A stretch of DNA of 59,921 nucleotides, counting the filler, from Gonapodya sp. JEL0774 (Eukaryota), in the NCBI GenBank assembly GCA_027604505.1. It is 2 parts of 2 records of this genome, joined end to end, with 100 filler letters (N's around TTAATTAATTAA, not from the genome) between each part and the next. Parts side by side here need not be neighbours in the genome. Positions count along the whole stretch, not along the records: positions 1 to 29,965 come from JADIIX010000206.1; 1 more part is not named here. One strand, given 5' to 3'. The translations under genes and the position numbers were made by a program. The notes below the pieces were generated by a model. That model ran no database searches. It was not told the DNA's origin and was given only the letters and a program-made list of their open reading frames with translations. Positions 1 to 59,921 of the stretch are shown here, piece by piece (positions within the stretch are counted from its first letter, which is position 1; the number at the start of each line of letters is the position of its first letter).

Positions 1-289
1 CTTAAGAGGCAAGGCCGCACTCTCTACGGTTTCGGCGGTTAAACGACTCTATCGTCGAAGACAACCACACAGTCGCTCCGCCGTTTGCTAATGTCGCGGG
101 GACCTCTTCCTCACTCTTTCAACTTCAGCGGAATTTTTAAATTCCATCTCGCATAGTTTTCACTTGCATTCGGGTCCCGTGTATTCGAAATAGTCATTTT
201 GAATACATGCTCACCATTCAATCATTTTCCTCTGCTCCGAGTCATTTTTGCAGCCGTGTAATATTCTTCTACATAGTAATTTCACCGTA

Positions 290-349
290 ATGCCCATTAC
301 GTCAGATTGGACGAGATACAACGCCCGTATTCCTTTTTATCCGTCGTGA
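290..349 (+). promoter_or_regulatory. Candidate polyamine-responsive uORF (MPITSDWTRYNARIPFYPS*) upstream of arginine decarboxylase
   Basis: ATG 290 to TGA 347-349, ending CCG TCG TGA (Pro-Ser-stop). It lies upstream of a polyamine biosynthesis gene, and its C-terminus YNARIPFYPS resembles the ODC/AZIN1 uCC end. Confidence 0.6.
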
Positions 350-420
350 TTCTTGAGAATTGTCTGAGCGTCACAGGCGCGCAAAGTGATTCTGTTGTAC
401 TTCTTGGGGGTCAGTCGTCG

Positions 421-664
421 GTGAGTGTGTACTGAATCGCGAAATCCGTCATGCCGTCGATTTCGTCGCTGGTGAAACAATGCCTCCGTCTTCCATGGCT
501 CCTCACGGTTTCCTGGTCATATCCGACAGGAGTTGAGGTTCCTTTGAGAGCGGGGGACCGATCGCGGAGAATCGATCGCTGAGAAATCTTTCTTGTCTGA
601 GGCCGGCTCCAGCTCATCTCGATTGGGCTCGTGCATCGATCACATTTATCGACCACCATCGCAG
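421..664 (+). other. Probable 5' leader intron of the ADC gene
   Basis: GTGAGT donor at 421 and GCAG acceptor ending 664, 4 nt before ATG 669 (context atcATGg). Splicing would remove several out-of-frame ATGs. Confidence 0.45.
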
Positions 665-668
665 AATC

Positions 669-3600
669 ATGGCTGCAAAGTCCGGAAACAAAGGCCTTGC
701 GATACTTCATTCTCAGCAGATAGTTGCTGGTCTTCCGGGGAACGATCCCGCACGTCATCCGCGCGAGCCTCTTCCAACCCATCTTCCAGCACTTCCAAGT
801 CTGCTCGTGGAAGAAACCCCTTCGGTTCATGTGATCGCGCCGTCAAATGCTCCTTCATCAGTGGACCTTCTTGGTGTACAAGCCATGGGCTTTCCGTCGC
901 CATCCACACAGCAACTCTCGTTGGATCCGTCAACTGCTTCCCACACACCATCGCATACACCTCTCTCTTCCTCTTTTGAGCATCTTTTGCTGAACTCTTC
1001 TACTGGAGATTCATCGACACCTCAAATGCCTCCGTATCGCCCCCCAACACCGTCCGGCATTGCTCGGCCCAGCACCCCTTCCGTCAATAGTCCTACACAC
1101 ACATATTCTCGCAACCGTAACTCCCAATCCGGACCTTCAGGAGCAAATGGAACCCAGTTAGGTCATGGACCCCACGGTGGCCGCTCCACACCCAAAATGC
1201 CACCCGTTGACTGGTCTATTGATCGTGCGAACCAACATTACAACGTGGAAGGCTGGGCGAATGGCTATTTTTCAATTCGTGGAGCCGTTGTGCCTGGTAA
1301 TGGTGCACCAACTGCACACTCCTCGCCTTCGACGTCGCCAACAAGTGCTGCTGCAGTTGGTCAGTCAGCCTTGGACGCATTATCTGGGCAACAAACCACC
1401 CAACAAACACCGTCTGCTACCAGTAAAGCAGTGGATGGGACTATGCAGGTTCATCCTCTGGGACCAAATGGTCCTACGTTCAATATCATGGACGTGATAG
1501 ATGACATAAAGGAGAAAGGCTTACAGTTTCCGTGGCGAGTGATGTCTCACTTAGCACTCTCCCTGTCTCAAAGCGAACCTCATCCGTATCATTTGACAGT
1601 ATCGTTCGCTTTCTCGATATCCTCCGTGCCCGTGTTATTCTGCTGAATGAGGCCTTCAGTACTGCAATTTCATCACTCAACTATGCTGGGTCGTACCGGG
1701 GTGTTTATCCAGTGAAAGTCAATCAAATGAAAGAAGTAGTCGACGAGATTGTTGATGCAGGGAGACCGTTTCATTATGGTCTGGAGGCGGGAAGCAAGGG
1801 GGAGCTCACTGTTGTGTTGGGGTACAACACGGATCCCGAAGTGAGTGACCCGGTGACTCCATTGTACGCACGAGGTAAATAAATTGTTTGAGTAGGCAAT
1901 TACTTGCTGTAATGGATACAAAGACGACGACTACCTGAGGCTGGCCCTGTTGGGTAGGTACGACATTTTGCCTTTCCTCACAAAACTTCAATTCGCTTGT
2001 ATTATGTACTTCAGGTCGTAAACTTGGTCGTAAAGTCATTGTTATTATTGAGAAACTGACGGAACTGCCTCACCTCCTGCAATTGGCGTCGGAAATGGGT
2101 GTAGAACCTTATCTGGGGCTCCGGTGTAAACTTGCTTCGCGAGGATCCGGGAAATGGGAGTCCTCTGGCGGCGACTTCGCTAAATTTGGACTCACTCTTC
2201 CCGAGCTGATGAGGGCCGTAGCAATGCTGAAAGAGCGAGGAATGGAAAACTGTGCGAAGCTTATTCATTTTCATGTCGGCAGTCAGGTGAGCTCGAAGAC
2301 CATGGATTTCAACCATTGGTAAAGCTGCATTTATGCGCACGTGGCTCTTGCCTCGTAGCTTACAGAGCTTCGCGTGGTCAAGGAAGCGGTAATGGAGGGT
2401 GCCCGCATTTACGCCAAACTTCAGAAAATGGGTCTTGGCATCGAAGTAAGGCGGAACACTTGAATCCAGCTCCGCAATTAATGTTTTGATCGAAATCTTC
2501 TCGCCTTTCAGTACTTCGATATAGGTGGTGGACTTGGCGTGGACTACATAGGAACCCGGTCTGGAGCTGATGGGTCCTCCATGAACTACGACGTTCACGA
2601 GTACGCTTATGATGTTGTGTATACTCTCATGCGGATATGCGTGGAGGAAGGAGTCCCCCAGCCCAATGTTGTGTCCGAATCGGGCCGGGCAATCACAGCG
2701 CACCACGCCCTCGTTATCGTGAACATTTTTGGCACAATATCAGTGGGGAGTCCCGAGGAAATAGCGGCGGTGACTACCCCAACGCCAGGTGAACATGTTA
2801 TCGTGCAGGAGATGAGAAACATTGTTGGGTCGTACACTTCCAGATCCAAAACGGTGAAGTCCTGGCAAGACGCTCAGAGCAAAAAAGAGGATGCGCTGCA
2901 AATGTTTAAGCTGGGAATGCTATCTTTAGAAGACAGGGCAAAAGTGGAGGGTCTTTATTGGGCTGTGGCAAGGAAAATGATGCCCTACACCAAAACCCGC
3001 AGCAGAAAGCTGAGGATTCCAAAGGAAGCCATGGATATCGCCGATAAGATGGCCGATCAGTACATGGCGAACTTCTCCATATTTCAGAGCGTCGTTGATC
3101 ATTGGGGCAGTGAGTGAATCATTTAAGGGATGCACGTCAGCTTTTGTTTCCAAGTGTCCACCATATTGCTGTCTTCAGTCGACCAGACATTCCCAATTAC
3201 ACCTCTACATCGTCTGAATGAAGAGCCTTGTCGAGATTCCATCCTAGTGGACATCACTTGTGACTCAGATGGCAAGATCGACAATTTTGTGGAGGATTAC
3301 GGTACCGACAAGACAATCTCCTTACACACACTGAGACCCGGCGAGGATTACTACATCGGCATATTTTTGACTGGCGCATACCAGGACATAATGGGAAATT
3401 GTAAGTGATGACCTGCCACCACACTTTGCATCACCGATCTTTCACGATTCCAAATTCAGTGCATAACAGTGAGCATGCCAATATCGAAACCCTTTCTGAC
3501 GAATCCTCTAAATACCACTTTTCGTCCCTCCTGCTCCCCCTAATAAGTGTTTGGAAGACTAAATGAAGTACACATTTACATAGGTGAGAGAGCCACCATT

Positions 3601-3958
3601 GTCTTCTGTGAAATCTGAAGACACAAACCTATACTCGATGATGTTCTAGACGACGATGATCCGGAAGATTATTACATTGAAGAAGTTATTCGGGGCGACA
3701 GAGTTGCTGATGTGCTAGGTCGACTGTTTTACAATCCCCAAGATCTCACGCGGAGAGTTAAGGAATCGCTCACAACGTGCATTAGGTCGGGGTCACTCAA
3801 ACCCAAAGAAGGCGTGGCACTTGGCGAGTTTTATGACTCCATGATAAATTCTTACACATACTTGAAAGGTGAGAGAAGCAACCAAACATTCTCCATAGCA
3901 ATTGACGATTTACAATTCTGTTCTGTCGCAATCTTAAACAGGAATGTCACCTCACTAG
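669..3958 (+). CDS. speA: Biosynthetic arginine decarboxylase (SpeA/ADC family, PLP fold III), about 11 coding exons
   Basis: Motifs YNVEGWANGYFSI, YPVKVNQ (PLP Lys), GLEAGSKGEL, CNGYKD, SGKWESSGGDFAKFGL, HFHVGSQ, DIGGGLGVDY, ESGRA, DITCDSDGKID, GAYQDIMGNLHNMFG. Introns at 1535-1599, 1841-1895, 1954-2014, 2287-2358, 2446-2511, 3110-3178, 3401-3459, 3469-3547, 3584-3649, 3869-3941 restore one frame. The start (669 or 1026) and the last exon (ending 3958 or 4044) are uncertain. Confidence 0.93.
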
Positions 3959-4126
3959 CACAACAAAACACTAGTTCTGGATATCCCATGAATTTGTTCT
4001 ATTGTAATCTCATGCAAACAGGAATGTCACCTCACCAGCCATGATGTGACCACTTAAATCCGCCTACAATCGTGCATGCTCAAAATTATTAGGTACCGGA
4101 TATTTCATGGTTATGCACAGCAATAC

Positions 4127-7100
4127 CTAGTCACTATCCAAAACAAAAGAACCAACTTGTGCAAAATCTAGCTGACCCTGTCTGTGCCCTTGCTTGATAT
4201 TTTCCCCATTTCTTCGAGACGGTGTCGCTCTCGAAGTTTCAGGGAACCGGGGCGTCCTAGGTGCTTTCTTCTTTGGTGTTCTCAACACTGTCCGTGGCTC
4301 TGGCCGAAATCTTTCTTTGGTTGGTGTAAGAAGTTCCACCTCCATTGATTTGCCCCATTCAGATTCCTCGTTTTGCTCGATCTCTGTGGCAAAACTGGGA
4401 GAGCGATTATCCAACTTCTTGTCATATCTGCTCTGAAGCACTTCGTCGTCAGTGTCACTAGCTTCCAATTCGTCGCCAATGCTCAATAGCAGGCACAAAA
4501 TGGCATGCTTTCGCTGGGCTGACGTCATCGGATAGTCATCCGATTCAGATCCATCGTACTCTGTTTCTGGGATCTCGACTTGTTCTGACAACACTTCCTT
4601 GTTCCCTTTCTTTGCAACTGCTACAAGTGAAGGGGTTCGAGGTTTCTCCCAAACAACAGTCCTGTACCATTTGAGAACGTTAGGATCGGCAAAAATACTC
4701 CGAGGATCGAATGACTTGAGAAAAAGCGTATTCTACCCAACAACTCATGAGCATGCTTCTTTAAACAGCTTCCTTCAGTTGTGCTCACCAGGCTTTTGCA
4801 TCTGGACAGCGCAACGTAGCCCTGACCCGCAGCAAACATATTCGAAAGATCCAGTGCCACGTGTGACAGACTCATGCCCTGACTTTTGTGAATTGTGAAT
4901 GCGTACCCTAAGACCAGTGGTACCTGCACTCTCCATGCCACCTTTCGGCTATCAACTTCGATGCTCGCACATGTCGGTTCAACAACTCTTGTGATACCAC
5001 AATCAAATTCAACAACCGGCACTCCAGGTGCTGCATCAAACCAAGCATCTAACGTGAAGCGAATATCGCGATCAGTTTCGAACACATCCGAATACCAGCC
5101 GATTGGGTAGTGGGTGTGTGTGCGCGCTTTCCTTTCCATCGGTCTCACAAAGGATTTGATGGTCCCTTTAACCCCATTTGCAAGACCCGCGGAGACATCA
5201 ATGTTCGACAAAAGAATGACCTAATTGAAAAAAAAGTAGGATCACGGGCTGGATTGGATTGGAGATCCGACAAGTGGAACGAGGACTCGCTATAGCGCTC
5301 ACCCTTGCCCCCACCTTCAAATCAACAACCTCAGCTACATTTAACGTCCTCAAAAGACTTCGTTCCTGGGCCAGCTCCTCCATCTCCTCACTTTCACTTC
5401 CACTACTAGCTGCATTTCCGTCCTTGCAAACGAGTCGCATGTGCGACCCCGGTAGAGCCCTCAATCTGATGGCGTTCTCCGTTGCCGCTTGGTCCCTTCG
5501 CGACGTGAGCTTGGTAACCAACTTCTCCTCTTCAGGTGTCATACTGCACACACGCTCAGACAGCTTTCGGGCGGCAACTGTGGACACCTCGCCTCTCCGA
5601 ATGCCCGCAAGCAGACTGACGAATGCTGAGTCGGCTTGGCGAAAGACAACTGATAACTGAATTGAGCGGAAGTGACATAACTCCCAGAGTGGGGATTCGA
5701 AGGCATAAATGGGAGTTCGAACCACCTGAGAAGAACACGGTGTCAAAGGGAACGTCTGCGTCGCTTGTAGAGGAACAAAGGCTCCAGAGAACCGCTCCAA
5801 TGATGAAACCCCATGATCGGAGCCTCCATTTGCTTCTCCAAGATTCTGTGATGGTTGCGGTGTGGGCGGAGCTCGGATTTGCTTCGCCGATGCGGGATGC
5901 TCCACATGGGTCTGATAAGGCTCCTCGAGCAAGGAATACACAGTAGAGAACGTAGTCGGTGGCTTTACTGGTGGTAGTTGAAAGAACTGCTGAGGAGTGG
6001 GATTCAGAATGGCAAATCACGGACAATAAGGCACAGTATCACTCACGTCACCAACAACTAAAACTGAAACAAAGTCAAGATGATGTTGCGAGAGTTAGTG
6101 ACAAGTCGCGTGGCAGACTATCAGCCTCACCTTGCATACCGCCAAATGGCGTTGCCAGGCATTTTTCTTCAACGAGATGAAATACACCAATAGGTGTGGC
6201 ATGCCTCCTTCGCTTCACCAAAAATTTTCCTGGGTGTGGGGAGTCCCCGATCCCCAACTCCCTCCAGCGAACCAGAGACGGATCTGCATTGGTCAGCTTG
6301 GTCTCATCCGCATCCGATAAACGTCCTAGAGCTCGCTCTCTGAGGAGAAACGCACTCTTGGCAGCTCTTGCACGAACTGCACGAAGCACCTGATCGAGCG
6401 TTTCAAAAAACCCGGCAGACACCATTGAAATCTCATCCAGGATCAGAAGTTGAGTCGATATGATGCGAAGTAGTGCGCGGACACGCTTTGAAGTCCTCGT
6501 TAATGTCCCTACGTATGACGACACTGACATGTCACCTTTATCGATTCCGGCGAACGAGTTGATGGTCATGCCACCCAGTTGTACCGCACTGATACCAGTG
6601 GAAGCTGTGACACAGATACGGCGGGAACAATTGGACTGTTCAGATACAGAGCTCTCCACTCCGTTGATACAATCAGTAGTGGTGTGGGGAGAAAACTGTT
6701 GTGAGCAAGTTGCGTTGAGGTAATGCAATTTTCATTTCATTAAAGAGGTTCGTGAAACTGACCGTCTCGACAATTCTTCTGAGCAAAAAAGACTTTCCCG
6801 CTGTACAGGGGCATTAATGAACAGAAAACAGTTCCGGCGAACTGGTAAATACTTTGACAATTTCGATGTGCCCGTCTCTCGCTCACCTCCTCCTGGCCCC
6901 GTCATGAACACATTGTGACCCTCTTTGAGAAGTTCTATGACATGCTCTTGCTCGCTGGTCATGGAAAAACCTCGCTCGTGCTCAAACTCTTTAGGCGGTA
7001 AGGGGAAATGCGTTGCTGTTGAGTCATGAGCTGTGCCAGTTGTGTCTCCAGAATGAGATCCGAGACCAATCGAGGTCGACTGGAAATCATGTGCGTGTCC

Positions 7101-7286
7101 CAAGTTGTTTGAAGACTGAAGATATAACGGCGGAGCAGAAGGCCCAGCAGACACTGCTTGTGGATATACCGATCGAGCAGGGAAAGCTGCTCCTCCATCA
7201 TAGTCAGAGTTATCAGATTCCAGGCCGAGAACATCGAAGCTCACGCGCTCTTCGAGGAAGATAGATGGGTCTGAGTCAGCAGACAT
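4127..7286 (-). CDS. PIF1: PIF1-family 5'-3' DNA helicase, multi-exon
   Basis: Walker A FMTGPGG|AGKS split by an intron; VTASTGISAVQLGGMTINSFAGI, LILDEISMV, PFGGMQ, QLSVVFRQAD, LKVGA, GLANG, QVPLVLGYAFTIHKSQGMSL, FAAGQGYVALSR. Confidence 0.92.
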
Positions 7287-7922
7287 AGTACATAAATTGC
7301 AGTTCCCGCCGCAGCCGGCAGCGCTCCGGTGAGAGGCGCCGAAGAGTAAGTACCGACACTATTCACACAGTGCAGAGGTAATATGTTGAAGAGCGTGGGA
7401 AAACGAAGGTCGAAGCGGAGTTTGGGGTTGTGGTTCATCTGGTCAGCTTCGCAAAACTGTTCCACACTCATTTGTCATGTACTCCAAAACCGGCTCAGTG
7501 CATAAGTCTCATATCAATAAATAAGTACCGGTGTGATTGCGTCGGGTAACTGGTTACCATCTCAGGAAGCTACGGACTTCTCAACCCCGAGTTCCGGCTA
7601 GACTGCTGTCAAAATGTCACACCACCAACAACATGAGCACATGTATCTACTTTTGTAGACGCTATTTGATCCACCAGAGAGCTCCAGAACCGATACGACG
7701 TTAGAGTTCCTCGAAATTTCTGTGCTTTCACCATCCACATCACAAATGACTGTTCTACTTATATATAGAGCTCGGCGACCTCAACACTGCATCAAATCCG
7801 ACGAGCTTAAATGGCCTGCGGATTAGTGGCAAGAAATGCAAGTGTATCGAAGCAGGGGAGAATACATGATGAGGAAAAGTCAGCTTCGCGTCCCACGTGA
7901 GATACAGGTGAACGATTGACTC

Positions 7923-8867
7923 TCACCTCTGGTCCCCCTCATGTGGTGCAGCCAAGCTTCTGTCCATCTCAGTCGCACCTTCATCCCCACCGAGCTCCTT
8001 GATGAGGCCGTTGAAAGGGTACTGTGGGGGGGCGGCATTGACATTTCCACGCCATTCAGGGTTGAGGGTGCTGAACGAAAATGTAAAAATACAAGTTTAG
8101 AAATGGACAAGATTTATGAAGACAGTACTTCGCCGTGACCTCGGCTAAGTCTCCAATACTTACGCGGCCCAAGTATACCCAAAAACCGCAACACCGAGCA
8201 CCGCACCGGCAAGTCGCAGCCATTGGCCAGTCAAGTCTTTTCGAATGTTGGGAGCAAAAATGTTCAGGATTTCGTCTTCGTCCTGGACATACTGACCGAA
8301 TGCACGTCGGTCTTGTCGGTCAAAGGCGTACGCGGGATTGAAGTAGTTTCGGAATTGGTGAGGCTCCACAGGGGCGCGTGGGTAGTTGCCTAGAGGAGTG
8401 TCCTCTTTTGTGACATCGAGTTCCAGGGGGACCCACGTGCCTTCCAGCCCCGACCGGTTCATGGGGACTTGCAGATCGGAAACCGGCGGCTAATCACGCG
8501 ACGAGAGTTGTTTTTCAGTACATATGTCAACACGATGGACGCAAGATACGTTTGGTCAATAGCAGGTGTCGTGCCGGTTTAGCAACATGTAACATGTGAA
8601 TATGTATTGAACTGGCGCGCGGAGCTCACTCACTTGAATATCAAGCGGCCCCACATGAGATTCGATATTGTCCGGATCCGGGTCCGGTATGAAGGCCGGA
8701 TTCTTGAACCTCACGTCAGGGAAATCGATGAGCGGTGGTTGGGGAATGTCGTGGAGCTTGCCTGGTGCGTGGGCGGCAAGACCGGGCACGGAGGAGGAAA
8801 GACATCGAGTTGCGCTGATGCTTACCGCATTGGAGGCGCGGGCGGTGATGGACCGAAGCAGCAGCAT
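7923..8867 (-). CDS. NDUFB8: Mitochondrial complex I subunit NDUFB8 (ASHI)-like
   Basis: Arg/Ser/Ala-rich presequence MLLLRSITARAS; LGNYPRAP...DRQDRRAFGQYVQDEDEILNIFAP; one TM helix; PQYPFNGLIKELGG in the last exon. Introns about 8633-8490 and 8163-8071. 3' end approximate. Confidence 0.75.
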
Positions 8868-9765
8868 GACGGGGCTGTTTCATTCCAGTCGATGTCGAGT
8901 GAGTGAAGTGGGAGGAGGACAGATGGCAAAGAGAAGCAATCGAAAATACATTCCCATCAAACAAAGAGTGTCGGATTTATGTGGGGATCCCAGGATATGA
9001 GGACGAAATGCCGACGCGTTTCCGGAGAAGAGACAGCAGTGTTGGAATAGCGCCAGCGGGCATCCCCGGGGAGAAAAACCACCAGCACTCTGGTCATCGG
9101 TGAGAACAATATTCAACCCACCTCCAAGTGATTGAGCGGCTCCGTGTGGGGTTGTTCCAACGAAAGTGAAACTCGAGGAGTAACCAGCACTGTTGGCCCA
9201 CACACCACACAGCAAGAAAACATATCACTCCCACCCAGGAATTAAGTTATACCATTCGCTACCATTGCTAACAGTGTTGCGCTTCAACTTTACGATTTGT
9301 TACAACTTCAGTTTACTGTTTTAAGTCTTTGGTGGTGCAAAGTCACTCAAACTAATGACTCGGCGGAAACAGGCAAAAGAGAGTCGGTCTGGCGATCACT
9401 CCCTGAATAAAACCGTCTCAGCACCTCTCGTTCTCGTTCGCAATCCCGCATCCATTCGACGCTTCCTCCAGCAATCTGAAATCCTTTGTACAAAGCGTTG
9501 TGTTGTTTTCTTTTTGAGGAACTTCCGGAGACATTTTCTGATTCGGTGATTCGGGGGGTTTGGAGCTCCATTTCCATAAACAACTCTTAATCCACTGTAC
9601 TCGTAAGTGCATTTCCAACTCTCCTTCTTTCAACTGTCGTCAAGTTCCGATCTTCCAGTTGGCTACATGTATTATCCCTCCCCGCCCTTTTTTTTGGTGT
9701 CACAACTTTACTCATCTGAAGATCACGGGATTCTCCGTTCCCACTGAATCTGCAATATTTCTGCA

Positions 9766-12700
9766 ATGCCTATTGCTGTCTGTGTCCCGCCCTTCCTTCC
9801 ACCGCAATCTGCCTCTGTGCTCGCACCCTCAACACGAGTCCCACTGACCTCCAACGCAAGTGGATCGTCTGCGTCCCCCTCGAACAACATCTCACAATCA
9901 AGCTCCAGGACCAAATCCGACTTTTCGAACTACCGCGCTCGCTACTACCCCCCGGGCTACGATCCTGTCAAATCGAAACGAGCCAAAAAACGACCGTTCG
10001 GCCTCTTTGATGTTCCCACATTCTACCCCACCAAAGAAGAGTTTGAAAATCCTCTTGAATACGTGGCCAAGATTCGGGAAATTGGCCAGCGATTCGGAGC
10101 TGTCAAAGTCGTGCCGCCTCGGAGTTGGAAACCCGAGTTTTCGCTTCCAGTAGATGTGGGTATCGAATTTGCTGATTGTCATATAAGAGCGAAGCTCATT
10201 ATTGCATTGTTTTTGCCTCCCCTGCGCCCGTCTTCTAACCTCGGAATTTGTTCGGTCCTGTCTTCTGCCTGCGGACTCCAAATCTCCACACAGAAATTCA
10301 GGTTTGCCACTCGTCTGCAACGCCTGAATCATATGAATGGCCGCACACGCGCCGCCGTCTCCTACCTTGACGCCCTCGGCACCTTCCACTCCCAGACCGG
10401 TCGTCAGCTTTCAAAATTACCCAACATCAACGGCCGTACAGTGGATATGTGGCGTCTCAAATTGGCAGTTGAGGCTGCTGGAGGATACGATAATGTTTGT
10501 GACAGTAAGGAGTGGCCGGCGATGGCTAGAGCGATAAACTTGGGGGAGTTCCCGCTATCGGCGACTCAGAACATCGCGTACGCTGTAAAGAAGGCATACG
10601 AAGCGTGGATTTTGCCGTACGAGGCTAGCTTGGGAAGGGGCAGGACTTTGGATGAGAATGGGAGGCCGACCGTGGTGAGGCAAATGAGCCAAACTGATGC
10701 CAACTCTCCCAACGGGCGAAAGACTAAGACGTCCCTCCGAGCTCTATCTCACTCCGATGATGAAGATGAAGACGATGATGAGAACCTTGGATCCGATACT
10801 GAAACGGTTAAAAGGTCTGCAAGAACGAATAGTGGATCATCAGTGGAGCCTTCTCGAACTGGATCTACAAAGAGCAGAAGCAGTGCGGGTGAGGAAACAG
10901 GAGAAACTAAGAGGAAAAGAGCCGACGATGAGGACATCAATATAGGGGATTCTGAAGTGGACTCGGAAGCTAAACGAAGGAAGTTGAATGCCCCAGGAAA
11001 GGTCCCTGCCACGCCAGCTGCGAAACCTATGAGCGCAGAAGATCTGAAGGTTTGTTGTGATGCATTTTCGTTGCTTGTTGTGATTTCTTCTTCAAAGACG
11101 AAGCTTGTGCAGGGCCTCTGTCAGGTCTGCTTGCGACAAACTCTCACTCCAAATCCACCCTCCATCAAATGTGACGGGTGCGAACTGCCTTACCACCTCA
11201 ATTGCTTATTGATTCGCCCACGCCGGGATATTGAGGAATGGTGGTGTCCCAAGTGCTTGGACCTCTCTGGTGAGGACTTCGGGTTTGACGAAGGCGGCAC
11301 ATACACCCTCTCTGAGTTCAAGGACAAGTGCGAAAAGTGGAAGCGGGCTTATTTTGGTCTTAAAGAACCACAGCGTGCGTGGGAGGGGGGTGTATGGACG
11401 GAAGCGCCCGTTGAAGGTGCAAAGGGGAGGGGTGGTGTCACTGAAGAGGATGTTGAAACGGAGTTTTGGAATCTTGTTGAGGATCCATACAATGGCGTAG
11501 AAGTCGAGTACGGGGCGGATCTACACACAAGCGTCTATGGAAGGTGAGGTACTATTGCTGTGTGCTTACCTCTTGGATTGTCCCGTTCATCGAAATCCTA
11601 TTCAGTGGTTTTGCCAAATGCAACCCCCCACATCCCTTCCACCTAACCAACCTCCCTTTTCAGCACCCTTCGCTCTTCCCTCATCTAAGTCGTAATATTC
11701 CTGGTATGATGGTACCCTGGATATATGTGGGCTCCGCCTTTTCAACATTTTGCTGGCATGTTGAGGATCACTGGAGCTATGCCATCAATTACAATTGGAT
11801 CGGGGAAACAAAGACATGGTACGTCATTCCGGAGAGAGGTGCAGAGAAGTTTGAGGAGGTCATGCGAGCGACGGTACCGGAGTTGTTCGGTGAGTGTTGG
11901 TGCATGAAACAGACCTGAAGTCCTGGCTATTTACCCGTCTTAAACAATCAGAGAAAACACCGGACCTTTTGTTCCACATAACAACTATGCTCTCTCCTGG
12001 TCTGCTACAGGAGAAGGGCGTTCCTGTGTTCGCTGCCGACCAGCGACCCGGAGAGTTCATCATCACTTGGCCTAGGGCTTATCATTCCGGCTTTAACCAT
12101 GGCTTCAACATTGCCGAAGCTGTAAATTTTGCAACTCCAGATTGGCTTGAGATGGGTAACAAGTGTGTGGAAAGATACAGGGAATGCAAACGAGCGCCTG
12201 TCTACAGTCACGACGAAATGGTCATACGGATTGCTCGGGGACTCAAAGGTGTGGGAAAAGATGGCAAGACCATGGACGTCCAGGAGGAGGCACCGATCGA
12301 TGCGAAGACAATTGAGTGGTAAGCTCGTGCGGGGTTTTGTATATTATGATTCCCTGCTTGACCGTTCTGCTCTCAGGTTGCTGCCAGCTCTCACGGCCCT
12401 ATACCATCGGGAAACCTCGGCGCGGGCAGTGCTCCGTCGACTCTATCTAAACCTCACAGTCACTTCTCTTGATGTTGCTGTCTCGAGTGCAGAGCCAGGA
12501 AGTCGGAATCGAAATGTCTCGGCCATGTCTAATATGTCCGGCGACGTGGTTGTCCTAGTACCTGGAGGCGAGACAGCGTTCCGGCCAGATGCTGACGAAA
12601 TTGAATGTGGAGAATGCAAGTCGTACTGCTTCCTCAGTGCAGTGCGCTGCGGCAACGACAATTGTGATAGGAAATATGATGAACGCGACGCTGATGAGGA

Positions 12701-13084
12701 GCCAGAAGGTAAAATGGGCAAAATGGGACCGATGGCTAAAACCGGCTCAACCAAAAAGAAGGGGATGAAGGCGGTTGCCGGAGGGGCTGCAAGGATTGAG
12801 ATATATCGGGATGAAGACCTGAGTGGTCCCTCAACTGGGGAGCCCGAATTCAAGCAGGATGTGCGATACGGTTACGATTATTCAAAAACGAAGAGAAGCC
12901 TCCGCTACGTTTGTGTTGGGTGTGTCAGCAAGGTGGGTCGAATCATTTGAATTGCGGCGTCCCTTCTCAAACCTGGTGCTGTGGTTAGCTCTGTCCGTGC
13001 TCGCCCAGTAACCCCGTATTGTGTATTCGCTTCACCGATGAAGAACTGAAGGCGCTTCTTGACACATATAGAAGGCCTGAATAA
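9766..13084 (+). CDS. JARID1/KDM5-family H3K4 demethylase (JmjN, ARID, PHD, JmjC, C5HC2 zinc finger)
   Basis: JmjN VPTFYPTKEEFENP; ARID LPNINGRTVDMWRLK; PHD CQVC..CDGCELPYHLNCL..WWCPKC; VEYGADLH; JmjC FCWHVEDHWSYAINY and PRAYHSGFNHGFN; CGECKSYCFLS. The last exon after acceptor 12988 ends TAA 13084. Confidence 0.92.
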
Positions 13085-13928
13085 GTCAACTTTCACATGA
13101 AGTATATGACGATTTTTGCGAAAAAGCTCGCACATTTACATACTTGTAATATTGTAAATAAAGCCATAACTTCTGCCATGCGAGGGTGGAACATGAACCA
13201 CTTATAAAGAGACTTCTACATTTACGTAGAAGTCATTGCCGTGGCTTGCAGCCCGATAGCAACTTTGAGACGATATGCTGTTCCTGGAAAGCGGTAATTA
13301 TAATCCGCGCTACTGCGCTGTTCAACCAGTAAGTGGATCAGCGTGCATTGTCTCTGATTAGGGTCATGCGAACTCTTTTGAGCTGGACCTGGCACTCCGC
13401 TACGCAAATCATCTTTCCCCTGTTTCACCATCCTGTTCTGATTCGAGGCATTCGGCATAAAATCTGGCAATTTTTAGGCACAAATTCGTGCTCATATTTC
13501 ATTCTACTGTCGTGCGATGACGATTTCGGTCCACCGCCCGTTGGATCTGATGTCGGGAGAACACGTCAACGTGAGTGTTTGGAGCCTGATGCGCCAAAGG
13601 ACTGAATAAGGACTCCCACGGACGTTGATTTTGGTGTGGCGGCTGCCCAGGATGGATGTCTTCATTGGATGGCCTCCGTGAGGTGCACGTCCAGTTTCAC
13701 GGATCTCCACCAGCAGATGAGATCATCAATTTTTCATCGAATATTGTTACCGGTTTGTCCTCCACAAAACCTCTCACTATTCTTGTTCTATTCTTGTTTT
13801 TGCCGGCTTTTCAATAGCGCTGGTCCCTCGCGACCGCCTCCCCCGACGCATGGAGACTTCTCTCACATTCGAATTCCATTACGCCACCCCAATCACCAGC
13901 AGATGGTTTACGCGTCACACTGCGAGCC

Positions 13929-15817
13929 ATGCGCCCTTCTCCTTCGCCTCGTGTTCGGGTCACGGCGGCGCAATTGCCGAGCTCAGTGACAAAAAGGCGG
14001 ATAACCGATGTAGAGCCGGAGGATAGCGGACTCATTACAGGAGTGTCCAATTCGGGGTTTGAAAGCGGAGATATTGCGCATGCCCACTCCTCCGCCACCA
14101 CTCGTCGTGCGCCCGTAGAGGCTCGTCTCAAATCAGTTGGGGATCCAACAGATACCATCAATCAGCTTCTCCTCAAAATCAACGATATGAGTCTCAGCAA
14201 ACTTGCTACCAACTTTGATGATGATCGTCAATCGAATCAGATATCTGATGCCCAGATATCTGCTGTCCAACGCCTCCCACCGCTGAGCACATCTCTCCGT
14301 TCAAAACATGTCTCGGCTGCGTCTGCTGCTCGCCGCTTGGTCAGGAACCGTGTCTCGCATGACACCAAAGGAGATACGCGTGGTGATGGACCCGCATGCT
14401 CAGTCCGGGCTGTAATGAGGAACATATCCAACACTCAACGGTCCGATGACCGGAAGGCAGTAGACCTTGCAAGGAGATCATCAATCGTGGGGGCAAATAG
14501 AACCGCAATCCCCGTATGCGCGAGATCTGGACCTGACGATGAAAGTCGGATTCCCGGAAGTGCAACCGCCAGCCATTCATTATGTGAACGTATCCGGTTT
14601 TCAGATATCCCAAGACCCCACCATTCATCACCTAAGCCTTCGCCGGCAAAGCGACCACGTCTTGATATCCGACGTGTCGACACAATGGATGTCACCTACT
14701 CCGCCCCCCATTTACCACCACTGCATCCGCTGACGGTTCCTCGATCTGTATTACCTTCGCCACAGCGAAGTGCCAGCTACCTTTTGACGCCTCCGCAAAG
14801 TGCTGACGCCGAACGGCCAGGAGTATGTATGCCGTTCAGCTGGGGTGTTCCATCGCTCAAAGAGCTGGATGCCGAGGAGGAGGGAGATCCTTGTAAAGTC
14901 CACGAATATGCAGAAGACATTGTCTCGTACCTGCGAATGATGGATGTAAGTTCTGGGAAGGGTTCCAATTCGAAGCTGAGCTGACAACTATTCTGGTCTA
15001 GGACTTTGCCCAACCCAATCCATCTTACATGCGCCGCCAACCACATATCAACTTCGCCATGCGCTCTGTGCTGGTTGACTGGCTCTCCGAAGTATGCACA
15101 CAGGGTGGAATGGTGCCGGAAACTCTTCTCCTCGCTGTGAGCCTGCTGGACAGGTTCCTTTCAGAGACGAGGTGCACCGTTACTGCAGACAGATTCCAGC
15201 TTTTGGGAGTAGCATGCCTGTTGATAGCTGGGAAATACGAGGAAGTCAATCCCCCCAAGATGGCTTTTCTTCTCAATGTTTGCCATAACGTGTACACGCG
15301 CGCGCAACTCAAGGACGCAGAGGTGTTCATACTCACCACACTTTACTTTGATGTTTCGTCTTTCGCCTCTCCTCTCAATTTCCTCCGGCGTATATCACGT
15401 GCTGAGGGATATGACCCGGTAACTAGGACAGTTGGGAAATATTTAGTGGAACTTTGTGCGGCGGATGGAGACTGTGTTGGTGAAAAGAGCAGTGTCGTTG
15501 CAGCAGCTTGTGCCTGGACTGCAAGGATAATGATGGACAGAATTGAGTGGGTGAGTTGCACAAGGAACTTGAATTTGTCCGATAATTCAGACTCTAATTA
15601 TCACTGATCCAACCAGACTGAGGCACTTGTAAACCATTCGGGCTTTAGCCCTGAGAACAGAGATCTCCTTCGTGTTGCGGGTATTCTCAGAAGACATTTA
15701 GAACTCGGAGTCAAAGCACCTTCAATTCGTCATAAATATTCATCTCCAGAATATCTAGCAGTGTCCGTGAAAGTTGACGCTTGGGTGAGGCGTTCTGACG
15801 GAAGATGGCGATCTTGA
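13929..15817 (+). CDS. Mitotic (B-type-like) cyclin
   Basis: EYAEDIVSYLR; cyclin box MRSVLVDWLSEV..ETLLLAVSLLDRFLS..FQLLGVACLLIAGKYEEV; SPLNFLRRISRAEGYD; D-box-like RAVMRNISN in the disordered N-terminus. Two introns. Confidence 0.9.
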
Positions 15818-15957
15818 AAGAATGGATTGTGGACTATGATTTGAGGACATCGTACAATTGTCGTTCTAGATTTTTGTTTTTGTTTCAGTTTATAGTGTAT
15901 TTATATTGCTGACTTTTCATGCTTGAAGCAAAATGGATCTATGTTTTGAAAGCATTT

Positions 15958-18900
15958 TCAAATGAATTGGAAGTCCCAAGACGTCAGATACTTCTTTGAT
16001 CGGACATGATCCAGATCGTATATCGGCAGTCCGTAAGCAAATTGCATGAAAAGATAAAATCCGATGAGCAAAATGAAGATGTAGAGTCCAACAACAATCC
16101 ACGAGAGACTCGTGTTATGCCAGTTGTCTCCATCGGGGGCGGTGCCCCCATAAAGCTTGGCACGCTCTCGAAAGCGCACTCTTTCCATCATCAGGCTATC
16201 TTCCCACTCCCTGCGCATCTCCTCTGGGCTAGGTTTCCGGCCTTCTTCGCCATAAATCCTGCTGGGACCTCGGCCAATGACTTGCAAGCAGAACTCCACC
16301 ATTCCACCAGTCACAACATAGCCAAAAACTAAAGCTGGCAAATAGTGGTGAAGGAAGAGGGCTCTTCCTTGGAGGAAAAATGGGAGATAATGGAAAGCCC
16401 ATCCCAAAAATGCGAATCCAACGGCTCTGTCCACCCAGCGACGGTTCACACCGCCCACCTCGTCTACTCCCCGTCGCAATAAAATCCTATCCAGAATCCA
16501 AATGAGTCCAAAGAGCGCAATTCCTAGAACATGCGACCACCAAGCAAACGGATTGCCCAGTAGGTAGATTTGACGCCATGCAGGGGGTCCTTTGGTTTCC
16601 CAGAACGATATTCCTCGGTGCAAGAAAAACCACGAGATCGGTTTCGATTGATACGGATGAGATTTCGTGAGGAGAGCATTGTGCTGAATCATCAGTGATT
16701 GTAACTCGAAGAACTTGGCAAGAAAGCTCATTTTCGGAACAGCTTCAGCATCGTCCGTGGAAGAGCTATCGAGTTTCTTTGCTTCACTTCCAGCTTTTTT
16801 GGACTTCGCGGGTACATCGATTTCGGGCTGCGGCGGTTGGGGATCTGGTCGATGTAATTCTTGAGTTGACACAGTACGGTGTGTGAACAAAGATAGTGGT
16901 GGTGACTCACGTAATTCAACTACCTCAGATACGGACCAGATGTTGCCACTCCCGTCTCGAACATCCTTGTTGCCATTGACTTCAATCAATCCCCCACCCC
17001 AAGAAAGTGGCAACAGCTGCCCTTGTGTGCTGAGCGCGACGTTGTGTTGGGTGTTGACAAGTCTGAATCTGCTCCCCAACAGCAAAGGTTTCCTGGTTGG
17101 CAACCGGTAAGGAGGTGGTCTCTTGCCGACATCGGCATACGTGTCTGGAAATACTTCCAATCGCCAAACGCTCTCTTTGTAGCGTTTTGTGTCACCTTTT
17201 GGTGATGTAGATATCTCCATATTGGTGTTAGTATTGGGCGATGCCACATCGTGCGTGAAAAGTTCAGAATTAGTGTCTTGGTGAATGAGGCGCAATAAAT
17301 CTCCATCTCGAAGATAGCGCGTAGCCCCCACATCCGTTTTGTGGATGGGTTGTGCGTGCAAAAATGGTGCTCCGACAGGTTCGACAAGCCAGAGCGTGTT
17401 GTTTCGCGGATCGCTCTTTGCCAGCGCAACACGCTGCCCATTCGAACTGACTCGCTGGTCCTCGTAACTCAACGGATATCGCTCAAAGTCTGAGTGCAAC
17501 CAGTAGCTATTTAATGCGCTTTGGATTCGAACCGAAGAATAATGTGGGATGGCTGTATTACGTGAAAGGACATAAAAACTTTGCAGCAACAACAACGCTG
17601 GTAACAAGCGCGCTCACCTTTATCTCTCCAGGTCACGCTCTCTTCAACCACCTCCACACTAGATGCCTCGCCGTCTTCAGAGTCGGGCCACACATCCTCA
17701 AAAAACCATTGGTTCCCCCGCTCTTTGATGTTCTTGTTTCCGTTCACCTCTTGTTGTCCATAAGCCCAAGAGGGGAGCGCTTGCGAATGGGAATAAACTG
17801 CAACCTAACAGGCAAGATTTGAAAACTAGAAGCGGAGGAACGCGTTCTCAACTACCATTGTGCTCACTTTGTGGACTACGCTGACAAACTTGACATAGTT
17901 GGTAATAGTCCTGATCTTCACCCCTTCTTCAGAGCTGTCAGTCTCAATTCTCCACAAAGTCTCATCGTACCTCTTGGGGTCATCGAGGAATGGAATAGTA
18001 GTCATTTCCATGTTAGTGGACATAGTCGGACTCGCGACATCGTGTGTGAGAAGCCGCGACATGGTGTTGTAGTGTAGAAGGCGTACGATGTCACCGTTTC
18101 GAACGAAGCGGACTCCTTCTTTAACATCGTCCGGGTGTGGTTGCGTTCCGTTCTGATAGAGCTCGAGATCGACTGGCTCAATTCGCCATATGTTGTTCTC
18201 ATCGCGGTGCGGATAGCCTGTCACCTGTTGCCCCTGTGAGGACACACGGTTATCTTCATATCGTAAGGGATAAGGATCCGGGTGGGAGTGAAGGAAAGCA
18301 GAAGTGTCTCGGTGCCTGAGAGTGATGTTGGAACCATAAGGAATGGCTACCGCAAAAATGAGCCCCTGCTAAAGGACCGATCGAGTCAAATCTTCGTGGC
18401 TCACTCACTGAGGGACTTTCCACTCATTCCGCTACCTTGTAGCTCCGACTGAAACATATGACTCATAAAAGCATCACCAGGTCCCGAACGAGTGAGGACT
18501 GCGAAATGGATCCAGAACCATAACAAATACATCGTGACGGGTACAACAATGAGGCACAAAACCCGAGCAAGGAAGTGCCCTAAAAACGTCGCCTTGTGCA
18601 GAGAAAAGAACTGCGTTCAAAGTGGAGCCACAGCATCACGACAGATCTACAAACCGTGGAGAGACCACGACGCCAGTCCAAAAGCCTCCACAAATCCATC
18701 ACGGTTGCAATTCCAATAAGAGCGACCACAAGGAATCCGACCATTTTCACACTGTACCAAACAATGAGCATTGGAGACGTGGGAAAATTGATCTCACCCA
18801 TGAACGCACCCCATCGCACATCCCAAACTCAATCCAGTGGCCAACATCCACAACCACCATTTCATGCTGAACGGGTCGTTACGCTCAATAAAAAACCTGA

Positions 18901-19856
18901 CCCACGAGTAAGCGCTCGACGTGATGAAGAAGATAAGGGCAGAGTCCAGAAGAATGAGACGGGTTTGCGTGATAAGAGAGGTCTCTGGAGTCCCCATTCA
19001 ATATGTTGTATCGTTTCTCAACAAATTGCAATGCCTCACCTAGTAAAATCATCACCCCTACTAGGACAGAGGTCGCAAAACTATAACCAAGACATCGGGC
19101 CAAATCGAAGCATAGAGGAACATGCAAGGCACCCAAGAGCGCGGGCAGTGTCCGCATGGCAACCCAAGGGACATTGTTGGTGACGTAATCATCGCCTTAG
19201 CGGGTTTAAACATTCAAGTAATCAAGAATTGTCTGTCTGCTTGCGGGGCTCTTTTGCGTCTGCTTACCGATATTCTCGAAATCAAAATGGCCATCGTATC
19301 CTACCAGCCATCCAACAAAGGCGAACAGCAGTTTTCCAAACGGCGGATGAACGTCGAAGAAATAAGTTCGCCGGAGGTACTGAGATGCGAATTTCCCGAA
19401 GTGCACTTCGTCGAAGCTGTGAGCAACCATTCAGAAACACCAAGACCATTGCCCGGGATTCGCAAAGAGTACTCACACCACTTGAGCGGGCTCTGATATC
19501 TGCCAAAACCTCGTGATAAATGCTAGCACCGTAAAAACTCCCATGGCGGCGTTCCATTTGTTGCGAACGGCGATGTCCAGCCTTGTAAGGCAAGTGTGTG
19601 AATGCGGGCGCCGCGACAACGGGACAAGAGGAACAATAGGTACTGACCAGCTAGAGGGCCCTTCTGGGAGTGATCCATGGATCTTTGGCAGGTCGAGCTG
19701 GTATTTGGAGCTGATTGGGACACGATCTCATGTGACCTTCTAGAGTGTCGAACCAACCTTTTGGGAATCAACGTCCAAGACTGCGCGATCCTGATGCCGC
19801 TTCCGGGGGCCTTGATTCCCCTTGATAGCAATCCCGGACGATGCCCTATCGTCCAT
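15958..19856 (-). CDS. PMT4: Dolichyl-phosphate-mannose:protein O-mannosyltransferase, PMT4-like, with two MIR domains
   Basis: [95 protein letters not shown]. Putative start MDDRASSG at 19856. Confidence 0.9.
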
Positions 19857-20000
19857 ATGACGTTGTGAACGAAATGAATTGGTCCCAGGCTGTGGAAGCT
19901 TCACTTCAACTTGTCTCTAATATAATGACAACACAGCGTTCATATTTCCAAAAAAAAAAAGTAGTATAATTACGGAAACTTCAGGCTTACATGCACTATT

Positions 20001-21050
20001 TTACTTTCGTAGTCTCGCCATTCCACAGATTAACGGTCGCCCCTTCTCCCCCGCCCAAATTCTGAGCCGCTCAAACCTATCGAACTCAATTTCTGCAACT
20101 GGCTGGCTCTCTTCCCGCGCAACATTTATCCCGATCAATCCATCGTCTCCTCGCCCCGCACCAACGAAGCTCACATCCGACCACGCCTTGCCTGCTGCTG
20201 CCACAAGTTCCTGCACGTCCACTCCGAATGTGCCACCAACAATTGCTGGAGCGCAACCGTTCTGGCGAGATTGGAAAATGACATAGCCCAAAAAGAAGAG
20301 AACGTCTGCCTGCGTTGTGAGGGTTTTCATGGGATTCGAGAAAGAAGCCACAACCAGCCGTGAGCCGCCCGCCCGGACTATCCGAAGACGAAAGTAGTCC
20401 TTTATGTTTTCTATGCATCGACTCCAAGATTTGTGAAACTCTCCGTCCACAATCGCAAGTGCCTCCTATCAACGATTCGATACCAATCCCAGCCCATTCG
20501 ACGGGGGAGGAGGAGATTCGGGCTTAGAAAACATCAGGTAAGAGTGCATATGGCACTAGACAACTAACCTTGGCCTGATTTCTTTGCTGGCCGATAGGCT
20601 CTTTGATAGACAGAGGTTGGTCATCAACAGGGAGGATGGAGTGGTCTACGAGAGTAAGTGGCTGCGTTTTCGAGATGTAGTTATCTGGCGATTGAAAGGA
20701 TTGGGGTAGAATAGAGTGAAGCCATGTCTGTTTTGTGGACATTGGGTGAGACTGAACGAGAGAGTTCGTAATCGACCCGTTTGCTTCTGGGTACTCACCA
20801 CAGAGGGTCCCTTGCCTCCAGGTTCAACAATTAGCGCAATTCCTAGATTGTCCGCAATATTTTCTTTCGCCATTAGTTGCGAAATCGCTTCCCTGCGTTG
20901 GCCCATCCCTGTTGCTCCTGCAACCCCGCTTAAAACGTTCAGCGTCACACACTTGATCTAGCCGTATACAGGAAGGCAAGATTAGAGAATCCGAGAGACT
21001 TTCGGCGCATGAGATGCCGATTACAGAGCTAGAACCCACCAAAATGGCGT
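20001..21050 (-). CDS. Hypothetical multi-exon protein
   Basis: Collinear minus-strand ORF segments (20001-20450, 20524-20742, 20646-20948) with plausible splice signals and globular-looking composition. No family recognised; 5' boundary unknown. Confidence 0.5.
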
Positions 21051-21936
21051 CCTGCTGGTTCCATCCGAGTTCAGTTTGAAACCGTGGGGCGAGGACATGA
21101 GCATGAGAAGAAACTGAAAATCAGGCATAAACACGGATCTCCGCACCTCAGGGGCATCACTCGGAGTCTCCGCTGAGAGCATCTGATATTTTTTGATTAC
21201 AGATGTCGCTGTTGATATTCAGGTTGTTGACGCCACAAGACCAGCACCAGGACCAGCAGCTTCGAACAAACCGAGGTAGTTGAGCTTCTTTTGTAAAGAT
21301 TAAGGCAATCCAATAGTGTTAACTATTTCTTATGCGTATCTCTGTTGAAGTCCCGATTTTTGAAGAAAGGAAGCTATACTATTACGTACGTTTACGGAAT
21401 CCCCTTACTTGAAAGACTTTGCTTGTGCCATGTACCATACTAATAGGTTGCTGAATACAACTGACGGCGTTTTTATTTGCTAGTGCGGGGCGTGCAGTGG
21501 TGGTTTCCCACCAGCCGACCAACCCACTTACATTCGCAAGTGAGCGCCCCTTCGAAGCCGTAGGCTTTTCGGAACCTCCGGCACACCTTCCAGTACACGC
21601 AGGCCCATGACCTCTCAAGAGGCCCCTCGTTCCACCATTCCCCGGGCGGAAGGTTTTGTGGTGCAGTTTGGCTCGTTCGGCAAAGACGAGGATATCAGCC
21701 CGGTTTCTCACCAAGACCAGCGCAGTACGAGACTAGAGCGTCCTCGTGTTCTGACACCGCAGCCTGTCAAGGAATTGCCGAATGCCGCTGAATCTGGGGA
21801 CGTCTCGCTGTTGGTGACACGGACAAGCTCTATTGGAACTCGCGAAGAGACCAAGGTGAGTTTGTGACACGGATGTGGAAGGGATATTATATGAAGAATC
21901 ATATGAATGGCTGGGATAGCTCAATGTTCATTGACC

Positions 21937-23332
21937 ATGGACAACGAGGCGGGCAAAAAGCTCATTCATCGTCATCACCTCCACCACCTTTTACTGCTCA
22001 ATCACCCTTTCAACGAACCACAGGCCTTTTCCCCGACACCATCCTCCAACTCGACATCTTCGTACAACGGCCGTGGCTACTCCACCCTTTGCGTTTACTT
22101 CACCCGCGGCTTTTGCAGGAACGGGGACGGGTGCCGGTTCACGCACGATCCGAACGCGGCCGCTGCCTATCAGATCAACCCAGCGTCGTTCGAGAACCGC
22201 CCTCGGTTTCGTGGAGGGTCCCGTCCGAGACCTCACTCCATGGGATCACCAGCACGCCCATTCACAACATATCCCCCGGGCACCGCGATGGTTCACACCG
22301 GCGCGCAGTACAACGGAAACCCGATTATGCAATTGGTACCCATACAGTATTTACCTTACTCACAGCCTGCTGGGCAACCTGGTCAGCCGATGCCACCCAA
22401 CGCGATCTACCACCCGTACTCATACCCCATCCAAAACGGCAACGGTCAGCTCATGACGCCGGCGCAAAACCCGGGCCAACAAGGTCTTCCGCATCAGCTT
22501 CTTCCGCAAATGCAACCGCTTTACCCGCAGCAAGGGTTGCTCCAGCCGTACCCACAGTCCATGTACACAGTCCCAACGCATCCGATCCCCATGCGCATGT
22601 CTCCATCACCCAAGTATGCCATCCTGGGTCCCTCCCCGCCACCAAGTTCTGCCCCCAACTCGCCTCCCGCCACGTTCCAGCCTCTACCTCCTTCTTACGC
22701 CCTCATGCCCCGGCCCGAAGCAGTGGTTGGGCACGGCACCCAGCAGATACCCGTCATGGTCAACTTCATGCCGCCTGGTCAGGGCGTGATGAGACTCCCG
22801 GGTGGTGTCCCCGTGGGCGCGGGCGCGGTCGGACCTGTGGCGGTCGGACCGCACGTGCCCGTACCGAGTGCGGTGGCTCAGGTGGTGATGGCGCCACATG
22901 CGTTACCTCACGTGAACGGGGTGTCGCACGGCCATCATGTAAATGGTGGTGGACAGAACGGAGTGGCAACTGGTGCGACGAGTCCCAAGGTGGGAATGAA
23001 CTTTACCTGGTTGGGAATCGAAACGGGTCAAGTGCATCCTTCACACTAATTTTGCATTTATTCTTCTTTTTTTTTTTTGCTCACTGTAGCCGGTCACCAC
23101 CTCTCCAGACCCCGTCCACCCCTCCGAACCCTCGCACGACCCCCCTCGCGCACACCCCTCGCCCGCCCCCTCACCGCTCCTTCAGAACCCCGCCCCCGCC
23201 CCCGCCGCCGTGCGGTTCTCGTTCGACGATGCGGTCGGTCCATTCCCGTCCCAGTCCCGGTGCCGATACTATGCGGAGAACGGTGGATGTTGGTACGGTG
23301 ACGCGTGCCGGTTTGAGCACAGTAAGGAGTGA
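21937..23332 (+). CDS. CCCH zinc-finger protein with two fingers separated by a Pro/Gln/Tyr-rich low-complexity region
   Basis: CVYFTRGFCRNGDGCRFTH near the N-terminus. After intron 22990-23089 the frame gives CRYYAENGGCWYGDACRFEH and stops at TGA 23332. ATG 21937 is in accATGg context. Confidence 0.8.
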
Positions 23333-25269
23333 AGAGCGGGGAGGAGGGGATATGGGCGGGGAGAGGAGGTGGTGGCGGTTTTGGTGGAGTGCAGGACTGG
23401 GACAGGAGGGGTTTTCTTGGGTGATGGCAGTGTGAGATGAGCAGATGAACTGATGGACAATGTGGATTGTGGGGTACAGCAGGTACCTCGAAAAGGAACA
23501 AAAGAAAAGAACACAGAGGAAGACGAAGATACCCCCCTCTCTTGTCACGTTTCCCCGCTGGTGAAAAAAAAAAGAAACTTCCTCGAGGAGAAAAACGCCG
23601 TGCGGAACCGGGATGCCACGCACGCACGCACGACTGTGGACGATGACGAGACGCGATTACCTCTGATTACCTCCCTCTTGTACAACTCCTTTTTTGTGTG
23701 TATGTGGCGCCCCTTTTCAACCTTACCACTACAACAACGCCCCCCCCCCCCCCAAACCATCCCCCTCTTCGTTATCTTTGCTCTTGCTTGTCCGTGTCTG
23801 TGAGCCTCGGACCCCCTTTACCTCGCCCTGCATTCGCCGGCGCCCCCATCTCGTCGTTGGGCGCCCTGTGCAGGAAGGAACCAAGGGGACGGAGGCCCGT
23901 ATCTCAGTATCTCGACGCATTGTTTCGTTTCGTTTGCTGTCTGTTCGTTTCTCCATTTTGTAACTTGTTTACGCGAATTTTCGATTCCCCTTTGGTGGTT
24001 TCCCCGGATATCCTTTCTTTTCACCCCCTGTTGCATCACATCTTTCACCCCACCCCACCCCACCCCACCCTCCTCCCTTTCATTCATCCGCCCTTTTTTC
24101 CAACGCTTCTTGGCTGCCGCCTTCCCCATCCCCCCTTTTTTTTTCTTCGGTTCACTTTCCTTGCTTTGAACTTTGTTGTGAGTTTCTCTGAACCTCCGGG
24201 GCCTCGTATTACCCTCCTATGAAGGATGCATCCCCCCACAATTCGCAATTCGTTGTTTGCTGATTGCCTTTGATGTTTCTTTTTTGAGTTTGTGGGAGTT
24301 TGGTTGAAGATGTGTGAGGAAATGAACGTTTAAATGGTGTGGAGCGGTGGACGGAGGGACGTTGTTTGAACTGGGCGTGCACTACCCTGTACAGGGTGGT
24401 GCTGGTGACGGCGAGTGGGGCAGTTTGGGATTTCAGATTGAGCTTTGTTGTGCGTTCAAGAAGTGCAGTTGCAAGAGTTCGGACCGTTGAGGGAGGAAGG
24501 GGGTGGGGTGGGGCGACGAAAGAGCACACAAGAGTGGACACTTTGAGCGGTCAGCGGCAATGAAACTCCACGTGGGGTGTATTGAGTGGGTTGCGTTGTT
24601 GGATAGAGCATGGTGCCGTGTTGTTTTCGTACCTTGTAATGCATCACAAGGGGTGTGCAGGTTCAGGGGGAAGTGCCGTTTGTGTAAAATCATGGAAAAA
24701 AATGCCCTGGTGATGAAATTGATGCGAGCCAGAAGTGAGCGAAAACGAACCGAGGGTGAAGTTTTTGGGTTTGGGACGGTCAAGTGAGTAAGTTCTTGTG
24801 TAAGAACTTTAGCATGTGTCGAATGTAAAGAGCGCCAATGTATGTGCTCATGTTCTGAAAAGAATTGTTGTTCGTGCCAGCCCCTTCCTGTTTGCTCAAT
24901 GCGTGAAATACTACATACATTTACCAAGCACGCCGGGGGCGAGGAATAAGGCGAAACGCCACAGTGTCATTAATTGAGAGGCAGAAGAGAGTCCGAGTGG
25001 GGATTTTGAGATGATAAATAGAAGTTTGGGTGTTGATTGGGGGTTGGTACTGTGGTCGGGGTGAGGGGGGGTGTTTGTGTTGTGGGAACCTGAGAGTGGG
25101 ACAAGCATCCATCGAGCAGGAGTGAGTAAGGAGGCAGGAAGCAGGTGGAGACAGATTGCAGAGAGGGAGAGAGCGAGTGGACGCGCAGTCAGGATTCGAT
25201 TCCAGCAGAGTCCGCTGTTTTTCTCTCTTTTGTCGGTGTCGATGCGGACTCACACGACACACACACGAC

Positions 25270-25410
25270 CCGACCCTACTCCGCCCACTCCCCGTACTCC
25301 CCATACTCCCCGTACTCCCCGCACTCCCCACTGCCACCCACACTCCCCATACTCCCCGTACCACCCACCGACCCACCCATACTCCCCTATACCCCTCCCC
25401 CATACCCCAC
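25270..25410 (+). repeat. Degenerate 9-nt tandem repeat (CCCCRTACT-like)
   Basis: ccgtactcc ccatactccc cgtactcccc gcactcccc repeated several times upstream of the RPL36 start, probably within a 5' UTR intron. Confidence 0.7.
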
Positions 25411-25449
25411 CAACACCCACTCCCATCCCACCCCAGACTCATCGCAGCA

Positions 25450-27064
25450 ATGGAAGAGGTCTGTCTTCCCTCTCCCCCGCTCTCTTATCCTCCCTTGCCT
25501 CATTCTCTCTTTTCTTCTCTCTCCCTCCTCATTCCCTCTTTCCTTCTCTCTCCCTCCTCTTACCCTCTAAAAGACCACTCAAGTCACCAAGCACGACCCA
25601 ACCGCTCCCCGCTCAGGCATCTTTGTCGGAAAGAACAAGGGCCACGTCACTACCAGGAGGGCTCTCAAGCCAAAGCCCAGTAACCGAAAGGGGGTGAGTT
25701 GTCCCTGTGAACCCCCGGCATGGCATCAGAATCGAGTCACCCAATCCCAACGAGGAATCAAGCTTTGTGGGGGGAGCGGTGGGCAACTGTGAAGAACTGG
25801 GAGTGGATCTCTGTGCTGGAAAACGTGGGAGATGGGTCGGGTGGTGGACTCGCTCGCGTGTGTGAGGGAGATTGTGGTACAAGTGGACGCAAGAGGCCAA
25901 GGCGGGAGACGTTGGACCGAGGACGGACGCGGAAGCGATGCATCAAACGCACCCGTCATGAGCGAATGCAATGCCAGTGCCAGTGTTGTGGGACGCGACC
26001 GCGACTGTGGACGGGGGGAACAGAATTGGCCGGTCGGTCGGCCGGGGCGAGAACGGAAAGACCAAGGGGCAGGGAAACGAGCGTGGACGTGTGGACCACT
26101 CTCCAGGCCAGGACAGCTCACTACACCCACAGACAATAGACGTCGAAAAACTCCAACGGGATGGAAAACCGACACCCAATGTGCGAATTGTAACACACTC
26201 TGGCCCGTCCTGGTGTTCCGCCATCGATTCCTCCTCGCATGGGGTCGGTGCGATGCTGGACCTTGGACCCAACCTGCCGCGGATCCAGACACGTATAAAA
26301 GACTTGCACACTTTTCCGAATCCCCGTTCTCCCTTGCCTACGACCCCTCGTACATTCTCTAACCCCCTTTTTCCCCATTCCCCACTCCGCCCCTTCCTCA
26401 CCCCGTCTCCGTACAGTCCCTCTCCAAAAAAACCAAGTTTGTCCGCGACCTGGTCCGCGAAGTGGTCGGCTTCGCTCCTTACGAACGCCGCGTCATGGAA
26501 CTGCTCAGGAACGCAAAGGATAAGAGGGCCAGGAAGTTGGCCAAGAGGAGGGTGGGTAGATTGATTGGGTGGTGGTGTGCGGAGAGGGGAGGTGTGGGGA
26601 AAGGGGAGGTAGCGGATTGGAGGCAAGGGGAGAGGGGGAACGCAAAGCCGGACGAAGGGTTTTGGGTTATTTTAAGATGATCCTGTGTGGCGCACGGGGA
26701 CGAGGTGGTGCGCCGCTTCTTGCCCCTCGTTTGGCTCGGCTGGCGTGGTACGGCCGGTTCGCGGGTCCCTCAACACGTCACTCGTCGGATTTGGCGGGCC
26801 CCAAGGACAGGGGCTCCGGCTCCTTCTCTGGCTCCGGGAACGTCGTGTTTCTTTTCCTCTTCAGTCGGGGCTCGTACTGCATCCATCCTCCCTCCTTCCT
26901 CTTGTTCCACCTGTTCATGGTTTGTTTGTGTTTGCATCTCTCACCTCCACCCTTGACCTCTTTCCCCACCCCCCCAGCTCGGCACCCTCACCCGCGCCAA
27001 GCGGAAGGTCGAGGAGCTTTCCAACGTGATTGCCGAACAGCGGAGGACGACGGCGGCGCACTAG
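25450..27064 (+). CDS. RPL36: 60S ribosomal protein L36 (eL36), 4 coding exons
   Basis: Exons 25450-25458, 25574-25693, 26417-26551, 26978-27064 give [116 protein letters not shown]. Confidence 0.95.
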
Positions 27065-28805
27065 GCGGTGTCCGGTGGTCGGGAGTGGGTGGCGGGTGGG
27101 GGATGGTGTGTGGAGTGTGGTTGTGGTGAATGGGGAACGGCCCCAGGCAATTTCCGCCACGTGTAGGCTTTTTTTTCTTTTCTTCTTGTTCCTTTGTAAA
27201 GACGGGGACCGGTGTCGTCGTTCGGGTCGTGGTCGAGGAGAAGGAAATGCATGCACGCAGCGCGGCGCACATAAAATCTGTAACAATTCGGTACCAAGTC
27301 CGACGGGGCTGTGCGGCATTGGGGTTACGGGTCCGTCTTTTCGAGCGGCAGGTGTGGGTTGTGGGGAGAAGGGGCAGAGTATCTGTCACTGTCGCCGTCA
27401 TGGAGTGGACACGTCCACCGAACCCTGAGCAACTCCATACGTTTGTATTCTCCTCACTTGAGTGAGCAGTCCCCAAACTGCGCATCCGTCTTTGCTCCCC
27501 GTGGTTCGTACCACATACTACCTGACACCAGCCCGCACACCAATCCCACATCTGCGCACCCCACATTGCACGCCGACACCCACACACCCAAACCCACAGA
27601 GGTTGGAACTGGGTTCAAGTCGGTCAGAGGTTCTGAATTCTGAATTCAGAGCGAGCTCCAGTGACCACTCAGGCTCCACATGTTGCCAGTCACCGTAGAG
27701 CTGGAGAGGATAAAAGACCTTTCCATAAGGAGAGATTGCAAACACCATGGCGGCAGGAGGATGAGGACTTCTAGCCAGATATTGCATTTGGTTTCGAGTA
27801 AGTACAAATCATTACATACAGGCCAACACAGAATGCAAAATTCCTCTCTGGAGGCCCTACACATGTGAGGTATCATAGAGCACACTCTTTGGAGACGGCC
27901 ATACATTGTCACCCCTCCGGCAGTCTACCAAGCACCTCATGGTCAGTTGAAATTGTCAGGTGACTCGAGTCTATCGGGTATGATATCCACCGCGTTTCTA
28001 GGCAAGGAACGGGAACCCAGGGAACCAGATCTCTGAGTGGCGAAACTCGAAACTGGCATCGGCCTTGAATGTGCGACGAGAGAGAGAGGGATAGGATGGG
28101 ACGACAAGACTAGTCCCAAACCATCCACGTCTCTGGGTCGTTGCATGTTCAAAACGACGACGGATAACAACGAAGTAGAGAACAGAAGAATGTAGAACAC
28201 CTCATTACTAGATCCGCGGCACGGAAGAGCATCACAGGACCCACGCGCACGCCGGCGTTGCAACTCAAACGAGCCGAACTGCTGCGCAGCACGAGTGAAC
28301 CCGACGTGGACCCCCTGTGGAGGATTCTCCCCTCACACACACAAACAGAGACCCACGGAGGCCGGTTCGCGCCAATCGGGGAACATACGGCCGGAACGCG
28401 TGGAGTGGAGAGTGGAGAGAGTGAGGAGGTTGATGTGGGCAGGGCAATACGCGCGACAAGGCGTGACGGGGAGAAAGAGGACCGGGGACCGCGGGGAGTC
28501 TCGACCGCGATTGAGGCGGGAGACTTCGTGGGCGGTTGATGGTCGGCCTGAGCGCACCTGGGCCACTGCCGGTGAGATGTTTGTGTTGCGCGTTGGGGGA
28601 AAGAAGTTGTTTGATATGAGTGAAGGGAATAATTGGTATTAGGTTTTGTGCTTCGGATAATTGGTATGGAATTGTGCCGCACGACAGACAGCCGCGACAG
28701 GAACACAACGATCGCGGGCTGTTTTCGGCACAGTCTGCACTGGGACACAGCACAACGACATCACAGTGACATCACCGTGCTGCGCTGTCTCCTGTCTCCG
28801 CCACA

Positions 28806-29488
28806 ATGGCGCAATTGTCCCCCTCAACCTCAACACGCTCCTCGCATCCGCGCTCGCTGTGGTCGCTCTTCCCCGCCGCTCTTCTCCTGCTCGCTCTGCT
28901 GCCGCTCCCTGCGTCCTCTGTCATCCCCTTGAACTACCCCTGTACTGGTTATGGGGACAAAGATGTCGGTTGCCACTTGTTGGCTCATTCCCTCGCCACT
29001 GTCATGCACCACTCAATCATTCTCTCCCCCAAACCAACTCCCTTTTAGGAATGCATATTCTGGACAAACTGTAATCAAGGTACGGTGTTTTGCCCCCTCA
29101 CATTCTGGTCCACCCCGGGACTGAGCGATCCTGGTGCACACCCAGAGGCACTTGACGGAGATCGAAGCACAAAGAGGAGCACTTGCATACCTGTTGGGAC
29201 CCCGCCGAAATGAAACGAAGAGTGCGCTGTTTGCTTTCAGAGGAGAGCGGTGCTTTGCCTCGCACCTGAAGGGGGGGTACGCCTGTACACGTCCACCAAT
29301 TCGCTTCCTATTCTTGTCCGCGCTTGACCTTTTCCCCTGCTGCTTCTTTCACCTTCCCATCCCACACCCCACCCCAATCCCTCAAAGGCAAATGCATCAT
29401 CCAAGACTCACTCCCACCCGGCCGTCCATGCTCGACCAACGACGTATGTGCAGGTTACAACGGCAGATGTGTTAACAGTAGGTTTTAG
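28806..29488 (+). CDS. Small secreted cysteine-rich repeat protein (3' end uncertain)
   Basis: Signal-peptide-like AALLLLALLPLPASS. Exons 28806-28964, 29049-29079, 29388-29477 give VIPLNYPCTGYGDKD|ECIFWTNCNQ|GKCIIQDSLPPGRPCSTNDVCAGYNGRCVN. Confidence 0.7.
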
Positions 29489-29619
29489 ATTGTGGGTGAG
29501 GCGGGGGGGAGGGGTTTGGTGGGCTACAGGGGATAGGCGTGAAGGTTGTGAAGGGTGTGAAGGGAACATGGGGCATTGGGTAAAATTGGAAGTGGGGAAG
29601 TGGGAACATTGGGAAATTT

Positions 29620-29855
29620 AAACAGTGGAAGTAGGGAAGTGGGGATTAGGGTTAATATGAAAGCCGGTCAGGGCAAAAGTTGAGGTGGAAACCGAGTCAA
29701 GGGAATATGGGTTCAAGGGAACACGAGTTATGGGAAAATAAGGTCAAAGGGAAACCGGGCAAAGGGAAAATGGTGTCAAGGAGGAAAACTTTCAAGGGAT
29801 AATGGGGTCATGGAGAAACTAGTCAAGGGGAAATCGGAGCAAAGGGAAATGTGGA
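29620..29855 (+). repeat. Degenerate 15-17-nt tandem array (about GAAA-N5-6-TCAAGG), about 10 units
   Basis: gaaaccgagtcaagg gaatatgggttcaagg gaacacgagttatgg gaaaataaggtcaaagg gaaaccgggcaaagg gaaaatggtgtcaagg ... Confidence 0.75.
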
Positions 29856-29858
29856 ACT

Positions 29859-30258
29859 TGTGGAATGACCTGTGAGACCTAACGGCGACCCCCCCCCGAC
29901 CCCCCCCCCCCCCTGCCCCCTCTGTTTTCCCCACCCCCCACTCACCCCACCACAGACACCTGCACNNNNNNNNNNNNNNNNNNNNNNNNNNNNNNNNNNN
30001 NNNNNNNNNTTAATTAATTAANNNNNNNNNNNNNNNNNNNNNNNNNNNNNNNNNNNNNNNNNNNNGGCAAATGGAGGCGGATCGACCGAGTAGTGGGGCA
30101 CCAAATGTGGAATGACGGGGTGTGGGACGAGAATCAGGGTCCCGAGTGTATATGTATTCTGTGTGTCCAGTCGCCTCGGACTGCTATGTGAGCGCGTCAT
30201 ACAAAAATATATCTACACTACACTACGTCCCGCACGTCGACTCAGTGGTCATACAACA
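29859..30258. mobile_element. LTR-like element spanning the assembly gap
   Basis: Starts TGTGGAATGACC and ends GGTCATACAACA (imperfect terminal inverted repeat, TG...CA). Flanks GAACT and GACCT resemble a 5-bp target-site duplication with one mismatch. Confidence 0.6.
29966..30065. other. Assembly gap with artificial six-frame-stop linker
   Basis: 44 N + TTAATTAATTAA (30010-30021) + 44 N. Confidence 0.97.
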
Positions 30259-30259
30259 G

Positions 30260-33200
30260 ACCTCACTGTACAAGTTGCTAATGGCAGATTGGAGTTAACT
30301 CATGCGCTGCTTGTCTACAGGGTAGACAAATTGTTTGCAAGGTGAATTTTCAGGGAGATTTTATAACCTAACTTGCTGGATCAATTACACAAACTCACTC
30401 GTCACAATACTTGTGGCACCAAAGATTGTCCTCCACTGGCTCAAAACCTGTCCCACTACTCTGACAGTTTCTCTGCAGAGGCTGTAGTATATATCATACC
30501 CACCTGGCCAGCTGTTGAGTGCACAAGGCCATGCAACAATTGAAAACATTCCTCCAAGTCCATAACAAACATCGTCTCCTGCTCCAGTTTAACAAAGGTG
30601 CAATCTGAATCTCAATCTTGGCTACAGTCTTAGTCATCCATCCAGCTGTATGTGATCTGCTCTGTCATTGTGAGTATCATGTCCTTCCTCATCTCTGGGA
30701 GCGCCTGTCATGACCAGAGAGACCCAGTTCAGCAACCACCTTTGCGTCTCACCTCTATGAGTGGCAGATACATTTTCTCTTGAGCTTAATCTACAGCTTG
30801 ATCTATACCATCCCCTTGTCTTGACAACCCACCATACTGCAGCAAGCAGTGTGGTGGTGGTGTCATCTCAGACTGCTCTTGTGGGAGCTTGTGCAGCCTG
30901 ACAATGCTGTGGGGGCTGATGGCTACATGAGGTGAGTTTGCAGGGAAAGGACCCTGGTATATCAGAATTGCAGCTCTGCCAAATTTTTGTATGTGGAAAC
31001 TTGATGGAGTGAGGGGATTGAGTAGGGGAAACAAGTGTTGCATAATGTGAGCAGTCACTTCAAACTTGCCACTTGTTGGTGGTTTCCACATTTAAAAGTG
31101 CATGCTCACTCTTTAGCTATGCATTCTTAGCCAAGGTCTTCTATAAATGTTGTGTTCTCATGACCTCTTACGAGCTTTCATTCCAACAAACACCCCAAAT
31201 CTGACCTGGCTCCTAAGGTCCTGAGATTCATTGCAAGCAGAGGGGAGTTTTGGGTCCCACTTTGAAGCAAGGAGTTTTCCGCTGGGACACATTGCAAAGA
31301 CAACCATTGGGAGGTGGACCAGAGTGACCAGTGTCTTAGACTGCAGAATGTACAGGAAAACATTGCAAAGAATTTGGTCAAGACTGAAACAGATTTAACT
31401 GCAGTCTACTTGAGTAGCTGTGTGTGAAATTGGTCCAGGTGTGACACTTTGTTGAGGAGGCTCACAAAGAGGTCCCAAAGGGGGGTTCTGAGCATCAGTA
31501 GTAATGCAACCCCCCCCCCCCCAAAAAAAAAAAAATATGACTGGATCAACTGCATAGACTATTTTGTGAAACTGAGTTTTCCAGGGAGGTCAACTAGTTT
31601 GGTGGTGCAGGAGGACCTAAAAGCCAGAAATACTGAAATTCCCACTAAACCAACCAAATACGGCATAACAACAGTCTCAACCGATACTTCCAATTGCCCA
31701 GAGCAGCCAACAAAGCTGAGGTGTGGAACATCTCTGTGAGGCAGGCAACAAAAGGCCTACACGTTGGCGTTCCCCCCACCAGAACTCTCTTGCTTCTTTC
31801 TGAAACATGGTCATCGCATTCCAAAGCCTGTTTCTTTCTGAAACATAATCATGGTGTTCCAAATCCGCATTTGCACTGCGCCCCCCCCCCCCCCTCTCAC
31901 CCTGTTCTGGTACGTTGGCACCTTGCAGAACTGCTCTTAAACAGTTTCTGAGATGGTTTGAGGCTGATCACGCCCTGATGCCTCTCTGTCAGCCTATCCT
32001 ATGAATTGCAGTATCACATCATCTGATCCCCACCCAGCGTCTTCTGTTCTCCCCAACGTAGGAACACCGCCTATGCCGCCCAATGTTTGGGTATGACTTT
32101 TTAGCTCCGCTCAGAGAAAGTGAGACTGTCCCTGAGGCACCTCCCTTGCACACTTACTTTGATGCTGATCGATGACTACCTGGGCTAGTGCTTGGGTTGT
32201 TGCCCCCCCTTCCTGTCCTCTCTTGCTCATTTCCCATTCCCACCCCAACATTTGTCCTGCTGTCCCTCAGGGGAATCTGCAGGAACTGTCTTCTCCACAT
32301 GTGCCAACCAACCTTCCCCTGCAGAAATTTGCACACTCCATGATGTGCTTGCTGAGGCAACTGTTGCTACAGCAGCTAGCCCAGTGGTCACTCCCACTCC
32401 AGATTTACCGCCTGCTCTGCTAGGTGGAGGACTGATCTTTTTTAACCCCCTCCCCCAAAAATCCTGTGCTACAGTCTCCCCTGTCACCTTCCTAACAATC
32501 AGCATGGATAATCTATTTTTGTGGATCACTGACCTTGTCTCACAGGTTATCTTTCTTGGAGGTCATTTGAACAGGATCACGGTGCCTGCCCTCAGTGGGG
32601 ATGGATTGGGATTTGATGTCTTCTCTTGTCAATGACAATGCTTTGAGGGATATCCAAGGGGCAGCAACAGACACTTAGATTTCTAGCAACATTTCTATGC
32701 TGGGCATCTCAACCCACAATCTTTCGTTATCCATTCTCCTGAATATACAAGACACGGGGCTCTGCTTCCCTGTCCCTGATGCTTAAATCTTTTGTTTTGG
32801 AATGAGGATCTGCACCAATCAAACCCAGTGAGTAACTTGTCTCTGATCAAGAGTTCCTGGCTCAATTGGTACCTGTGTGCATTCTAAGTCATCCACATGC
32901 TACACCCGGCTCAGACAATCACAGCAAGTGGGTAATGCCAAGTCCTCTTGTGATATCCTACTCTGTGAGTGCTGGAGGAGCAGGATGCAACCTCAAACCC
33001 AGCAAAGATAAAGTGGAGTTGTTTTGAGAACATGCAGGTAGTCTGGCAGTTGGGGTACTCTGGGATCTCTGGATCAACTTTGTTGACACCCTTTGCCTAA
33101 GGTTACTGACCTTCAGACTTCTGAAAATCCTTGGGATTGCTGAGCTATAATACTCTCAACGCTTAAACTAGATAAATTGTTGTGATATGCCCACTGCAAA

Positions 33201-36200
33201 TGTGGCATCTTTCATATCCAATATCTCCAAATTGGGGGAAAACACTGCACCAATGCTTGGATGGCAAGTTGTGGCAAGTTTAGGAGATGGAGTACCACTG
33301 TATTGTCTACCTGCACTAATTCTACTTCATTCCATGGACAGATTTCTTGAAAGATGGGCAATTAGCAAGGTTTTACTCTCAACCCTCTTGGAGTTTGTCT
33401 GCCTCAAACAAAGCTGCGTCTAAACTTGCTTCATTGTCAGTTCCAGCATCTTGTTCAAGTTCTTGGGGACTCCAATTGTGGCGGTGCAGATGGACCTAAA
33501 AGTTCCACCCAGCATCACCACAATTCAATGTGATAATGCCCTCCTAAAAGTGTATGGTCAAAGAGGTCTTCCAACTTTGTCCTAGCTTTGCGTGGGAAGA
33601 ACTCATATCAGATTGACCAAGAGATATGAACCACTAGAACTGCTGAGGACATTTTGCTGACAGTGGCTACATGAGTTGCAGGTTAAATTGGAGGCCTTGT
33701 GGACTTAATTGACACTGGGAAGCAATTTTGTCAGTGTTTTTGTGGAGGAAAAGCTGGATGTGGAAGGTGGGAAGGGACAGTGAGGTGCCACATTGCCTCA
33801 AGTCCCTTCAGCGTGTCTTTCGGCCAGCCATGAATGTTGACTGGATTGCTGATACCATATGGGACTAACCCTTTGGAATACCAGCTTGGAATTCATTGGA
33901 TCCAGGCAAACAGAGAAGATACTCAAACCTTGCGCCCAGTATGTGTGGCCACAGCTCAAAGGGGGACTGTCACCCTGTGACTACCCCTTCCACAGTCAGG
34001 TAGCTCTGGTGTGAGGGGACAGTTGCAGATGTGGCACTGTAGTACTTAGCACAGGGCCTCCAGACCTTCCTCATTGTTAGCACCATGGGTCTGCAGGTGA
34101 GTATTTGTCTCTCGTGCCACTGTGTCTCCCCACCTTCCACACGATCCTACCACAAACACACCCACACATTTGCTTCCCTGTCGCAATCGCATCCACAAGG
34201 CCTCCAATTTGGCCTTCTACTTGTAAAGGCACTGTAGGCAAAATCTCCCTGGCAATTGTAGTTGGTTTGTCACTTTCGGTTGATCCGATTGTAGTTCCTC
34301 TGACACAAATCTGGGATGACATTGGAAGACCTCGCTAACCATATGCTTTCAGGAGGGCTTCCCAGGACTGCATCACATTGAAGTTGTGGTGATGCCTGGT
34401 GGAACTTTTAATTCCATCTGCACTGCCACAATCAAACTGGCTGAAAATGAAAGTTGATTCCCCAAGAACCTGAACAAGATGCTGGAACTGGCGCAGAAGT
34501 GAGTTGTAGGCAGCTTTGTTGGAGGCAAAATACTTTGAGACTGCTCAAAAGTGGAACTTTGCGAATTGATTGTCTTTGGAGAAATCTATCTGCAGAATGA
34601 AGTAAATATCATGTGCATAGACAATACATTGGTACTCCATGTCCCAAACTTGCCAGATCTGGCCATCCAGGCATTTGTGTGATGTTTCCCCAGTTTGCGG
34701 TGATTGAATGTAGGAGATTCTGCACAGGCTGCAGTGAGTGTATCTCAACAACTTGTCAAGCTTGGACCTTTGACAGTAAAATGGGTCTGCAATCTCGAGT
34801 ATTTTCAGAAGCGTAAAGGTGAGGTGACCTTTGGCAAATAGTGTTGACGAGGTGGATCCCAAGAACCTCAGTCACTGACCTGCCTCTGTTTTCCTGAAAT
34901 ACTCTGTCCTTTCTTCACCAGGCTGAGGATTGTGACTTGCTCCTTGAGCCCTCTCAGAGAAGGAGAGATGTGCGCAAGTAGCATGTGACGAACATTTTCA
35001 AACGATGATGACAGGGATATTTGTGCCAGACCTGCTGCGTTGACAGCATTCAATATTCTGGTCCAATTGTGCTCTTGTTCTGCTGATTGAGGATCCCCTG
35101 AAGCATTTGCTGGAATAGCAGAAGTCTAATCAAGAGGACTTGCTAAAGTGTAAACATCAAAATGGTGACTTCTTGCTGTGGAATTCCAGGTTGTGGGGAC
35201 AACCAGTGTCTGCAGTGCTGGTTGAGGAGTGACTCTCACTGTTTTGTGTACCAAGGTCGACAATCTGTGCGAATGAGAAAGACAAAAGTCATGAAACAAG
35301 AACATTCGCCACCAACAATACTTGACAAGAATACAATGAAATCCAGGACTCACAAGTTTTTCTGGTTGTTTGAATTGCAACTAGAGGACTGAAGCTGGAC
35401 AAGAAAACCGTGTGGTCAGCTGAGGGGGTGCTGGATTGCAATGCAGTGTACATACTCCGGCATCTGGATTGCCAATTGTCAAGTTCTCTTGATAGTTTTT
35501 GGAATAGTTTCTGAGAGATTTTACGACCTGCTCTTTGAACTTGAGTTCTTCAACGAGAGGCTCGAGCAATTCTAGGCACTCTTATGCAAGACTGAGTTGC
35601 TTGAATCCACTCAGCGTAGCATCCAATATCTTTTGATTGAGATTGAGTGTAAATCTTGCATGGCAGGAATTTTCCATTGCTCAGTCTGTAAAAAGCACCA
35701 AGCAGGGGATTGCAGATCTCAACCGGGAAAAAGTTTGGCTTAGCACATAATTCAGAGTCCACCAAAACTAGAGCAAGATTTCAAGTGCCTGATTTTCCAC
35801 AAAGTTCTTCAGCTCATTCACCACATAAAGCTTCAATATCTCTGGAAGCATTGCCACAACCAAAAATGCATGTCGCTGCGTTGGTGCAATGACGGCATGG
35901 TGTTTCAAACACCGTACTTGCAGATTGAATAGCACAAGAGCAACATCTCCTTGACGTGATTCAATTGGGCATACCTTCAATTTGCTGATCATGGATGTAA
36001 GGTGCAATTGCTCGGAGAGAACACCCTCTCACTGATTTGAGCGGCACCATCTCGCCTCTCCAGCTCCACTTCTGCATCTAAGCCACTTAACTAAGAGAGA
36101 ACACCATTCACCATTACAGCAGACGGCAGAGCGCCAAATGCATGATTGGTGAGTGGTCGGAGGACTGCAAGCTCATCTCGAAGGAATACACTCACAGAAA

Positions 36201-38500
36201 AGTGCGCTGACCAACTCAGGGTAGGAAAGAAGTTAATCAGAGGCCCAAAAACTATAGACACAAGGACAGAAGAATGTATAATGTTGCCTGTGTTGGCAAT
36301 TGTCTGTTGGAAGAGCTGAAAATTTATCACTTCTGTACGTTGCTGGGCTGGGTCCTGAAAAAGGTCGTAGAATTTCTTGATGCTTGATTTGAAATATCAT
36401 CCAATAAAGTCGAGTGAGGGGCGACTCCTGCAAATGGGAGGGCAAGTTCTGCGCCCTGTACCTCAGCCAGCTCCACGGATTTCTTTGGTGTTTTCTTCCT
36501 GCTCTCACCATAAAATGTACTTAAATGGACTTCCATCCTGCCCAAACACAGTTTCCATGTTTTTCCGAAGGTTTGTATTGGTCACGTCTGCAGATGCTGA
36601 AGCAATGGAAGGTCCGCGTGTGAGATGGGACCAAGGGGAAGGGAAGTGATCGTGAGTCTATCACAACATAAATGTTTGTAGCTATGGAACATCTCACTCC
36701 AAAACAATCCATTTGATCCCCAATAGATGCGCTTCACTACCTCTGGCATCTGCCGATCAATCTTGTCTGCCATATTTGCAACAGGTTTACTCAAGGTCAG
36801 TCGCTTTTGGTCCCCACCCACGGTGGAATTCAGAGCAGTCGGTCCAGCCAGGAGGATGCAAAGATCCTTGAGCTGGCCAGGTAATTTCAATTTTGCATGT
36901 AAACTGTCCCGAAATGTGGAGAGGACTTTGAGTTCAAACACTGTCGTGGCCCCCACAAAACATTCCAAACCCTTGGTATCGGGTTCCTCAGGTACTCGCA
37001 TGGTCAATTTGTTGTTTTGGTCCACTTGTTTTCCTTGACCTCTCTCTCTGCAGAAGCCTCCCTCCTCGCAACACCTTAAAGAAATTCAGATACCTAGTGT
37101 ACTCATCCACAGCAATGACCTCCAAGGCCCTCTCCACTCCATCCATTTGTATGATCACTCCTGGGTACAGCACTGCATACATGCTGCTGTCTGCACATTG
37201 TCCCGGCTTTTCGAATTTTTTTTGTACCAAGTCAGGTGGCGAAGGGAAGGTCTGTGCAGAAGAGATCCCCCATGGTGCGAGCAGCGGCGCTTATATCTTG
37301 TGGGGAGGCCCTCACACTGGTAGTACACCCAAAGGCTTAGACTTGTGCACCTGGATGGGACAGAAGGGTGGACATTACCATTGGTGAGTGCAGGAACCTG
37401 ACGCAGCCAAGGTTGTGTGATCTCACAAATTTTTACGTACCTAGCTATTGCTTCCATCTACCCGCTGACATTTCCCACTCGTATGTTGTACATTTCTGTC
37501 TCATATTGAGGTATGGGGATTGATGTGATTGGATTGTCCAGAAGTGATTGTACAATGTGCCCCCTTCTGTGACCCCAAGGAGGTCATGTCCTGAAGTCAG
37601 AGGAAACCTGGAACGGAAATGTACAAATGTCGAGACAGACAATACACAGCGCTGACGTTCCTACCTGGAATGGAAGCGCTACTAGTCAAACCCAAAGAAC
37701 TACTCCCACTGGTCTACAACACCCCGTGCAGCAGCTGCACTACAAACAACCCCTAAGACAACAATGACTCCTTCATCATCTAACTAACCCAACTCTGATC
37801 TAGCAGTAAGCCTAGCATGTCACCAAAGGTGACACCTTCCCTCAAAGTGATCTTTCTATCTGAAAGCCTCGAGTTGACTCCTCCACGATGGCATCAACGT
37901 TCCTACCACTGTCAGTATAGTCCATGGCTGAAGTGAAGCTCGACTTGATGTTGCAATGTTAAGTAAATGATTCACGATCTATCCAGCAAATGCCTGTACA
38001 ACTGACTCTGGAATAGGCGAAGTGATACTCCCACAGAGTTCTTTGCACTTTTGCACAATACAGAGTAGTATTTGTATGGACTCCCCATGAGCTTACCTGC
38101 ACATCCTTTTAGTCTGTCCTTGTGAAGGACGCTCCGCACTTCTAGGACCCGATTTATATTGTCTATTGACTTTGTAATTGCATCCTGGATGAGAAGAGTG
38201 TTTGTGTTCAGATTTGTCAACTTCTCGTTCAGCAAGTAGCTCTTCAGCTCTCTGATCCTCTTGGTGCCCTTATTGCATGCATTATTCAGGTGAGTGATCA
38301 GATTCTCATACTGTTTTGTCTTGTGGTGCATTGTGCGTGCAGTGAAATGTGTGCAGTTGAGAGAGTTTTGGTGTGCACGCAAGGAAAAACAGGCAGGGAG
38401 ATAGAAAAGGATAGATTGGAAAAGAGGAATGAAAAGAGGCAAGCAAAGGTATGTAGTGGTGCTAACAGTATACATCTTGGAGTGTGGCCAATGGTACTCC
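30260..38500. mobile_element. CpG-depleted field of degenerate repeat/transposon remnants
   Basis: No long intact ORF; visible CpG scarcity with TG/CA excess; retroviral-type aspartic protease relic LIDTG/SNFVS near 33706-33740; diverged inverted repeat pair at about 33395-33620 and 34278-34530. Confidence 0.6.
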
Positions 38501-39344
38501 TAACGATTGTTTCCAGTTGATTTGAGACATATACCAGCAGAAAGAGAATGGAATTAGATTATTACGTATCAGAGACATATTTCACAACGTATTGAATCTA
38601 TAAAACGGCTCCTGTTCCTTGCATCCTCATGGTTCAAGTTGTGTCTCTCCCTTTGAAACAAACAAAATTCCACACATTTGGGCCAGCTGACAGCATTGCA
38701 TGGTAATGCACAGTAGATTTCGGCCCTCAATTGGAGGGAAATTGGCAGGGTGGTCTGGAATTGCTCATTCTCACCAATTCTGTGATCGTTCAGTTGGAAT
38801 CCTTCTGCTTTCCAGTGTTAAATCTTGTCCAAAGGCAAGTAGTGGGTAAAAGCTCAGAAAGCGCGCAACAAAAGAGCCGTGGATGGCTAGGTGCTCTCTG
38901 AATTCAATTGTGAATTTTTTTGTTGATATGTCTTCCTGAACAAATGAGGCAATGAACACAGTTTCTTGGATAAACCAGGCAGCATCACATGACTTTTCTC
39001 ATGAATTTATCCCCCACTCAACCAAACAACTCCTTTGTACCACTTTTTTCCGTACGGCTACAAAAACACGTTGCACATCTTCTTTATTGCACTTCAGGCA
39101 AAGGTGGAGAAGGTTATGATTTACGATTTGAAAGAGAGCCAAGGTCAGACACTCACATCATTGACTTTCAAGCCGCCGTAGAGGGGTCGTTCTCCCCTAC
39201 GATCGTAAGCTATTCAACGAGCCTCTCCCGATATCAGGTTGTGGGGAAGGTGGAGATCCGTCAGGAGCGGAATGAGCCAGAACAGCAGCAACTATAAAAA
39301 TGTTATATATATTTTATCAGGATGTTTCAGAAGCAGATGAATTT

Positions 39345-39417
39345 GCTCCTCTAGCTCAGTCGGCAGAGCACGGTGCTAATAACGCCGCGGTCACAGGTTC
39401 GATCCCTGTGGGGAGCA
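39345..39417 (+). tRNA. tRNA-Ile (anticodon AAT)
   Basis: Acceptor stem GCTCCTC/GGGGAGC; D arm GCTCAGTCGGCAGAGC; anticodon arm CGGTG-CTAATAA-CGCCG; T arm ACAGG-TTCGATC-CCTGT; TTTT Pol III terminator downstream. Confidence 0.97.
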
Positions 39418-40305
39418 CTTTTGCATCTGGGGTTTGGAGACGCACTGTCTCACGGTGAGTGTCACTTCAAAAACAATTTTTCTCATTCAAACTGACCGGG
39501 AGTCAGTTTTTCGTTTTTGTGTTTTTTAAACCCTTCACCACATTCCCCCCCCGCCGTCATATCAGGTGGGATCAGCAGCAGGAAGCCGGGGTTGTGGCCG
39601 GACTGACATTCTTGCCAGCGTCTGTTCATTCCGGGCGCAGGTGCGGTTTTGTGTTATTGTGTGGACTTTCACCGTCATCTTTCCAGCGCCGTCTGCACAT
39701 AATTCACATCCGCCCAAGAATCTAAAACATCCACCCTCGTATTGGTTCGGAAAAACATATGATAAGAAAAAGAAGAAGAGGCAAGAATTGGCGTGGAGCC
39801 GTGTTCTCTATCAGCATTGTGTGAAATATCGCGCTATGGTCTTTGGTACGGTCACCTTCGTCCCTCGCACAGCCATCGCACGTGGCAAGTCGCACCCATT
39901 TCTCTCCTACTGCAATGCAATTGGTACTAACTTACATGCGAAAAACAAGATGCTCATGTGTATATTACCTCTCGTGAGACCTCCACGTCAAGTCAGTTTC
40001 ACCAGTTCGCGTGAACTCAACTCTCAACATTACTGGTGAACAAATATGTACACATAATGACTCCTCCTGCATGATCTACACACAATACTCCAAAGTTTCA
40101 TTGTATCGGAATCAGCATTTACCTCTGTTGTCCTTTGTCGTCTGTCGCCTTCGCAACTTCAGAACCACGCAACTCTTTCTTGTTCCTCCTATTATCCCGT
40201 GGTAGCCCTCGCAAGTCCTCCTCTATTCTTGTGTCTTTTGCATCATGCTGTAAGTGGACCTCTTGGTTGACCTCGCGGACTCTGCTCGATACCAAATTCT
40301 GATCG

Positions 40306-41670
40306 TCATCTGCTCTCTTGCTCTCGTCCCTTTTCTTCTCCTCTTCTTCGGGCATTCTCCTCGACTTCTTGTGCGTGCTCAGCTTCTTCATCCTCCTCGC
40401 CGTCGTCCTCCTCCTCCTCGTCGCTCACTCCCCCCTCTTCTTCCGCGTCCTCCTCTTCACTGTCCTCCCCAGCATTTGCGTCTTCCTGTTCATGCTCCTC
40501 CGCAGAATCCTCGTCTTCATCGTCAGAGCTCTGTTGAAGCTCCCACGTCCGTCGAGACTTGCCCATTCTTCCCCGGTGATTCTCATTCCTCTCCAGGCCC
40601 GCGTCCAAGTCGTCGTCGTCGTCATCCGAGTCCCGGGCTTCACCGTCACCATCCGACGCCCGATTCTTTTCACTTCGACGAGCCTCTCGCTCCGCTTCAA
40701 GGGAGGCAAGATGTTCGCTCTGAACATCCAGAAGCGCTGCTGAGGTCGGTGCAGCCGCGTAGGCATCGAGCAGCTCCCTGGTGCAAACAGCGATGAAGGA
40801 TGACGAACCAGGAATCTCACATGTATTCCAACTGAGTATAAGCTACCCACTCACCCATTGATTTCCCAGAATCCCTCACCCCACGTGAACGCATCAAGCA
40901 CCTTACGTGCTTCCGTCTGGTAGCCGGTAATATACATGGCAGCGGCAAGAGCTTCGGCACAATTAAGTTTGAACGGCCGACCATAGTTGACAGGATTCGC
41001 AGCGAGGAGATACGGAACTGTTCAAAGTGTCAAGCGAAGACCATAAGGTAAAAGCCATCGCCAGAGGAGTAAAATGCAACTATTGATTGAGAAACACGTG
41101 CAAGCCCATAACACTCACGAAGCCTCTCATTCTGCGACTTTATACGATCAAATGGCACCTCGTCTATCCTCTTCCAGCTCGCTTCAACTACGGCAACGCC
41201 TGCTCGGGACACCGCCTCTCTATCCTCCACTGAAACAACTCGCTTTCCTGCAGGCGAGACGACAATTCCGTGGAATCGCGGACCTCCAATCCGTAAATTT
41301 TTCAGCACCCCGAGTCGCGCAAGCTTGGCACCAGAGCATCGACGAGGATCGCAGTGGTGGAAATCCCACATGGCGACTATGACGGAATCACGAAGTGAGT
41401 CCAAGAGATTGACGCGGTTAAACCACCCAAGGGAAACGAAGCTCAAACGCACCGGGGAACGGAAACTTATACCGAGATCGCTGATGTCTGGAAGCAAACG
41501 TGGAAAGAATCAATCGTCCTGAGGGACGTACTCAGCTGTCGTTTGAAATGGACTCACGCTTCTCCTGGCTCCACATCTCGCTCGTCTCCTTCGGTTCCGT
41601 TTCCAGTAGCGCGTCGCCTATGTTTTTCCTTGACCCTACTTGCGTGTTTTTCTTTGTGTTTTCCTCCCAT
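40306..41670 (-). CDS. TSR3: 18S rRNA aminocarboxypropyltransferase Tsr3
   Basis: [68 protein letters not shown], and an acidic C-terminal tail. Basic start MGGKHKEKH at 41670. Confidence 0.92.
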
Positions 41671-43198
41671 GCGGAAGTGGACGAGTGGATGAGGTCAAAA
41701 GAAACCAATCCCGATGTGGTGCAACGACTTATCATCACTAAATTGGGTCCCCTCTTCTCACAGGAACAAGCAAAGGACGGACTTTATAACAACGTATGGC
41801 ATATCTTTTTGAAGCAGCGAGATAATGTATTGGAACCTTCGAGATTTTAGTGCTGTACTACTTCCGTGATGAAGAAGATAATAAGGAGACTGTAGAAACA
41901 ATGGAAGGACACAGTCCGGCAGGCGTGACTTTACGTACATTAAGATTCGAAATTGATATCGAAGGAACTACACACGTCGAAATGAAGCACCCGGAATTTG
42001 ATACGGAGCCTGTGGCCACAGGATATCATAACAGCGTTGCATTGCTCGCTGCTTTCAACAATCCGTCTCACCGCGCACCCACATTCGTCTTTCCGTTGCC
42101 ATTCAGATAATTGTGTCCCTCGTAGATCGAGTCAGAACATGGTGCGTACTCCTGCATTGGAAAGCACTCGATCTTCCAGTCACTGTCACAATCGCTTTTC
42201 TTATTCTTTAAATTACCAAGGGAATAATCAGCTCGACCTTGGGTAGGCGAATCTTCGGGGTTATCTCCATGGAGACACGTTGAAGACAATTTAAAACGAT
42301 AGGCGATGCACTCGGAAAGAAGATGGATGAGAGTCAGGCGAAAAGCTAGTATTTTCATCATGACGTTCAGCACAGTCAGTGCGTGCGATCACAAAGTCCG
42401 ATCCTGATGTGTCTCTCCTCGCCATTCCATCCTCAGTGTCAGCGGTTCAAAAAGTAAGTTGAGGAAACGCATAGATGATTTGGTCACAAGCTTCCCAGTT
42501 AGTACATAAACCGGTAATTCTTCTAGGAAAACATGAAGAAACAGATGGAACGACAGATGCGGGTCATAGTATGTACGGAAACAGGTGTTCCCTTTCAAAC
42601 GTGGAAACCCAATGAAGTGAATTTTCCGTTCCAACCAGATAGCCAATCAGGTACATCTTTTTCGTACTAGTGAGGAATTTCTGTATCAGTGTGTTCATCA
42701 GTCACTCCTCCATGAAAGGTCGCCTTCTCGCGTGACCTTACTCTCTGGATCGGAGGGTGAGTATGCAACATCCAACAACAATAGCCAATTGCTTCACGAT
42801 TGGTGGTCAGCCTCTGGAGCCTCGCAGCACTGGGTGGAGCGGTCTCATATGTTCGAGTGCGTCAGGTACCACCACTCTTGAAACCGCCGCTGGTCCTCCT
42901 GGTCGTGAGTCTTACATAATTCCTCGACCTGAAACCCACGAACAAGGCGGTGCTTAATTGATCACGTTTGCTTCAGTATGCGGGTTTGTACCAATGGGAT
43001 ATGGCATATGGGGACAAGACCGAACGACTTCGGCAGGAATACCTAAAGATTTTGCACGAAGAAGGTTCTTATCAACCTCCGCAGGCTTGACATTCATTTG
43101 TAGTGGCTTTAATGTTGCTAACCAATTCCACCTTGCAGACCATTGGTTCTCAAAGCAAGATCTGGAGTTGAGGTAGACAATGAGAAATCTGTTGATCC

Positions 43199-44887
43199 CT
43201 ACGGGTCAACGTCGATTCTTTGTTGTTTGTAGCTCACAAAAGTATCTTCGAATCTAGAGACTAAGTATTCTCCCGCTGTAGTGGGTGGATATTTTGCTTT
43301 CTCTCCCGGCGCCAAACACGACGGCAGCGCATCAACTGGAGTGTCGTGGTGAACGTTGTAAAAGAAAGGTATGGAATATCGTGCTACGCCAGTTCGATTA
43401 ATTGCACGGTGCACCGTACTCTTGAATGTGTCGTTCGACCATCGGGCGAGAAGATCGGCAATGTTCTCAAATTTACAGGGGAGTGATCGGGTAAGAGAAG
43501 CGAACGCATCTGAACATGACACGAGACCTACAACAACGAAAGTACCCGGGATGGGAGGTGCATGAATCCACTGGCCTTTGCTGTTCAATACTTGCAGAGC
43601 TTCGTTAGTATCTTGTCGGAGTATCTGGGGAAAGAAATGGTAGTTTACGAACTGCATAAAACGCAATTTCTTCTTTTAATGACTCACCGTGAAGCAGTCC
43701 TGCCATTGTCATAGTCAAAAAAAAAAAAAATGCTAGATGATGTTGTGTCATAGTTCCCGAATAAGAAGTCAGGTTACGATGCTTACATAGTCCTGGTGGA
43801 TACCAGAGTTTCTTCATCTTCAAATCATTCCTGAGACTCAATCGACATATTTCACTCACCGTGTGAGCTCCGATCCCGATTATTCGCTCATCAACCTCCC
43901 CGACCTGCGGTGGATAGAACAGGATTCTCTGTAATGCCATCGGCTTCCCTTTGTCTAAACCATCAAAAGTAAATTCGGGTAGTTTCAGGGCCAATGCAAG
44001 AGCACGGAATAGGTATTTCGACAAATTGAGCATTTGAAAGTAGTATGCCGTGAGCGCAGGGCGAAACGAAGGTAGCTTAGATGCGTCCGGCCACTAAGCA
44101 ATGTTTACAGGCTCAACAATGCCAGAGGGTTGCTATTGCACCGTTTCAGAGACAATAAGACGCACCACATTCGGTCCATAAAACTTTCCAGCTTGTCGGA
44201 TGAAGCACCGTTTCAGGAATATGTCACAGATACTGTCACATTTCCACTCACCAATCACATCTGGGTCTTCCTCAGGGACTTCAAAGGCGATGTCAAAGGA
44301 TTCGTGAAGGTCTCCTCGGTTAGCTGGACTAAGAAGGAAGGACTCTGTCATGGGATTGCGTGTATCCGCCAGGGACAAAAAGAAAACAAGTGATCGCTTA
44401 CTCGACGTTCTCGTCCAGGAGTGCACCATAACCTCGATTTGCCTTCGATTTCTTAATATGATACTGTAGAAAAGAGAACTTCTGTCATTTGTGATGCGTT
44501 CAAACTTACAACCCCTTAAAATCCGCAACCCAAATATCCTTACCTTCATTTTCTCCTCTTTGTCCAAAGAGAAGAAAACCTTACTTTCACTGAAGACTGC
44601 TTCCACCACTTCTTCAGGCACACCGTGACCACGGATGTAAAGGAATCCGACATTCATCGCCGCATCACGGATTTCGCAGGCCATGCGATCCTTCTGCTCT
44701 GCATCGGACCCAAATATTGGAGAAATGTCGATAACCTGGTGGGTGTGGAAGTGAAGTAATATGTCTTGTGGGAACAGGCCGACAAGCAGGAAGGACAAAC
44801 CGGAATTGAGTCAAAATCCGAGTGTCTGGCCGTCAAACCAGAACTAACTTCTCGGCTGCCTAGACCAGTGACGACTTGGGTAGTCAT
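43199..44887 (-). CDS. 2-oxoglutarate/Fe(II) oxygenase (isopenicillin N synthase/DIOX_N-like), copy A
   Basis: DFDSIP|VIDIS, GFLYIRGHGVP, DLHESFD, QWPD, RILFYPPQ, IGIGAHT|DY|DCFT, NIADLLARWSNDTFKSTVHRAIN, RYSIPFF. Confidence 0.9.
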
Positions 44888-45199
44888 CGTCGTGACAATA
44901 ATATCACACACTCCCAGAGCACGACGACGGTGATCGGGGATCACGAGGCCCCAGGCAAAAAATGAACGGACCGCAACTCATGCTCCGATAACATCGATAA
45001 CAACCGCAAAGACCCTCGAGAAATCAGTAGTATCAGAATGATGTATCTCAGTTACCCACAGGCAGTATTGGTGCGTTTTGACGCCTTCTGAGATTGTATA
45101 TTGCGACTTCAATCAAATATATGCATTCTATAATGCCATCAAGATGGGCTCCCATTGCAATACTGCTTCTATATGCATTTTGAGCCATTTGAATGCTAC

Positions 45200-46745
45200 T
45201 TATAAACTAGCTTCTGTTTTCTGCTCCTTATACACTGCAAAGGTATCTTCAAACCTGGAGACGAGGTACTCTCCCGCTGTGGTGGGAGGATACTTTGCTT
45301 TCTCTCCCGGCCCTAAACACGACGGCAACGCCTCAACTGGAGTATCGTGATGTACGTTATAGAAAAATGGAATCGAAAATCTGGCAACGCCTGTACGATT
45401 TATTGCACGGTGAACAGTACTCTTGAATCTTCCATTGGACCAACGTGCCAAAAGATCAGCGATGTTCTGCTCACCCAGGATTGGGCATTGAGTTCGATCA
45501 CTAAAAGTTTTTGGAAATTTAAGAATAAACTCACAACAATAAATGTCCCCGCAATAGGGGGAGCGTGAATCCACTCTCCGTTCTTGTTCAGAACCTGCAG
45601 TGCTTCTTTATCATCTTGCTTCAGAATCTTTGGAGTGAGAACATCATTAAAAAGGAACAAGTGCGTTTGATTTCCTTTACTTACCGTAAAGCAATCCTGC
45701 AATATATCACCGATGAGAATGGTCACGGATGGAATTAAACAACTTAACTCACATAATCTGCATGAGCACCAATTCCAATCTGACGCTCGTCAACCACTCC
45801 TTGTTGCGGCGGGTAGTACAGAATTCTCATGAATCCCATGGGTTTTCCTCGATCGATGTTGTCAAAATAGGTCTCGTCCAAGTCTAACGCGAGTGCAAAT
45901 GCGCGAAACAAGTATTTGGAGAGAGTTCGCATGTGACCGTAGTAGCGATACAGATTTTCGCGGAAGGTTGGCAGCAGTTTTGAGTCCGGCCACTGACTGG
46001 AGTGATTGTGGAGGGAATTAAGCTCATTACAAAAAGAATCCGTCGAAGAGAACATACTTGGGCCCGTAAAATTTGCCCGCTGATAAGAAATTTCATTGAA
46101 CAAAGGCACCCGAGAAGTACCCGGGAGCTCACCCACCCAAATAGTCAGGATCGTTCTCGGCAACCTCCATCCCCAAGTCAAATGATTCATGCATATCTCC
46201 TCGATTTGCGGGACTGATCCGAACATGATTGAATGACTTAAGGGCAAGGCATTTTCTGGGCTGAAAAATGCTCCAACTCACTCCACATTCTCGTCAAGGA
46301 GTGCCCCGTATCCACGAAGACTCTTTGAGTTCTTGATATGATAGCTCATTTTTGTTTCGGTCGGAAGCGCAAAGAACTTGTGTGCCTCTGAAAATACAGA
46401 GTCTACGACTTCCTCAGGTACCTGAATGTAGCCCTGTTATTGCCACCAGCGAGAATGCCAAGACAGCTCACATGCACACTACCTCATGATTTTTGATGTA
46501 AAGGAACCCAATATTTGTACAAATGTCTTTTAATTGCCTAGCCAGTTGTGCCTTGGCATTTGAATCAGATGAGAATATGGGTCCGATATCGACGACCTGG
46601 GCGATCATCACATTAGAATGCTCTTGAAGAACCTCTGCACCACAAAAACATGTGCTCTTACCGGAATCGAGTTGAAGTCCACATGCTGGGCTTCCAATCC
46701 GGAATCAACGATGGTGCGATCGCCTAGACCAGTAGAAACATGCAT
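45200..46745 (-). CDS. 2-oxoglutarate/Fe(II) oxygenase (IPNS-like), copy B
   Basis: DFNSIP|VVDIG, GFLYIKNHE, RILYYPPQ, IGIGAHADY|DCFT, NIADLLARWSNGRFKSTVHRAIN, RFSIPFF. The C-terminus is nearly identical to copy A. Confidence 0.9.
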
Positions 46746-47145
46746 TGTCGATAAAGGTGATCGGTTTTCGATCGCAGTAAATTACGGGAACTGCTGTTAT
46801 CCAAGAGAAAGTATTCGCGAAAGTCTGTATGGTGAAGAGAGCACGATAGATCCTGTCGCTTATGTATGAAGACAAAGATGTCACGATGCAGTGCTGCTGT
46901 GACTTGACCGCCAGCCCGCGGCTAAACTTTGACGCTGAGAATACCTTTGCTGACCATGATATGTATACCAAACACAGTGCGTCGACGAATACATCTATCT
47001 GTACCGTATCTTCTCTGTGTGCACTTGGTGTATGTACTCCCATATTACCAATCATGCATGTCATCTCACTGAGAAAATGTTCTCCACACATATATATTTA
47101 CATTTCTAACACAATAAGTAGTCGAATTTGCATGGAGCGTTTTGT

Positions 47146-48235
47146 CTATTGAGTCGGTTCGCTTTTCTTTGCTGCTGACAGCACCCTCGCCAAGGAAACG
47201 CCGCCAACTGCACCACAAGTAAACGACAGAATCAAGAAAACATAGACGGCCCACGATGGTCGATTAGAGTAATCCGTTGCCCATCCCCACATTACAGCGG
47301 CCATCGGCCACTGAAATTGTATGAGAGTTGCTCAGTTCCCTCTCAGCGAGACTGGCAAACCCACTCAACTGAATTTGAGCTCACCTGAAACAAATGATTT
47401 AAGTTCAAAAATAGAACAATCCACGACGCGTGTTGAAGCGAGCACTCAAAATGCCGGGACTCCGTTAATGGGATGATTCTCGAGCTGTTGGGCCAGACGG
47501 ATGTAGCTTCTGAATCTCCTGACACTACAGTTCCATCTGTTTCAACACTACTATCGGAGTATGTTGTAGTTTCTTTGGCGATTCCGGGGGCGGAGGTCCT
47601 TTTGGGCTTCTCTGCTCGAACTGGGTTGATCGATCCACCTGGTACCGCCCGATTTCGGATTGGTTCGCTACGGATGATTTTGATTCGATCATCTCCAAAT
47701 AATTCTTCACGGAGCTTCGCTGCCCTCCTATCCCATACAGCGTCCTTTGGGTCATCACGTGTTCCTTCATCCCCCACTCTGTCTACCGAGCCAGTATTGT
47801 GGTTCCGCAGTCTCCAGAGCTGCAGTATCATGGCCCCAAGTTTTAGTCTTGGCCATACGACGATGAGAGCTTGAAGTGTGAAGCAAGCGTTCAAAATCTG
47901 AGAAGTGATTTCAATCCACTGATCCTTTTGGGATTTAGGAAAGTCTCGAGCGAACGGAAAGTTGCAAAGAACCATGAACTTAAAAATGATCACCAAGTCG
48001 TGAAGACACAAATGCGTGAGAGACTGCAGTCAAAGCTTGATGACCAGGCCAATCCGGGAGACATCACATTCCTTACCAGAATCGCTCCCGACACCACAAT
48101 CACCGTGATCAAGACGACAGTAAACCAGAAGCTCGGCTTCTTCAGTAAGGGCTTGAGAGCCAGCCATCCACTTTGGAGATGTTGCTGGATCGTGGGCATT
48201 GCTTGAGAGCTTATGTCAGGTGCATGATGCGCCAT
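47146..48235 (-). CDS. DUF2985-like multi-pass membrane protein, copy 1
   Basis: VIVVSGAIL|FMVLCNF..DQWIEITSQILNACFTL..VLFLNLNHLFQ|WPMAAVMWGWATDYSNRPSW; stop at 47146. Family name is from memory of the WIExxSQILNAxFT motif. Confidence 0.75.
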
Positions 48236-48369
48236 TTTTCACAAATATTCGTTTGCATGATCTGCATAATAATCCACAGCCTCGATGAACAAGTAAGCGG
48301 CGTGCGAAAGTCCGAGCAGAAGCATAAAGTATGACCTTCGTCAAGGTACAATACTAACGAATGACAAAC

Positions 48370-49299
48370 TCATGATAATGTGTTTTCGCTGCCTTTCCTC
48401 ACACTCCTCTCTTTGCTCGCTTTGTATAGCACAACCAATACTCCAACTCCGCCTACACAAGCGGATCCGAAGCCCAAGATAAGGAACAAGTAAACAACCC
48501 AAGATGGACGGTCCGAATAGTGAGACGCGTATGCCCACATGACAGCAGTCATCGGCCACTGAAAAATGAATTTGAGCACGATGAAGTCATTTTTGGTCCA
48601 CAGTGAGCACATTGTCAGATGAAACACACCTGAAAGATATGATGCATATTCAAAAAGAAAATGAGGAAGGACGTATGCTTCAAGGATACCTCATACTGCG
48701 GTTCAGCCGCGTCTTTTATCATGTCAGTCGTCCACGTCTTCGATGATTCAATTGCTTTTCCTGCGAATTCGACATCCAGGGAGAGGGGCCGTCCCAAACG
48801 TGATAGAGAGAGGTTTGCGGACCTCTTCGGCTCTCCAGAAACGACTGTCACTCCATTGCTCTCAAACAGTTCCTTGCACAAAAGTACTGATATTCTGTCC
48901 CAATCCTGCAGGGAATGTGCTGAGTTCCCTTTCAATTGCCAAAGTTCTCTAGCCCAAAATGCCATTTTCAATCTTGGCACGACAGCGACGAGACATTGGA
49001 GTGTGAAGCAAGCCGTCAGTATTTGAGAATTGATTTCAATCCACTGGTCGTGGGTTCCCTTTGACATATCCTTGGCGAAAGGGAAACTACAAAGAACCAT
49101 GAACTGGCAAAGAGCAAAGAGCGAGAGATAAGCATTGAAACGCTTACGCGCTAGAAGCCTTCAGGCGTGGACTGACCAGGATGGCTCCGGAAATGACAAT
49201 CGTGGATGCGATTATCGAGTTGAACCAGAACATTGGATTCACGAGCTGTGGTTTCAGCCAGCTCCATGATGTCACCAGTCCCTTATTCAGATTTCCCAT
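48370..49299 (-). CDS. DUF2985-like multi-pass membrane protein, copy 2
   Basis: MGNLNKGL..IVISGAIL|FMVLCSF..DQWIEINSQILTACFTL..FLNMHHIFQ|WPMTAVMWAYASHYSDRPSW. Same intron positions as copy 1. Confidence 0.75.
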
Positions 49300-49940
49300 G
49301 GAGAATCTTGCGATGTGGTGGGTGATTGAAGTCTGACATTATGTATTATGTTTCGCGGTTAATACCTTGGACCCGCCATTCTGACTCCTCAAATTTTCAA
49401 ATCCGGCGCCTGTGGTACATCTTTATAATCACCTCATAGTCCTGCCAACACAGATGCAGGGACTCCTGAAATTATATATTTTAGTGTGTCATTTTGCCAA
49501 GAATCTGCGCTCTCCCTTGAGGTGATAGTGGTGCATTCGCTGAGTTTTGACCCATATCCTTGAAGCCTCCAAAGAACCCGCACACAGAAATGAATGAATA
49601 ACATGCAAATTGTTATTACTGATTTGAAAAACAATCAGAAAAGAACAATTAGGAGAAGTTCTGCACCATCGACATGTTTTTCGCTTCCTGTCGCCGACAC
49701 CACATTTTGCTGCGTCCGACGTCGTGGTTCATAGTCTCTTCTCAAAATCGGCTCTGCAAATACAGCCACAAGGCCTCCTCATTCCATCTTGCACTCTAAC
49801 GATCACGGGTTTCAGAATAGCCAGTCACCGTTTCCTTAGTGCTAGTACTATAGTGCGCTCCGAATGCAAAGCAAATCAAACGCCAACCATAAAAGAATAG
49901 TCCGACGAAAGTCTCTCCGGTTTGTCCAATTCTTTTTCGC

Positions 49941-51250
49941 CTACACCCCCCCGACCCAGGCACCCACCACCACACCAACCACTCCCCCGAACACCGCATT
50001 TGCCGCCCTCAGTCCTGGTAAAACGCTCGGTCTATCTTCCCAATTCACCTCCCCAGCGACGGCAGGTACAACGAGGCCAATCAGGAGAAATGTGGGTACG
50101 GAGATGGTGGGGTAGGGAAACTGAGGGCGGAGGAGCCGGTAGAGGTGGAGGAGGGTAAAGGCCTTGAAGACAGATGTTGGAGATGGGAGGTGCCGTTAGT
50201 TCGACTGAGTGTGTGTTGAGGACAACAGCGAGAGCGAAGGGAGAAGCCACTGTGCTCGAATCGGCTACACAAAACGCTTTCACACCGCACACACTAACGT
50301 AAACAAGGCATCACGACTCTGCAGCTGGTTATGCCTCCTTCGCATCTCTAATTGGGGATCACGTAACATGAAACCTTGAGGGGCATACCTTCATCACCCG
50401 CATACGACTCCCGGGCTCTCACCCACGATCTCCTTTCAAATTTGCGCATTGCACTGTATTGCGCCGCACGCAACCCATCCAGCACTGAAACTCTGTGTCC
50501 TCTACACCTTCTCGCCCACCGAACCTTCAACATGACTGCTTCGTCCCCGAGAGTTAAGCCAGCACGTCCCCTGTAATTTTCAAAGACCTGTTCCACAAGC
50601 TCGCGTAAATCCTTTCCATTATCCTCCAAGCACAGCGCGACCAAATGCCGACGTCCACATCGACCAAGTTCCCCGCTTCTGATTATATCACACCATATTC
50701 CGTCCCCCAGTTCACAACGCATCAATCTCTCTCGGCAATCTAGCTGCATCCCTCCGAGACCCCGTAATCCGTGCCGCTATGAACCGACCTTCAATCCATC
50801 CAACGCTACCGAAGAGATCATCTTAACTGTATAATCTCTGGGTTCCGGATGGCCCGTGAGATATTTCGGGTCATTTTTGTCCTAATGAGATGGGAGGAGT
50901 GAAGAAGTGGCATGGAGGAGAGTGGAGTGAGCACATTCCTCGGCTGTGGACTGTTGGAGACATTGGAAGTACAGACCTTTCGCATTGCTTTGAGCCATTT
51001 TTCGGCAAAAAAAGGGCCGTAGAAAACAAAACCAGTGAGTGTTTGTGCGACAGTTGCAGAAGCTGAAGAAGGGAAAGAAGGGGTGACGGACGCGAGAATG
51101 GAGTGGGCGACCAGGAAGAAAATTGACGGGATGGCGTGATGCAGAGATTGAGAGATGCGTATGATGCCGAGGGAGGAGAGTGTGAGTGCCGGTGAGTGGT
51201 GATGGCAACCGGGCAACACGTCGCAGTTCAGAGGTGAGGGTGAAGAACAT
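49941..51250 (-). CDS. Small membrane protein, DUF1761-like
   Basis: ATVAQTLTGFVFYGPFFAEKWLKAMRK|DKNDPKY..SSVALDGLK|AFTLLHLYRLL..FLLIGLVVPAVAGEVNWEDRP..VVVGAWVGGV*. Intron 50788-50163; start uncertain. Confidence 0.65.
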
Positions 51251-51851
51251 CGGTGAGAGGCGCACGCGAATTCTCCGCGGGCGCGTTCAAATCCACACAC
51301 CGACGGCAAGCGGTGTCACAGCGAATGAGCTCATTTGGTATGCGGAATTGAAGGTTGAATGGAGCTGCTTCCGATGAAGGAAGATCGGGATCTTCCCACC
51401 GTTCTGTGGTCATCGCAACAAAACAAGAATAATATCTTGTTCCTGTCGCTGGTGAGTACAACTGCACACTGACCACAAGTCTTCAACTCAAGCGCCAGGG
51501 AGTGTATATGATTGAGTTGATGTGTGGAACCTATGATTTAGTTGTGATGGTGGATTGAGCTGATCATCCTTTTCACCCGCAGATTTGTCAGCAAATATAT
51601 ACCTGGTTGATGGAATATCAATTCAAAAATGGGGTATATATATGCTGTCTGCCGTTGGATGGACGGTTTTCGCAACAGCTGCTAACCTCCTCCAGCCCTG
51701 ACGCCTACGTGCAAAAGATCGCCTGCGACAGTAGTCCACGACACGGTAATGAAAACAATGATCGGGGTCCAAAACTAGTCTGGGAACTTTAGGGGACCTC
51801 TTGCAGAGGTATTTCGCACAAATATACGTACAACAGGATCTACGGGTTTTG

Positions 51852-54246
51852 CTACACACCACCAAACTTATCAGCTGATCGCACGAGCCGGTCGCGGATT
51901 CCTGGCTCCTTGGCAGAGTGGCCACAGTCTTGAAGCTTGAGATGGATGTGCGAAGAGGGGTAAAACCCAGAAGGTGAGCAAACGACAGCAGAACACATAG
52001 TTGCCTGTCTCACTATCTCGAGAAGGAGAATCATCCCCCGACGCAATTATAATACGCATAAACGACGAAGCCAAGTACTTACCCAATAAAACTCCGCTTC
52101 GGGCCAAGCCCGGTGCAAATCCCATGCGGATTTCGGAGGACAAACGACATCGTATCGACCCTTCCGGACATAGTTTGTCAGGGGAGTGAGGTTGAGTGTC
52201 GCACACCAGATGACGGTGAGAGTGATGATTTCATTTGCAAATAGAGAAATCCATATCAAACATCAGGAGTGGGGGGTAAGAGGTGGTGTCAGGAATCCAC
52301 GAGTCTGTCGCCATACACGAGACATATCCGATCCCAACAACTGAAACACCTATCCCCGACCCATCCCTTTACTAGACATACCTGCACAATCACCGCGGGC
52401 ACGTGTCTTATTCTCTCTATGTTATCCAGTATCCAGGAGTCCGTGCGACTTCCCGGAAAGAATCCTTGGTGGTGAAAGTAGTGGCATTCAATCCCTTGAG
52501 GGTAGGTGGTATGTTTGAGCACCGTGAATGATAGGAGGCGGGGTGGTGGGGAATATGTTGGCGGGTCAGATAGTTGCAACCTTGCTCCTCCCGAATCGCC
52601 ACCCCACTTCACACTTCGACGTTTCAACCTGCGCGGTTCCATCCTCATGCCATTTACCGCGTCAGCAATGAGTCGACAGGCCGCGTGGCTCAAAGATTAA
52701 CCTGTGCGAAAGCCGTGGAGGCGCCACCCTCGTGATTCCACAACGTACACCGAGTCGGCATCTCACCGCGACTTCTCGCCCGCACAACACACCCAAAAAA
52801 ATACTTACTCGAAAATGCCATAGCCCAGGCTGGATTCTCCGCCTTTGCGACCAACCCAGCATCCACCACAAGCCTACTGGTCCCACATTCCCACCCGGCC
52901 CACCTCTTCGCTGCTTCCTTCTTCTCCTCTTCAATTACACCGGTAAGTCGCTTATAATACGCCCCGACGACGTTGTCCCGTTCGTTCTCCGGGATGAACT
53001 CCAAGTACGGCTCGAAGGCGTCAGGGTAAATGTGTTGGGCACCGCCAGGTTCGTAAAACCATGTGATTTCAGAGGGGCGCAGGAGGAATATGCCACGTAA
53101 AGTCAAGGAAAGGACTCGGGTAGGATGGGTGATGGCATACGCCAGAGCGAGTGTTGAGCCCCAAGAGCCACCAAACACGTGCCAGCTGTAGGAGGAAGGA
53201 AGAGGTTGGAGAATTGGGTGAATGGTTCCGCTTACTGGTCAAGCGGGTGGTAGCTCATAACTGCGCGGTTCAATTCAACCCCCACAAACGAGCAGTTCGT
53301 TACATCTATTCCGTCCAACCTGCTACCACACGTCCGCACTTTGCTCACAACACTACGACCGGTCAGCTTCTTTTACACACTTGACGCCATCCAACCCCAC
53401 TCACTTCTATCCTTGGAAACAAGCGCTACAAACACACCGCTCATATCGCCCAAACACCATTCAAATGTCACCCACCTCCCCACCCCTAAGGCTACCCTCA
53501 CCCTCTCCATGTCTTCAACCAGTCTCCACGTATCATTTTCCCTTAACTCTGCCGGTGGCGTTGACCGACCAGAACCGCGTTGGTCGATGAGAATGCTGCG
53601 ATAGGCAGTTGGGTGGAAAAAACGTCGATCATCGGGGCCACATCCGCCACCAGGACCACCCTGGACGGGACAAGGGGAGGAAATGAGAGTGAGGTATTGC
53701 GTCACAAGAGGAATGGGTGGTCTCACGTGTACGAAGACTACTGGGAGGCCTATGAGAGAAGGGAGCAACAGGCAAAGCAATATTAGAGTTCAAAATGAAA
53801 GGCTATTATAGCGAGTATTAGCAAGGTTCAATGCAATTGAATGTGGCTTGGGCTCATGTGTCGTGCCCGATTGGAGAGCTGCATTACCGGTCAGAGAGCC
53901 CGGAAATCAACTCTTTGTGTCTCAGCTGACAGTAGATCGTAAAAAAATGGAAGAAATACCAGCGCGCCGGGTTCCATTGGCTGCAGCGACCTTCACCAAT
54001 CGGGACACCGTTCAAATCCAACTATACGGACACCGTATGACACCCACCATTTGGATTTCCACACTCCTCTACATAGAGTGTATGAATCTCCGAGACTTTA
54101 ATGTGGTGTACCGCGTATGGTTCTATTGGGGGGTACAGATCGCGGAGCTCCGGGCTTGAGGAGAAACCAGTTTGGGGAGCCGGCGGTGAGCGAGACGTTC
54201 CTGGTAAACGGGAGCTGGTGACAGTAGATGATTCAGAAGCAGACAT
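51852..54246 (-). CDS. pip: Proline iminopeptidase (peptidase S33, alpha/beta hydrolase)
   Basis: LYPPIEPY, LYVEECGNPNG, VFVH|GGPGGG, DQRGSGRSTP, VFGGSWGSTLALAYA, LRGIFL, IECHYF, QGRYDVVCP, GHSAKEPGI. Confidence 0.93.
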
Positions 54247-54544
54247 CTTTCAGGAGTGGGTTGCTCAGAATTGGGACGAAGTGGGTTGATGATGCCTGAT
54301 CAGCTGCCAAAGTCCATACACCAGAAACCCGAACATGCACCTTTTTTCAATAATTCATGATCCGTTTCAACCAAAGGACAAACCAGAGTACAAAGGTTGG
54401 ATATTCCTTAAAACATTCTCAAAATGCCCTAGGGTTCTCTGCCGTTCAGGATTTTTGTCGGGGCGAGCTCGACAGATGTTCGGGGAGGAGGGTCGATTTT
54501 GTTGTGAAGTGAGCACTCTTGTTCCGTCCCACACATATTAATTA

Positions 54545-57080
54545 GGGTTCGTTTAATCGCTCGATTTCCACTCGGTTTTGCTCGGTTTCCGCCGGGTTTT
54601 TCGTGTAACGTGTTTAGTTGGTCAGTTCGAGCTGAGCAAAAACCGAGTTTGTGTTTGATTGCTTGGTTTTTGACTGAGCTTGGTGCACACTGAGACCAAC
54701 CACCCAATAGGAAGAAACCGAGTTTTTCAGATTGACCTCCAGAGCACAATGTCTTCACGCCGAGTTCAATCACTATATCATTACCATAGTGATTTGGAGC
54801 CATCAATACATCACACCACGCACCAATTGCTTGTCTATCTCTCCAATGGCATCAGCATTCTCTCTCAAGCAGTCCAAGCACCTCCTCAATCTCGTTCAGG
54901 AAGTTTGAGGGTGGAAAAACGCCCCCAAGAACGTGTTCAATCAACATCAATGGAATCATGTGATCCCAAAGATGAAATCAAAGTACCCAGTTTTGAGAAA
55001 CGGCCCCAATCATCGTTCATGAACCTTGAGGCCCGAATCAAGAAGAAATACAAAGCTGTCACCTACGCTTGGGAGGAGAGTGGATTTGGATGGAATAGCA
55101 CAGACTTTTCATCACTGCAGCAGAAGGGGTCTGGGATTGTTTGAAGACTGAGGTGGGTGAGAACTGAGACTTGCAAGAGTCTGTATGCAAAAGTTTCAAT
55201 CCATGGATATTCCGCTTCATGCACCATTGAAATCACCAGAACAAGAAGAAGTGGGACAGCTACTATCCACTCCGAACACCTGGCCATTATATCCCAAGGC
55301 AGTGGCAGTCTGCTCTGGTCAGGGCACACGTGGTGGGGATGTCAAACCCAGTGAACGTCCAGATAATTCTGACCATGATGACACAGATCTAGAAGATGAT
55401 GAAGGTGAGGTAGAGACTTGATGATGATCTGGAAATAGTTATCAGTCACTCATTCGCAAGGTTTGGCAGAATCTTGTAGGGATCTTGAATCAACTCCACC
55501 TGTTGTACCTGTGCGTCTGGGTACTTCTGCTTCTGACTCAGAACAGCCTCCTGTGCCAATGCCAAAGTGTTGTTGTCGCGGATCAGATGCCACAAGCATA
55601 GCCAGCAACTGACAGTCCCTTGGAATTCAGCACAGTGAGAACGCAAGGTCCCCAGCGCACTCACCAGCTATAGGAATCTTGCATCTTCTGTGGAAAGCAC
55701 ACCCCAAGCCTTTGCCAGGTTTGCTGAAGAACCTCTGCAGCAGAAGCAAGCCCAAATACCCACCCCATACAAGCAGGTTCCGGAACTTGTGGAGGAGGAC
55801 AGATGGGATCCAGCAAACCTTGCCTACCTGTCCATGCTTTTTGAGAACAACAGGGTGGCAATGGCATATACCACATTCAAGAATAAGGATGCCCATATCC
55901 GTATGGTTGGGGAACGTGCGAAGGCTGCTAGACCAATTGGAAGCAACAGCAGTCTTTCGAGGGCCCTCCTGCTCCCCCTATTCCTCAACAAGGTGCTTTT
56001 CAGTATGGAGATGCAGGAAATGGTAAAGAAGCTAGTTGGAATTACCATGGCCACTGGAAAGAGTGGGTTTTAACACAGCAGTCTGCTTCAGTGCTGAATT
56101 GTGATGGACTTTTTTGGGGGAGATGAAGTAAAATCAGAGCACAAAGGAGCTCTTAATCTAAAAATTTAGAAGAACGGGTTTTCGTAGTTGCGTGTGGAAA
56201 ATGTGTGGTCCAGAATCAAGATTGATTATGTTTTGGACCAAGCCGATGAAAGTCAAACAAGCCATCATGGAAAATAAATTATCGGCAGTTCTACAATGGT
56301 AAATACTCCAAAAAGGTCTAGCGCCGGCAATGGCGTGCAAGTGTGCAAGGCCTAGATACATACTGCACCCACATCCATTCAGCGATCTCGTCCAGCTTTC
56401 TGGCCATGTCATCCCCCGCCACTAAATCATCTCCATTTGGGTCATCCTCCTGTCCATAACCATTTTCCTCTCCCTTTGCACGGTCATACTCTTGTTCAAT
56501 CCCATCCTCCCCTTTACCGGCATTGATAATGAACTTGTGGAGAACACAGCACGCCACCACAACCTTCACCTGTGTTGCAATATTGTACTGGGTCCCCAGA
56601 CAGAGAATGGGGAATTGCTTCTTGAGGACACCAAAAGGTACGCTCAACAATGCTTGGAAGAGAAGCATGGTGATGGTTGAGTAGTTCCCTAGCATTTTGT
56701 GGCCTGAACGTAAAGAGCAAAAGTCAGGACTACACAAATTTGAGCTGACTGTATGTGAGGACTTACGTGAGGTCACCATCTCCCCATTCCTTCAGGTGAT
56801 ATCAGACACTGCAATATGGGGCATAACAATCAAGTCCGCAGCAAATCCAGCATTGCCTAAATAAAATTTATCTGTCATGCAGTGAAATCCATGTGCTCTT
56901 GCACTTTGGTAGATGATCCCATCAGGTGAGCACATACAGAAAATGTCTGTCAAAGTCCACAAAACCCAGCACATTCTGTGTTAATCCACTCTTCCTTGAA
57001 TGCCATGGACCTGCTGCTGCCTCTGGTACGTTAATTGGTATGTGAGTCCTATCCAGTGCCCCTAGACAACTGCCAATATA
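54545..57080. mobile_element. Degenerate PIF/Harbinger DNA transposon 1 (left end, Myb/SANT-like ORF on +, DDE transposase on -)
   Basis: TTA followed by a TIR-like GGGTTCGTTTAA with subterminal CTCGGTTT/AAACCGAG repeats; KKKYKAV..ESGFGWN at about 55040; transposase relics CLGALDRTHIPI, TQNVLG, FYLGNAGF, IVERTF/FGVLKKQFPIL, VVACCVLH with frameshifts and stops. Confidence 0.8.
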
Positions 57081-57129
57081 TCCCCCCATCTCCCTCCCTA
57101 ATGATGGGGTGATCTTGTACGGAGAGACT

Positions 57130-59113
57130 CACCCCAGCTGAGCTATCATGGTACTGCAGCGCCATTTCGAATGCTTGCACTCCTACAGACTCTGTATTTG
57201 GATTTGTAGATGGGACACTACGCGAGATAACACTCCCAGGAACAAATTAACTGCTCTACTACAACAGTCACAAATGCTTGGACGGTCTGAAATAAACATT
57301 GATCATCTTCCCAAATGGTCTTGTATGCTCAACAGGTCCATTTGTGGGCCAGTATCACAACATCACAATTTGGAGGGACAGTGGAATGGAAGAACAGCTT
57401 GCAGTTCATGGTGAGTGCGCAGTTAAGTGTTTTGCTGTCACGCAAGTATGTGCTCACCTGTTCGAGAAGCCTTCAATTCAAACAGCTAATAGATCTTTGT
57501 TTACAGTGACCCTGCCTATATTGCGTCCCCTGTTGTCATGACAACAATACGCCTTCCTTTCAACCCAGAGGAGCTGGAATTCAACAAGATCATGAGTGGT
57601 GTGCGGATTGCAATGGAGTGGGGGGTTTGCAAAGATTTGCAGTATGTGGGCATTCTTAGACTTTGCACCAAATTTAAAATCTGGATTGCAGCCAGTTGGG
57701 GCCTACTATGTAGTTGTCGCTCTTCTCTCAAACTGTCACACGTGTTTGTATGGTCACCAAGTTGCTGATAAGTTTATGTTAGTACCCCTGTCTCCTGAGG
57801 AGTATTTGCATGTAGAGGACAATTAATAAAATGTTTAGTATGTTGAGAACTGTCCAGCAGGTGGTAAAGTGATAGTTCCTGAAGCTGGCAGGACAAAGTG
57901 CTTGGCATCGTGGTGTCTGCAGCTGGAACGAATATTTGCGATTGTTTGGAACACAAGGGCATAAGAGGGCGTTCTGTATTCAGAGCTCATACAAGAAACT
58001 ACAGTAGTTTGGGCACTGCTGGTAGCCTTTCTAACAACGTCATCATGTGATCCTTGTTCTTCTGCATCACGCATTTCTCTTGCCTCCCTGACCTTCTCTC
58101 TCTCCTTCTTCTCAAATTCAAACATCTGCCTCTCCAAGCCAATCCTGTTCTGTTGCAGCTTCATGTGCTCCCACTGCAGGTCCAGAAAAGAAGTTGATGC
58201 TTCCTGCATATTTGCCGTAGACCCTGTGATCTCTTTCATCATCTCCATGTTTGACTCGTTGATGGACATGTACAACTTATTGAGGTCCAAGAGTCCTAAT
58301 GCTATATTGCACCTTGTGCCACTGGAGTTCCGCTCATTTAGGTTCCGCGTGCCGTTGTCGACACCTTCTGGCAGGGATTCATCGGGGTCTGTACTCTCAC
58401 TGCCATCCTGCTTCTGTGTGTATGTGGTCTCATCTTGGAGACACTGGAGAGAGTCCTTGGGAGCACCTGCCAACAAAACAATGAGACACAAAGCAACCAA
58501 AAGCACTGATCAGCCTTAACAGAGCTGCGTATTCATTACTTACGAATAGAATCTGCATCGTCCTTTGCCTTGCGTGCTTGCTCCAGTTGCACCTTGTTAT
58601 CCTTCCATTCCTTCCAGTGTTCATTCTGGCCAGGAGCTCAGGTGAGACAATACACAGGACCAAATTCAACGCAAGAACGCACAAGCTGTTTAAAATCCTC
58701 AAGAAGAGCATCAAGCTGCGACTCCTCAGGTTCCTCCTCTCCAGAATCCTTCTTGGCTTGCGCTTGCTTCTTCTTGTACGAGCTGAATATCTTGTTGAAA
58801 TGAGCCTGCGCAGACTTGATGGTGGGCATTCTCCCCATGCAAGCTCCTTTGTAGTCTTTCCTACCGCCTTCCTAGCCAGCAGGAAGGAGAGCAACACTGC
58901 AACAGCAGCACTCCCAACATGGGGGATAGGGCGGTACAGATTGGGTTTCAGTCCCACCTCCCAGACTACAGCCTTTAAGGCCGCTTGCACAAGCAGAATA
59001 TAATTTGCCCCATTGATATCAAATCTCCATTGCAACTTTCTCTTTTTCTGCTCTGGTTGATTGGACCCTTCATCCACATGCTTGTCATCCCCATCTCTGT
59101 CATTTCCAGACAC
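57130..59113. mobile_element. Degenerate PIF/Harbinger-type element 2 (DDE transposase on +, convergent partner ORF on -)
   Basis: FGFVDGTLR, YNSHK, IIFPNGL..GPFVGQYHN..DSG, DPAY, FNKIMSGVRIAMEWG, WAFLDF..YYVVVALLSNCHTCLYG; convergent coiled-coil-rich ORF fragments 57835-59113. Confidence 0.78.
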
Positions 59114-59653
59114 AGGGGGAGCTCACTTCAGAGCATCACTCATTTTTCTTTCACATGTTCGTATTTTGCATGAAGATGGAGCTTCTGGTGCCACTGAAAC
59201 ACAAGAAACTCACCTAGAAAGGTCTCAAGGTTCCAATTCACTTGTGTATGGTGCTCAAATCCCGTCTGTGGCACCTCTGATTTCCCGAAGATAATCAAAA
59301 TACAAGTGAGAAGCAACCTAGAAGCTGATCTAATCCATATGAGTAATGGATGCTCCCATTTGATGTGAAATGGACGTTGCCAGAAACTCACGAAAACCCA
59401 AGGGAACCACTGCTACGTTACTCAAATCTTAAAGCGAACAATGATGCCAGCGCAGGAACAAAAATTTAGGGATCAGGGACAACTTTTAGTGTTTCCTTGT
59501 AGATTGGGTGGTACAAGGAAACTTTGCCAACTGTTTTCTGTGTGGAGCACTGCCACAAGTAATGTGCAGATACAAGAAAATATCTACATGGAAACCTGAA
59601 CAGCACAAACTCCCTAATATCACATGTACAACTATCCACCTGGTTATTATGAA

Positions 59654-59797
59654 CACCACAGCCGGTCTTTGCCTTTTTGCACAAGCCCCAGAGATGAAGA
59701 TTGGCCCCACACAGCAACATTGGGACTGGTCACCACAGCCAGTCTTCGCCTTTTTGCACAAGCCCCAGGATGAAGATTGGCCCAACACAGCAACATT
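59654..59797 (+). repeat. Tandem duplication, 77-nt period
   Basis: caccacagcc..gcctttttgcacaagcccca..gatgaagattggccc..acacagcaacatt at 59654 and again at 59731. Confidence 0.85.
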
Positions 59798-59921
59798 CCC
59801 CAAACACAGGACTGGTTGCTTGTCTGGCCATGGTGTGCCGCATGGGTTTAATTTGCTTGCAGTGCTCATAAGGCAATGTGTGACACGTCTGGAAACTAAT
59901 AAAGTGGCCTTAAGTGCCATT

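Follow-up and report, generated by a model that had tools for sequence, protein, structure and literature searches.

The 5' leader of an arginine decarboxylase gene of Gonapodya sp. JEL0774 holds a short upstream open reading frame (uORF, positions 290-349) that ends in Pro-Ser-stop, and from the analysis of this one genome we put at roughly two in three the probability that the uORF is a polyamine feedback element acting on an intact and horizontally acquired enzyme gene. The DNA that was analysed, referred to here as the window, comprises 59,921 nucleotides, filler included, and the features discussed below are listed in Table 1.

Table 1. Features in and around the leader of the arginine decarboxylase gene (positions of the window).
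Feature	Position	Strand	Description
21-codon AUG ORF	91..156	+	Sequence; may precede the transcription start
Stop-free extension of the uORF frame	203..289	+	Near-cognates ATA203, ATC221, ATT224, TTG248, ATT263
27-codon AUG uORF	207..290	+	Sequence; weak context gaatacATGc
19-codon AUG uORF	290..349	+	Sequence; ends P-F-Y-P-S-stop; end resembles AZIN1 uORF end
Predicted 5' leader intron	421..529	+	Sequence prediction; GTGAGT...CTCAC...GACAG
SpeA-type arginine decarboxylase gene	669..3958	+	Model of 874 aa, 10 coding introns
Predicted 176-residue N-terminal extension	669..1196	+	40% Pro/Ser/Thr; omitted by public annotation

Translation from ATG290 to the TGA at 347-349 gives MPITSDWTRYNARIPFYPS followed by the stop, the Pro-Ser-stop being encoded as CCG TCG TGA (341-349), which confirms the frame and the ending reported in a preliminary description of this DNA; the open frame that it had traced back to 203 is likewise borne out by the sequence. 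The distance of 320 nt given there to the start of the decarboxylase corresponds to the in-frame ATG669 (gaatcATGg), which lies 320 positions past 349, with 319 bases between the uORF stop and AUG669, or 210 nt once the predicted leader intron is removed. AUG290 (accgtaATGc) has a middling start context with a purine, G, at -3 and C at +4; at AUG669 these positions are A and G, respectively. Three features were absent from that first account, namely the lack of a Pro-Pro pair, the predicted intron at 421-529 and the ATG uORF at 207-290. The window appears to begin at a contig end, as its first assembly gap is at 29966 and the identical protein of the public annotation, P0001, is recorded on a contig of 29,965 bases; just 289 bases would then lie 5' of the uORF. 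The two strands of the window together contain 3,802 stop-ending frames, of which 24 end in Pro-Ser-stop and a single one, the uORF itself, in P-aromatic-x-P-S-stop.

Sections of PMC2811004 describe the uCC as an element of the leaders of ODC homologues that has adjacent prolines and a mostly non-AUG start and that ends, in animals, in Pro-Ser-stop; AUG-start versions are described there for vertebrate ODC and AZI2, and polyamine-pathway decarboxylase genes are presented as a class in which such uORFs abound. For human AZIN1 the S5 Fig legend of PMC9648851 prints a uORF that ends in FDFNAEPPWEPS, and the ending FNAEPPWEPS given in the preliminary description is right by that legend. The gapless alignment claimed for it also holds: over the last ten AZIN1 residues the uORF shows five identities in ten positions and two aromatic exchanges, with a BLOSUM62 score of 27 that ranks first among the 2,691 window frames of at least 10 codons (runner-up 15). 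In simulations, for which the AZIN1 reference motif was picked post hoc, this score was reached by 8 of 483,003 frames and in 4 of 20,000 leaders of 668 nt (about 2 in 10,000 per leader). Exact convolution gave a match chance of 1-3 in 100,000 per frame, or about 6-9 in 10,000 given Pro-Ser-stop, and where P-aromatic-x-P-S-stop is given, the first five residues match at about 0.5-1 in 100, the convolution value being about 5.5 in 1,000. A proline-rich chance frame among 11,544 frames from unrelated loci scored 31. The likeness of the predicted peptide to the AZIN1 end is beyond chance; resemblance to the uCC is confined to the ten C-terminal residues, within a uORF that is without adjacent prolines and reads I-P-F where AZIN1 has P-P-W.

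Relatives were sought in a single metagenome motif scan whose pattern covered both endings, that of the uORF and the AZIN1 type, and which may miss relatives because it demanded a TCN serine, a TAA or TGA stop, and N-A. The scan returned 46 loci in 25 families, with tblastn applied to all 46 and Pfam to 34 selected downstream ORFs. None of the 46 loci precedes an arginine decarboxylase, and one, on the metagenome contig L013, precedes an ODC-like gene. On the minus strand of the first 360 bases of L013 there is a 46-codon AUU frame ending in FQLDFNADPPWDPS and a stop, 105 nt 5' of that gene; it appears to be a complete AUU-initiated uCC, the ODC call having been read from Pfam matches and sequence, and it is a working positive control of the scan. 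Aromatic-N-A, in the form F-N-A, is common to the two uCCs, AZIN1 and L013. The L013 score is partly circular because the search pattern was built from both sequences; the main statistics use the published AZIN1 motif. A 12-locus family ending in YNAHLPFPPS-stop looked promising but was rejected, as 58 frames taken from three of its loci yielded no polyamine gene and the motif that its members share was imposed by the pattern. Twelve loci (L009, L012, L016, L020, L026-L029, L037, L042, L044 and L046) are of low GC and share a repeat-like stretch of 1-3 kb at ~70-100% identity, in which no protein family could be recognised; one of the copies has a DAD-family exon close by.

For the remaining 24 of the 25 motif families neither tblastn nor Pfam placed an ODC- or ADC-like gene downstream, and many are antisense to long ORFs, a result that speaks for the unlikely alternative that the frame at 290-349 is a chance ORF, or lies 5' of the transcription start, with no regulatory role and an AZIN1 likeness picked afterwards from a very large scan. 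The absence of the hallmark Pro-Pro points the same way, as does the ease with which a Pro-Ser-stop frame of any kind arises, about 1 in 10 simulated 668-nt leaders (2,030 of 20,000) holding one. The rarity of the full match in the same simulation argues against chance, however, and so do its AUG start, the second uORF that overlaps it by one base and its position ahead of a decarboxylase of the putrescine pathway.

With respect to class, the uORF shares with the uCCs of AZIN1, animal ODC homologues and L013 the Pro-Ser-stop, the gapless pattern aromatic-N-A-x-x-P-aromatic-x-P-S and a place in the leader of an alanine-racemase-fold putrescine-synthesis decarboxylase, 105-210 nt ahead of the main AUG. 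It differs in its length of 19 codons versus 46-52, in its start, which is AUU in AZIN1 and L013 and AUG at 290 here (in-frame ATT224 and ATT263, both with A at -3, are also present), and in its host gene, a bacterial-type arginine decarboxylase that shares just 22% identity with the L013 ODC and belongs to the same fold family without being an ODC. The extension at 203-289 bears no peptide resemblance to the L013 uCC. Since it lacks the Pro-Pro(-Trp) stall motif, stands before a gene other than ODC and probably starts at AUG, the uORF is not filed as a uCC; of the uCC feedback switch originally proposed, the AZIN1-like end stands but the assignment to the uCC does not.

The uORF would plausibly fit a Pro-Ser-stop brake of the HOL1/AdoMetDC type better than a uCC. 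It has in common with that class (HOL1, plant and algal AdoMetDC) a Pro-Ser-stop in the leader of a polyamine gene, and we infer its presence in the mRNA. Stalling occurs at PPW in AZIN1 according to parts of PMC10855120, PMC11550727 and bioRxiv 710061, and at Pro-Ser-stop in HOL1 according to the first two of these, so that with Pro-Pro-Trp missing a termination stall of the HOL1 type is likelier here than an elongation stall of the AZIN1 type. As described in the same two papers, the HOL1 uORF of Saccharomyces cerevisiae, MLLLPS-stop, is leaky-scanned and, like the present one, is short and ends in Pro-Ser-stop without Pro-Pro, which makes a termination stall under eIF5A inhibition the natural model, although HOL1 is a transporter gene, its uORF has six codons, and only the PS-stop is in common. 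The AdoMetDC uORFs of a diatom, Galdieria and Volvox end in aromatic-Pro-Ser as the uORF does (Supplementary Fig. 2 of PMC2811004), and three of the four diatom, red-algal and Volvox uORFs shown there begin with Met-Pro.

The 207-290 uORF, which is new here, overlaps AUG290 by one base in the manner of plant AdoMetDC, the last base of its TAA being the A of ATG290 (TAATG). The same junction stands ahead of 57 of the 2,065 ATGs in the window, which is the chance rate. In the tiny/small uORF pair of plant AdoMetDC, as presented in PMC2811004, this overlap is accompanied, as here, by a weaker first and a stronger second AUG, whereas the land-plant tiny uORF has 2-3 codons versus 27 here, the small uORF 48-55 versus 19, and the enzyme is another one. 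At low polyamine levels many ribosomes would leak past AUG290 and start at AUG669, by analogy with HOL1 and plant AdoMetDC, or, alternatively, the overlapping 207-290 frame would carry them past AUG290. A frame of 27 codons, in place of 2-3, is long for reinitiation, which counts against the model. At high polyamine levels eIF5A would be inhibited and termination at the Pro-Ser-stop would slow, whereupon a queue of ribosomes could reach back over AUG290, raise the number of starts there and cause enzyme synthesis to drop; the distance from AUG290 to the Ser codon is 54 nt, about two ribosome lengths.

The predicted leader intron begins with a GTGAGT at 421 that is the highest-scoring of 134 candidate donors in 1-1196, using a matrix derived from the ten introns of the gene. 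Downstream of this donor is an AG-to-AG gap of 104 nt, a length attained in 44 of 7,355 gaps, and a branch-like CTCAC at 502 and a CAG at 529 complete the prediction. At 109 nt the intron would be longer than the others of the gene (55-79), and it contains the ATGs at 451, 480 and 495; its removal leaves 210 nt without an ATG before AUG669, where 3.3 would be expected. An intron at 421 implies a transcription start upstream of 421, a point in favour of a uORF within the mRNA; a start at 350-420 would account for the intron as well, and this speaks for the alternative in which the frame lies outside the mRNA. Donors ahead of the uORF are weak (best 3.7, versus 9.8), although four weak donors at 276-346 fall within the range of the weakest true donors of the gene (2.9-4.5), for which reason splicing through the uORF is possible.

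Plant arginine decarboxylases are of separate origin. uORFs of another kind are already known on their SpeA-type enzymes, both on carnation ADC (cited in PMC8699553) and on Arabidopsis ADC2/SPE2, where a CUG/AUU-initiated, hairpin-linked uORF represses independently of its peptide (bioRxiv 2021.03.25.436978), and the likeness to the present case lies in a uORF, repressive in plants and putatively so here, ahead of a eukaryotic SpeA-type arginine decarboxylase. The Arabidopsis precedent and the purine at -3 of AUG290 are the grounds for a distinctly improbable alternative, in which the uORFs are translated and damp the enzyme irrespective of peptide and polyamine, through ribosome capture or nonsense-mediated decay (NMD), or respond to arginine or agmatine. 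The uORF stop lies 71 nt ahead of the predicted exon junction at 420, a distance that would suit NMD. Damping of this sort nevertheless leaves unexplained why ten residues resemble those of a polyamine sensor, and the plant precedent relies on a hairpin, whereas the RNA of 200-420 folds no better than shuffled sequences (z 0.84) and a role for RNA structure is unsupported.

The arginine decarboxylase gene is intact and intron-bearing, and encodes a predicted enzyme. Its 874-aa model shows ~62% identity with Anaeromyxobacter SpeA across 645 aligned residues and carries all six of the six PLP and active-site motifs checked, which are common to that SpeA. P0001, the protein of the public annotation, clears the speA equivalog cut-offs of NF003763 (724 bits, cut-off 369) and TIGR01273 (634.8, cut-off 624.1), so the SpeA-type identity given in the preliminary description is supported by profile cut-offs and gene model alike. 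One exon was 100% identical to P0001, which its source labels as hypothetical and assigns to Gonapodya sp. JEL0774; the next matches of the exon search were 54-59% identical and, among the matches listed, those named by organism were Anaeromyxobacteraceae. In a quick maximum likelihood tree of 41 sequences (P0001 minus its first 78 residues, 20 close matches and 20 distant representatives) the enzyme was sister to the Anaeromyxobacter clade with an SH-aLRT of 99. The arginine decarboxylase of this fungal lineage was likely acquired by horizontal transfer, its nearest relatives in these comparisons being bacterial.

Such a transfer has already been published for Gonapodya prolifera (KXS13513.1, PMC11291939), with a protein of 808 aa, nine introns, a donor near Anaeromyxobacter dehalogenans and the position of sole fungal protein in its cluster; the main text of that paper assigns KXS13513.1 to Rhizoclosmatium globosum and its supplementary table to G. 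prolifera. The two genes have in common their family, an Anaeromyxobacter-like donor and many gained introns (nine there, ten coding introns modelled here). The word 'polyamine' is absent from the main text of PMC11291939, and the rows and parts of it examined are silent on the leader of KXS13513.1. KXS13513.1 was not among the matches listed in our protein or profile searches.

The start annotated for P0001 is at 1197, in frame with ATG669. The N-terminal extension encoded between them had no match in Pfam, NCBIfam or Atlas, and is plausible given that the orthologue KXS13513.1 has 808 aa (PMC11291939) and the bacterial enzyme 654 aa; that it derives from ODC is a mere conjecture. On the same strand, two micro-exons at 3460-3468 (9 nt) and 3548-3583 (36 nt), missing from P0001, restore the HNMFG motif. 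The first coding intron (1532-1599, + strand) may be of the GC-AG type (GCGAGT at 1535) or may use the poor GTGGCG donor at 1532 chosen by the annotation, both of which keep the frame, and a 20-base repeat (3936-3955 and 4016-4035, + strand) copies the last acceptor and the beginning of the last exon, making two near-identical C-termini possible.

It is very improbable that the uORF descends from a bacterial leader peptide transferred together with the donor speA, as the part with bacterial homology (from near 1185) begins some 850 nt further on, the DNA between them consists of a predicted spliceosomal intron and the low-complexity extension, and the resemblance is to a eukaryotic eIF5A-dependent sensor. 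Of the probability given above to polyamine feedback, the larger share falls to a uORF that evolved anew, which is possible, and the smaller to one taken over from the leader of a host gene for polyamine metabolism, for example ODC, which is proposed tentatively. More doubtful is the particular course of events in which the bacterial gene either was inserted directly after the 5' end of such a host gene (again ODC, for example) or gained a copy of that end, and so inherited the feedback switch ready-made. Antizyme restrains ODC but would likely have no hold on a SpeA enzyme, and hence a translational brake would be needed. In most fungi ODC is the sole putrescine route according to a part of PMC3982577.

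Capture of a host leader, if true, would mean that the animal-type sensor predates the animal-fungal split, contrary to the independent origins of the uCC argued for animals and three fungal groups in PMC2811004, and that the sensor works without Pro-Pro; the same peptide in the ODC leader of the genus, if true, would require the age of the uCC and the count of its origins to be revised. Polyamine feedback through the uORF, if functional, would mean that a gene of bacterial derivation is governed by a eukaryotic polyamine sensor of the eIF5A type, and cases that reveal in such detail how an enzyme gained by horizontal transfer comes under host feedback control are rare. As a natural variant that has aromatic-N-A and Pro-Ser-stop without Pro-Pro, the uORF also separates the two AZIN1 stall elements.

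Further searches covered viral contigs, proteins, profiles, genomes and the literature. The viral-contig scans gave two chance motif matches, with no ODC locus and nothing matching the first half of the uORF. Protein searches showed no second fungal enzyme among the matches listed (the best 120 of 2,683 and the best 120 of 2,930), where the best non-self match, from a bacterium or an unnamed source, had 59% identity; the matches of the profile search were unnamed proteins of at most 51% identity. A genome scan for speA leaders of the donor group gave one enterobacterial speA and no Anaeromyxobacter-group locus among the matches listed. In the literature searched, none of the matches listed described a fungal ADC with a uORF, in agreement with the earlier remark that the combination was not known to have been described in fungi; the alignments of Ivanov 2008/2018, Vindu 2021, and Dever and Ivanov 2018 could include early-diverging fungi.

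Elsewhere in the window, a scan of 116 frames revealed no further polyamine gene. An inverted pair of ~750 nt with 71% identity (33063-33782 and 34118-34867) contains no stop-free frame of at least 115 codons. A PIF1-like helicase gene (4130-6731, - strand) converges on the decarboxylase gene, and the other genes of the window encode a JmjC/ARID demethylase, a cyclin, a protein O-mannosyltransferase, tandem 2OG-Fe(II) oxygenases and DUF2985 proteins.
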